DNA of 64,000 nt from positions 6,620,509 through 6,684,508 of the forward strand of contig CM082586.2 of assembly GCA_040954595.2 (NCBI GenBank), given 5' to 3'. This stretch comes from Balanoglossus misakiensis (Eukaryota > Animalia > Hemichordata). Below, piece by piece: positions 1-64,000 of this stretch. The translations under genes and the position numbers were made by a program. The notes under the pieces were generated by a model. That model had not been told where the DNA came from, did not search any database, and saw only the letters and a list, made by a program, of their open reading frames with translations. Position 1 is the stretch's first letter; each line of letters opens with the position of its first letter.

Positions 1-1608
1 AGTTGTTACGAGTTATGCTGGCAGGCTGTGCGGGTTCATTAACGAGACGAAAGTATGTAACTGTCTTGTTTATGAGTGACACCGTTTGAAGTTCTTCCTA
101 GACGTCCATAAACAGGTTTAATCCCTTTTTTCTTGCAAGTTCCCTCGGCGACAATCTTACCGTATTGAGTGCATCCCACATGGTCACACTTTGTCCGTGA
201 GATCGCCCATTGTTTTATCTGTCGCGTCACATTTTTACACCCGTATTCAATTTGACAAGAAAAAATAATTTGAAGAAGATCTGCTCTTGTTCAAAATCTT
301 TTTAACTACTGGCCCATCCATCCCTATTGAAGGGACTCCAAACACCGGATGGTTCTGACTATATAAACTACAGTTGTATTACCCCAGCAGGATTATTTAT
401 CGGACTTGCCCGCATTTTGTCAAAACCAACACAAGTGCCACGATAATTACTCTCTCGGATTCGGCGGATAAACTGGCATTTGAACCTATAATACCATCTC
501 ACGACAAAAAAGACACACGTGATTTGCGTCCGTCCTTGTCTACCCGCACATCTCTTTCCTTCAAAAACTTCCAGTTGTGTTTTTTTAGTTAATTGGGTTT
601 AGAATTCAACGTCATTGTCACCCACGTTCACGTCATGTCTTGAAACCAAGAAAGTCAACAAGAATGGATTTTTGATAAAAATTATCATAAATTGGACATG
701 CGTTGAAACTACTACAGCAGCATGATTATCACTCTCGCGGGTATTGAAAGAATTTTTGATTATTTCCACTTAATTTACCAAAAAAAAGTGGCTTGCGTTA
801 TTTTAACAGATTACGTCATTTTAAATTTAAGTCTCATGATTCCAAGCGCTTATCTCGAGCGCAGTTTTAATAAACACACATAGGAAACGTTTTAATAGTC
901 GATGGAAGGATTGCGATATGTCTGCTGATAAATTTCTAATTACCACATAAAAATACACGTGAAATGTATCCATATTTATATTGATGCGTTTGTTTTGCGA
1001 TGATAAAACCGTATATTACATCGCTTATCTGAAAAATCGTAATTACCGAGGTCTTTAGACTTGTCAGTCCGCGCTAAGCACAGTGGGAGAGGTATTGGTC
1101 ATCGTTAATCCGTTCGAGGTGACAATTGGCGAAAAACGCAATTAGCTGCGGCGGAGTAAATGGACGGTGCGGTGGCGGCAAAAAAGGGGCCGTGGATGAA
1201 TAAAGGCCACGGGAAATGAGAATATGCAAAGCGATTGATACTTTCATTAAAATTGTCTTCCTGGCAATTAATAGTACAATAATTATTGACTCGGGGTAAT
1301 TATTTCCAATTCCCGACAGAAACGGCCGATGTAATTATGGAGTGGCGTTTGCCGTCGCGTCACAACTTTCCTCCAGCGGTGACTCATTGGTCAGTCCTTT
1401 CAACGTGGAATCACAAAGATATACGTGTCCGTACATTAATATGCTCTGTGTACGGACAACCTTCCATTCTTCTGATTAAAAGGGCTTTTCATACAACCTC
1501 TTGAGTGTGTTTCAATCTAGTTTTTGTCATGCTGCTGTTGTTGTTAATGGCGGTGGTGATGATGATGATGATGTTGTTGTTGTTTGGTTGTTGTGATTGT
1601 AGTATACA

Positions 1609-1842
1609 CATACATACATACATACATACATACATACATACATACATACATACATACATACATACATACATACATACATACATACATACATACATACATA
1701 CATACATACATACATACATACATACATACATACATACATACATACATACATACATACATACATACATACATACATACATACATACATACATACATACATA
1801 CATACATACATACATACATACATACATACATACATACATACA

Positions 1843-1872
<30 letters not shown>
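1609..1872. repeat. (TACA)n microsatellite, ~66 units, followed by a short (GA)n tract
   Basis: Perfect catacata run. It explains the MYVC/IHTY pseudo-ORFs in the ORF track. Confidence 0.98.
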
Positions 1873-1873
<1 letters not shown>

Positions 1874-3779
1874 TGAAAAACAGGGAGAGAGAGATAGAGA
1901 GAGAGAGAGTGAGTGAATACGAAAAGCAAAAGTTTACGATGGCGCACCTCAACCCAATGCCATTCATTTATCTTTGTCATATGCATATTATAATCTTTGT
2001 ATAGACACAATGTTATCCCTGATCCAATTGCTTCTACTGAATTCAAAACAAAATCAATAAAACGAATAAAATAACCCGCAACTATCAAACAAGGTTTTAA
2101 ATTAATTGTTTGGTTTTTGCAAAACGACTTAGTACTCGCTTGATTTACCTAATCTTGGTGGGAAAATTCAAATTATTCAGAAATTCATAAGCAATTAACT
2201 CGCATCGTTGTGATAAATCTTAATCCGACGAGATACCGCATCTTTTATCATCTTTATAGGGTACAATGTGAACATCGTGTTGATGCTAAATAGAAGAGCA
2301 GTGTGACGTGTTTTCCCTCGGGGTGCATGATATATTGTGTCCATCCGTGACCAGTCAGTGGTATCGGCAATTAGTCGATCCGAACAATATGGCGGGAGGC
2401 AGGGGTGGCGTCGTTTCGCATCATACCACGAGGGACACTCACGTGGTGTGTGTGTGTGGACTGTATATCACATGCGACAGACGGCATATACCCAGAGAAT
2501 TCAACTTCAACGTTAAATCCACGCGCGTGCGCACGTACCCGCATATAGTCGTACAAGACCCAAGTGTGCGCGTCTTAAATCGCTGCTTTTCTACCCTGTC
2601 ACGTGTGAAGGCCAGATTACATGCGCCGCCAGGGCTACGCTATTGAGGCTTTGAAAATGATCTGAAAAAGAATTTCACCCGTGGGCGGCTGTCACATCCA
2701 TTATACATACTTGAGCTGTGCGGTTCGACGAACCGGACGGGCGAAAACACTATAGTCAGATGTATTGTTGCGTGTGAAGGTTTCGTTCCTTCCCGAACTT
2801 TCGGAAGTCTTTTTTTTCCAATAACTTTTTTTGCATACACAAAGTCGGAAAATATAATCCGATCTAGACTACTTCCGTGAACACCCCCTCCGTAAAACAG
2901 AACTGGCCCTCAAAAACATAAAGAAATCCATGAAGATGCGTATTTAGCTCTCACGTACCCGTGTAACGTTGGGGGCGTGCAATAGAAAAATTCTCAGCTG
3001 CATATCCCACGTAAAACACATGGAATTATGACATAAATGCAGTTTACAAGCAAGCCTAGGCAAGCCTGAGCTTAGCCACATAGTTAAATTTCGACTAATA
3101 AAGTCCATCATAAGTTATGTTACATTGAGACGGTTGTTTTGTAATCGACCTAATGGTGAGTCGTTAACACATGTACATGTAGCTGAAGTACCCGGCTCAG
3201 CACGAGGTTTGCCATAGCAGACCTGCCGTCCACACACAACACAAGGCAAAACCACACGCTTCAGTTCTACAGCTAATTACTTTCTTGCCGTGCGACAATG
3301 TAAAAACGTACGTATCATTGGAATTCTTCGGAACCTGGTAGTGATAACCACGGCGATAGCGCGAATAGCGCATTGTAGTTTACTTCACAAGTTTTCGAAC
3401 TTACAGTAAGAAGATTGATTACGGGGATAAATATCACTGCTACGACAGTTAAAATGGGACTTTTAAATGAGCGTTGTTCGGGATTAATTTAAGGAAATTT
3501 TCCGCCAGCTGCAACTTATAGGAAAACAAAGGCGCCATGTTACAGCATAACTTGAGAAAATTACGACGCTTTGTATTGAACTGATGAGCTTTAAGTGCAA
3601 ACAATAGTTATTACTGTTACTTTGAGAAGAGCCCCATCGTTGTTGGCAAATGACGAAGATTAGAAAACAAAAGAAAGAAGACAACGTATAATTAGCAGCC
3701 AGTTTGTCAAAGATCCCACAAGGAAGTTCAGAAACAGATTTGCGGATTAGCTTTTTAGCAAGAAGATTCGTGCGTCAAC

Positions 3780-3891
3780 TGCGCATGCGATACCTTGGCT
3801 CTAACACACACACAAAAAACAAAAGCATTACTCATACGAATGAAAGAGGCGCGCTTCAGCTGACCTGTGACCTCTTTCGCAAGATGGCTGC
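3780..3891 (+). promoter_or_regulatory. Putative KICS2 proximal promoter (NRF1-like and YY1-like motifs)
   Basis: TGCGCATGCG at 3780-3789 and CAAGATGGCTGC at 3880-3891, in a CpG-containing stretch just upstream of ATG 4000. Confidence 0.45.
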
Positions 3892-3999
3892 GCCCTGTCG
3901 ATAAATAAGTCGCACCTGCAAGTTTGCCCCATGATCTTAACGAAGTAGCCACCTGGATAGAATTCTATATCAAATAAGGACTTGCCTTTATGCGTTAAA

Positions 4000-6900
4000 A
4001 TGGCGGAAGCCTGTCCGGCATCTCCAACTCATTCACACGCTTCCATCGACACACCAACATCAAGTTTCTCCGGTAATCCGTTCATACCGCCACCTGTATC
4101 ACAAGAACAAGCGTTGTTAGAAACATTCTTCCGTTCGCTCAGCCTGTTTTCGTACGATAAGGCCAAGGAATGCGCCGTGAGTATATGGATCCCGAGAATA
4201 ACTCACCATAGTTATGTTGTCTTAGCACAAGAATATATGTACATACTTTTGTTTACAATCATTGCAATATTAGCGAAGAAACACACCTGTACCGTAGGGG
4301 AGCGGAGGGATATGCAAATATCCCCACGCAGAAGAAATTAGCATATCCCCTTCTCCACCGTACAGCTGCGTTTCCACAGCTATGACATACACCAGCTGTC
4401 AAGGTATTCAGCAAACCCATGCTTAACCCATGTTAACGAATTAGTAGGACTAAACGTCTGATGTTGACTTTGTTTTTTGATAAAATTCTTCCGTGTCACA
4501 TTCTTGTGTGTTGTAGGACCGAGAACGAGATGCCCGCAAGAGCACATGTGGGAATACGTGGGGCAATATGCTGGTGGCACTGTCTCAGTTGGCAACCACC
4601 GAAAAGACTTACACTTCCCTTCTTTTCCTCAGTGCAAAATGGTTTGCACGCAAGGATGTAAGTACAGTGGATGTGAAATCACACCTCATGCATAAGTCTG
4701 TTCACACGATTGGCTGAGACACAAAATTATGTGACATTGCCCTTGTATCATGTGTTACTATTATAATATACTGCCATTTGAAATTCTGGTCAAATTCTGA
4801 TCCCGTTTTTAAGACACAAAAAGACTGTCTTGGTAAGCTTAATACTGGGCATATCACCATGCTTCAGGGATCGAAAATGCAGTAGACACAAGTACTGGAA
4901 AAAAATAGCCAAAAGTTTAATGGCCAAAAGAGCTTCACCCCACAAACATATGCTAAGGAGGAAGTGCTATTAACCCATGAGATTTTCAACATACTAGATG
5001 CCGACTTTCAGACTGGTATCCTTCAAATTACATGTGCCATATTTTCCTCTCTCAAACTTCTATAGACTCTGAAGAACTCGTACTACACCCTGCTGGGAGA
5101 CTTGAAGAAGATTGAAGAGTTAGGCAAGAACGCCATGGGCGGCACAGCGCCTCAGCTGGAGGAGTTGTTGGCGCATCTCTGCGGACAGCTCTGCCACTAC
5201 ATCAAAGCCAGACAAGATATCATGGACTTGTATCCTTTCAATATTGGACTGATATGCAGTGTGCCCTCTAAGCCCATTTGATGCACCACTGACTCAACAA
5301 ACTCACTGGTGACTCAAGAAAGTATTCCACACTACATGCAATGGTGTAGGGCTGACTCGGATAAATGTCCAGAAAACTTCAAATTGACTCAAAGCTTTTA
5401 AAAATTATGTTAGAGCTGAGGGCACATTACTGATATGCAGAACGAAATTTATATATACTGTACACACAAAACAAGAGATCACTAAGAAAACTAGAAAGTC
5501 TTGTAACAATGAACAACTTTGAGGATTATAATCTCTGCATGGTGAAACTTCAGATGATGAAACTGACACACAGGTAATTGACACTAGATGTATATGATGA
5601 TTTGCATATGTAGTGTTTGATGTCTCCTTATCACAGCCTCAGCTTTGAACAGTTATCAACTCTGGGCAGTCACCGCACTGATATCAACTACTGTGACCTG
5701 GTTAACATCATCACAGAGCACAGTCAAAAGTAAGTGGAGCATGGATGGTCATCAAAAAAACAATCCTAAAATGATAGATACCAGTATGTAGAAACCTGTG
5801 TATTATTTTTGAAGCTCATCTCAACTGTGTCCTTTGTTGCACATTGGCCAATAAATTTTCACAACTTTGAGTTGTTTCCATTGGCCAGTTTTCAATACAT
5901 CTGCAATCGATTCGGACCAACCTGTGAGTTCCAGTCTACAGGATGTGTGAAATTGGAAGGTTTACTGTAAAACACTTTATTTTCGCGAGCAATTAATTTT
6001 CGCGAAATACGCGAGAGCCAAAATAGCGTGAAAATAAAAAGTCGCGGAATTTTTTTTTAAAGATAACGATGCAGCGAATGAAATAAGAGAACGCGAAAAT
6101 TAATACTCGCGAAACAGTGGCCTCTCTCGATATCGCGAAAATTTTAACTCGCGAAAATAAAGTGTATTACAGTATTTCATTTTGTTTTCTCCATCTTCAG
6201 ACACAGCAAAGGTTTTCACCATCCAATCCTGAGTCCCCTCAAGGCTTCCATCAACCAGGAGTTCGACTGTCTGCAGACGTTGCTGCAGGCCGAGCTGGAA
6301 ATATCGCAGTGGAAATTCCTGCAGTCCCTCTTCAAGTTGCAGGAGGTCAGCACCAAGCTGGATGCGTGGGGGATTCCTCAGCAGATGAAAGAGGTCAGTG
6401 ATGCTGCTAAGTTTTGGTGAATCAAAATATGTTTCAGTTGAACTGTGGTAAAACTAGCGTTCATATTTGTCATTCCGACTGAAATTTCGAGCGAAGAAAT
6501 AAAATTTTCCACGTCTCGTTTCAGACAAAGAAGAAACAATCCAGTTCATCCAAAACTGTCGTGGTCCCACCGTTATACCAATGGTTTGTCAAATACAAGA
6601 ATGCTCTGCTCTCTAAGGTAGGCACACCACACACTACTTCAATGATTAGGTTCATAGCCCCGGTTTATACCATAGGGTCTATGGTTGTGGAGTGGAGCGC
6701 CCTCTGTGGCCACACGCACAGTTGGGTGGTCTTCATAAACCAGTCTGATCATGTCCTGGAATTTTGACTGAATTTAATAAGGGTAACCCTTCATTATAGT
6801 AATTCTTTCTTCTCACACTTCGTGCACTTTCTTTATTTTTTCTCACTCTAGTTCAGTTTATACTTCCATGAGATTCTGAGTAAACAGGCCCCGGCTGGCG

Positions 6901-8232
6901 ATATGAAAAACATCGCATCCAAGCTACCTGTAGACTACTATGCTAAGTAAGTACACATTACAACTATGTGCAAGTCAACACCAATTCAAAAGTATCTGCA
7001 AGGGGTGAAACCCAGAAGACGAATATAGACCACGGTACAAACGTCACCATAGAAATATGTGTATGCCATTGAACACAATCATCAATGAGTCTTTGTACAG
7101 AAATCTCATGATTTCCTTAACATTGGATATTCCAAGTATTTTGCATTTGTCTGTTTTGACTTACAGATTTGTGGCTTTCCACAAGAAAACCGACGCTTTC
7201 AACATATCCTTGGTGTTTCACGTACAAGGCTGTGAGGACACGTACAAAGGTCACGGGTACCACCATCCCGGCTCCATGTTTGAACCGGCCACTGGCTTGC
7301 ACAGTTACCCTGCTGTTGTCAGCTATCCCAATGTGAGTAGGTTCTTTGGCGTTTTGCAGTAATGTGGAATGCGGTTGGATGATGATTGAGAAGACAGAGC
7401 TATATAATGGTGGGTTTTTTTCACCAAAAGGTGATGTTGGTGTGGTCTTGGTAGATTATATAATTATGTGAAGGGCTCTCTCTGTCTTTGCAGGACAGAC
7501 CAGCCAATCACTGGCCCAATGTGATCATGTTGATGACCAGTCGTTTGTCCGACCTCAGCTCACATGACAGGCTCGTTTACTTCTATGACAAGGTAGGGTT
7601 TCTCCAAGTCATAGTCCAGAATTTCATCTGTAGTGTTTCAAAAGTCGAGGTTGGCTGCCATTGATTTCATACTACATATGTGTCATGTATCTACCAAGTT
7701 TGATGAACCCACAATAAATGACTACATAGCCATTTATTGTGGGTTTATCAATTTTGTACAAATACTCTGTTAAAATTATTATTGTCTGATTTTGTTTAAC
7801 AGCAATTTCAGAGTACATATTACATTTCCAAGGTGGATGTGCGGATGACCTTAGTGATCATTTACGAATCCAAGAAAAACGAAAAAGATTCGTACGTCAA
7901 CACTTTCATGACAGGTGAGAGTTCAAAGGTCAGGTCACAAAAAATTATGCATGTACACTGCTGTACAGAAAATTGTTTTTCCATATTGAACTGTTTAGTA
8001 CCGGTACTAATCAAATTAAAAGTGTGAGTTTTGGATCAAATCTTGAATACGAATATCATTTTAAATACATGTACTCGAACTATGAATATCAGTCATACAT
8101 ACTTGTACTTTCCTTTGTTTTGGTGACAGTTGTATAATTTGGTTTTCTTGTTTCTGTCTTGTTGCAGAGATGAGTTCTCAGTTGCGAAGCAATAAATTAT
8201 ACGCCAGTTTGAAACCCGGTTCAAGGAGTTGA
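4000..8232 (+). CDS. KICS2: KICSTOR complex subunit 2 (C12orf66 homolog), 11 coding exons, ~463 aa
   Basis: Exons 4000-4176, 4517-4657, 5066-5229, 5643-5729, 6201-6393, 6525-6617, 6852-6946, 7167-7332, 7494-7592, 7803-7914, 8168-8232 join in phase with GT-AG ends. Motifs [45 protein letters not shown] and C-terminal YASLKPG resemble vertebrate C12orf66. Confidence 0.93.
4284..4370. repeat. Short imperfect inverted repeat / possible small MITE in KICS2 intron 1
   Basis: Arms ctgtac..ggagcggagggatatgcaaat and attagcatatccccttctcc..gtacag. Confidence 0.45.
5230..5642 (+). other. U12-type (minor spliceosome) GT-AG intron in KICS2
   Basis: The 5' site is GTATCCTTT. Branch-like TCCTTATC lies at 5625-5632, about 12 nt before the AG at 5641-5642, with no long pyrimidine tract. 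Splicing restores IMDF|FEQL. Confidence 0.88.
5257..5429 (+). mobile_element. hAT-like MITE (family A) with 8-bp target site duplication
   Basis: TIR CAGTGTGCCCTCTA. The TSD CTGATATG is present on both sides (5249-5256, 5430-5437). A second copy lies at 38417-38590 in the opposite orientation. Confidence 0.8.
5965..6172 (+). mobile_element. Tc1/mariner-like MITE (family B), TA target site
   Basis: TIR CTGTAAAACACTTTATTTTCGCGAG flanked by TA. Near-identical copies at 13588-13795 and 39686-39886. Confidence 0.9.
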
Positions 8233-8785
8233 GATACTGGAGGGGATGGTCACACGTCTGTCGTTGGGGGTGCTGGTCACGGAGGATCCTGGGTCGCGCA
8301 GTTCACACACTGGCAGATAATGCAGAGAACTTTACATTTGTAACAAGTGTAAATTATACAGGAAATGATGGCAGTGTTGTCTGTTAGACGCAATCGTCAA
8401 AACTGAGTCGTTTGTAATGGTTTTGTGTGCAACACGATCACAAGGAGAAATGGTGAACTGTTCTGAAGCATTCCTCTGGGTCTGACAGCAGAAAATGTTC
8501 TCAAGAACAAGCATGGTATATGCCATGAAAACTTGCGCTTGGATAAATAATGTTACAAGCATTATAAATCCCAATGTAAATAAGAATATTAAAGTAAGCA
8601 AATAAACTAAATCTTTTTTTTTTTAAATCGTCTCTTTCTTTTGCTTGGAGTACACTTTGGTGCAGTGTACCAAGAGTTCTCAGTTACAGGGCTTGATAGA
8701 GGACTCAATGACTGCCATCCTTTACTAACATGGACTTGCAGCAAAGATTCATACTTGTGCAACTCTTCTTTGTATGAAGAATACA

Positions 8786-9671
8786 TCATAGTCCCCTCTC
8801 CATAGCGTTGTACTCCTGAGCCCAGCAGCCTTTGAAGGAGTTCAGTCTGACATCGATTTCACCGTCTTCCAACTGAAAAGCAAGACAAGACAAAACACGA
8901 CAGCTGTCAGTTGCACGCACATGATCGATTCCCACTCTGAAAACACATAGGGGGAATATCTTTGTTAAAGGTATACGGTCACCTAAGGAAAATTAGCTAT
9001 AGTTACCATGGCAAATTGAGATCTAGCCAATCACAGATTTTCAGTGGGTGGCACACGCGAAAAAAGGGCGCCACCATGTGTTCTTTAGAACGCTTAAATA
9101 CGCCATTTCTGCCATATATGGGCCTATGTAAATTGGAGGTGACTGTATACCTTTAATCTTGACGATACAAGTCAGAACCTAGAATGGGTATGTGTCCATG
9201 TCAGTCGGTGCAAACCACAACTCACCTCATCAAATGCATACAGCTCCTTGTAGCACCTCTGTGACATGCAGGTGCGCACACACCTGGTTCTTGTAATCCC
9301 CGCTGGAATATTGGAACACTCTTCTGTCTTTTCACACCGGTTTCGCTCGCCTTTATACCGTCGCTCCTGTATGGAGAAAGGAGTACGAAATCCGAGAATT
9401 CAGTCTAAATTTGCATGTGTGGTCAAGGGTCAAACAAATGGCCATAAATATTTCAATATATGAAATAATAACTATTAATGAAATGAACGAACATACGAGT
9501 TACTGATGTACACATACTCACCATTTTTGGCTTTTTTCGATAGCTGTAGCGTGGAAATTCAAACGTTTTCCCATATACAATTAGACACAGGTCTAAAAGG
9601 ATGAATAACAAGAGGCAAAGTGCCAGTTGTTTTACCATCTTGCATCTCGACAATGACATCATCATATGCAT
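8786..9671 (-). CDS. Small secreted Cys-containing protein, DUF4787-like, 3 coding exons, ~115-125 aa
   Basis: Exons 9671-9522, 9366-9226, 8872-8786 join in phase 0. It has a signal-peptide-like LALCLLLFILLDLCLIVYG and the motif CVRTCMSQRCYKELYAFDELEDGEIDVRLNSFKGC, which I recall from DUF4787. The start Met is uncertain. Confidence 0.8.
8969..9152 (+). mobile_element. Kolobok-like MITE (family C), TTAA target site
   Basis: TTAA-AGGTATACGGTCACCT...AGGTGACTGTATACCT-TTAA with AG..CT termini. An inverted copy lies at 33988-34161, with degraded pieces at ~19050-19180 and ~26190-26335. Confidence 0.85.
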
Positions 9672-10455
9672 GGTAGGATTTCAACTGCTGGCTTGGCCGG
9701 AGAATGTCTGGTGTGCGAGATGGAGGGACACCTCATACAACAACAAACCATTCTTTCAATAAAACCATTTCCTAGAGGTTTAACATATCAAAGTTAAGAC
9801 AGGGTACTAATTACCTCCAGAGTCCAGCATTTACGCATATGTACATCTCATGCCCAATGTTTTCGTGCTACTGCGGCTAGCCTGCGATTCAAATTCACTT
9901 TCAGATGTGGGCGCCCAGACGAAACTGTAGTTAGCCTCAGACTCAGAATACTAGTAGGGCTACAGATCCAATTTCAGTTGGGGCGCCCTCTGATACGTTT
10001 ACAGTACACAGAATCATCCTTGTCTTTTTATACCAAAAAAACCTGCACGATACACAAAGATTTTCTAGAAAAAACAAGAGAAGATAAGAGCTTTATTTCT
10101 TATTCTTTAATCAATATATGTCATGAAATCAACAGTTTTAAAAACTGGTTAAAGTTACAAAACAATGGTTTTAATATTGAGAAAATCATCCTTATGCTTT
10201 CTGAATCAATCTTGCTTTGTTCAATAAAAATTTACAACTTGGCTACAATAAATAAACAAGAAATTGATGGCAGTGTGTTTGATACTGCAACCAAGAATAA
10301 AAGACACCAGTTTCGCTGCTCTGACAAATTATATCCGTTCCCGATCACTGAATTCAGCCACAGAGGTGAAAGGACAACACACTGGTTTCCATTCCTCAGT
10401 CATACAGAAATACAGGCAGGGTTCTCACTGTAAAACGTCCCAGCTGCGGCCTGCG

Positions 10456-13400
10456 CTACCTCGGCTGTTGCAGTTCATCTGACGGCTGCAGTTCTCCCGC
10501 TTGTTGCTGCGATTCACTGGATGTAACACTTTCCTGATCATCTAACTCCTCCTCCTCGTCTTTCTCTTCTTCCCCATCATCCTCTTGCCTCTCAGACGAT
10601 TTCCATTTCGCGCTTCTCTTGCTGAACGTCGACATGGCCTTTTCGGCACCCCTCTGTCTCAAAGCCTTTATGAAGTGAAGTCTCACCAGCCCAGCATTGC
10701 CACCGCTCAACAACCACTGATGACTGCCCAGATTCGGGTTCCAACATATCTAGCGCAGGTAAAAAGCCAACAATTAACATATACATTCAGAGCATAGCCT
10801 GTATTCTCACCTTTTCAAATACCAAACAGCTACAATATGCTGTTGCGAAAGAAGATCAACTGTCCACGAAATGTAATTTGTATCATTTTCATGAGTTCAA
10901 CATAGCTTTTCAGTAAAATGTAAATTCTGAGTGTCTCTAGCACTTACCTTGTTCACTGATTCCACCGGAAAGTGATCTGGTTTGGGGTGTGCTTTCAGGT
11001 TGTCTCCATGCACCCTCTGGAAGGACTTGCTTTTGTGAATCCCAACAAAGGATGTCTGGGATGATAAGAGAGAAAACATTAAGAGTGAGAGTTGGGGGAG
11101 TTGGAAGGGAGGGGATGGGAGGTAGAGAGGGAGAGAAAGACAGACATTTTTTAAAGTAATGCACTTTTTCAGCAACTAAAACAACACGCACATACTCTAA
11201 TATATATTATTATTTTGATGTTTGATATGCGGAAAATAATGCCATAAATATTAAAACAAGAAACTCACCAAATTAGCATCCTGATAAACAAGGCAGTAAT
11301 CGTCATGCAGCCCAGCATAGTCGCTGGGAAGTTGGTCTTCATGAGTTTCTTTCGTGATCTCCCCCTGGACAGTGGATTCACTTTTGCATTTGGTGTCAGT
11401 ACTCTTGTCCGCACTGCAAGTATTTGCATCAATATTCTTATTCCCTTCAGAAGTGGCAGTTTGATTTCCGACGGATGGACAATCCAAGTCTCCATTCCTT
11501 GTGGATTTCGCTGCAATGTCAGGATTCTCAGATGACAATGCATGGCTGTTCCGGACATCACCTTCCCCCATAGTGTAATTTTTCACCAAAATTTCCTGAG
11601 TTTGGTTCGGGAGGTGCTTGTGCAACTTTGCCTGCGCTGTTGTACTCGTCTTCGCAACCTGATCACATGTTCTGCCACTCTGACTGAAGCACTGACTTTT
11701 CTCGTTTGTGGCACTACCATCTTTGCTTTTTCCCTGAGTGCACTTATCTGCAGATTTAGTGTCATCTACACTCCACACATTGACAGGCTTGTCCATGTTA
11801 TTCACCAAGCCTTCAGACTTGCTATCTTCAGTCGCTTCTTTGTCGTCTGACAAACACTCTCTGCCTCGTTCACTAGTTCTGCCTGAGTTTTCTGAGCGTT
11901 GTAAATGTCGATCGGTACGCAAGGACCTTGGTGATATTGTAGTTCTGCCGCTATTGTCATCAGCAGTTCTATTTCCTCTGCAATTATCACAATCTCTTTT
12001 GTCCTCATTTAAGAGTTGATCACCATCATTACACGATCCTGCTTTATCCGTAGTCTTTGACTCGACTTTGTCGGTAGTTCTGTTGCAAGTAAAACAATCT
12101 TGCCTGTTATTCACAGCATCACCGCTGGCATCATCATTTGTCATCACATTGGTTTGATCCCGCTCATCCTTTTTTGTTACCAAGGCAACAGTTTCCTTTT
12201 CTATTTTTCCCTCCTTCACACTTGTCTCTCCATCCTTAGCACCCGTGTCCAATGACGTCAGCTCGTCTCTACTTTCTGCCTCCACGGATTCCTGTCCGCC
12301 TACTTTATTTGCAGCATCTGTTTCCATGACTACAGTTTCCATGGCAGTCCCATCGGCAGAAATCGCTGCTTTCTCTTGAGCAGTATCGTTCACTGCGTCG
12401 GATGCAATCGTTTCTGTGTCTCTCTTCACGATGGATACGGTGTAGATAGGCTGGCAGAAAAACAGATCAAAATACAACATGTGTCAATGATCATTCTGGT
12501 CTGTCACAAACAAGTTGCTATGAGAATACACCCTTTTCATAGGCCTATAGCACCCTCATGCAGCCATCTTGAATTTGAACTCAACACAAAGCCAATGGGG
12601 AATGTTGGCCAATCACATCAATGGTGTTTCGCTTTGAGTTCAAATTCATGATGGCTGCGTGAGCTATCGACTACTGTAAAGGGTGTATGACCTCTGGCTA
12701 GTTTTGCTATGACCTCCACCTTACTGTTGTAATGAATACAGCATCACCCAAATTCTTGCTTTCTTACAGATAGATACAAGTTTATTTTCTTTCGGACACA
12801 GCTTCTGTATCATGTTCATACTTACAAATCTTCTTCTATATGTTCCTTTGGTGTATACGTTAAATCTATGTACATCGGGAAGAACAACACCTAGAACATG
12901 CCCAAGACTGTCACTAGCTGTCAATGTGTTCAGCCACTCAGAATAAGATAAACTCTGTTGAAAAAAGGAACATTTCCTTAGTCAGTACCGGTACCTTTAT
13001 GTTAATTCTCTCAACATAAATTTAAGAGAATGATTTTACTATAACGAAAAGATGAGAGGAAATTATACACTCTTTTCAAAGATGATAAGTCCTTAAAAGT
13101 TTTTGAAAATTACCACATAGCGAAAGACACTACTTGCTTCCTATTTTGAACAATGCTTTAAAATTGATAAAAGATTTACATTAAAAATTACAGCTAGAAA
13201 TAGTTTTCATGGGATACTTAATCCCAGCATAGTACTCTCTGTTTAATACTCACCCAAATACATGCATTTATAATGGTCAGATTAATTGGTTTCTGCTCAT
13301 GGAAGCCCGTTTCAACCCAGTGAATACCAACATGACTATGGTTTCCAGTGCTGTGAACAAAAAAGAACCCCAAATCAGACTTCCGTTTTCAATGTGTTCA

Positions 13401-16400
13401 TTTCCTCAAGGTTTGGACTGAACCATGGTGGTATAAGGGTTAAAGTATTCTTTCTTTCTTCTGCTGCAAAATTTTAAGCCACAAATCTAATTCAGTAATC
13501 TGCACATGAAATATGCTATTCACAAATCGAATTGAGGTTCTGCACATGATATCAGCTATCTCAAAAATTCTAGACAACACAGTAATACTGTAAAACACTT
13601 TATTTTCGCGAGCATTTAATTTTCGCCAAATACGCGAGAGCCAAAATAGCGTGAAAATAAAAAGTCGCGTAAATTGCTTTTGAAGATAACGATGCAGTGA
13701 ATGAAATAAGAGAACGCAAAAATTAATACTCGCGAAACAGTGGCCTCTCTCGATATCACGAAAAATCTGACTCGCGAAAATAAAGTGTTTTACAGTATAA
13801 CAGGCACTATTCACAAATCTAATTAAGCTTCTGCACATGATATCAGCTATCTCAAAAATTCTGGTCGACACAGTTATGTGTGTGTGAGAATTTCCAAGCA
13901 ACTTACACCGAGTTATCCTGGCCGACACAACAAGCATTCCAATGAGCCGGCCAGAGACACTGCATCAAGAGACCGACTTGGACGCTGTTCACGGGACTGG
14001 ACGTGTTCCTCAGATCCCAGAACTTCAAGTGGCGGTCAGCGCCGGCCGTACTGAGGAACGTCTCGGCCATCGTGCACCAGGAGATGCCGGAGACATAGCT
14101 GAGGTGCGCCCGGAAGATGTGGTATGGGTAAAAGGTGTCCATCGGCGTGAGAGGGGGAGAGGTTTTTAAGAGAGGGGACGAGGTCGTGAGATCCCAGAGT
14201 GCGACATTACCTGTGTAGAAAAATACACATCATGTTGATTAGATGGGATCAGTTTATCATTTCAGTGAACAAGAAAAAGTGAAATAAAATATCAGGAAAA
14301 AAGATGTTTTAAATTAATAGTTCTCTTTCAATTACACATACTAGACAAAAAATTATTACAAGACATTTGCATGAACTCACCCCCATGGAACCCAGCTGCA
14401 ATTTTACGATGATGTATGTCTGATGACCATTCCACACACAGACACTGCTTATCGACAGGAAAGCCTGACTTTGGGTTGGGTTCCAACACTGCACATGGCT
14501 TGACTGTGTACACTGATATATACAACAACAAAATCAAATTGGAGAGACTAATAAAGTACCACTCAAGACCCCAAAAGCAAGCTGCCACTTTTAGCATATA
14601 TATTTTTAACAATGAAATACTTTTATCTATCATCTTTATCAATATAGTCAAGGGATGACATAATGTTGAATTTATGGAGAAAAAGGACCATGAGCAACCA
14701 CTTTTAGCATATTTTTAACAATAAAATATTTCAATCTTCTCTTTAGTCAAGGGGTGACATAATTTCGGATTTATGGACACGAGATACTATTGTACATGTG
14801 GGCATACAGAGTCCCTGGAGGGACAATGATGCATACCATGATAGTTACTCTTTTCCTAGTGGAAATCTAACCTAGTGTATCCGTGTCTTCATTCCGGATG
14901 TTGTGTGGATGTGGAATAGACAGTATCCTGAGCCTGCCATCGGAGCACGCCAAAGCCAACAGACCCAGCCGGGACACTGCCTCATTCCCAGGCTGTTCAG
15001 GGTCTTCCCATCCTCCACTGGGGCACCACTTCATGTCCCATATGCTGCCGTAGTCGTGAGCAATGCCAAGGCTGAGGTTAGGTGGTTTATCCGGCCTGTT
15101 AGAATTATAAAGTATATATTAATTATCAGTCTCTCCAGATGCAAGAGTTGTTGTAAAATATTTGTAGTAAATATACTGAGTTGATAGTTACTAGATAATC
15201 AATGAAAGAAACTACCATTTTCATGTTATTTAGAAAATGCCTACCTAAAGGGTCAGTAACAATATGCTGATCCCATATTACTTATAAACTTACATTGCAT
15301 TCTTCAGTACTCCAAAGTTCCACAGCTGAATCAACCCGTTCCCGTGGTAACTCTTCTCACAGTGGTGTATATCCTGGTAGTTCCTATGGCAACTAATCGC
15401 AGCAAACTGATTGGCTGTGCTGCTGACACCCAGTGGTAATGGACACCAAGTCATGGACCAGATAGGACCCCCAGCATAGAACACGATTGATTTGTTTTCT
15501 AGAAAAAAAGAATTTGTAAGATTTTTAAACAAGATTGATTTGGTTTCTAGATTTTTATACACTGGAACCCATAGCAACTCAATGTAGTCTGACGGCCACA
15601 ATTTTCCAGTTTTTTCAAATGACAAAATCACTTGTACATTATGACATATTGGGCAGGGGTCCAAGTATGGTCAACACCCTTAGTATATATTAAATCCAAT
15701 CTATGATTCATCACATAACACACACTCAGACAACTGGCTAGGGAGAACAGCTGTACTCATCTTTACAGACTGCTGTATTTTCATTTTACATTCATCAACA
15801 CACTCTGTCTGAGATGCCGATAATGATGCTTAAACAGTGTATTATGTATTTTAAGCTCATAAATATTTTTACTTACTATTGTCTAGGTGAGAACCATATC
15901 TGGGTAGTCTAATCTGGCTGCTTGCTTCAATGTTCTCCACTTCAACTTGGAATGTCATGGACTCTTTACTTACTGGCTCAAACACCTCACTATCACTGTG
16001 TGAAGAAAAAAAAACACCCACAAACCCAGGGGTCGCTATCAAGTTTAAATGTAAAGGTTGTCGTTTCATTTCTCATACAGATAGAAACTTAAGAGTTCAC
16101 ACCAAAATCCAGATCAATATTTCCATATTCAAATATTGCTGTCCTAGGAAATTATCACAAAAAAATATAAATTACCTTTTAGAAACTTCAGTCCAGTCAG
16201 AACTTTTAGGTTTCCAGTCCGAGTGTACTGTTACCCCAAAATATCTTGAATTCCTGTCAGTTAAAAAAATATTATTTTGTTGACAAATACTTTTTAGCGC
16301 AAGACTGTGACTGGTGCCTTCACAGACCCCAATAGCAAGCGCTTACACAAAACACTGAAGCATTTTTGCAAAGTCTGTGAGACACTGATTCTGGCAGGTT

Positions 16401-19400
16401 CTCATAATGGATAGAGAAAGAATTCTACCTTTCCAATAGCATGTTTCCAAATTGAGAAAAAAAAACATTATTGGAGATAACTTACCTCTGCACACTCCAG
16501 TTCACCACGTCAGGCAACGGTATCAGCTTAGAATCAAATTTCTCCCGGGGGCCATACGCCCTCCTGGAAGGTCTTCCCTCTTCATCGTTATCATCTGGGG
16601 TGGGATCAAATGAATGATGTCAAAGGAATATTACAGAACTGTTTTTGTTTGTGCGAGTTGCACTTTTAATTGCAGATAGCCTTCTGAGGCAACTGTACAT
16701 ACTGCATTTCCTTTATACAGTATATACTTGATTTCATGGCCTTTGTCAGTTTCTAGAAGCAATGCCGTCTTAATTACCTTCATTAGGTGTGGCTAAGGAA
16801 TCATCCGAAGCTTCGCTGTCGTAACTGTCGTCGGAGTCACTCTCTGGGAAGGCAAATAATTCCTGAGAAGTAGAGGAGCAGAAATCAGAGTCACACAGAA
16901 TTCTTCAAGTGTTTTATTGAAGTTAAGAGGAACCATACTGCACTATATTTGACACTGAGGTTGACTTTTAGAATCTTCCGACAATGGAAGGGCTCTTTAA
17001 CCCTATTCACCACCACGATTTGGTCCAAATCCATAGTTTTCTAGGGCGAAGCTTGACTTCTACATAGGAAAATGGCAGTGAAAGGATTAAAACTGAACAT
17101 TTATTTTATTCGCCACTTTCACCCAGTCACACTTTGACGCCCTGTGCTGAATGGGCAAAAGGTTATGGAAGCAGAACACTAACGTCCTTATGCTGGGCTT
17201 GGATGTGATACTTCACTGCTGGCTCGGTGGAATACTCTTTGCTGCATATCAGGCATTTGTAGTTATCCAGGGTGAGACCGCTCTATTGAAGGAATGCAGA
17301 ATATGTTGAGTTAGATCAGGAAGTTAGAGCCCCATGAGCTGCCAAATTTCACATATTTTTTTATCACAATAAAATTCTTCAGATCTCCTTTAGAATCATC
17401 ACCATTAAGCCATATCACTTGTCAGTTTGTCATAGTGGCGATGCAATACCACGATAGTTGTGTATTCTTTTTATGGAAACCGATTAAACTGATAAACTCT
17501 ATATTGCATTTACTGTGAAGTTGCATTGGTAGAGTGTAGGTTATGGTTACACACTGACTGATCATTCCACATGTACAACAAATTTTTCCTCAAAAAAAAC
17601 TTTCCCTTTAAGACAGGTGACATGATTTGCTTTACCACGCCTACCATTCTAGACTCTCTCTTACCTTTGGACAAGAGGCATAGTGGAATTTGATAGAAAC
17701 GATATTGGTGTAATTCACAGAGCAGCCTTTATAAGGGCACACCAATTTGCCGTCCTTCTTCAGTTTATCTCTCCATTCAGCCATTAATTCTTTGGGTGCT
17801 GTCGGCCTTTCCGGTTTTGTGTAAAGCGGCTGCAAGGAAGACAAAATACATGTACTGAAATACTTCATATTCCACAAAATACATGTACTGAAATACTTCA
17901 TATTCCATAAAATACATGTACTGAATTACTTCATATTCCACAAGATACATGTACTGAAATACTTCATATTCCACAAAATACATGAACTGAATTACTTCAT
18001 ATTCCACAAAATACATGAACTGAAATACTTCATATTCCACAAAATACATGTACTGAAATACTTCATATTCCACAAAATACATGAACTGAAATACTTCATA
18101 TTCCACAAAATACATATACTGAAATACTTCATATTCCACAAAATACATGTACTGAAATACTTCATATTCCACAAAATACATGTATAGTACTGAAATACTT
18201 TATATTCCACATAGGATATACATGTAGCACTCACAGATGGCCAGTCTAAAAAAACTTATAGTCACTGTAGTGAAAGTGAGTACTTGCCACACTATTTTCG
18301 AATAGATTTCTTCAGATTATTTGACGATTTTATTTGTTTGCTTGAGGAACATTTGCATTGAAGTTCAGGTTTTCATTCCACGATGATGTAGACTAACAGA
18401 CTGAGTACTAGTATTCTGCTGGTATGTTGGCCAGATATCACATGATGAGTTTTCAGTGTTCGGTTGTTGTTCAGGTGAGGTACAACATCAAGTAAGTAGA
18501 TATAGAAGAGGAATTACCCTACTCCAGTCTGCTACCATGGCGTCGGGATCTCTATCCCTCTTCTTCTTGGATTTCTCATCATCTTCCATGACTCCGGTTT
18601 CAGCAAGCTTTTGAACCTTGGAGACGGCTCTAAAAGAATTTTGAAGCAAACAAACTTTGTCAGAAGGCAGTAAGTGTGACATCTTGGTGGGCATGGCAAC
18701 CATACAACAAACAAATAGCAGCTCAGAAATATACATGAAGTGCATTACTTACTTGATGGCTGCCTGTCTTCTAACTCTACCAGATGGTGATATGAACTGG
18801 GGATCAGCACCCTCAGCTTTTTCAGCTGCTTTCTTCTTTCTGTTTTCTATTTCCTCTGCGCTCGGTGGCTGTAATAGTTGAACAGAATGCAGAGATCTTA
18901 GTATGGGAAATTTGCGTGTTAATTACAATGAATGATAAAAGAGGCAAAAGTTACCCTATGGTCTTCATTACTACTTGTGTTCTTACAGAGCTCTACATAC
19001 TAATAACACTGATGCCGAGAATTTTGAATTGCACTTTCACCTTTGGAAATCTAGTTACTAAATTGAGATCTTGCCAATTACAGTGTCACACACCAAAAAG
19101 TGCACCACCACCATCATTGGTTATTACTAGAAAACTTTGACCCACCCTTTTAACTATATATGGGCATATGTAAATTAGACAACATCCTTACCTCTGGGTG
19201 TATACTTTGCATGTGGTATTTAAGACCAGCATTGCTGTTGTAGACTTTGGAACATTTCTCACAAGCGTACTACAAAACACACGTAGAGACAAGAAAAAGA
19301 TATAAAAATCAGTGAACAGAAAAATTCCGAAACTACGTTTTTCTCATTTATATCCAAAATTCACTGTCTTATACCAGTATTGCATTTACTTGGAACAGTG

Positions 19401-22109
19401 ACGCTAGTATGTTTAGTAAGAATGTGAATTAAAGTTTATCATAGTCTTTGTCTATTGTTTATATGCAGTGAACGACAGATCTACAGAAGTCATCTCCAGC
19501 ACTGATTGCAACCACAGCATCAGAAAATCAGAAAATCTGTGACTTTGTCTTACCTCTTCAACATTTGTTTTTCCACATCTCTTGGTGTGATACTGATAAC
19601 CTGTCAGTGTTGTGAAGGATTTCGAGCAACCCTGTGGAATGCAAATTCAATATTTTGCTGAAAACACAAACCTGAACTTTAGTGCAAATTTAACATATTA
19701 TACAATGTACAAGTGAAGTCATGTGCTCAGATAGCTTGTTTATGGGAAATAATTTCATTGATGAGAAAGTTTTTTTTACCTCTGTAGTACATCTTAATTT
19801 TCCGCATTTCTTAAGGATAGCTCGAAGGACAAGCTTCTCATTGACTTCATCCGACTCACTACTCTGGCTTTCGTCTTTCTGAAGGTTAAAAAATACACAG
19901 AGAGTACTATTTACATGCTTTGTTAAGAGGTTTCAAAGTGGGAAATGCAACGTTTTCCTTGTATTTTGCATTTTCCCCATGGAGGCAGCCATATTCCTTT
20001 ATTATTTATCTGATTAAAACTTGTATATGCACTCACACTTATAGTTTATAATTATTGTAAATACTTCATTGCATACACCTGTATGGGCTAATGTTGGTAT
20101 GATTTGAAATTACATTTCATGGTAATCATCCAAAAGTTACAGGACACAGGGCTTTGAAAAGGCACAGAGCAGTATATCCTGTACTTACCAGCTGTGTTGT
20201 TGTATGCTGCGCCATCAAGTGGTACTTGTAGCCAGCTGCCGACTGGAATTCTCTTGGACAGTGCTGACATCGGAAATCAAATGACTGTGATAAGATAAGG
20301 TCAAAAAGTACTGGTATTAGGGTGAAAATAAGCTAGACAGGCCAAATGTCATTGGTTACTGTCATCTGTTACAATTTATAGCAAATTTTGATGATTATGA
20401 GTTGTTATCAACACTCTGCAGTAATGATACATTGTCGTTCGTGACCATTTTGTGGCTTAATGTTCTATCTTTGTAGCGGGAATATGTAGAATCCATTCAA
20501 CTGTTCCTCATTTTTCATCTATTCAAGGTACATAATTATTGCAAGTATCATCTCACAACAAGCTCCACATCAATGAAACATCTCTCGCGCCAAATCTTCT
20601 CCTTACCGACTTCTCAACACACTCCAAGTAGTGTTTCTCTATGCTGGAGATTTTATTCCTTGAACTGAAACACTTCATACACTTGGCCTCTCCAGTCTCA
20701 GCAATCTGTTCCGCCCATAACTTCTTGGCTGTGTTGATATCTATCTTTTTATGTTCTTCTTTGGGAGTCTTGTTTTCTAAACCATCCTGTTGGTCTTTCT
20801 CTTTCTATTTATGATTGAAAAACAAGCAATGCACAAAACTGTATGAATTCCAACCACATTTCTATTCATTTCATTTCACAGATTCATGTATACATGTACT
20901 AAATTCACAATTGACTGTACATTTTGTGTGTGTGTGGAGGGGGGGGAGGTCAAAATATCACCAAAATTTTAAGATGGCACAGGTGAGAGACAATCAATTT
21001 TTAAGGAATTTTGATTTTTCCTGTAATATATTTTTTATGACCAATGATTTCAAATTTCAATACATTACAAAGGCATAGTAGCCCACTCACACTTTTTCAT
21101 TAATTAACAGATGCTCTGTATAATCATGCCAATAGAAAAATCCAAAATGCCTTATCTTAATTACCATTTTTTTCAAGCACTCATGATAGTGCTTTTCTAT
21201 GCTGGCCATCTTCATTCTTCTGTTCCTGCATATGTCACACTTGGCGTACCCATCTTGCTCGATCTGTTCAGTCCATCGCTTTCTCTTTTCTCTCATCGCG
21301 TCGTCAACATCATTCCCCTTGTCCTCCGCATCCACTGTGCTCTCCAACACATCATCTCCTGAAACTCTTTTCCTCTTATTTTTCAGTGGTCTACCCGCTA
21401 CCCGTCTGGTGGTAGGTGCCCCATCTGTGCCACTTTTCTGCTTTCTTGTGTAGCGTCTTCGCTTTGGGTTCTTCTCCAAGTCGGGCAGTGCGCTTTCACT
21501 TGCCGACGGGCTGTCACCCGATGATTCACAGGTTTTCCTTTCCTTTACTGAGAGTTTTAACACTTTACAGTTGCTTCCCGATTCTTCAGAATCTGCTGGG
21601 GTCTGTGTGACTCTTCTTTTCCTGCCCCGCCTGCGTCCCTTTCCCTGCGCCGGCGTTCCTTTCTCCTCATCACGTGTCTTCTGCTCAATCGCATCCACAC
21701 CCATCTTTTCCACCTCCCTCTCCTGACCTTGGCTGACCTCTGATACCTCCGATGACCTTTCTGCAACCTTGGCACCAGATCTTCCTGCCACATCTTCTTC
21801 GCTTTTACGCAAATTTTCATCGTTGGTGAGAGTGGCCTTAATTGCTGGAGTTTCCACTGACAAATTATTCTGGACAGCCACATCATCCTCACATTTCTCA
21901 GAACCAGTTTCAGTTTTTCTCTGCAATCTTGTCTGTCGAGTTCCTTTAGCACTTGGTGATGCCTCTGACTTGGCCTTTTTAGGTTCATCTTCACTAACTT
22001 TAGGCGTCTTCTGGGATGTTGGTGGATCACCACCATAACTTTCAAGTTTCTCTTTGATTCGTCCACTCCGCCTTCTGATTGGATAAGATTTCTTAGGCTT
22101 GTCAGCCAT
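10456..22109 (-). CDS. GTF3C2: TFIIIC110/GTF3C2 WD40 subunit with an in-frame N-terminal ZNF512-like zinc-finger array; 23 coding exons, ~1683 aa
   Basis: Exons (5'->3'): 22109-21165, 20804-20607, 20284-20189, 19878-19780, 19631-19554, 19269-19192, 18868-18753, 18629-18518, 17829-17665, 17282-17184, 16862-16778, 16594-16486, 16253-16176, 15995-15877, 15498-15294, 15095-14872, 14512-14381, 14210-13907, 13350-13254, 12954-12826, 12450-11269, 11055-10948, 10749-10456. All are GT-AG with compatible phases. GTF3C2 motifs: FYAGGPIWSMTWCP, GSIWDMKWCPSGGWE, RLGLLALACSDG, WNPNLGSHQWLLSGGNAGLVRLH. ZNF512-like motifs: CQHCPREFQSAAGYKYHLMAQH, GYQYHTKRCGK, PSGRVRRQAA, YKCLICSKEYSTEPAVKYHI. Confidence 0.88.
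12529..12685. mobile_element. Palindromic MITE (family D), TA-flanked
   Basis: Ends CACCCTTT...AAAGGGTG. Inner arms GCAGCCATCTTGAATTTGAACTCAA / TTGAGTTCAAATTCATGATGGCTGC. Confidence 0.7.
13588..13795 (+). mobile_element. Tc1/mariner-like MITE (family B) copy 2
   Basis: Same TIRs and body as 5965-6172, with TA flanks. It sits between two ~70-bp direct repeats (~13517-13584, ~13807-13876). Confidence 0.9.
17001..17086. mobile_element. piggyBac-like mini-MITE (family E), diverged copy
   Basis: TTAA-CCCTATTCACC...GTGAAAGGA-TTAA. The body resembles 39286-39370. Confidence 0.65.
17842..18211. repeat. 33-bp minisatellite, ~11 copies, intronic
   Basis: Unit CAAAATACATGTACTGAAATACTTCATATTCCA. It abuts the acceptor of the exon starting at 17829. 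Confidence 0.95.
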
Positions 22110-22744
22110 CTTGATGACTCATACCACAATGTCTTCCAATCAAATCATTCCTTAAAAAAAAAAACATGCGAAGTTGAGCAAGACAGAACAATTTATTTTA
22201 AAAATGGATATGTTGAATAAATGTACTTGATATGCTAGATGGTTTACAGTCTAATTATTTTTACATCCAATTTTCTTAGAACGTTGGGGAAATCTCTACC
22301 ACATACACTTGAAACAGGACAATTATTTGTTTTTGCTTTCTAAACTATAATTGGTACTTGTGTAAATTATTGCAATTGCCCAGACAAAATTATTGCCCAT
22401 TTTTCAACAAATGTAAATAATTTAAAACAGATAAACTTAAAGATTTACAAATATACTGTTCGAGTTGAAGTAGGGATGTTGATACGTTTCTCATCACATA
22501 TTCGAATTTGATGAAGAAGATATCACTGAAGTGACAATTTTATACTGATTTAGTGATTAGAAATTTTGAAACCTCGGATCATTCAACGCGTGATGTGTAT
22601 TTCTCCTGTCCGTGTTGTGAAAACCGCCGCTGAAATATGATTTTGGAGACAAAATTGAGAAATGTCTGTATCTAAATGAAAATAAAACGACAAAGAAACA
22701 CGAGGGTCAGGTTAAAAAAAGATAAATGGGCATATCACCTGACG

Positions 22745-22842
22745 AAAAGGCCCCTACCAGGTCTCGAACTCACGCAATCCGTGTGCAAGTACGTCCCAGT
22801 TCAGAGCGAAATGCGCTATCCTCTTTCCCAAGCGGTTGGGTC
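22745..22842 (-). promoter_or_regulatory. Pol III type-2-like cassette (degenerate A-box, B-box, T4 terminator) in the putative GTF3C2 5' leader
   Basis: On the minus strand, TGGGAAAGAGG-ATAGCGC starts at 22830, GAGTTCGAGACC spans 22771-22760, and GGGGCC-TTTT follows. A candidate donor CAG|GTGATA lies at 22739/22738. Confidence 0.5.
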
Positions 22843-22849
22843 AAAGGTT

Positions 22850-23100
22850 ACCAAACTCTCGAAAATTCTCGTCTGTCATTAATGTGCATATGCTCGCGCT
22901 GTCGCGGTAAACAGTCCCAATTATTGATCAGCTGCATACTATAGTGGCAAGATAAATCTGTGTATCATTTTGAGTTGAGACTCGGAGATGTTAAGTATAG
23001 TTTAAACAAAATTTGGAGTAGGTCACGTGATTATCTAACGAGAACAATTTCAAAATGGCGGGCATCATTGATGTTTCAAAGAGGTAAAAGTGAGCACTGT
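22850..23100. promoter_or_regulatory. Putative bidirectional promoter of GTF3C2 (-) and MED30 (+)
   Basis: The genes are head-to-head with ATGs about 1.1 kb apart. E-box GTCACGTGA at 23022-23030 and YY1-like CAAAATGGCG at 23051-23060. Confidence 0.6.
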
Positions 23101-23188
23101 TGTTGATCAACTCGACTGTGCGCTTCCAGATGTAGGAGACACCTTTTTGCAAATCAGAATCAAAAACCAAAGAGTAGACGTCGCTCAG

Positions 23189-24407
23189 ATGGCTTCCCAT
23201 GGTCATCAGGCGCCAGCTGGCGGCCCAGGTACAAGTGGGCCTGCACCGACGAGAGAAGTGAATACAGCTTCATTGTGCCGAATAGGACAGGAAACAGTGC
23301 AAGAGATCGTCAGCAAAACAGCAGATATATTTAATCTACTGAAAAACACCCCGGTAAGCAGGCATATTGGTAAAATTATAACTTTGGCGTCGTTGCCATG
23401 GAGACACCAAAGGTCTGCGGTAGCTCCATGGCAACTGCGACTCTATTTCAATGTATTGTTTTCCATCATTTCACTTTTTTTTCTCCACATCATCAGTACA
23501 TGTATGTGTAGTATTATGGTTTAAAGGAGAGGCCAGCTTGTGTCTGACATTACAATTTATCGGATTAAATCGACAATATTGTAGATTGATTTTAACTTAC
23601 CCACATGAACCAGCTGCCTGTGCAATCTTAATATGTGAAACAACAGAAACGCTTGCACAAGTATTGCAGCCTTTACCACACAGTCAAATGTTCTCTCTGA
23701 AATGCATTTCCTTGTCTATGTCTGGCTTATCCAGTTGCCAAACGGCATGCCACCAGCCACGCCCACACACCAAGAGAGACAAGCCAAGTTACACGAACAC
23801 ATGAAGAGTCTGGTGGTTCTTTTCAAGAAGTTAAGACTGGTGTATGAGAAATGTAATGAAAATTGCACTGGAATGGATACTGTAAACCCAGAGGTAAGAC
23901 AAACAGTTTTGATACGGCCAGGGAAAGAAAACATTGCTCCTCAGATTTCCTGGCCGGACTACAATTGTCTCATGTATGTATGTCTCATTGGTAGGATTTG
24001 ATACCGTGGGCTGAGGATGGTACTGAGTCTAAATTGGATTTAATAGTTCCCAACTCGGATAAGCTGTATTTCGTAAAAGAAGAGCACAAGGAAATGTATG
24101 AGGTAAGTTTTGATTACAGGAGATTGGCAACAATGTGCTAAAAACATGCCAATTTTGGTCAGTGCAGAAAAGGAGCTGTGTTTATATACTCTTTTGTTTG
24201 TTTCCAGTTTTTCACAAAAAATGAATGTTCAAAAGATTCGAGGATTGTAAAAATATTGTAACAGCCATGTTTGTCATGATTTGCCAACAGAAAATCCAGG
24301 CTAAAAACCACCAACTGAAAGAGATTATGGATCAACTCAGAAGCCTGATGTGGGATTTGAATACTATGCTTGTGATGAGTAGGACAGTGCATGGACCGCA
24401 ACACTGA
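23189..24407 (+). CDS. MED30: Mediator subunit 30, 4 exons, ~182 aa
   Basis: Exons 23189-23353, 23735-23893, 23995-24102, 24291-24407. Motifs REVNTASLCRIGQETVQ, LFKKLRLVYEKCNENC, KNHQLKEIMDQLRSLMWDLNTML. Confidence 0.96.
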
Positions 24408-26549
24408 GGGCATCATATTTCGTGATATCCATATGTGAGTGACAATGGGAATCTGTCGGATTTATGTTTGTATGTTGGACGCAGGACTGTTGTCTTGAAT
24501 GAATTGAGGGACAAGAGATGCTACCACAACAGTGACTGTTAAGATTGTTGTTGTGCAGAGTAGACCATGCTGGCCGAGATAATGATGAGTATGATGATGA
24601 TGATGATGAAGTTGATGATCATAATGACGTCGACAATGATGACGAAGATGATGATCATCATGACCGTGATGGTGTTTTTTTTTTGTTACAAAAATCCCAG
24701 AAAACTTTCCTTCCTTGTGCTTAAGTTTTTGAAGAAACAGGACAGCTATTCTTATGCATATATAATATTGGAAATATATTACTGTTATTGAAACTCTAAG
24801 ACCGCGTCTGTCATATTCTTATAAGCTATGAACAAGAGAAATTACTAGATGCACCCTAAGTGTACAATGAGGGTTTGTGGCAATAATACACATGATGACA
24901 ACATATAAAACTTGATTACATTCTTTATTTCAACACAAAGACAACACATTTTGAAGCCATCCAATGCAAAATAACATACAGACATGTAAACTACAGAGAA
25001 CAATAAGGATCTACTTTCGGTTATTTGTTGATAATCAATCAACAGACAAGTCCTAGCACACAATTTGATTGCACTATTTACAAAGGAAAGACTTGCCCAT
25101 TTAAAGCACCATCATGCTACAGTTCCAGGTACACAGTCGCATTTATTTGTACCAATGTCAAATGCATTACTTTGTCCTTGCACAAAGTCAAGTGCATTAC
25201 AGTAATTCTACACATGCCAGGGATCAAGTGAATTAATATGTACTTCAATTTAAACGATTTTTTTCCAGTTGCAGCACATTTTACCAGTCTGCACGGCATA
25301 CGACAGATCATTCCTGTCCATCAATACAGTCCAGGAATGGTATACTATTACGTACTGGTGATGAAGAAACCACTTATAGATAAAATCACATGATAATGTA
25401 ATTCATGAATATACTGTAGTCTGTAATTTGGAAGAATACATCCTGGGATATCCCATGAATGAAAATTTACACGCGTGACTCTCTATTCCTACTTTCCTGA
25501 ATTTTAACATGATAAATATTTTGAAAGCCAAGACACAGATAGAGGTGTTTAGCTTGTTCGCTGCATTAAAATTAATCAAATCTGCATTATGAATTTTTAA
25601 CAGTGGATAGTCTAGTAGCTAATGCAGTTATTTGCTCACACATTTGATTTGGTGTACATTGCTCAAATCAGTTAAATTTTAAGTTTTATTTTTGAGCTGT
25701 AGTACTAACTTAAACTTACTCTGTGGAAATTGGCACAAGTTTGTAAGACTCAATCAGTGTGCCTTGGTTGCAAAACTTGGCATGGAATAAATACTACATC
25801 TAACTTCTTCATCAGCTCAATTTGGCCCAATCAAATTCACTTGGCAAATTCATTAAATAAAATAATTTGATATTCATGACTCCCAATACTTTCTTCGTCA
25901 GCAGTAAATATTTTCTTTCATCAAAAAATAATATTGTCTTTTTCAAAATAAGTACATTTCAAGAAAATTAATCTTGATATATTGAGTATGGCTATGAGAG
26001 GATATGTACTCTAAAAATCGTAGGGTTATATTTCAGCCGGAAAATGCATCTTGGTAATTATCATAGTAATTACAATTAAATTACTCTCAAAGATGTATTA
26101 CCTGAAATTCATCCGCAATATACATGAAGCTATATCTGTACAGAAACATTTAATCTTACATTTGATAATTTGTAACTCAAAGCCCGGCCACAGCAGAAAG
26201 TTTAGATCTAACCAATCACAGATTTTCACTTGGGTAGCCATGCAAAAAGGGGTGCTACCATCACATGGTTATTATAAGACTTACACAAGCCATTCTAACT
26301 ATATCTGGGCATATGTAAATTAGAGGTGACTATTCAGGTACTAAACCCCATTCATCAACAGATTTGTACTCATTATGGAGAAAGAATACTGCAGTCCCTG
26401 AATATCTGATACACGAGTGTCCCCCCTCACTGGTGTAGTAGAGTCCAATCTCACTGTATGTAATGCTACGGTTGGACCTTTACACTTGGAAATAGGGATA
26501 AAAAAACAAATGTCACTTGGGTACATAGATGTATCTTTGAATAATAGAC

Positions 26550-28778
26550 CTATTTTCTCTTTTTCTTCAGTGCCTCGACAATTGCTCGTCGCTGCACTTC
26601 AGTGTAGTCCAATATTGACAGTAGAGCACTGAGATTAGCCATCGGTTGTCGGTCGATCAGGTAATAGTACACAGTGCTGCGTACCAGCTGAATGACAGCC
26701 TCCGGGTCGCTGTTGATCTGCCATCCCTGGCTGTAGATCTCGTGCCTCCTGGTCTCCTTCAGCTTCTCCAGCTCCTCCTCCGTCTTGTCCAGCTTCTTCA
26801 GCAGCCCCTTGTACGCCTTGTTCTGCGGATTCTTCGCCGCCTCCACGAGCATGTTCTCCTCCATCTCCATCTCCTGCGCCATCTGTCCCTTCCGGTACAT
26901 CTCCAGGTACCTGTCCTGGTGCACCTGTTCTTTGTCCTCGAATTCCTTCTTCATCCGGGCGATGACGCCTTCCAGTTCCGCGATGGTTTCCCGGTTTCCA
27001 TCGGCGATCTTCCCAGCGTCCTCTAGTTTCCCGATCGCAAGATTTTTGTCATCGTCTGCTTTCTGTCATTCACAGAAGAGAAAAAAAGTTTAAAATCTGT
27101 TAGGCATATGCACAGATGCCATTCATAATATTGCATTGATAAAAAGGAAACAAACTTGAAATTAACTGCTATTTTCAGCATTTGCCTGTACATGTATATA
27201 AAACTCTAAGGTGACACACTGTAGTAATATATGTGACAATTTTCATTGACTATGGCCAGCACATGCCTGCTAATTTTTGTATGTTTACAGTATATCACTG
27301 CCTACCTGTACTACTTCTTGCAGTTTTGCAATCTCTCCTGCATGCCTTTCTTTCAGCTGTCCCATGTCGTAATCATGAAGTTCCTGCATTTCACAGATGG
27401 TGTGGTCCTTCTCGATGGACAAGAACTCGATCTGTTGCTCCGATTCTTCCGTCAGGTACTGTATCTCAATGTCTCTCTCCCTCACGAGCTGTTGCAGCTC
27501 TCGGATCTGTCGGTTCAGTTCCTTGACTTGTTTCTCTTTCTGCTGCAAAGGGGTGAGGTACTTTTCTCCCGGAGTGGAGCTGTATGGATTCGGGTCGACG
27601 TCGTAGGTGAATTTCAATTTCGTCAGGTCTGTCGGAGATTCGCGTTTCGTCGATCCTTTCCCGTTGGGCATCTTCAGAGATACTTCGTTCTGTTTCGCTG
27701 GGTTTATTCTGCTTTGTCCTTCCGAGTCTCTCTGCAGGACATTTGCCTTCGCTGGTGTCAGACCGTATTTGTAACGCGAGGCGGCAAACAGCTTCTTGGC
27801 CATCACACTCTTCTGGGCGTTGGTCAGTTTCTCGTGATCCTTCTCGAAGACAACCCAGTCCGGCTTGGCGTCTGGGGATTTAACAGTCCTGGATGAATCA
27901 GCGCCGTTCGACAGCTTTTCTGGACTGCTTTCAGCGTTGCCCGTACCGAGATAATTCAACTTGCTTTTCCTATTAATGTGTGGGTTTTGCATTTTGCCGT
28001 CGCTGTGTGGGATGCAGTCCCTGTGGTAGTTTTTCGGAGGTTTCATTTCTTGGTGCTCGAAGGAGGGATGGCGATGCTTCATTCCTTTTGATTGGTCGTC
28101 GTTCGCACTGTAGCGCCTTGCCTTCACGCCCCCGTTGCTCCTTTGTGGCGGAGTTCCATGTTCATCGAAGACACACTCTCCTTCAAGTCCAAGCTCTGTG
28201 TTGTACGCGGCTCCCTTCAGGTCGTACAAACTGCTGTGTTTCTTGGGAAGACTCTGGCCGTGGGCGGGCGAGGCCACCGGGGTGGTCGACTGAGAGGGCA
28301 TCTGGATGGCCTTGCTGTTGGTCAGCACGCACTCCGAGGCGGACTTCTGCAGGTCGGTCTGCATCCAGGCGTCTGCGTTCCGGCAGTCCACTTCCGGGAA
28401 ATGATTCCGGGCGACGCCGGCAGAGTTCTCAACACTGTCGTCCTCTTCACAATGAGCAGGAGCATCCTCGGAAACGGTGGTGTCTTCACCACCGTGGAAA
28501 TGACCCGTCACCACGGCAACTCCATCAGCGGCATCGGACACAAGAGCACCTGTAATCAGGTCATTATTCTCAGTTTTCTCAAGACTGTCTGTAGAGTGTG
28601 TCGGGGATGAAAGCAAAGTTTTATCACCACTCCCATTTTTTCCACCCTTGGAATCATCGCCATGACATTCTGAAGTCAAGTTCAGATCTGGCCGGCATCC
28701 ATTGACAGCTGAATCATTTGTTGAGAGTTCATTATGGTTATTTAGTTCGTCACAAACTAAGGCATCAGTGGTTGCCAT
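26550..28778 (-). CDS. quick-to-court-like coiled-coil protein with C-terminal GRIP-like domain, 2 coding exons, ~661 aa
   Basis: Exons 28778-27306 and 27062-26550 (phase 0). Coiled coil LTPLQQKEKQVKEL. The C-terminus QLVRSTVYYYLID...LSILDYTEVQRRAI resembles the insect qtc GRIP-like tail. A 5'UTR acceptor lies at ~28919 and a candidate upstream donor at ~33181. Confidence 0.75.
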
Positions 28779-29245
28779 AGTAACAGTACTGGTGGCCAAC
28801 TATCATTGATGCTGGTCCCTAATGTTATTGGAGTGAAGTCGAGCTCTACTCGTCAGCTCACTTGTTTACAGCTGGTCTAAGAATTCCACGTTTCTTGTGC
28901 AGAAGTCAATGTACAACTCTGAAAAAAAATGCAAAGTGTCAATTAATTAAAATCTTGAAGATACAAGACCTCCAAGCAACTGTTATTTCTGAATGAACCA
29001 TGTACATGGACTAGTGTGTTTCATTTGCAGGTGATGATGTATGTTAAACCTGGCCAGACATTGCACTGGGCCCAGCTGACCTATCTCAGGTAGGATATAG
29101 CATAATTGTGACTTGGTTATATCCTAATCGATTGTTCAGAATGACTGAACATGGTGCTGTTCAGGGTAATTTGGCATACTAAAGCTGTAAGTTGGAGACT
29201 AGATGCTTGGTTTCTTGGTTTATACACTCTGGTACCTTGAAACTA

Positions 29246-29424
29246 CAGTCAAACCTGTGTTAGTGACCACCTCTATATAGTGACCACCTCTATATAGTGG
29301 CCACTTAGTTACAGTCCCTGTACAATTTACATGTGTATAAATTAACCTGTCTATAAAGACCACCTGTCTATAAAGGCCAGTTTGGTAAAGTCCCTTGACT
29401 GGTCACTATAGACAGGTTTGACTG
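29246..29424 (+). mobile_element. pogo/Tigger-like MITE (family F), TA target site
   Basis: TA-CAGTCAAACCTGT...ACAGGTTTGACTG-TA with internal GACCACCT subrepeats. Second copy at 40659-40820. Confidence 0.85.
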
Positions 29425-32400
29425 TAGATACAAATGTAGGTTGTTAGTATGAAAATCACTTTACCTTGGACAATATTACTAGATGATCCTGTAACCATCA
29501 CAGTTGAAAGTCAATATGCGCTCTAAGACTATTGCTCTAGAATTTACACATGCACTGAAATTTACACAGGTACATACATAAAACTAGCTTGCCAATAGTA
29601 GCTGCATGCCAAAGACACATTTACAATATGGTGAGAGTGCCAGCCAATATTACACATGGATGCGAATTATCCATAGAAATGTAAATAGCTTTTTGAATGA
29701 TGTGTGAAGGTCAAGTCCAAACAGGTATGTAGAAAAAATATACAGGTTGCAATCTGACAATAGACTGTCAGGAAATGACTATCACCAACTTTACAGTTAC
29801 TGGAGCATTGACTTAACCAAAATCTGTGTGTATATAGTTTTTGCCTGACAACAGAACAATTCTGTAGATTCTGGAATGAAGATTCAATTGACGACCATAC
29901 CTGTGACAGTTCTGAGTACGTGTACCTAACATCTTACATACAGGAATTGTGGGTATGATCACCACAGTAAACCAATGTTTACTGGCATGAATTTTCTCTG
30001 ATGAAATGGTTACATGGATGCAATGCTGATGGTGAATTTATCACTGTGATCTGAAAATAGAGGTCACTGAAGTCTAGTAAAAAGAAAAGTCTGAGTTGAT
30101 CATATCTGACACTCACATGAATTGAATCACCAGCAGCAATAGCTAAGATCATCTTATTTGCATGAGATATTATCAGCTAGACCATCATGTCTCTCTGTGC
30201 CGAATATTCTCAAGGGAGAGCCTTAAATAATGAACTGTCCCAAGTCTGTCACCATAGCAACCCTCAGCAGGGCGATCTATCCATATATACGTCATGATAA
30301 AACAGATACATATGAAATAAAAATTTATGTTGAATTCCTTATTGTGGGTCACTTGACTTTTGGAGGGTCCAAGTTCACTGCTAGTGCTAATTTTATCTCT
30401 CCACAACTTCTGAAATGTTACCTGCATAAAAATGGATCAATCTGTCCTGGTTTCAGTATTCCAAGTCTGCAGTGCATAATTTGTACCTGGCATGCTCCTA
30501 TATAATCTTAACTGTTTTATCACAATGCAAATGTTTCACTGTGATTTTCCTGAAGGGAAAATATCCATATGGAAAGCATATTGATGCACTGAAATTTTAT
30601 GTTATTATAATACACATAAAAAAAAGTTTCTATTTTTAATTTCATATCAGATTTAGATGATCCCGCCTGTTGTACATTCTATATCATGGCTCAGCACTGT
30701 ATGACTGATACTTCCAATATATAAAATGGGAAAATAAATTTTCTCCAGTGTAATTTATAAAAACACATTCACACATACACTATGCATTAGCATGTACTTT
30801 ACAGAAAAATGGGAATGATCAATTCACAAAGTCATAATGAGATAACGTGACCCAATTCCCCATGGTTCTTGCTGATGTCGATGTCCACTCTACATACACT
30901 GTGGGTGATCAATACAGCAAGGTTCAGTCTATAATATTATGATATTCTATTTTGATAATTTGTGACATCCTGCAAAATGTGCTGTGTCAACTATACTCTA
31001 GGAACATGACCTGTGACCTGCATTGCCATGCCAACACATCTGTAGGATTAAAATTTGTAATTCGACTCAATTGTTTTCGGGGAAGTCATTTCCATTGTCA
31101 GTGAGATTTATTTGTTAACAGTCTTTACAATGCTTGAATAAACACTCTTGGTATTTCGTCAACATTAATTCCTTTTTAGAGAAAGCGATTATACTGGGTC
31201 CCATATTTTTGTCTAATTTACATACATAGATCATTCGCATGTTTTTGAGCTGGGTGAATGAACTGCAAAGACCACTCCCAAATTTATTAATATCATTTTA
31301 AGTTTTTTTTTCTGAAATAGTACACATGTATGTGCAATATATAACATTTATTTGTCTCACAAATTTAATTTTTACCATATATTCACTTGATACTTAACTT
31401 ATTGGAAAAAAATAATAATTTTGAACCGACAGGTGATCATATAATCTGAAATGTGATACCCACCATATTAATTTCATTTTTGTCTGCATTCATATATTAT
31501 TATTAATTCATGCATGGCTATTCTTTCTGTACTATTCACATTTGCTGTATGCCTGTCTTTTTCTTTTAAGTCATTAGTTTTCTGACGTGGCAACATTCCT
31601 GTCAAATACTGACGTCTACGATCACGTCATTAAAACTGAGAATAGTAATGATAAGTTATGAAGCAAACATCAAGAGTGATAATCAGCCCCAGAGGAATTA
31701 TGTTGACTATAAAATATGTCATCACCATCAAGTCATTTTTAGTACTACCGGGCAAAATAAAATAATTGGATCTTAGACATTTAAAATGTTGACTTTTAAA
31801 CAGGTTTAATTTTCTGGGGCAATACTTTAATATGACATATAGACTGAAACCAGAATGAATTTAATATTTTACATTTATCAAATATTAATACTGAAGCCAT
31901 CTGTCATTGATTTTTAAGTTGTCATTTTATCAATAATCTCAAAAATAGAACTGTCAGTTTATGATGTTTGTTACCGTTTCCTGGAAACAGATTTAGGACA
32001 TCATGTCAAGCCACTGACAGACTGGAAAATTCTTCATATACATTGATATTATGGGAATTATTACGCTATGGGATCACTGATAGTCATGTTTGAGAAATTC
32101 AAAATATAATGTACTTGTAATGAAGCTTATGAAATAAACAGAAAGAACAAAATTAGTTCTTTTTTAAATCTTAAAATGTCGTTTTAAAGATTATCAATAG
32201 TATAATTCTTAAATATTATTCATAAAGTTTGAGGATCTAAAATTATGTTTGAAAAAATAATTTGCCATTTTTGTAGTGTGAGATAGAGAGCATGTCATGT
32301 ACAAGTAATCGTATTTTCTTCCGAAATTCAAATATTTGCAGTCTCTCAATTTTCACCAGACTGTTTGCCTTAAGGATCATGAATGTATCTCAATAATGTA

Positions 32401-33987
32401 CACGTATTTAAAATCAAAACATTCAAACACGGCGTTTATCCAGAATCGAAGATGTCATGATTTCTGGTGAATCGAACTCTCACTTACATAATTCAAGTGT
32501 GATATTGAGTCGTCTGAAATCTGCTGGTATTCGGGCAAATAGTCAAATAATGAGATCAAATGGATGTCATAATCACCCCAAATCCTGAACACTGAAACAC
32601 TGACAAATCTGTTGACCTCATATTCAATTCAGTCTGAACTATCACTATGCTGTTCCCAGTATATGCCACAGATATATACTGACCATTTCTTTAATGAGAA
32701 GAGATAGAGACTTTTTTCTTGAGTTTGAATGCGGAGTAATATTCGTGATAAAACAGGAAATGGACACCCAACATCGTCATGGCGAAATACTCAATCGCAC
32801 TTCAGCACATCTGCCATCATTAAACAGCTATTTTTTAACTATAAAATTGCCATGCTTTAAAAAAATAAAATATTCCTCTTTTTGCTTTAAAACTCATGTG
32901 GCATCTTGTAACTGCAAAGCTATTGTATAAAATGAGTCATGACATTGCATTATAATCATATTGTAATATTCAGAAATCATGTCCTAGTTTCCAAAATACA
33001 TTTTAGATTAACCGACTTACAACTTTATAAGGTATCTAATCTCTCACAGTTTTACAGTTGTACTGTATAATTCCATTTTCAAGTGAACCGAAGGTTTCTA
33101 AATCGCACACTTGATAATGATGCGGCTCTAAAGGTTTCAGGAAAACCGCTTTGACATATCACGTTTGTCTGTTCCACTTACCTGAGAGAAACGGGAAAAC
33201 AGCGATCAATGATTTCTCACGAATTGTCGACTAAACAGACACAAAAAACATGCATCGGCAGCTTCATCAGATCTTGGCATTGACGCTGTTATTTTGGGGG
33301 GAGCCTCCAGCGAATTGACACATGGCAGTCGTGGGATTACAGAGATCGATCGCTCTGGGCTGAGTGATGTGCAAGTCGGTCGCGATCGCATTATGAATAT
33401 GCAGATGAGGCAGGCACGTATATGCTGGCACTGTTTGAAATATACACGGGTGAGCTTCTTGGAGTTACGTGGGTGAATAACGTAGGTGTGCTTGAATACG
33501 TGCAGGAAATGTGCTCCGATGAATTATAGGCAGTTTTAAGATTTCAATCTATAATTTTAATAGGCGAAAATGTAATTTTAACACTTTTTATGCAAAGGCA
33601 AATAGATCCTGTCGATGAGAATTATGCTTAAAAATTAAATGAAGCTAGCTCTTAGCATCTTTTCTTGGAAAGTCATAATTTTGAGTTAACAGACCACATT
33701 TGCTGACATCACAGAGGCAAAACAAGGAGTTTCCTTCTACAGATACAATTTCCATCCTGTACCCGCCCGTCTCAGAATGGAACAGTCCATGTATAGTACA
33801 GGTAGCACTGTCTGTTTGGCTACATAATTGTGATAATAGGGGTTGTAATTGGATTAATTTGAATTAGCATGACCTGGTGATTAGTAGACCAATTAGCCAA
33901 GTAATTAAAATGACCTTTATCAGAGAGACAGGATGATCACCTGAAAAACAGACTTTTAACAGATGCAGTGATTGTTTTATAAATTAA

Positions 33988-34161
33988 AGGTATACGGTCA
34001 CCTCCAATTTACATATCGCCAAATATGGCTGAAATGGCGTATTTGAGTGTTCTAAAGAACGCTTTATTTTCGCGTGTGCCACCCACTGAAAATCTGTGAT
34101 TGGTTAGATCTCGATTTACCATGGTAACTGTGGCTAAATTTGTATAGGTGACCGTATACCT
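33988..34161 (-). mobile_element. Kolobok-like MITE (family C) copy 2
   Basis: TTAA flanks and TIR AGGTATACGGTCACCT. The body is the reverse complement of 8969-9152. Confidence 0.85.
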
Positions 34162-34666
34162 TTAAAATCTCTCCATGTTCTTATAAGAAAAATGTTTCTC
34201 ATTCTCCAAAAACTTTCACTGGCATTGTTACATACCTGTAACAAGTGCAATAAACAAACCGTCCTCTTATTTTTTACAGGATAGGGTATCCAATTCCCTT
34301 CCCCAGCTAAAAGTTTGGAAGTACCGGTAATAAATCGTGCAAAATTTGAGGCTTGAACTGTCAATCAGCGCCTGCGTCGCGCCACCATGGGAACTAGATT
34401 CCTTTTGTTTTATAGCTGAACGTGACCGCGACCTATATTGATGAGGGCGTGATACACGTTAGTGAGCACTGGTATTTTGTCTCTCTGAGACAGCTTGCTA
34501 ATATTTAACACAATTCACAATTTAACAGAACAATTATGTGATTTAGTTTTTTAAGGTAAAACAATTCCCTTTAGTTCACGGGGCGCATATTAGAGGAACA
34601 GTTATTGATAATTGACGTCACAATCTTACTCAGGTCAGGTCAACGAAACTAACAAGGGATAGTTCA

Positions 34667-36738
34667 ATGTTGTCAGTTGCATGTCCCAGCAAAGGAGCTA
34701 TGGCCTGGGTATCACGCACTTTCGTGAACTTTGCCCGTCGAAGTCAATGCACAGTCAGACCAAGAGCTATGCATTCATCAGCAAACGAAGGTAAAGTAAA
34801 ACCAAGCATTCAAGTTCAACATATGTACGCCTATTTGCGATTTCTGTATTTCTTAGTTGTGACAGTTTATGTTCGGTGTGTATACATTATAGCAGACGCA
34901 CGCATACGCGCATGTAAAAATAGCTGACGCCAAGACTCAATTAGTTTTCATTCAGTGTACTCAGGGAGTGATTTCAATGGAATTAATTGTATTTTAGATA
35001 GTTTTCATTCAGTGTACTCAGGGAGTGATTTCAATGGAATGAATTGTATTTTAGATCCAACTGTTGTGACAGAAAAGAGGGGGAAAGTCTTCCTCATCGG
35101 GATCAACAGACCCCGAGTCAGAAATTGTGTGAATTTAGAAACAGGAGTCCAGCTTCTAGACGCATTCAAGCGTTTTGACCAAGATGAAGATGCCTTGGTT
35201 GCTGTGTTCCATGGCAAAGGTACTAAGTCAATCCAAGTATAAAGCTATCAGCCATTTACAACGACCGGTTTTATCTTATTGGCCACCACCAGCTGTCAAA
35301 AGTACACTCCACCTTTACTCTATAGCAAATATTATGTATATAACATGCATTTTCAACAGTCAAATTGGGTCAATGTCTTTTAAATTGATCTTTCATGAAT
35401 TTAAATCACAGCAAGATTTATTTTCTTGTTTCTATTCCCTTGCCTCAGGTGGTTGTTTTTGTGCTGGATTTGATCTCAAACAGTTGGCGTCAGGAAAATC
35501 CTTACAAGGATCAGAAATTGAGATAGAGTACGCCCCAATGGTGAGATGTGTGACATTCTTAACCCCAAAATGATTAACGCGTATCCCTAATACGTTGTCA
35601 TGACACCTGAAAGGCTAAAGAACTGAGCAGTCCTTTCAATCAGCTGTTTTGCTCAACTCGGACTTGGTCAATCACTCATAGAAGTCACAGATTATTTCTC
35701 TAAGTCAACAGCTGTAAACTGTTTCTCGGTAGGGTCCCTCTAAGACACTATTCAGCAAACCGATCATTGGTGCTATCGACGGCTACGCTGTTGCTGGTGG
35801 ACTGGAGTTGGCGTTGATTTGCGACATGAGAGTGGTTGAAGAGAGTGCAATCATGGGTGTCTTCTGCCGAAGATTTGGTGATAATAGTTTTCCAGATTTT
35901 TTTGTGCAACGATCAGCAAACATATAGTTCTTCAAAATGTTCTTGTACATGGGATCAGATTATCAAGTGTTAAACAAAAATTCAAAGCCGCTGCATTTTT
36001 TATGTTGTATACAAAATGCAAGTAGTCTGATCAATTTCTTTACATTTTATACTGTTTTTGGCTGTTTAATAATGTTTCATTCCTCCCTCTGAAAAACAGG
36101 GGTGCCACTCCTAGACGGCGGCACTGTGAGATTGCAGAAGCTGATTGGTCTATCCAGGGCTATGGACATGACCTTGACAGGGAGACCAGTGAAGGCACAG
36201 GAAGCTTTGCAGTTTGGTCTGGCCAATAGAGTGGTGCCAGACGGCACTGGTAAGTTTTGAAGCCATCTTCAGACATTTTGAAATTCTGTATAATGATTTT
36301 GATAGCTGTCACATTATCAGAGTATGGTAGACTGTTCTCACTTTGGATGCATTTGAAAACTTGTTTTATTAGCCGTTTTGAGCTCACATGTTCATACGTA
36401 TAATCTGACAATGTACCACTTTCTGTACATTGTATCTGGCAAATTATGCAAATCTGTAAATGAATTATGCATGTAATTCATGTAAACCTTCCACAGCTCT
36501 GGACGAAGCCATCAAATTAGCCAATGAGATCGCGTCATTCCCACAAGAGTGCATGAGAGCCGACCGACGGGCAGCCTACTACGCCGCCTACGACAGCAAG
36601 TCGTACGAAGACGCCATGAAATTCGAACACGAGAACGGATTTCCGATCATCATGAAGGAATCCGTGAAGGGAGCCGGTCGATTTGCCGGCGGTGTCGGCC
36701 GATCTGGATCTTTCGACGCATTCAAAAGTAAACTGTGA
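34667..36738 (+). CDS. Crotonase/enoyl-CoA hydratase family protein with probable mitochondrial presequence, 6 exons, ~305 aa
   Basis: Exons 34667-34790, 35055-35219, 35449-35540, 35733-35877, 36100-36249, 36497-36738. Motifs [49 protein letters not shown]. Arg/Ser/Ala-rich N-terminus. Confidence 0.92.
34942..35055 (+). repeat. 57-bp tandem duplication spanning a splice acceptor
   Basis: Two copies of TAGTTTTCATTCAGTGTACTCAGGGAGTGATTTCAATGGAAT(T/G)AATTGTATTTTAGA, differing by one mismatch. Confidence 0.95.
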
Positions 36739-37562
36739 TCAAGCTGAGTTATAAAGCGAGAGGAACTGTACGGATGGGAGAATGTAGTTAACACAGCAGC
36801 TGAATGTAAAATTAACCAACACATGTCAGTCTTACGATATTTCATGTATAAATGTACTGCTTGAAAAAATCCTCTTTCTACTTAACTTTGCTCAGTTGAG
36901 AAATACAACTGGTGCTCAAGAGAGACAATGTAGTGGGTATGGAAGTTCTTTTTACAAATTGATAATTGAAAATGAACCAGTCTAGGCAACTCAGATTTAC
37001 TGCAAAAGAAATTTATTACACAGGAAAATAATAAAAAAAGATAACTTGGATGCGAAGACTGCTTTGTGAAGACATGAACATTTCACCTTACACACTGAAC
37101 TGACACATATAACATTAAATTGACAGAGGGAATCTCGTAGAACCTGTCAGTTTATAATTTTCCAAGTAAATTTCCAACTTCATTTTAGTTGGACCTATTT
37201 GTTTTTTTAATGCCTAATTGTTTCCAAACTAGATCCCTCAGCATAAATATTTCATGCTCGTAAATTCCACCAAACTGGTGTATACATATTAATTTCCAAA
37301 CAGGAAGAAGGGGATGTTGTCGTACACTTTTGTTTAATGCTAGGTGGGCCTTTTGGGAAGTTCTGACTCCTCAGTGATGTACAAAATTGAAATGCCATCT
37401 AAAACTACAACTACAGTGTAAATCACAGCAAAGGGACGAACAGTCACACATATACGCTGTAACCCCACATAACAGAATGGTATCTGCCATTCAGCCACTG
37501 AAGTATAATTTATACCATTTCTATAGAGGTAAGTAGAGGATAAACTTGGGAGGGGCTCCTGC

Positions 37563-40500
37563 TTAGCCATCTAATTCACCAGCATTTACAGCATCTTGGT
37601 ATGATTTGCCTTGTTTCTGTGCGGCATCTAGTTTGATCATGTCGTCGATTCGTAGGATGGTGATCGCTGCCTCCGTGGCGAACTTCAAACTTTTGATTTT
37701 GCAAATGGCTGGCTCGAATACTCCCGCTTTCTTGTTGTCTCTCACTTCTCCCGCCACGAGATCCAAACCGACCCTGCAAGGAAGGAATTATTCCAACAAT
37801 TAACGGAAAAACTTAAGGTGCATTTGTGTGATCTTGACCGTTGGAAGCCAAGAGATTAACCCTTTCACCCCCCCCCCCTCCAGTTCCCTATTAAGAGGTC
37901 CAACCTTACCATAGAAAACAATAGGTTTGGACTGAACCATTTCGGTGAAAGGGTTAAATGGCCAGCTCGGTGTCACTTGAATGTGGATATGTGAATTGAA
38001 TGCTTGGCGTAAAAGATATGTTCCCGGGTGAATTATAAACAGTGTTTTCTATGAAATCTGAGGGAAATTTTTTTGGTATTTTTTTTCTTGCAGTCAGATA
38101 AGGTCAAATAAACAAATTCAAAGGACATGCTTATATACTTCTGGGAAGTTGAGTATTACTACTCAATGAGCATCCGGGAACTTGCATTTGGTGTCACTTA
38201 CCATTTAAGGTGTTTGTGTTCAGCATTGACTTGTGACATATTGTGGTAAGCCCTCATTTTGGCCACCAAGTCTGTTGAGTCCTGGGCAGCATTCACGGCC
38301 AGTGTCTTCGGAATGACAAGTAGACTGTTGGCAAACTCCGCAATTGCCAGCTGTTCTCTAGAACTCTGTGAAATACAAGATCCAAAGGAATATGAATACC
38401 AATACAGAGCTGTCCATAGTGTGCCCTCTAACAAACATAATTTTTAAAAGCTTTGAGTCCATTTGAGGATTTCTAGAAATTTCTCTGAGTCAGCCCTATA
38501 CCTTTGCATGTAGTGTGGGGATAATTTTTGTTAGTCACTAGTGAGTTTGTTGAGTCAGTGGCGTTTCATATGGGCTTAGAGGGCACACTGGCTGCTAATT
38601 ACACAAACCAGTTTTTTTTCGCAGTCATTTCAAACTCTGGGACATTAAAGGGAAGGGGTCGTTGTGCCGCAAGGGTATCCCCCTTGATGAGAATATGCCC
38701 ACCCATACCAGCGCAAACCCCACTGCAGTCACCACGACCTACTAGGATCTTCAGTTGCTGCCATGCCCAGTCTACACTACAGTTGGCTGCTTCGTTCATT
38801 CTAAGAATGTGGATGAATTGTAATGTTTATAAACAAACGCGGCGCGACGACCCCTTCACTTTAATATACGTAATGATTTTCCAGCAGTTTTTGAGGTCAA
38901 ACCATTCCACGAGACCACCAAACGGGGTTGAAACCCAATGTGCACAAACACACCACACTTACCAGGGAAGTAGCGAAGTTTTCGAGGTAAATGGAGAGGG
39001 CCGCCTCCACACAACCGCCACCGGGTACAACCGTCTTGCTCTCTAGTACACGCTTGACGACGCACAGCGAGTCGTGCATGGATCGCTCCATTTCATCGCA
39101 CATGAAATCGTTGGCACCGCGCAGGATCACCGATGCAGCACTACGAACTTTAGGCCTGTGGGGGGAAAACAACAGAAATACTGTGTCAAGAATCACAACA
39201 TCTACATAAATTAGTAAACTGTTTTGTTTCAGTCAAAAGTCAAGAAACAATTCCTATAATTCAAAGTGTGTACACTGCAGTTTAACCCTTTCACCAACAT
39301 GGTTCAGTCCAAACCCTTTGTTGTCTATGGTAAGGTTGGACCTCTGAAGAAGGAACTGGGGGTGAAAGGGTTAATGTGCAGCGCATAGACATCCACTGCA
39401 CTGGAACTGCAGATGGCAATCAACGACGGATCAATTATCAAAAAAGCACTTACCCTTTGATGAGTAAAAGTTCATCATCGCAAATTCTTTCTTGTACAAC
39501 TTCCTCGGCCTGACCTAACATAGATGCTTCGAAACTCTCATCCCCTTCAAGATTTGCTAGTGTTGGTAGGAATGTGGCTACACAAAAAGTACAGAAATTG
39601 TGTTAGACTATTAGAAGCACCAAGTTTCAGCAAGCAGCAAATAATTCTTCATCAGAAACGAACATTCCAATGCACTGTGCGGATACTGTAAAACACTTTA
39701 TTTTCACGAGCAATAAATTTTCGTGAAATACGCGCGAGCCAAAATAGCGTGAAAATAAAAAGTCGCATAATTTTTTTTAAGATAACGATGCAGTGAATAA
39801 GAGAATGCGAAAATTAATACTCGCGAAACAGTGGCCTCTCTCGATATCACGAAAATTTCAACTCGCGAAAATAAAGTGTTTTACAGTACTCTATATAGAG
39901 AGACAGACTCGAGATGACACCAGGAATTATATATACCTCCTGTGGCCTTTGCTATTCTCTTCAGATCATGCTTCTTGCATCTCCTGACGGCCATTGCACC
40001 AGCCTCTACAAAGTACTTCAGACACAGATCATCAATGCCACCAGTGGTTAGAATCACATTGGCGCCAGCGTTCAGGATCTTCTGAATTCGCTCCTTGGTG
40101 ATGTCAGATTCCCTGGAATAGCAAGAAGAAAATCTTTATTAGCCTCAAAGCTTTCACATTGTACAATTTACAGTTACCTATTTCATATTTCCTGTCGTCA
40201 TTGTTTATACATGAATACATGAATACATAGATACATGAATACATAGATACATAGATACATACATACATACATACAGACAGACAGACTTGATTATACTGTG
40301 GAGAATTTGACTCTCATTTATTTTCATAACTTCTTTCTGGACAATCACTCACCTTTGTCTAATAGCATCCAGTTTATCGGGATTATCCACAATGACGTGA
40401 ACTCCTAGATGCATCTTGGCTTTTTGCAAATTGAAATCTAGACAGGCGATCTTAGCATTGGGAATACGCTTCTTCATTGCTGTGAAACGGGGAAAAAAAG

Positions 40501-43163
40501 ACAATGAACACGTAAAAAAAAAGTTTGCAGTAATCAAGATAGCAGGTAAAAATATTCCTGTCAGAAATTTTACCAACTGTGGAAATATGGGAAATCAAGG
40601 ACAAAAATTCCTAAAACCTCGTTTGACAGATGAGGCACAACATGTCAAATTCTATATACAATCAAACCTGTGTTTGTGGCCACCTATATAGTGGTCACTT
40701 GTGGTCACAGTCCTTGTGAAATTTACATGTGCATTAATAAACTTGTCTGTAATGGGCACCTGTCTATAAAAGCCAGTTTGGGAATGTCCCTTGACTGGTT
40801 GCTACAAACAGGTTCGACTGTATTGCATAAATTCCCTAATCTAGATAAAATACCGATAAGTGAACAATGTCACACACATACCTTGGGACGCCACAGTGCA
40901 GTTGAGAGCATAACCTGGTACTAGTGTAGATTCCAGGGCACTACGGCCATGCGCCTTCAATACATTGATGGCTCTGATTGGATACCTGGCTTTGCCAGCC
41001 GGGTCAGTGATCTTGACTGCCATCACTGCGTCTACGACCATGTTAGCGAAGAAATCGGCATCTCTGTGATTTGTGGGGTTAAGGCAAATGTCATGGTTGA
41101 AAGAAAAATACTTTTTGAAATGCAACTAATTTGAATATTTGCAAGAAACTTTTCAACTGGATCATCACCATAAACAGTAAAGGATACCGTCCAATCAGCT
41201 TGGAGGACATAGATGTCTTGGCAGCACTGATGATACAATCTCGTCCGAGTTCATCAACGCCAATCGTCAGATGTTCTTGGATGTACTTGCAGGCCTCTCT
41301 GTAAATATCAAACAAGAATAATACAGCAATGTTTATGGTACATTTTGCAATCAAAAATTGTTGTTCTCCAGAGAAAATTCAACAGAATAAGGTACAGCAA
41401 ACATTTACAGCATGGAAGCGCCTGGTATCAGATACTTACTTGCAAGCTAACCTATATCCACTTATAATGGATGTTGGATGAATTTTCTGTTTAACCAACT
41501 CATCAGCATTCTTCAGTAATTCCGCAGCGATGATCACCTATTTGGGGGAAAATCGGGCACAGATATAAGCAGATATTCTTGGCAGGTTCAGCATGGACGT
41601 TATTCTTTTGACATTTTTGCAGTTAGGTCTGTTCTTCAGTTTAAATAACCCTTTTACCCCCAAGTTCTCTCCTTAGAGGTCCAACTTTACCATAGGAAAC
41701 AATGGGTTTGGACTGAACCATGGTGGTGAAAGGGTTAATATAAATCACAAACAGTGTCGAAAAGTTTGCAGCTTTGTCATCATTGACACATGTCAGACAA
41801 TGGTTGGAATAATCACCACACGATGTGTATGTGAATCTGACAGAAGAGAGACATACCACAGATGTAGTGCCATCACCGACTTCTTGGTCCTGCAAGTCAG
41901 CCAACTCGCACAACACCTTGGCAGCAGGATGCTGCACTTCGAGCAACTTGAGAATTGTAGCTCCGTCATTGGTTATAGTTACGTCCTGATCAAATTGAGA
42001 GAATATTGTTATGAAACCTTTTCACTAATTGGATGTATTTGATTGGTGGTAACATGATGTGAAATAGAAACGAACCAATCACAGAATGTTTCACAAATAA
42101 TCATATACTTTATGCTAATTTCCCTTCCATGATTTTACTACATACAATGCATGTTTAAATTTCTATTTCTCTTGGTTTGTCCATAGTAACTGTGTTTAGA
42201 TTTTCATATGACATTGTATAACGTTAACCCCAAAGTCATTTGCTGTTAATTTCTCATGCACACTTACCCCAATATCATCCACTAACATCTTGTCAAGACC
42301 AACCGGTCCTAGAGAACTCTTGACAATATTGGATATAGTTAAAGCTGCCATTACTGCAAAACAATAAAATTTGGTTGGGTAATACATAAACATGAGAGCG
42401 ATGATCTAGGACAAATGGGACTGAATTTAGCCACAATGTTACTATGCAGTTGTATTAAGCATCAGAGATCTTAACCGCACCACATTGTGAGAAATGGAAC
42501 TGATGCGATGGTGGTCATTTCTCATTGTAGAAACAGGGGACCTCATCAGTATGTGGATACAGTATCCACATAGAAATGTCAAATGTCATCGGCCTACCCT
42601 TCAGCGATTGTGTATAGTATTTTCAAATAATGTGAATGTCGCTATGTCATAATGTGTTGGGGATGATATCGCGATTCACTGCGAGAAACTTTGTAAAAGT
42701 AAATGATAACGGGGATCACAGAACCACTACATTATTGCCGTTGTCATGAGGATTTGAAGACATGACTCAGCTCAAGCTCAATTTCATTTTCAGCGGTGGG
42801 ATATTCAACTGGGGAGTTAATTAGAATCACGCTGGAAAGACAGTGCCCGCCTTTAACACATTTTCGGGAAAATTTTGACGAACGTAAGTTCTGTGCGCTT
42901 CAGATTTCCGGAAGAAAATTACATGTCATTTGTAACGTTTGTCAGCACATGACACAGCATGGCCGCCGCCATGATGGAATGTACACCTCATACTCGACGG
43001 ATGGCCGGGGTTAAAATTTAAGTAGAATTTCGACACGGTGCTTTCGTTTCATGACCCACACTTGTAGAAGCCACAATTCTGAAATTGCCTTACCATTTTG
43101 TTCCCGAACTGACGACCCGGTCGTCCTTTCGCCGCTGAACGAGAGTGCTGAGTTAGCCGACAT
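37563..43163 (-). CDS. TCP1: T-complex protein 1 subunit alpha (CCT1), 12 exons, ~556 aa
   Basis: Exons 43163-43094, 42353-42268, 41985-41857, 41537-41440, 41298-41188, 41063-40882, 40479-40353, 40112-39937, 39577-39454, 39155-38963, 38365-38202, 37773-37563. Motifs [42 protein letters not shown]. Confidence 0.98.
37860..37953 (+). mobile_element. piggyBac-like mini-MITE (family E)
   Basis: TTAA-CCCTTTCACC...GGTGAAAGGG-TTAA. Confidence 0.85.
38417..38590 (-). mobile_element. hAT-like MITE (family A) copy 2
   Basis: TIRs (T/C)AGTGTGCCCTCTAA...TTAGAGGGCACACTG. The body is the reverse complement of 5257-5429 and the TSD is degenerate. Confidence 0.8.
38649..38860. mobile_element. Kolobok-like MITE (family G), TTAA target site
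   Basis: TTAA-AGGGAAGGGGTCGTTG...CGACGACCCCTTCACT-TTAA. Confidence 0.75.
39286..39370 (-). mobile_element. piggyBac-like mini-MITE (family E), inverted copy
   Basis: TTAA-CCCTTTCACC...GGTGAAAGGG-TTAA. The body is the reverse complement of 37860-37953. Confidence 0.85.
39686..39886 (+). mobile_element. Tc1/mariner-like MITE (family B) copy 3
   Basis: Same TIRs and body as 5965-6172, with TA flanks. Confidence 0.9.
40659..40820 (+). mobile_element. pogo/Tigger-like MITE (family F) copy 2
   Basis: TA-CAATCAAACCTGTG...ACAGGTTCGACTG-TA, similar to 29246-29424. Confidence 0.8.
41064..41187 (-). other. U12-type (minor spliceosome) GT-AG intron 5 of TCP1
   Basis: Minus-strand 5' site GTATCCTTT, canonical branch site CCTTAAC (41084-41078) and ..CAG 3' end; 124 nt. 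Splicing restores KLIGR|DADFF. Confidence 0.95.
41649..41734 (+). mobile_element. piggyBac-like mini-MITE (family E)
   Basis: CCCTTTTACC...GGTGAAAGGG-TTAA. The body matches 37860-37953. Confidence 0.8.
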
Positions 43164-43779
43164 GTTTGATCGTATCTAGAATGTCGAAGATTGCCGAATA
43201 GTGCCGATCGATAACTTCGGAAGCTACCGCTGGGTGCGCTGTACATTAGAGCGCGTCTAGTCATACTTCATGGGCTTCATGTACTTGCACAAGTTGTATT
43301 GACTCAGACGCTCGGGGACCCAGGAATACGGCAGTTATGAGCCTCGGGCGTACACCTAATAACAATCGACGGTGGCATGTACATTTTATGACACTTGTGC
43401 TATGTCTTTGCGCAGTTTGTGCGGTTCTCGTATTGTTCAGAAGGTTTGGTGAACAAGATGCAGTAATGTTGAGGCATGTTTTAAAAGTGTTGCTTCCAAC
43501 ATCTTGTTTCTACTTTGCTTCAGTTTCTAAAGAAAAAAATCAGCGTCCAGAGCTTGTTTCAATGAATGATAGCTGAATAATGACATGAAATCATAGTTGT
43601 AGTTGGCTTTGTTTAATTTCAACAATACTTACAAAAATACAGGAATAATATACAAGTGTGTTGAACAGATTCACGTGTACAGTGAAAGTCTTATCGTACT
43701 ACTTAGGCCATGAAAGGCTTTTCATGAATAATATTTCACTATTTTCTTTGCCCAAATCTGGACCCTGCAGCCACATCGT

Positions 43780-43783
<4 letters not shown>

Positions 43784-43832
<49 letters not shown>
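43784..43832. repeat. (GA)n microsatellite
   Basis: Perfect dinucleotide run. Confidence 0.97.
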
Positions 43833-43834
<2 letters not shown>

Positions 43835-45699
43835 AAAGGCAACGACGGTAACCTGGAATGGGGGCGCTCTCGTACTGACCTCAGCCAGCAAGCGTAATAC
43901 AGAAGCAATCTGTCGAGCGAAATACAACTAACGCGCATTTGGGTCAACGAACGTCATATATGATAGAACGAGAAAAAAACCATCGCATTCAAAATGGCAA
44001 CGTATTACCGTCCGCTCAGAGGATGACGTGTCCCGAAAGGTAGAGTAGCCCTTACACGCTTATTTGCGGAAGGTTTAACCGTCGGAGCAAATGTAACGAA
44101 CGGCCTCATTATTCACGATTTTCCGTGACATCCAAACTCCCATACGTCACCGAATTGTATATTGGGAAAAGAGATTTTCCAGTGGGAAGGGTTTTTTAGC
44201 GAACCGTTCTGTTATGACGTGTTCATATCTCGCAGTGTGGTGCTGTGAAACCCAGCTATCAAAGCACAATGCTGGTACATGTTTTATTTTAGTCCGTATG
44301 TGACTGTCGCGCCTGCTTTTCACAGTTCGGACTAAATTTGTCGAATAGCGGAGAATAGACTGTACCGACGTCATTTCCGCATGTGGTATATTCCCGCGGG
44401 GATATCGGAGAAATGATAAATTAAACAGAGGAAATATGACGCACAAGCGTAAACGCGTCACCCAAGAGTACAAGATAATTCCTAAACCAGTTTGATATAG
44501 AGACTCCATCTTTTTTCCCCAACCGATTATTGCAAGCGTTCATCCATCTGTAACAGGAAGTAGCGGGAATGGCCGCATCATAATGTCTCAAGGTTGCAGG
44601 AAGCCGCCATTTTTAAACAGCGAGCGATGGAGAACCGGATCGGGGTAGATTGACGACTATACACTTCTCTGAGAATCCGAATAAATTCCTTTCGCTTTGC
44701 CGACTGAACGAATGTCGTGCTTTAGCCTTAGCTATAAATAGTAGGTTGCCATCACTTGTTTGTTTTTCACTGGTATCATTTTCCGTCGTCAAACATGTCT
44801 TTATTAAAAATCCGACTTCATCAATGTGACCTTCGCATAGAGATTTTTACATACACACGCACACGCATAACGTGGCACACACCTAGTTTAGTGCAGAGCA
44901 ATATGGTCTCAACAAAAAAAAACATGTGCAAATGAGAATATATTTCCCCATATGCCATCACGATCCAATTTCAAGGTCGCACTCAGTTTTTATTCTATCC
45001 CCTCTTTGAAATTTCGCGTCTACTTCCATAGACAAGTCTTATTTCCAACTGATCACGGACAGGAAAGGCATACCCATACTATACGTAGTTCTCTTCGCGA
45101 TTCGATCATCTGACAATGTGCGTGTTTTTACATATTACCGCAGAAAAAAATTCCGTTTTCAAATTTTAACATTTCTTTTTATAATGAAGGGAAAGAAAGA
45201 TTGTATGTTTCATGCGTATTTTATTGTGCGATTTATGATATGCCACACCCTTTTGCCCGGGGGACAACACACCATTCCGGGTTTATTTCGAACACCTGTT
45301 ACCGACGTGAGTTACCATGCATCGCAAATTATTCACGTGACAGTTATATTTATTTATATACACATCAATTAAAACGGAGTGCTGGAGTGTGATAAACCGT
45401 AACGGTCGTAGGCTAAACTGTCACTTTGTGATGGCATTGAGGACCCTTGCATAACATACTCTTATAAGCCTGATGGCAGAAGTTGGTCTGGAACACGAGC
45501 AGTATCCCGAGCGTCGGGTACGCGTATGACCAGTAAACTGATCGACGCACAAGTGTATTCGTACCTGACTCCAACCCGCTCTACTTATCGATCGATTTTT
45601 CTGTCTTTTATATTCACAGGTGTTTTACTTCTTATAAATTACGAATGCACAAACCGTTCTAGCGTTTAGGGTTTTTACATTTTTCAATACTGTTGAAAT

Positions 45700-47028
45700 A
45701 TGGCTCTCAAGTTAGGCGACTCCGCAAAACACCCGTCCACGTCGACGATGAAGACGGTCGTAAAAGCGTGCGTGTACGACGACTACGAGGTGCTGGATAC
45801 GTTGCTACGCGACGGCAGCGTCCACGTCAACGCGCACATCCTCTTCGATAACGTGCAGAAGCTGGAGAAGTACTTCCAGTATAATCTTGGAGATAAGTTG
45901 AAGAAGGTTACACCGATTCAGATCGCGGCGAAGCTGGGAAGTCCCAAATGCATGCGGGCGTTGCTGCAGCACGGCGCTAACCTGGACATCGCGATGCCCT
46001 ACTTCTCGCCGCTGGCGATCGTCTGCCGGTCGCTGCCGAAAAGTCCCGAGTACATGGGCCGGTTTGAGGAGTGCATCATGATGCTGGTCGAAGCCGGGGC
46101 GGATTTGACGCACCTGCAGTCGTGCGCCTCCCCCGTCACGGGGTACGGATCGCTTCTGCATCTCCTGGTGAACAACAAGATGAGCGTGGGTCTGATGCAG
46201 ACGGTCGTCCGGCACGGCGTGGAGATCAACGTCACCGACTCGCGGGGGCAGACCCCGCTGCACTACGTCATGTTCCTGTCCGAGCCCATCGAGGTGTTCG
46301 TCCGGGCGCTCCTCGGCCTCGGCGCCGATCCGGACATGCAGGACGACGTCGGCTGCAGCCCGATGCTGTACTGCGCCTCTCACCAAGACAACCCGCGACT
46401 CCTGCAGCTGCTGTACGACGCCGGCGGCGACCCGAACATCACCGACCACTACGGCCAGAACGCCCTACACCTGGCGTGCAAACACCTGAAACTGGAAAGC
46501 ACGAACTTTCTAGTGGAGCGCGTGTTCGACATCAACGCCAGAACGTACAGTTTCAACACGGCGGCCAATTTCCTCCTCATGAAAGTGGCCGAGAACTACT
46601 GGAGCATGGTGGACAAAAACCGCGAGGTGGCGCTCTGCATCCAGAAGGTCCTCAACTACGGCGGGATCATCACGCGTTCGGTGGTCGAGGACCAGGCGGT
46701 GCGCTACCTGCAGAAGCTGCACAGAAACCACCGCGAGAGCTACCCACTGGAGATCCTGGGCATGGTCATCAACACCCACCCGCGCGTCGGCGTCGTCCAC
46801 CTCAAAGAGGAGCTGTCGACACTCACCCGTCCCCTACCGCCCAGGCTGGACGCCTTCTTCCGACAGCTGTGCGCCACGGAGAAGATACCGCGCCGCCTGC
46901 AGCATCTTTGTCGCTGCGCCATCCGGGGCTACATGGGAAGTCGGTGTCACCTGACGTTTTCTCACACCACCCTGCCGAGAAAACTGCAGTCGTATTTGGT
47001 ATTAGAGCCATCAACTGATATAACTTAA
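45700..47028 (+). CDS. Ankyrin repeat and SOCS box (ASB-like) protein, single coding exon, 442 aa
   Basis: Ankyrin repeats (TPIQIAAKLG, GQTPLHYV, GQNALHLAC) and a C-terminal SOCS box PRRLQHLCRCAIR...LPRKLQSYL. Strong GC3 bias. 5'UTR acceptor CAG at ~45619. Confidence 0.92.
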   Translation: MALKLGDSAKHPSTSTMKTVVKACVYDDYEVLDTLLRDGSVHVNAHILFDNVQKLEKYFQYNLGDKLKKVTPIQIAAKLGSPKCMRALLQHGANLDIAMPYFSPLAIVCRSLPKSPEYMGRFEECIMMLVEAGADLTHLQSCASPVTGYGSLLHLLVNNKMSVGLMQTVVRHGVEINVTDSRGQTPLHYVMFLSEPIEVFVRALLGLGADPDMQDDVGCSPMLYCASHQDNPRLLQLLYDAGGDPNITDHYGQNALHLACKHLKLESTNFLVERVFDINARTYSFNTAANFLLMKVAENYWSMVDKNREVALCIQKVLNYGGIITRSVVEDQAVRYLQKLHRNHRESYPLEILGMVINTHPRVGVVHLKEELSTLTRPLPPRLDAFFRQLCATEKIPRRLQHLCRCAIRGYMGSRCHLTFSHTTLPRKLQSYLVLEPSTDIT

Positions 47029-47074
47029 TAAAGCCCTCAAAAGAGTCAAAATAGCTCAACGCAGGTTACAGGCG

Positions 47075-47132
47075 AGACTGAAAGATTCAGTCGTAGTAAA
47101 GGGCGCTCACACTCGACTGAATCTTTCAGTCT
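47075..47132. repeat. 19-bp perfect inverted repeat downstream of the ASB stop codon
   Basis: AGACTGAAAGATTCAGTCG (47075-47093) and CGACTGAATCTTTCAGTCT (47114-47132), with a 20-nt loop. Confidence 0.9.
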
Positions 47133-50100
47133 AGTTTATTAATACAGGCATACTAAAAAAAGAAGGGAGACAGCCTAATATCTAAAACATAAACGGTTTG
47201 ATTCTAAAATTCATTTTTGAAAGGGCATTACTGGTGAATTTATAGGAAAGATAAATTTAATTTTGCTCGCCATTTACATATGAAATCCGCTTCGATTACG
47301 TTTTATCATAGACAGTAAACAAGAGAGTGGGATATCAAGATTGTTAGCGGAAAGAGGTGTTTGATGTGACGTCACTCAGCTCATATCAACGTGACGTCAT
47401 ATTTTACATTACGCGACATGACGGCAGGGCAAATTGACAAACGGCAGGGTATTATAATGCAATGTAAAATGAACGAAATTGTATATGTATTGATGATCAT
47501 CAGATAAGTATTTACGAAAATGATATTGATATAATAAGATATATGAAATGATATATTGAAAGGTTTGATTGACAAAGGTGATTTATGATAATATATTGGA
47601 TTTAATGTGAGATTATGAAAATTATATTCGACAAAGCAGGGTACTTGGCATTGAAGATATTTTAATGAATTTTCTTTTGCGACTTGAAAGGTCCATATGC
47701 TAATCGAGCAAGCAGTTCTAGGGCTGGGACCATGTATTATTTTTTTTTAATTATTTTAAAGATTGCATGATAAGCATTTACACAACTCAGTGTGGAAGCA
47801 AAGCGCCCACACTGATGTGACCTTGTTTGAACTCTAGCTGACGACGTTAACGTTTACATGTATGTAGTTGGTGTGATTTTTTGTGGTGATAAGTGTTCAT
47901 TGGTATATCATGTGTCATTCTCTCTAACTTAAATGGAATTTTGCTCCCTAGGCAAGTGATAAAAAATCTCGCGTAGCCACCTGAGTGATGGACGAGTCAT
48001 GAAAGAAAATACATAGTCAAATTTGGGTTCATTCTGATTTTTTACCAGAAGGAAAACATCTTTTGTAGGTATGACGTCACATGTATTCAGAGAACTTCTA
48101 AAACCCAAGGCGATACCAAGGGATTCAAGTTTATGGTTGCTAAGGAGGACTTTCAAAAACAACGAAAATGTAGGAAAAAACACGGAACAGTAAAATTTTG
48201 CACGTGCAGCTGTGGGCTTTTGGAACCTTGCCAACGTAGCTGTAAATCAATGCAACAGCACCTGTTTGCATGAAGTAAAAAGCTATTTAAGATAGGAGAA
48301 TTGGACCAATCAGACTAAATCGAGCAATATGTCATGCGAAATAAAAAAAAATCGACACACATTTTGCAATGAGGACAGTTATTTATACCGTTGCGTGAAT
48401 GTGTTTGGCTGGCACGTTTATGGTTGAAGGCGAGACTGTATGTGTATGATTGTGTGTATGTATATATGTATGTATGTGTGTGCGCACGTGTGTGTGTGTT
48501 TATGCATGCTTACTATACATATACAGGACTCTCTTGTTGAGGTTTTGTGTTCTGGACTCCCGCCTACAGTTAAGTTTCGTGATGTCAAGGGCGTATAGCA
48601 TGTATGTCATCAGCATAGAGGTCAAGTGTTTGGTGACTGCCTTCAAGTTGAATGCATCTCTTTCAAAGATCCGCTATGATTAGTGAAGCCATCATCAAAT
48701 ATGCCTTATCGTGTACAACTTCTATCCAGATTTTAAATTCCGTTGGAAGGGAACAAGAGAAGATCCGTGTGTCCAAATAAGACGCGAAGCCTTCGGGTTG
48801 CAAGGCCATCCGCGATTGTCACAATCAATTTTCGCACATCCCAACTGAAAACGGGAGATTGGTCGGTCCCACCATGAGAGCCGAGACCTTGTCTTGACGT
48901 GACTGGTGTCAGCTATGCAAACTGGCCACCTGCCTCGGTTCAATCAATCACTGCGGGGTTTATTTCAAAATAGGGAACCCGTTTTTATTTTACCTGAGTG
49001 CATATGCGTCCGCCAGTTCAGCCGAGCGTAGAGCGCATGTATTGTTTATGGTTGAAACGCATACCTTTCTAAGGTCATATAGGGTGAATCGTCGTCTCTT
49101 CTGAAATGTCTGAAATTGTGCAATGTATTCCGTGACGCCACTAACCGAACCAAACCAAACCAACACGCACCCCTGATGATTTTGCATGATAATACGACCA
49201 TTCAAGTCAGACTAAAAGGTAGAAAGGCAAAACTAGAAATAGAAGTAAATGTTGTTTTGTCTTTTTGGGAGGGTGGGGTATTACTTGCACGGTCGTCACA
49301 CGAACCAGGCTATTGACGTGAACAATTGTGACCGCCGCTTAAATGTACTGCAGTATAGGTAGGGTTCGTTCGGGTTGGACAACGTCAAGCTACTGTTTGT
49401 CCGTAAAACGTGGTCTATTGACACTCATGTGTTATTTTCATATATTATTCGATTCAGTCGACGTTCTGACGAAAGCTGGGTCACACCTGACGGTTAGTGG
49501 TAATACGCGGTCGTGATTTATATTGCCAGCATTCGAACCGGAAGCCAGTCGTAAGTATATGAGTCTTGTATAGTGAGCGCCTGCATGACCAGTGCCATTG
49601 TTTTGTGGTCGCAACCCGGGGACATTCACCAGTCGACGGAGACGACATAAAACCAGATAATCAGGTTTGTGACACAAAACCCTAAACCACAGTATTGTCA
49701 GGAAAACCATTTGGGAAATAGTGATTGTACTGGATAATTATTAATTTGAACATTTCTATCTGTTTGCTGCTATCGCTTCTGCTATATATTTTGTCCTTGA
49801 AAATGCACAACCACGATCGCATTTGGCGGCACACCACACTATACCTACACGCGGAGAGTCTTGCTAAAACTGGTTCTAGGTCCAGTATCTCTCTATAATC
49901 GCTGTGTTCTTGTACCGAGGGAAAGGGTCGCGTGTATTGAAACGACCAAACTGACACATAACACACATTCTCAAGTGTTAAAGATATGAACCAATTACTA
50001 GTACATGTAGTAGAACATTAACCCGATGATAATATATACCATTATAATTGTCCAGAGTGCTTATCCGACATGCGCTTGCCGCGTCATAAAACGTGTAGTA

Positions 50101-51442
50101 CATTCTCCGGGTGACTTTTATTCCAACAACTCTCTTTGATATTAAAATGATACTATTCCCCAAACAAATCCACAGTTATTCAGTCAATACACAAAATTAT
50201 GAATGGTAAACCACTCTTCCGGGGGCCTGTATGGCCCAACTCGATCAATATGGCATTGTTGTCTTGTCGTCCCAGTCAAAATATGACTTCTCAAGACGAT
50301 ATACGGACCCCCAGACTGGGTTGAAGATACTCGGTTGAGTTGAGTTGAGTTGAGTTATGTCGTGTTGTGAATTTTTATTTTGTGATGAGTACTGAACCCA
50401 ACTGACCTGGCCAATCTCTCAATCAGACTCGTCAGATTCCACTGGACAATATTTAATTACATAACTTGATATGATCGTCAAATGAGAGGTCGACAAGCCA
50501 TTCTTGGTTCCAAGGCAAGATAAAGGCCACCGTTTCAGTCCATCATCCAACAGGACTACATCACCGTCACATGTAAGTGTATTTTTCAATATTTGTACTA
50601 GTACCTTATTCTTATAATAGTACAGTATGGTTGATATTTGAAGAGGCGGCGATACAAACGACTGGGAAGGAACAATGACAGGAAACCTTTCATTCCAGAG
50701 TATATGACATGGACCGGTGAGGAATTACGTGAACAAACAAACCTTTGCACTGTTCATCGCTTTTACATGTAATGGGCACGCTTTCCTCGTGTAATTTCTA
50801 TTTCCCGCTTTGTGTAACAGTTCCACTACATCTGGAAGCACACTCGACTATTCTGATTCAACTGAATTTACTGGAAATCACACTGGTTGAAGCAATGTTG
50901 TATTGAAACTCGAACCTTCAGAGAAGGTGAGCGGTACGTCACACGCGAACAGAAAATCAGATTAGAAATTCGAAACAGCGCACCACAAGGGAACGAAATC
51001 ACCCATAAGGTGATTACTAGAAGCAAGGTGGGTGAAAACTCTTAAAGGTAATAACAGCGCAGTTGTAGCATGTCTAGAAGAAGGCAACCATAATTATAGA
51101 CCCTTCACGTTTCTGTACGAACATTCGTAAACGTTTTCATCATCATCTTACAGTATGAGTGTGATTAGACCAACTTTATTATTTTGATAATTAAAAATGG
51201 CGTCTACACGTTTCAATGTAGACATATATCAAACTAAAAATACGCACACAAAATTATCTCAAGCAATCGCTTCGTAGATGTTATTCAAAGAGCAGCAGAA
51301 GCGAAATCTAAGTCTACCTTGCTTATCTGCAATAATGGATGTCAAAAAATATACAGCCTATGCAACTGCTCTGGTCTTTAGTTACGGCCTTTAGTTCACC
51401 AGGACAAAGAGCGTGTCTCCTTGCGTGTCTGTCAGTCTGAAT

Positions 51443-51547
<105 letters not shown>

Positions 51548-51836
51548 TTCAATTCAGTCGTATGCATTAATGACACTAACTTCCTGTACTACAAAAAATA
51601 ACACTTAGATGGTCCATCATCGCTGGTAAACGGCTTTCTTTTATTAGGTATTGGCCACCATTTTGTCGATTGGTGGTTTGGTGGTTATGACGTATGCAGA
51701 CGGGTTCCATCATCATCATCATCGTCATCGTCATCATCTCGTTCTTTCTTTCTTTCTTTAACTTATTTATTATTTATTTATCTATTTATTTATTTGTTTA
51801 TTTTTTCTTAACAGCTTTATTATAACGACTTTAAGG

Positions 51837-53360
51837 ATGAGATGTATGCTTCTTAGAGTATGCCGCCGCCGTCTCTCAGCACCTGCCTTGGCGTGGACAT
51901 TATTAATCTGCATGTCTTTGGTGGTTCTTATTCTGTGGAAGCAGTGCGGACAAGGTGCGTAGAATTTACCTTCAAGTCGCGTTCGTCCCATGATCATCCT
52001 GTTGGTCTGCATCATGATATGTCGTTTGTTGAGGGTATGAATCAACATAGAGTGGTTCAACAGAAACCTTTCATCGTTGTGACTGGAGAGAGAGGGGGGG
52101 GGGTGATGGAGAGCGTCTCAAGGAACGGATCTAGGCCTATCTGAATCCCAGCCTCAAGCTTGCAAGACAAGACACGCGATTGTATGAATACAGAGCCACC
52201 CATCCCCAATCATGCGTTTGTTAGATGCAACTTCTTTGCGTTCAGACCAACCAACTCATTATATAGGTTTACTCCATGATTGTAAGTGACTCCCAGAATC
52301 AGTTGCACACGGCTTAGTTGACCTTTTGGCAAGAAGTTAAACTTTATCCTATTTTCTGTTCCATCCAGATACAGTTGCTATCAAGATGCGATATGACACC
52401 CAGAGAGTTGACCAGAAGATGACTGTGGCTGGACCGCTTAAAATAGCGGAACCCACGCGTACCATCATTACAGGCGATAACGTCCCGGAAACGAGCATAT
52501 CAGACTTATTGCAATTTGCTGAGGAACAGGGACATAACGACTCGCACAGTAGCCCAAGCCACGAGATTTCACGAGAAGACGAATTTGCCAGGAGGAGGCG
52601 GCAGGTGGAGTCGGCGTGCACCACGCACGCGCACGGCAAACAAAAAATGCGTTATGAGTTCTTCAACAAACGAGTGCTTGTGAACGACGAGTACAAGGTT
52701 ATATTTTGCCCCGTTGCGAAGGCGGCGAATTCTAACTGGCGAAGGGTGTTCCTTTATTTGAGTGGGAAGACGGGCAACCCGATGGACATCAACACTTCGG
52801 TCTACAGGTTCAAGTACAACACCCTGCAGTCTTACAACAAGACCGAGCGGGCCAAAAGGTTGGCAACCTACACTAAATTCATGTTCACCAGGAACCCGTT
52901 CACGAGATTGCTGTCGGCCTACAGAGACAAGTTCCAGGACAATCCCGAACCGCACGCCGTTCAGTTCTATTCCAAGCACATCAAGAACGTTTCCAAGTCT
53001 GGCAACATCTCGAGCCCCGTGACGTTTGAGGAATTCGCGAGATGGAGAGGCAAGGTGCCGTACACGGGCAACGAGCACTGGATGGTGATTGAAAAATTGT
53101 GCTTCCCTTGTCACGTGCACTACGATTACATCGGCAACTACGAAACACTGGCCGAGGACACCGAATTTATCCTCCGAAAGCTCGGCGTGGACAAGAAGAT
53201 AACATTCCCCGATATCATTCCGCACAAAACGAACAGCTCGCGGAGAGACACGTTGGAGGAGTATTTCAGTAAATTATCGAAGGAGGACATCGAAGCTTTG
53301 TATCGCGTGTACGATTTTGATTTTGAACTGTTCGGATACAACAAGTCCGACTTTCTATAG
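51837..53360 (+). CDS. Golgi carbohydrate sulfotransferase (CHST11/HNK-1ST family), 2 coding exons, ~369 aa
   Basis: Exon 51837-51954 encodes the type II TM LAWTLLICMSLVVLILW and joins 52369-53360. 5'-PSB FCPVAKAANSNW, 3'-PB KFMFTRNPFTRLLSAYRDKF, plus NEHW, LCFPC and DFELFGY. Confidence 0.92.
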
Positions 53361-54564
53361 AGCTGTTTTATTGGATCAGCAATTAATTTAGCAAAACAAA
53401 ACAGAAATGGATACTGGTGTTGTTGACCAGACCAGACATTCGAATGTCCCGGCGATTTTGTAACACCGGAAAGATGAATTATATTACATTTATAGTTTCT
53501 ATTCTGTCAGCAGTGGACAGTTGTGCCCTGTCCAGTGCTATAAAGACTCGTGTTTGGATAAAAATATTTTATCTGATGAATACCGTTTGCCAATTGTACA
53601 GCTGGTTCGAATTCTTGAACAAGTGTCAAGAAATGATGATTGTGCTATACACGTTGTACGGTGAACAATAAACGCAAATACAGTGTTCGATTCAACTTCT
53701 CAAAACGCCAGTATTATTTGTTTCACCTAATTTAATAATAAATAAGTAACTCGCCAGGAATTAATATCTGGAATTCGCCAATTCTAATGCACTAGGCTAC
53801 ACACTGCTAATTTGAGAGCATAAATACATAAATAAAGTAAAGCACCAAATTCATTAAGTCTTTTGTGAAAGAAATATAATCCAATACACTCTCGATATTG
53901 TAAACCTTAAAGTTTGATGTTTTAGTTATAATTGTAACTGATTAAACCTCATTGTTGATCACACGATTTTAAACACTACGATCAAACGCTGGGTGTCGAG
54001 GAACAGCATAACAAGTATGAATCATTAATCTAATCATAACGAAATTTGAAACTTAAGTTTAGAAAACACAAATGTGTCTTTACAACCCAGAAAACCTAAT
54101 TATGTAAATTCTGTTGCTTATATGAAAGGATAATGGTCCTTGACACGGACAGTGTCTGAACAAAGGAATAAGAAAGGCACTTTTTGATAGAAAAGCAAAA
54201 TGTTCAAAAAACTTGATTATAGTTCCAAGTGACCTTTGATACCAAAATGGTTGATCGTCAAAGAATGAAAATAACACTTAAGATTGTTTTAGACTTTGTC
54301 AAAGAAACGTATCCTCTGATTCCTCTGGCCGTCTGAATTTCAACGGATAATAGATTTGATAGAGTGATCCTTGAGTCGAGGGAAACTCGATACGTAGATG
54401 ATAAAATCGTCCACCTCTGCCCTCACCTCCACAAAATGAAGGTAAAAGGTCATTTAATAACCTGCCAAAGGTACCATTGCTCCAGAACTGCACAAAACTG
54501 TTTAAGTCCACAGAAATACCAGAGTGATCTCTTGTAACAAATAACGCTTCTGCGTATCTTCATA

Positions 54565-56490
54565 TCATTCCGTTGATTTGTAATGGCCGACCAGTCTGCA
54601 GAGAGAGAGAGAGAGAGAGACATTAGGTTTGTATGACACTTTAATAAAACAAGACATACAAGAATCTATTGAAAATTATTTTTGGGGGAATTTATCAACT
54701 TGAACCAAGTGTAGGCTATGTGCTGTTGTCGGCTGTGCCTGTCACGTGTGGTAGAAGCACAGTGGTCTGGCGGTTGGAGGCACAGCCAGGTAACAACACG
54801 CAGCCCTGCCACGCCAATCTACGCGATAGAAAGACAACCACTAACTTGATTTGGTCCTTCTTGTCGTCGGCTGTCCGGGCACACCCGAAACAAAATATCA
54901 GTAAACCAATGGAGAACGCAACGACAGTGACTGCGACCCCGAGCAGGATGCAATACCAGGGCGAGTTCAAAAACCCGCCGCCCAGCGCCGCTACGTCCGA
55001 CTGCGAGTGGATCACCGCTGGACCGTTTTGGGGTTGGTCGGAAGTTGCCAGTGTTTCCACCTGGGTCGAGGCGGTTGAGCCGTTGGTTGACGGTGCCTCC
55101 GTAGGGGGCGCTGTTGTAGGTATGACTGAAAAAAATGAATAAAATTGAAATGCAAATGTGCATAATGTTCACCCAAGTCTTCAATGATTGGAGGTCGATA
55201 ATTAATGACCACTCATATCTATAACGCTTCAGCCACTTGTTTGAATATTTGACAAAGTGTCTTCATAATGCAAGTTTCACAGACTGTATTAACCAGTATT
55301 AACTATACAAGTTCCTTACAAATTGTGTCATAGAGGGCGTGGTATCCCTTTTTATTGACCATGGTATCCGTATGCAGTAACAGCTGCACGTGGTTGCCTG
55401 TCGACGTATAGTTAAAGGGGTCTTTACTTCCACAGTGTTCCTCTGATGTGTCAGCTGTGACGTCAACTATCTGAAACAGTGGCAAAAAGAAAACGTTAGA
55501 AGACTCCAGCACGACATTTTTTCCCTGATCAGGATTCCGTGTGGGTTGTAAATAGACTGATACCGTGTAAACTGTACATGTTGATTTGTTGTAAAGTTTG
55601 CTCCCCGTTATGTGATCAGCTTCTGTAGTATTCAAGAGTTTTAGCACAGAGATCGTATCATGGACCACAAAGAATACAATGTATGTGCGGTGTCCAAACT
55701 GACTGTAGAGGGAAAACGAGAACATGAAAAGTGGACATTTTATTATAAGTTCATCGCTGAAAAAATGTAGAAACAGTTTTGGGAGGGGTCGTCGATTGAA
55801 GCCGTGATACATGAGCAACACCCTTCCAAACGGGAGTGCCTCCCCCCGGAGTTTCACTTCTGCTGGTAGTACGTACGTCATGTGCAGTACGAAAGTTCAA
55901 TCAGTTGTACTTACTGTTAACATGTCGTAGCACTTCAAAGTGCCGTCCACCTTTGTTTCTGGCGCCTCCATCTGAAAGTCGTCGAAATAAAGTCCGATGA
56001 CGTACCGACCCTCCACCTGAATATCAGTGGTGCAGTCCAAACCACTCTCATACCTCTCGGGGTAGTTCGGCGATTCTATTTCACCACTCGGCTCTGTCAA
56101 CATGACGTCACACGTAGTGGCTTTCGAAAGACGGATTGAAATATTATAGTAAAGTTAACGTCGTTGGTTTTGTTTGAGGACATGGCCGAAACCCTGTCTA
56201 TCCAGCTACGTGACATGCAATAATGACCACTTTTAAACGTATGGGACTGGCAGTCGCTCTTCTGAGAAGTTAAATTCCGACCAATGCAAATTGTTATTAT
56301 TTTTTAAAGATTGATTTGTGTTTGTCTTGTTATTTTTTTAAAAAAATCTGTTTTTCGCTGAGTTTATACTAGATGGAGATTTATGTGAAAAAATCGCACT
56401 GGTATGGCACTATAGTTAGAACGTACCCGCCATGGCAGTCGGTATACATTGAAACACCAACAAACACGAAATCAGCGGCAAGAATTCCAT
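54565..56490 (-). CDS. Single-CUB-domain type I membrane protein, ~243 aa
   Basis: Exons 56490-56427 (signal peptide), 56120-55915 and 55470-55320 (CUB: SGEIESPNYP..C..CYDML..CG..TSTGN..GYHALY), 55125-54846 (S/T stalk plus TM) and probably 54595-54565. If the last intron is not spliced the stop is at 54716. Confidence 0.8.
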
Positions 56491-59400
56491 TCTGCCTGAG
56501 AACCTGGAATAACTACTGTTTAAATCCTGTTGGAAAATAAATAGAAAACGCAAACACTTATCGTTATCTACGCTATTAGCCTGCAACAGCTAAACGAACA
56601 AATACTTTAAGGTGACGCACACGTATGCTCATTCCAGGCTCACATGACCATTCCATATATGTAAACGCACAACTTCCACGTTGTTGCTTTTCTCTGGTCT
56701 TTACCAATAATTACCGATTCATTTAATTCATCTTACAATGCCATTATCACGCACAGCTTGGTTGTGTCCAGAAAAATGCGTGTTGCGTTTACCCCTGGGG
56801 GAAATATTAATTCTCGCTATCATTGTCGAATCAGAAATGCCTTCGAACCATTATGCATCGCGTGTTGCGATAAAACAACTTCCATATGGAATATTGTTTA
56901 TATGACCCAACCATGCCCGAAAGCAAATAATATATCTTATTATGCTAAGACCATATGAAATGATTGTTTATGTGGTTGTTGTTTTTGATATCGAAAATGG
57001 GAGGACCGGCGAGCGGAAAAAAATGAGCAAGTGGATTTTGAAACCGTGCCCCCTGCGCAGACATGCGTACTGTGTGCTATTGTCACGAACACACATTTAA
57101 ATCAGCATACCTGAACACGCATCTTAGCCACGTACGCATCTTTTTAAAATCCACCTGTCATTAAATTTGCAATTTATATGCAATCGCAATCTCACAATTT
57201 CATCTGTTGACCTTCTACGACCTTTGATAAACGGTTTGCGCTGCGCGAAAAGAATGCACTGAGCATTGATGTTAAGCAATGATGATTTATACGTTTTGGA
57301 ATTCAATTAATACTGGTAGTTGGCAATTAACACACATCATCGAAAAAAAGTCAACCTTTGGAAGGGATACAGACCAAAAGTGGTTGGAATGTACCACAAT
57401 AAAATGAACAAAATGTCTGAGAGCATTGTTGACTGAGACAGCGAGAATCTGTTTACTTCATGGTACTGTAGTTCGTATAGAACGAATATTTGCTAGTACA
57501 AATGAACAAACTACACGTCCACTGCACTTACTTACGATACGCACATGATATGTAACAAAGGGACATATGGCTCAATTGCAATATAACCATATTGCTGTAT
57601 CGAACACAAATATTTCTCAAAGATAGTTAGCTGGTGTCATACATCTCGCAGATGTAACATTTGAGCAATACTTCCATTGGTTTATTTTGGAAACGAATGG
57701 AACTGTTGCGTTGTTCATGTACTTCACTCGTGAGATGGGGCGGGGGTAGAAGACACCTGTTGCATGTCATATGAGAGCGAGAGTGAGAGAGGGAGAGAGA
57801 GAGAGAAGGGGGGAGGTGGATTCTAATATGGTACTAGAATGTACCGTTGCACTAAACAAAGTATGATATTATGGTTGCACAGTTTACTTAACAGGCATAC
57901 AAAAAATATCACTGGGTTGTATCACCACATGCTGACATATACGTCCATATATGCCTGCAGGGTAACATATTTTGTAATAGCAATCTAATAATGATAGTTT
58001 CCACGGCAACACAGACGACCATTTTGTACCATTGCAAAGTTTACGCATGCAAGAGAATGCTTGAAATCTCATAAATGGAATATAAAAACTTAACGGGCTT
58101 CTGGAATATTTCAGAATTATAATAACGGATATGTTCTGCTTTTAAACCACGTTCAAATGATAACGTGGCTTCCTGTAGATGAAACGTATGGCTATGATTG
58201 CAAAACATGAAACAGTTGAAAATATAATTTGTCTTCCACTTACCTTCAGTGTAAACCAAATCTGTAAAGTGTGTCTCAGTTCATCGTATCGTTGACAAAT
58301 TGAGACAGGCTCTGGTATTCCTGAGAGGAGCGAAGACGAGCGCGCCAGCCACGCGGTGCTAAACAGTCACCTCTCCGCGCTTGTGACGCCAACGCTCCTC
58401 CAGCGGGTATTGTGAAGTGCGCGTACTGCAAATGTATTCAGTTCACCGTTTGACCTTATAGCACGGGTAATTGCACACAGATACCTTGTATACCGACACT
58501 GCTCTGTGTAAAACGAAATTCGCGGGTGTTCCCGTCTCACAAAATAAACAAAAAACGGCGAATGTTCAACGGACGAAGAATGGTTGAATGCACAAAGCGT
58601 GGAACGACGGTAAAATTTTGTTAAAAAAATTACGCCAGGTGGATTTATACGACTGATTTCTATTACCCCGGTGAAATTTGAAAGAACCACCTGTTAAAAC
58701 TCAACGAAGCGTCATTATGCAAATCAGTAATGACGTCAACAATTTATAAGATGATATAAGGCCATGAATCGAAATAACCACAAATGTCTGCACATCCAAA
58801 TATGCCCTTAGAGAAGCTGTCTAATCACCACTGCACGTGTCGCAGTAACAAACGCTAATTTCCACCATCTCCATGGAAACGGCATTTTTCATCATAAACC
58901 TAGAGGCGAACATATTGTAATTTATTTTTATACAATTCTAACAAATGTATACAAATGAAACAAAAATCAAACACAAGAGCCTAGATAATGTACAACGAGT
59001 ACATCGTAGTAAAATCATTCCAGGTACAATTTTATTTCATGAGGGTTGTCGCTAACATCCACGTTTTAGTATCATCTAATGATATGATGTGTAACATCTG
59101 GCAAAGGATATACATGTAGTTGTTCAACGACCACTTTAGCCCTACTCCATAACAATGTCATAACATCTGTGTAAGCATATCTCTTAAGGAGATCTCTCAA
59201 AACCTAAACATGAACACAAATAATCGAATGCAAATATTCTCACGGCCCATGGGAGAATTTACGTAAACAGTCATTTCAGTAAAACTACTGCGCATTTTCT
59301 TCATCTCCCAGAACAATCTGGACACGATCAGCATTTTCAAACGATTATCAGTATTATATAGCTCAGTAATCCTTGTTTTTTTTACATTTTATTAAGAGGC

Positions 59401-62194
59401 TTTTCGTTTGTTATTGCTCACTTGAATGACGTCAATTTTTATGTATATTGGAGCATCACTAAAACCCATCTGCAGTAGTATTTACAGCATAATTTGAGGC
59501 TTTACTTTTAAACTGGTATCATTAAGGCAGGCTTTTCCTAAAAGGTATAGCCGGGTGATATGTCAAGAGCTCAATTGTTACCTAAAATTGTGGGTTGAAT
59601 TTTACAAAACTGAAGACCACAATGACACATGTGTTTGAGTGTAGTTTGTATAAAAACTAAAAGAATATTATTTCATCTTCTATTGGAGACAAATAACATG
59701 GTCTTGTTCTGTTGCTTTCAGTCAGATGGGCATTGCACAGCTGCAGAATAAAAACAGAAACACGTACTGGAAATCTGTATATTTGCGACATACTTCTGAA
59801 TTTATTCCATCCACTAATGTATGATCCAAAACTCTGCCTTGGCAACTTATTTATCAAAACTGAAATATGCCTTCCAAGTCGTCATAACTGTTGCAAAAAT
59901 TGTGCAGGCACCTAACAAAATACAATACTACAGATAAAATACATGTCTATGTACAACGGAGCTATTTACATCTAATACCATTGCTACTGTAATCACCGTT
60001 TACATGTATACCCTGCTGATTTGAAACATGAGCTATTTATGAAATGTTGTACGACAATCATAATTTGTAAATGTTTGATCATTTTGGTCCAAAAACAACA
60101 AAAAGTGAACATTTGTAACATATCTTGGCAGTAAAAGCGCCACCTATTAAATTAATCGTTTACAGAAATACGACCAAACTGAAATGTGGTGGCAATGCGA
60201 TTTTTCTCACTACTGATACAAAATTTGCCACTGTTACATAATTACTTGAGTATTCATATCTAATACACACATATACAGGTTTAGACTTACACTATGAGAA
60301 TAAAAATATCACTGAGTCGACCGAGAACAGTGACACTGTCATGAACTTGTCATGGATGGTCCACTTAACAATGTATGGTAAAACACTTACAGTATAAATA
60401 ACGCAAACAAAAATGGTATTCACATTGATTGAACAGAAAAGCAACAATACAAATACACTACATCAATAATGGATATATCTATTTCCCTAAGTAATTGCAA
60501 TAACTTTAAAAAAGAAGTCCATATTCTTTTTGCCTCCAGAAAAAAAAGAGATTCCTATCTTGAAGCTGTGATGGGGAGGATAGGCCACTTTGGCATAGCA
60601 ACAGCTGGAAAATTCTGTTCTATATAAACACAGAGCAATTTACCATCCAGTGATTTGACCCTTATTTGGTGATGTGGATTAAATCAGGTTTGAAGGGATA
60701 TTTATCGTGGGTTTACAAAATCTTTAAACAATATCCAGAATATGTTACTATGGGAACAGAAGACATGTGATGGAATCGTACTGCACAAAAGCTATTATAA
60801 TATCTGCTCACATACTGGAAACATTTGTAGGCAATGCCATATGGCAAATGATATTAACATGATTAAAGGTCACCTGTTGTTGGTTTGAGTCGAGTACAGA
60901 TTGCAGTTCATGGCACGTGAATGAGTTGCCGCAGCAGAGTGTAGGTACATGTATCAGACAGGTGTCTCTACATGGTTTATACATACAAGCTCTCAAGTCT
61001 GTTTTCTGCCAAGACACCAGTCAATTGTCGATCAATCAGGCAAATATATACCACCCACACACTGATAGATATGAAAGCATGGACTTGTATCATATGATTG
61101 CATCATTTTAAAATGATAATATTTTCTTATTTCAGTCTGGTAATTTTGATTGCACTGGCACCATGAAAGTAATGAGGCCAAAATGAAAATGTGATTGACA
61201 TAGTTGAAAAAAGCAATATTTGTACCTCAACAAACACAAGATAATTCCCATACAGTTTACTCTCCCACCAATTTCAGTAACTCATTCCCAATCAACCAAT
61301 CAGATCTCTCTCTGTCCATTCTTGCAGAAAACTAGTGTTACATCTCATTCTACGTTAGCATGCAGTAGAATATTACTATGATAATAACTTATAAACTGAG
61401 CAAGCTCTCATAAAACCACACTATGCATAGCCACACTGAAAGTACCACTAACTAAAGAAGAAAAGTTTGGTTTTCAAAAGTATGAAAAATCACGTCAAGG
61501 GATAAAAATTGTCTTAACTATCCTTACAATTCAAGATTATTATAGAAAATTTACAAAAGGGTGTTAATTTGTTTAAACCTATAAAAACCCACATATTTTG
61601 GAATAATCCACTTGCCTGTCTGCATTGCTTGGCCAATGCATTGGGTAATGTGAGTGAAAGGTTTCAACAGTCAGCCTCTATACTCGAAATAAAATTCAGT
61701 GCGAGATCAATTTTTAAAATGACGTCATTGGTATCACCCCATTTTCAGATGACATGTTCTCCCCACATAATTGGAAAAGCAGGATCAAACCAAAAAATGT
61801 GGTAGTCGTAGGGGTGATCCAAAACACCTGCATCGCATCGTTTTCTAATTCTACAAATCTGAATATGAAATCTGTGGCATATCTGTTTGCTTTGTAAATC
61901 TATACATGGGTTAGGTCTCTACTTAAAATTAGTAGCATAATTGTATTTTGGAGGAAAATCAAATTTTTGGTTATAGTTCAGAATAAGGTACCTACTCTAC
62001 TCCACCTGATCGTGGAGGAATTTTGGTGACAAAAAAGCCATGTAAAAGCATGTAAGAATCTGAGAATAATATCAATGTCCTCAAGCAATTCAAAATAGCT
62101 GCCACTTTTTTAATTACAGTCAGAATTGCGGGTAAACTGAAAAGAGGTATTACTGGCTGAGGTAAGCCATAGCAGCTAACTTGCCAAGGTATTT

Positions 62195-62271
62195 CAAGCA
62201 ATAATGGTATCAACCAATAATGACATCAAGCAATAATGGTATCAACCAATAATGACCTATAGCAATAATGG
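62195..62271. repeat. 32-bp tandem repeat (~2.4 copies) in the probable ADAM17 3'UTR
   Basis: Unit CAAGCAATAATGGTATCAACCAATAATGACAT. Confidence 0.85.
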
Positions 62272-62453
62272 CACCAAAATACAGAGGGTAGTTCTACCAA
62301 GTGTAAATGTCCCTCTGAAATAGAATTTTCTTCAGACAAGCCAATTTGATCTCGATGAGGAACCGTTTTCTCACTTCTGGCATTGCTGTCACGTTTTTTT
62401 GTGTACCTTGGTTGGGGGTGATGAGGTAGCTACTGTTCCAGCCATTGTTTCTG

Positions 62454-63819
62454 CTACATCCGCGTTTCAAACTGTATTTCTTGGGGTCTCACAGGAGGCT
62501 GTGAGGCCAGCTTGTGGCTCTGGACCCTGTGTACGTCTTGTGGACGGAAAAGCTCGCGATTCTGAAAGAAATAAAAAAAAAGACAAAGTCTGCTCATTTT
62601 CACAGAAAGAAAATTTTCTAATAGAGTATCCTGGGATTATTAAACTTTGCGAAACATCTGTCTGAATCAATGATGTTTCACGGTTTCATCTTTTCCTCAT
62701 AAAACTAGAGTAAACCCGACTTAGCCGAAATGTCACAGCAGCTGAACCAGGCGACCCCTACTTTTGCAGCAGCAGTGGCACGACCCTGTGCACTGACATG
62801 CTGGGGGGTCAGTCCATTTGAAAAGAAGCGGGGAACAGCAGGTAGGAGGACGATGAGCTTTCAGTTTGAAGTAGAGTGAGGCACTGGTGTGGTAACGGCA
62901 AAACAAAGACATTACGGGAACATCTGACGTGCACTATACGCATCACTTAATCTTCTTCAATACAAACTGAGTCACTCCTTATCTATAAATAATTGCATCA
63001 TTCAACTGCATCAAATCACAATTACGTCAGCTGACGTCATTCTGTCATGCTGCAGAGCCTGACAGACAGCAGGAACAGTCTGCATAAGTAATTGCATTTG
63101 TATTCAGGTTTTCTGTTTCCTGAATTTTTTTTCACATGAAGAAAACTGAGTTTACCGTTGGATGAAGCCACTTGTTAGCTTCCTCAGCCTCCTTTTCTCT
63201 CCTTGTGTCCTGAAAGAGGAGAAAAAAAAACACAAATCTTCAGAAAATATTCTTTGTATGTATGTATGTATGTATGTATGTATGTATGTATGTATGTATG
63301 TATGTATGTATGTATGTATGTATGTATGTATGTATGTATGATGTATGGATGTATGTATGTATGTATGTATGTATGTATGTATGTATGTATGTATGTATGT
63401 ATGTATGTATGTATGTCTTGTTCTAAAATTAACAGTTCATCAGATGTCACAGATCATCATGACTAAATGACAGTTCCCACGGTCTTTGTTACTATGGCAC
63501 AATGAAACGGTTGCTTTGACAACTTACCACGTAATGGACCACACAGCTACACGGTATCCAGATAATCAAAGACAAAACGATGACAGTGCCTACGATGTTG
63601 TCCTCCATGAATTTTGCTGCAGATAGAGACAAACAAAACATGTGGTGACTGTGCTTATCAGCAGTGTAGTGTAGTTGGTCAAAATTTGACATCATCTCTT
63701 GGTCATCTTTGAACATAAGCTATAAAAACCACTGAACTACCTATGCTGTTGATGTTGATATCTTCGATGACATCCCAAAATCTTTCCACAACATCCTGGG
63801 TGGACTTCTTACAGATACC
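62454..63819 (-). CDS. ADAM17: ADAM17/TACE, last four coding exons (5' part beyond the window)
   Basis: Exons 63819-63741, 63616-63528, 63209-63156, 62561-62454. [57 protein letters not shown] matches the ADAM17 CANDIS/TM region. The tail ends ETRM*. Confidence 0.9.
63255..63416. repeat. (TATG)n microsatellite in an ADAM17 intron
   Basis: Tetranucleotide run with one interruption. Confidence 0.97.
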
Positions 63820-64000
63820 CTGTGACGACAGAGGAAATTGGTGAAAATTGGATCAAAAGTACAGAGTGTTTGCTTACTATCTCAGAGATGCATAGTTTGT
63901 ATATGCTTTTCTAAGGATAACACTAGATTGCTCAGGAAGGTCATGCTACTACCATATATTGGTAACTAAGTAAGTGTACATGTGAATATAACTGACCAAA

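Follow-up and report, generated by a model that had tools for sequence, protein, structure and literature searches.

A ZNF512-type zinc-finger array and TFIIIC110 share one reading frame in the acorn worm Balanoglossus misakiensis, a likely ancestral animal arrangement

Organization of the locus

A 64,000-nucleotide stretch of B. misakiensis DNA (the window) was analysed, and the gene described here was rebuilt from exon coordinates. It lies on the minus strand from 22109 to 10456 and consists of 23 exons separated by 22 introns of 123-688 bp, every one of which has GT-AG ends. The spliced coding sequence of 5,052 nt contains a lone stop codon at its end and encodes a protein of 1,683 aa with a computed mass of 188 kDa, which bears out the original prediction of 23 exons joined in frame and a product of about 185 kDa. 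A tblastn search of the window revealed no other copy of the locus. The CpG-rich stretch at 22501-23000 (observed/expected CpG ratio of 1.17) likely serves as promoter both for this gene and for MED30, a plus-strand gene in head-to-head orientation that was identified by Med30 Pfam matches; a donor-like site at 22757 may be a 5′ UTR donor. A DUF4787 gene is present downstream of the fused gene.

Identities given for individual exons are to a Ptychodera flava protein of 1,725 aa (P0001, an NCBI ‘uncharacterized protein’), which was found using exon 16 as the query. Exons 1-10 encode the seven fingers that had been proposed, arranged as an extra C2HC finger followed by three C2HC/C2H2 pairs. Exon 1 (21165-22109; aa 1-315; 36% identity) encodes a basic, low-complexity N-terminus and the extra C2HC finger (aa 291-311). 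Pair 1 (aa 357/387) is encoded by exon 2 (C2HC; 20607-20804) and exon 3 (C2H2; 20189-20284). Exon 4 (19780-19878) encodes a linker helix and the start of the C2HC finger of pair 2 (about aa 443/475), which continues in exon 5 (19554-19631) and is followed by its C2H2 partner in exon 6 (19192-19269). Exon 7 (18753-18868) contains the first part of a GRxxRxAA-helix motif (aa 524-545) that is common to vertebrate ZNF512/ZNF512B and GTF3C2; the remainder of this motif and a linker are encoded by exon 8 (18518-18629; 74% identity). Pair 3 (aa 605/639) is encoded by exon 9 (C2HC; 17665-17829) and exon 10 (C2H2; 17184-17282), the latter containing the last finger.

Exons 11 and 12 are acidic. Exon 11 (16778-16862) forms a bridge that is extended by exon 12 (16486-16594) into the N-terminal extension of TFIIIC110, and exons 13-20 and 22-23 make up the TFIIIC110 part. 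Based on the alignment to the P. flava protein and the PDB match of that protein, the segment that can be aligned with human TFIIIC110 begins in exon 13 (16176-16253), with further core sequence in exon 14 (15877-15995). The WD40 propeller is encoded by exons 15 (15294-15498), 16 (14872-15095), 17 (14381-14512), 18 (13907-14210), 19 (13254-13350) and 20 (12826-12954); exon 18 matched PF00400 (E 3e-4), and exons 15, 17, 19 and 20 were assigned from the alignment. Exon 21 (11269-12450) encodes a long, poorly conserved insertion of 394 aa (31% identity, no Pfam match) ahead of the last conserved segment, such that the C-terminal part of the fused protein is interrupted relative to human TFIIIC110. 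The conserved C-terminal TFIIIC110 segment is encoded by exon 22 (10948-11055; 67% identity) and exon 23 (10456-10749; 52% identity), which also contains an acidic tail and the stop codon. An AATAAA sequence is found downstream at 10097.

Identity of the two halves

The finger region was 36% identical to milkfish ZNF512 over 327 aa (E 1e-63), and the alignment was colinear through the linkers. All nine vertebrate ZNF512/ZNF512B rows aligned with this region at 30-38% identity over about 320 residues (E 1e-46 or lower), and the best four Atlas clusters were ZNF512. The only finger structures that were matched were those of ZNF512 (2CTD) and KIAA1196 (2GQJ), which we take to be ZNF512B. PF21367 (ZNF512_zf-C2H2) was above its cut-off of 27 in exon 3 (29.9 bits), and the ZNF512_C2HC scores of single exons were below cut-off (PF21276, E 0.028 for exon 2 and E 0.0067 for exon 9); on the P. 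flava protein PF21276 reached 28.4 bits, which is above cut-off. The back half of the P. flava protein matched human TFIIIC110 in the PDB (8CLI chain C) with an E of 1.4e-93, the next match being 2.7e-10, and its residues 1573-1656, the conserved C-terminal segment, aligned with human residues 800-883. From these comparisons, which agree with the original assignment of the fingers to the ZNF512 family and of the back half to GTF3C2, we conclude at the sequence level that the front half is the orthologue of ZNF512 and that the back half is the orthologue of TFIIIC110.

The back half has both the orthologous WD40 domain and the closing C-terminal segment of TFIIIC110/GTF3C2. Its core and C-terminal segment correspond, through the Ptychodera orthologue, to human TFIIIC110 (chain C of 8CLI, 8CLJ and 8CLL; tau91 in yeast), and human GTF3C2 resembles the fused protein in having the GRxxRxAA-helix motif and an acidic stretch ahead of the core. 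The front half has the C2HC-then-C2H2 pairs of ZNF512/ZNF512B with colinear homology through conserved linkers, as well as the motif; however, ZNF512 and ZNF512B are stand-alone proteins without WD40, so this region is a pro-orthologue domain rather than a free ZNF512. Positions -1, 2, 3 and 6 of the C2H2 helices in pairs 1 and 2 are S-A-G-Y, as in most vertebrate ZNF512/ZNF512B rows, whereas pair 3 departs from the vertebrate contact positions (N-V-S-F and T-P-A-Y), and the fingers of protostomes are more divergent. ZNF512B is described as having four pairs and an internal NuRD motif (PMC11602157). A search for that motif, RK(x)xxPxK/R, gave no match in the B. misakiensis or P. flava protein but did match bat ZNF512B, and no RGRP-type AT-hook was found in the B. 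misakiensis fused protein.

In a FastTree analysis of the WD domain (89 rows, 69 of 157 proteins having been dropped for short coverage or long span), the B. misakiensis protein grouped with that of P. flava. A tree of the fingers recovered hemichordates (99/98), amphioxus (100/100), echinoderms (86/58) and vertebrates (93/82) as groups. The deeper branch order of this tree is open, its outgroup does not fall on one side of a branch, and Hydra, Owenia and one further protein (P0045) were left out because they aligned poorly.

Evidence for a single protein

Two short acidic exons were originally predicted to bridge the fingers directly to the GTF3C2 region. Exons 11 and 12 are indeed in phase (0>1>2) and are 54% and 53% identical to the P. 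flava protein, compared to 55% for exon 10 and 54% for exon 13. BLASTP against the P. flava protein yielded a single alignment from the first to the last residue with 844 identities in 1767 positions (48%), and the identity of individual exons was 52-74% outside two low-complexity exons. Since identity in the bridge matches that of the neighbouring exons, the bridge is conserved like coding sequence.

A further claim was that no separate start, promoter-like island or stop exists between the halves. This was true of the spliced frame and of CpG content, as the observed/expected ratio did not rise at the bridge (0.33-0.58 at 16001-17500 compared to 1.17 at 22501-23000). However, it did not hold for intron 10 (16863-17183), a candidate 3′ end for a finger-only transcript. 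Read-through into this intron reaches a stop after six codons, and its donor had the lowest of the 22 scores at 6.9 bits. The intron also contains two of the six intronic AATAAA clusters (at 17110/17105 and 16918) where 0.29 would be expected, a marginal enrichment (P about 0.035) that was computed after the site had been noticed.

We considered whether the locus might instead consist of two adjoining genes that merely share a frame, with the fused proteins in databases resulting from merges by gene predictors. Most of the named fused carriers are known as gene models from genomes, and neighbouring genes can be merged in gene prediction, of which a milkfish protein (P0074) may be an example. 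Glandiceps is represented by a propeller-only model (P0010), which counts against a general fusion, and intron 10 contains an ATG with an in-phase donor of 6.1 bits (17034-17010) that could open a second gene. Separate models also exist for Saccoglossus (698 and 468 aa in NCBI) and Branchiostoma belcheri. However, the Saccoglossus finger model breaks off partway through the last finger and the contigs that carry the two halves have the same size (586,993 bp), which is why this pair looks like a split annotation, and the split models of B. belcheri have consecutive accessions, while another annotation of the same species is fused (1,417 aa). The intergenic space of two such genes would be less than 321 bp without a CpG rise, the first methionine after the fingers that does not require a new exon is aa 766, which already falls in the segment alignable with human TFIIIC110, and the bridge is as conserved as the exons around it. 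Moreover, unbroken fused ORFs occur on transcript-sized contigs. A 1,519-aa ORF is present on ten Logan contigs of 4.7-5.5 kb, an Oscarella ORF is labelled ‘type:complete’, and a second Sycon entry differs by one residue; these records appear to be transcript-derived. We therefore regard two separate genes as very unlikely. A single locus giving two products, namely the full-length fusion and, through polyadenylation in intron 10, a ZNF512-like protein of 668 aa with fingers only, is unlikely to a lesser degree. In addition to the features of intron 10 described above, this intron sits where vertebrate ZNF512 homology stops, and the vertebrate split would then have fixed a pre-existing alternative 3′ end. 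On the other hand, a donor score of 6.9 is barely under the next ones (7.0 and 7.3), the AATAAA statistic is post hoc, and a search of limited sensitivity found no finger-only P. flava model shorter than 947 aa. This possibility is compatible with our preferred reading, which is that the 23 exons, joined at the predicted splice sites, likely make one protein.

Distribution of the architecture

Homologues were collected with HMMER (the best 150 of 515 representatives) and with the exon 16 search, giving 157 proteins, 30 of which were looked up for names. Among this set, 95 GTF3C2-like proteins had at least 100 aa ahead of the WD core. In the matches listed, 45 of these 95 contained a C2HC+C2H2 pair and 62 contained some finger; many of the 33 without a finger were vertebrate or fungal, although a protein of the crustacean group (P0053) was neither. 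The named carriers among these matches were the sponges Sycon and Oscarella, the cnidarians Actinia and Hydra, the annelid Owenia, the molluscs Argonauta and Sinanodonta, several arthropods (krill, the crab Petrolisthes, the millipede Chamberlinius, ticks, and the moth Chilo with 28 fingers by pattern), and, among deuterostomes, the crinoids Anneissia and Antedon, the starfish Acanthaster and two amphioxus clusters. Named matches did not include tunicates, hagfish, sharks, placozoans, ctenophores or choanoflagellates. The number of fingers ranged from one pair to 28 fingers across lineages, as seen also when the B. misakiensis protein is compared with B. lanceolatum GTF3C2 (CAH1248446) and the Antedon (XP_071951373) and Sycon (XP_065190309) proteins, which share its architecture. 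The order of fingers, motif, acidic stretch and propeller was the same in sponges, cnidarians, protostomes and deuterostomes. A word-based and insensitive search for a stand-alone invertebrate ZNF512 identified one among 2,836 candidates, and this was the truncated Saccoglossus model. As a separate observation, an Atlas query spanning the junction returned two arthropod-rich clusters (0.90 and 0.89), which we treat as leads only.

The P. flava protein and other invertebrate models are labelled only as uncharacterized or as GTF3C2, and we found no description of the ZNF512-GTF3C2 join in the open-access literature, which was the scope of our search (subscription journals and supplements lay outside it). 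The architecture has gone unremarked in public gene models, and its parts are known. The original prediction offered an ancestral state or a lineage-specific fusion as alternatives, and the presence of the join from sponges to amphioxus favours the former and argues against the latter. A fusion specific to acorn worms is rejected on the same distribution. On the basis of this spread of carriers, the join is likely as old as animals.

Origin of vertebrate ZNF512 and GTF3C2

Vertebrates formed a clade of 23 rows in the WD tree (support 1.0) that was sister to amphioxus (0.93). Among the matches listed, 22 of these 23 rows lacked fingers, and 119 of 120 long vertebrate ZNF512/ZNF512B matches lacked WD40; the exception in both cases was the milkfish protein (P0074). 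It consists of a whole ZNF512 followed head to tail by a whole GTF3C2; the first part can be aligned with Hucho ZNF512 through the final residue, and the second with Denticeps GTF3C2 from residue 2 onwards. Whether read-through or merged model, it implies that ZNF512 and GTF3C2 are head-to-tail neighbours. In humans the two genes are reported to lie in one interval of 417 kb, where ten other genes are listed as separating them (PMC2570409). The lamprey has separate ZNF512 and GTF3C2 genes, as do jawed vertebrates. Given these separate genes and the fused amphioxus carriers, the split likely occurred between the branchings of amphioxus and lamprey, an interval defined by the amphioxus, lamprey and jawed-vertebrate proteins sampled.

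The motif at aa 524-545, which lies between pairs 2 and 3, was present in every invertebrate row that was aligned as well as in ZNF512/ZNF512B. A profile built from 17 invertebrate rows also matched 17 of 24 vertebrate GTF3C2 N-termini, each with a score above all 50 shuffles. The matches comprised all 16 N-termini of at least 250 aa (8.4-23.1 bits; one lamprey cluster accounts for two of them) and a shorter one of 153 aa, and the seven that were unmatched were all 150 aa or shorter. In the 16 long N-termini the motif lies 119-168 aa ahead of the WD core. None of seven fungal-group rows scored above 2.2 bits. When the profile was built from vertebrate ZNF512/ZNF512B alone, several GTF3C2 rows scored only 1-6 bits. 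As a single cut cannot leave an internal motif in both daughters, the favoured route is a tandem duplication in stem vertebrates that was followed by reciprocal loss. By this route the duplication would date from between the branching of amphioxus and that of lampreys. The upstream copy would have kept the fingers and motif and lost the propeller, giving rise to ZNF512 and later ZNF512B, whereas the downstream copy, stripped of the fingers that flank the motif but retaining the motif itself, the acidic stretch and the propeller, would have become GTF3C2. The vertebrate gene fission suggested in the original prediction is thus retained as the splitting of one ancestral gene, but not as a plain cut.

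Two other histories were weighed against this one. Simple fission without duplication would need no more than the gain of a stop and a promoter, and would produce the same gene order as in milkfish. It would also require the shared motif to be convergent or re-acquired, for which it is relevant that this is a short, basic stretch of about 22 aa. However, a cut after pair 3 would leave GTF3C2 without the motif that every one of the long vertebrate N-termini carries, the human GTF3C2 copy is identical to that of bat ZNF512B at about 16 of 24 positions (by eye), and the fungal-group rows lack comparable scores. We consider simple fission improbable, more so than the use of two 3′ ends discussed above. 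The other history is one in which the join arose only in acorn worms or by many independent fusions. Finger number and sequence do vary widely between lineages, as independent events might produce, but domain order is constant from sponges to deuterostomes and the trees of both domains recover hemichordate, amphioxus and vertebrate groups; this history has hardly any probability in our estimation. Overall we hold with fairly high confidence that the locus encodes, in one frame, a ZNF512-orthologous seven-finger array and the TFIIIC110 WD40 domain, likely as one protein; that this is likely the ancestral animal TFIIIC110; and that vertebrate ZNF512/ZNF512B and GTF3C2 likely arose from it by tandem duplication and reciprocal loss.

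Proposed role of the finger array

The fused protein would presumably belong to the TFIIIC complex and bind DNA, acting as TFIIIC110 does while carrying a tethered finger array. Attached through the acidic linker, the fingers would give TFIIIC a second DNA-binding arm that recognizes sequence and keeps the complex at selected B-box sites (tRNA genes, SINEs, extra-TFIIIC sites) or at repeats close by. We lean slightly towards such an accessory DNA-targeting role. The link between satellite or heterochromatin targeting and TFIIIC that the original prediction drew is hypothetical for this protein. Recruitment of SUV39H by the fused form is doubtful; this activity and the binding of pericentric repeats are reported for mammalian ZNF512/ZNF512B only (PMC13537249). 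TFIIIC has been described as a barrier at tRNA genes and extra-TFIIIC sites, and the role of the latter sites as undetermined (PMC12409998). A finger arm would bear on the question of how, with many B-boxes available, TFIIIC selects its boundary and extra-TFIIIC sites.

The value of these findings lies in the evolutionary link and in the tests that it opens, not in any uniqueness of the B. misakiensis locus. An origin is given for a family described as vertebrate-specific, the term being applied to ZNF512B in two papers whose main texts do not mention TFIIIC or GTF3C (PMC11602157, PMC13458389). In most animals, TFIIIC likely possesses a DNA-binding arm made of zinc fingers, a feature that cannot be seen in the structures from human and yeast. 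Both the role of the fingers in invertebrate TFIIIC110 and a common partner of the motif in human ZNF512/ZNF512B and GTF3C2 can now be tested directly.

A bolder reading, which we offer as speculation and regard as improbable, is that ZNF512 and ZNF512B, the proteins that initiate heterochromatin in vertebrates, are a DNA-binding arm set free from TFIIIC, that most invertebrate TFIIIC reads repeats and recruits H3K9 methylation with its fingers, that an alternative 3′ end in intron 10 may already provide a free ZNF512-like protein, and that a finger in chytrid-like proteins may date the link to before animals. If true, a single complex would both seed heterochromatin and define where it ends at B-boxes, and in vertebrates these jobs would have been divided by duplication of one gene. 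As for the fungi, the TFIIIC110-like protein of Mortierella has no finger. Spizellomyces and the three nearest proteins have one finger-like stretch, which scored 3.5 bits in Spizellomyces (highest shuffle 2.4) and 14-15 bits in the other three (highest shuffle 1.0 or less). As a lead, this single chytrid-like finger may push the link back before animals.

Exon 21 insertion and other TFIIIC110 proteins

Exon 21 of the fused gene (window 11269-12450, minus strand) encodes a 394-aa insertion that lies N-terminal to the final conserved stretch of TFIIIC110. Ptychodera, Glandiceps and Acanthaster also carry long insertions at the matching position, whereas human TFIIIC110 contains only about 30 aa at this site.

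A single vertebrate model, milkfish P0074 (XP_030628070), joins the whole of ZNF512 to the whole of GTF3C2 and is either a read-through or a merged prediction. Spizellomyces TFIIIC110 and its three nearest proteins (P0099, P0116, P0146 and P0156) each carried one finger-like stretch with similarity to the ZNF512 C2HC profile. Six TFIIIC110 proteins were very long (2,183-3,134 aa) and contained 17-28 fingers when counted by pattern; these were P0062, which comes from the moth Chilo suppressalis, P0086, P0087, P0108, P0129 and P0148.

Intronic repeats and neighboring genes

Intron 8 of the fused gene contains a minisatellite (17841-18211) consisting of 11.1 copies of a 33-bp unit with 94% matches, which runs up to the exon 9 acceptor. 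A MITE-like element with 31-nt inverted ends (97%) was found in intron 18 at 13582-13801, flanked by two 71-nt direct repeats (13516-13586 and 13807-13877). The presence of this element accounts for the local CpG peak.

The fused gene is arranged head to head with a plus-strand MED30 gene (23072-24450; Pfam Med30 at 23192-23380 and 23762-23899), with a CpG-rich stretch between them. Downstream of the fused gene is a minus-strand DUF4787 gene (9175-9680; DUF4787 match, E 5e-11), the product of which has a hydrophobic N-terminus. Elsewhere in the window, 28.7 copies of a GAT trinucleotide repeat occupy 24578-24663, and G+C reaches 0.62 at 46001-47000 compared to about 0.40 in the surroundings.
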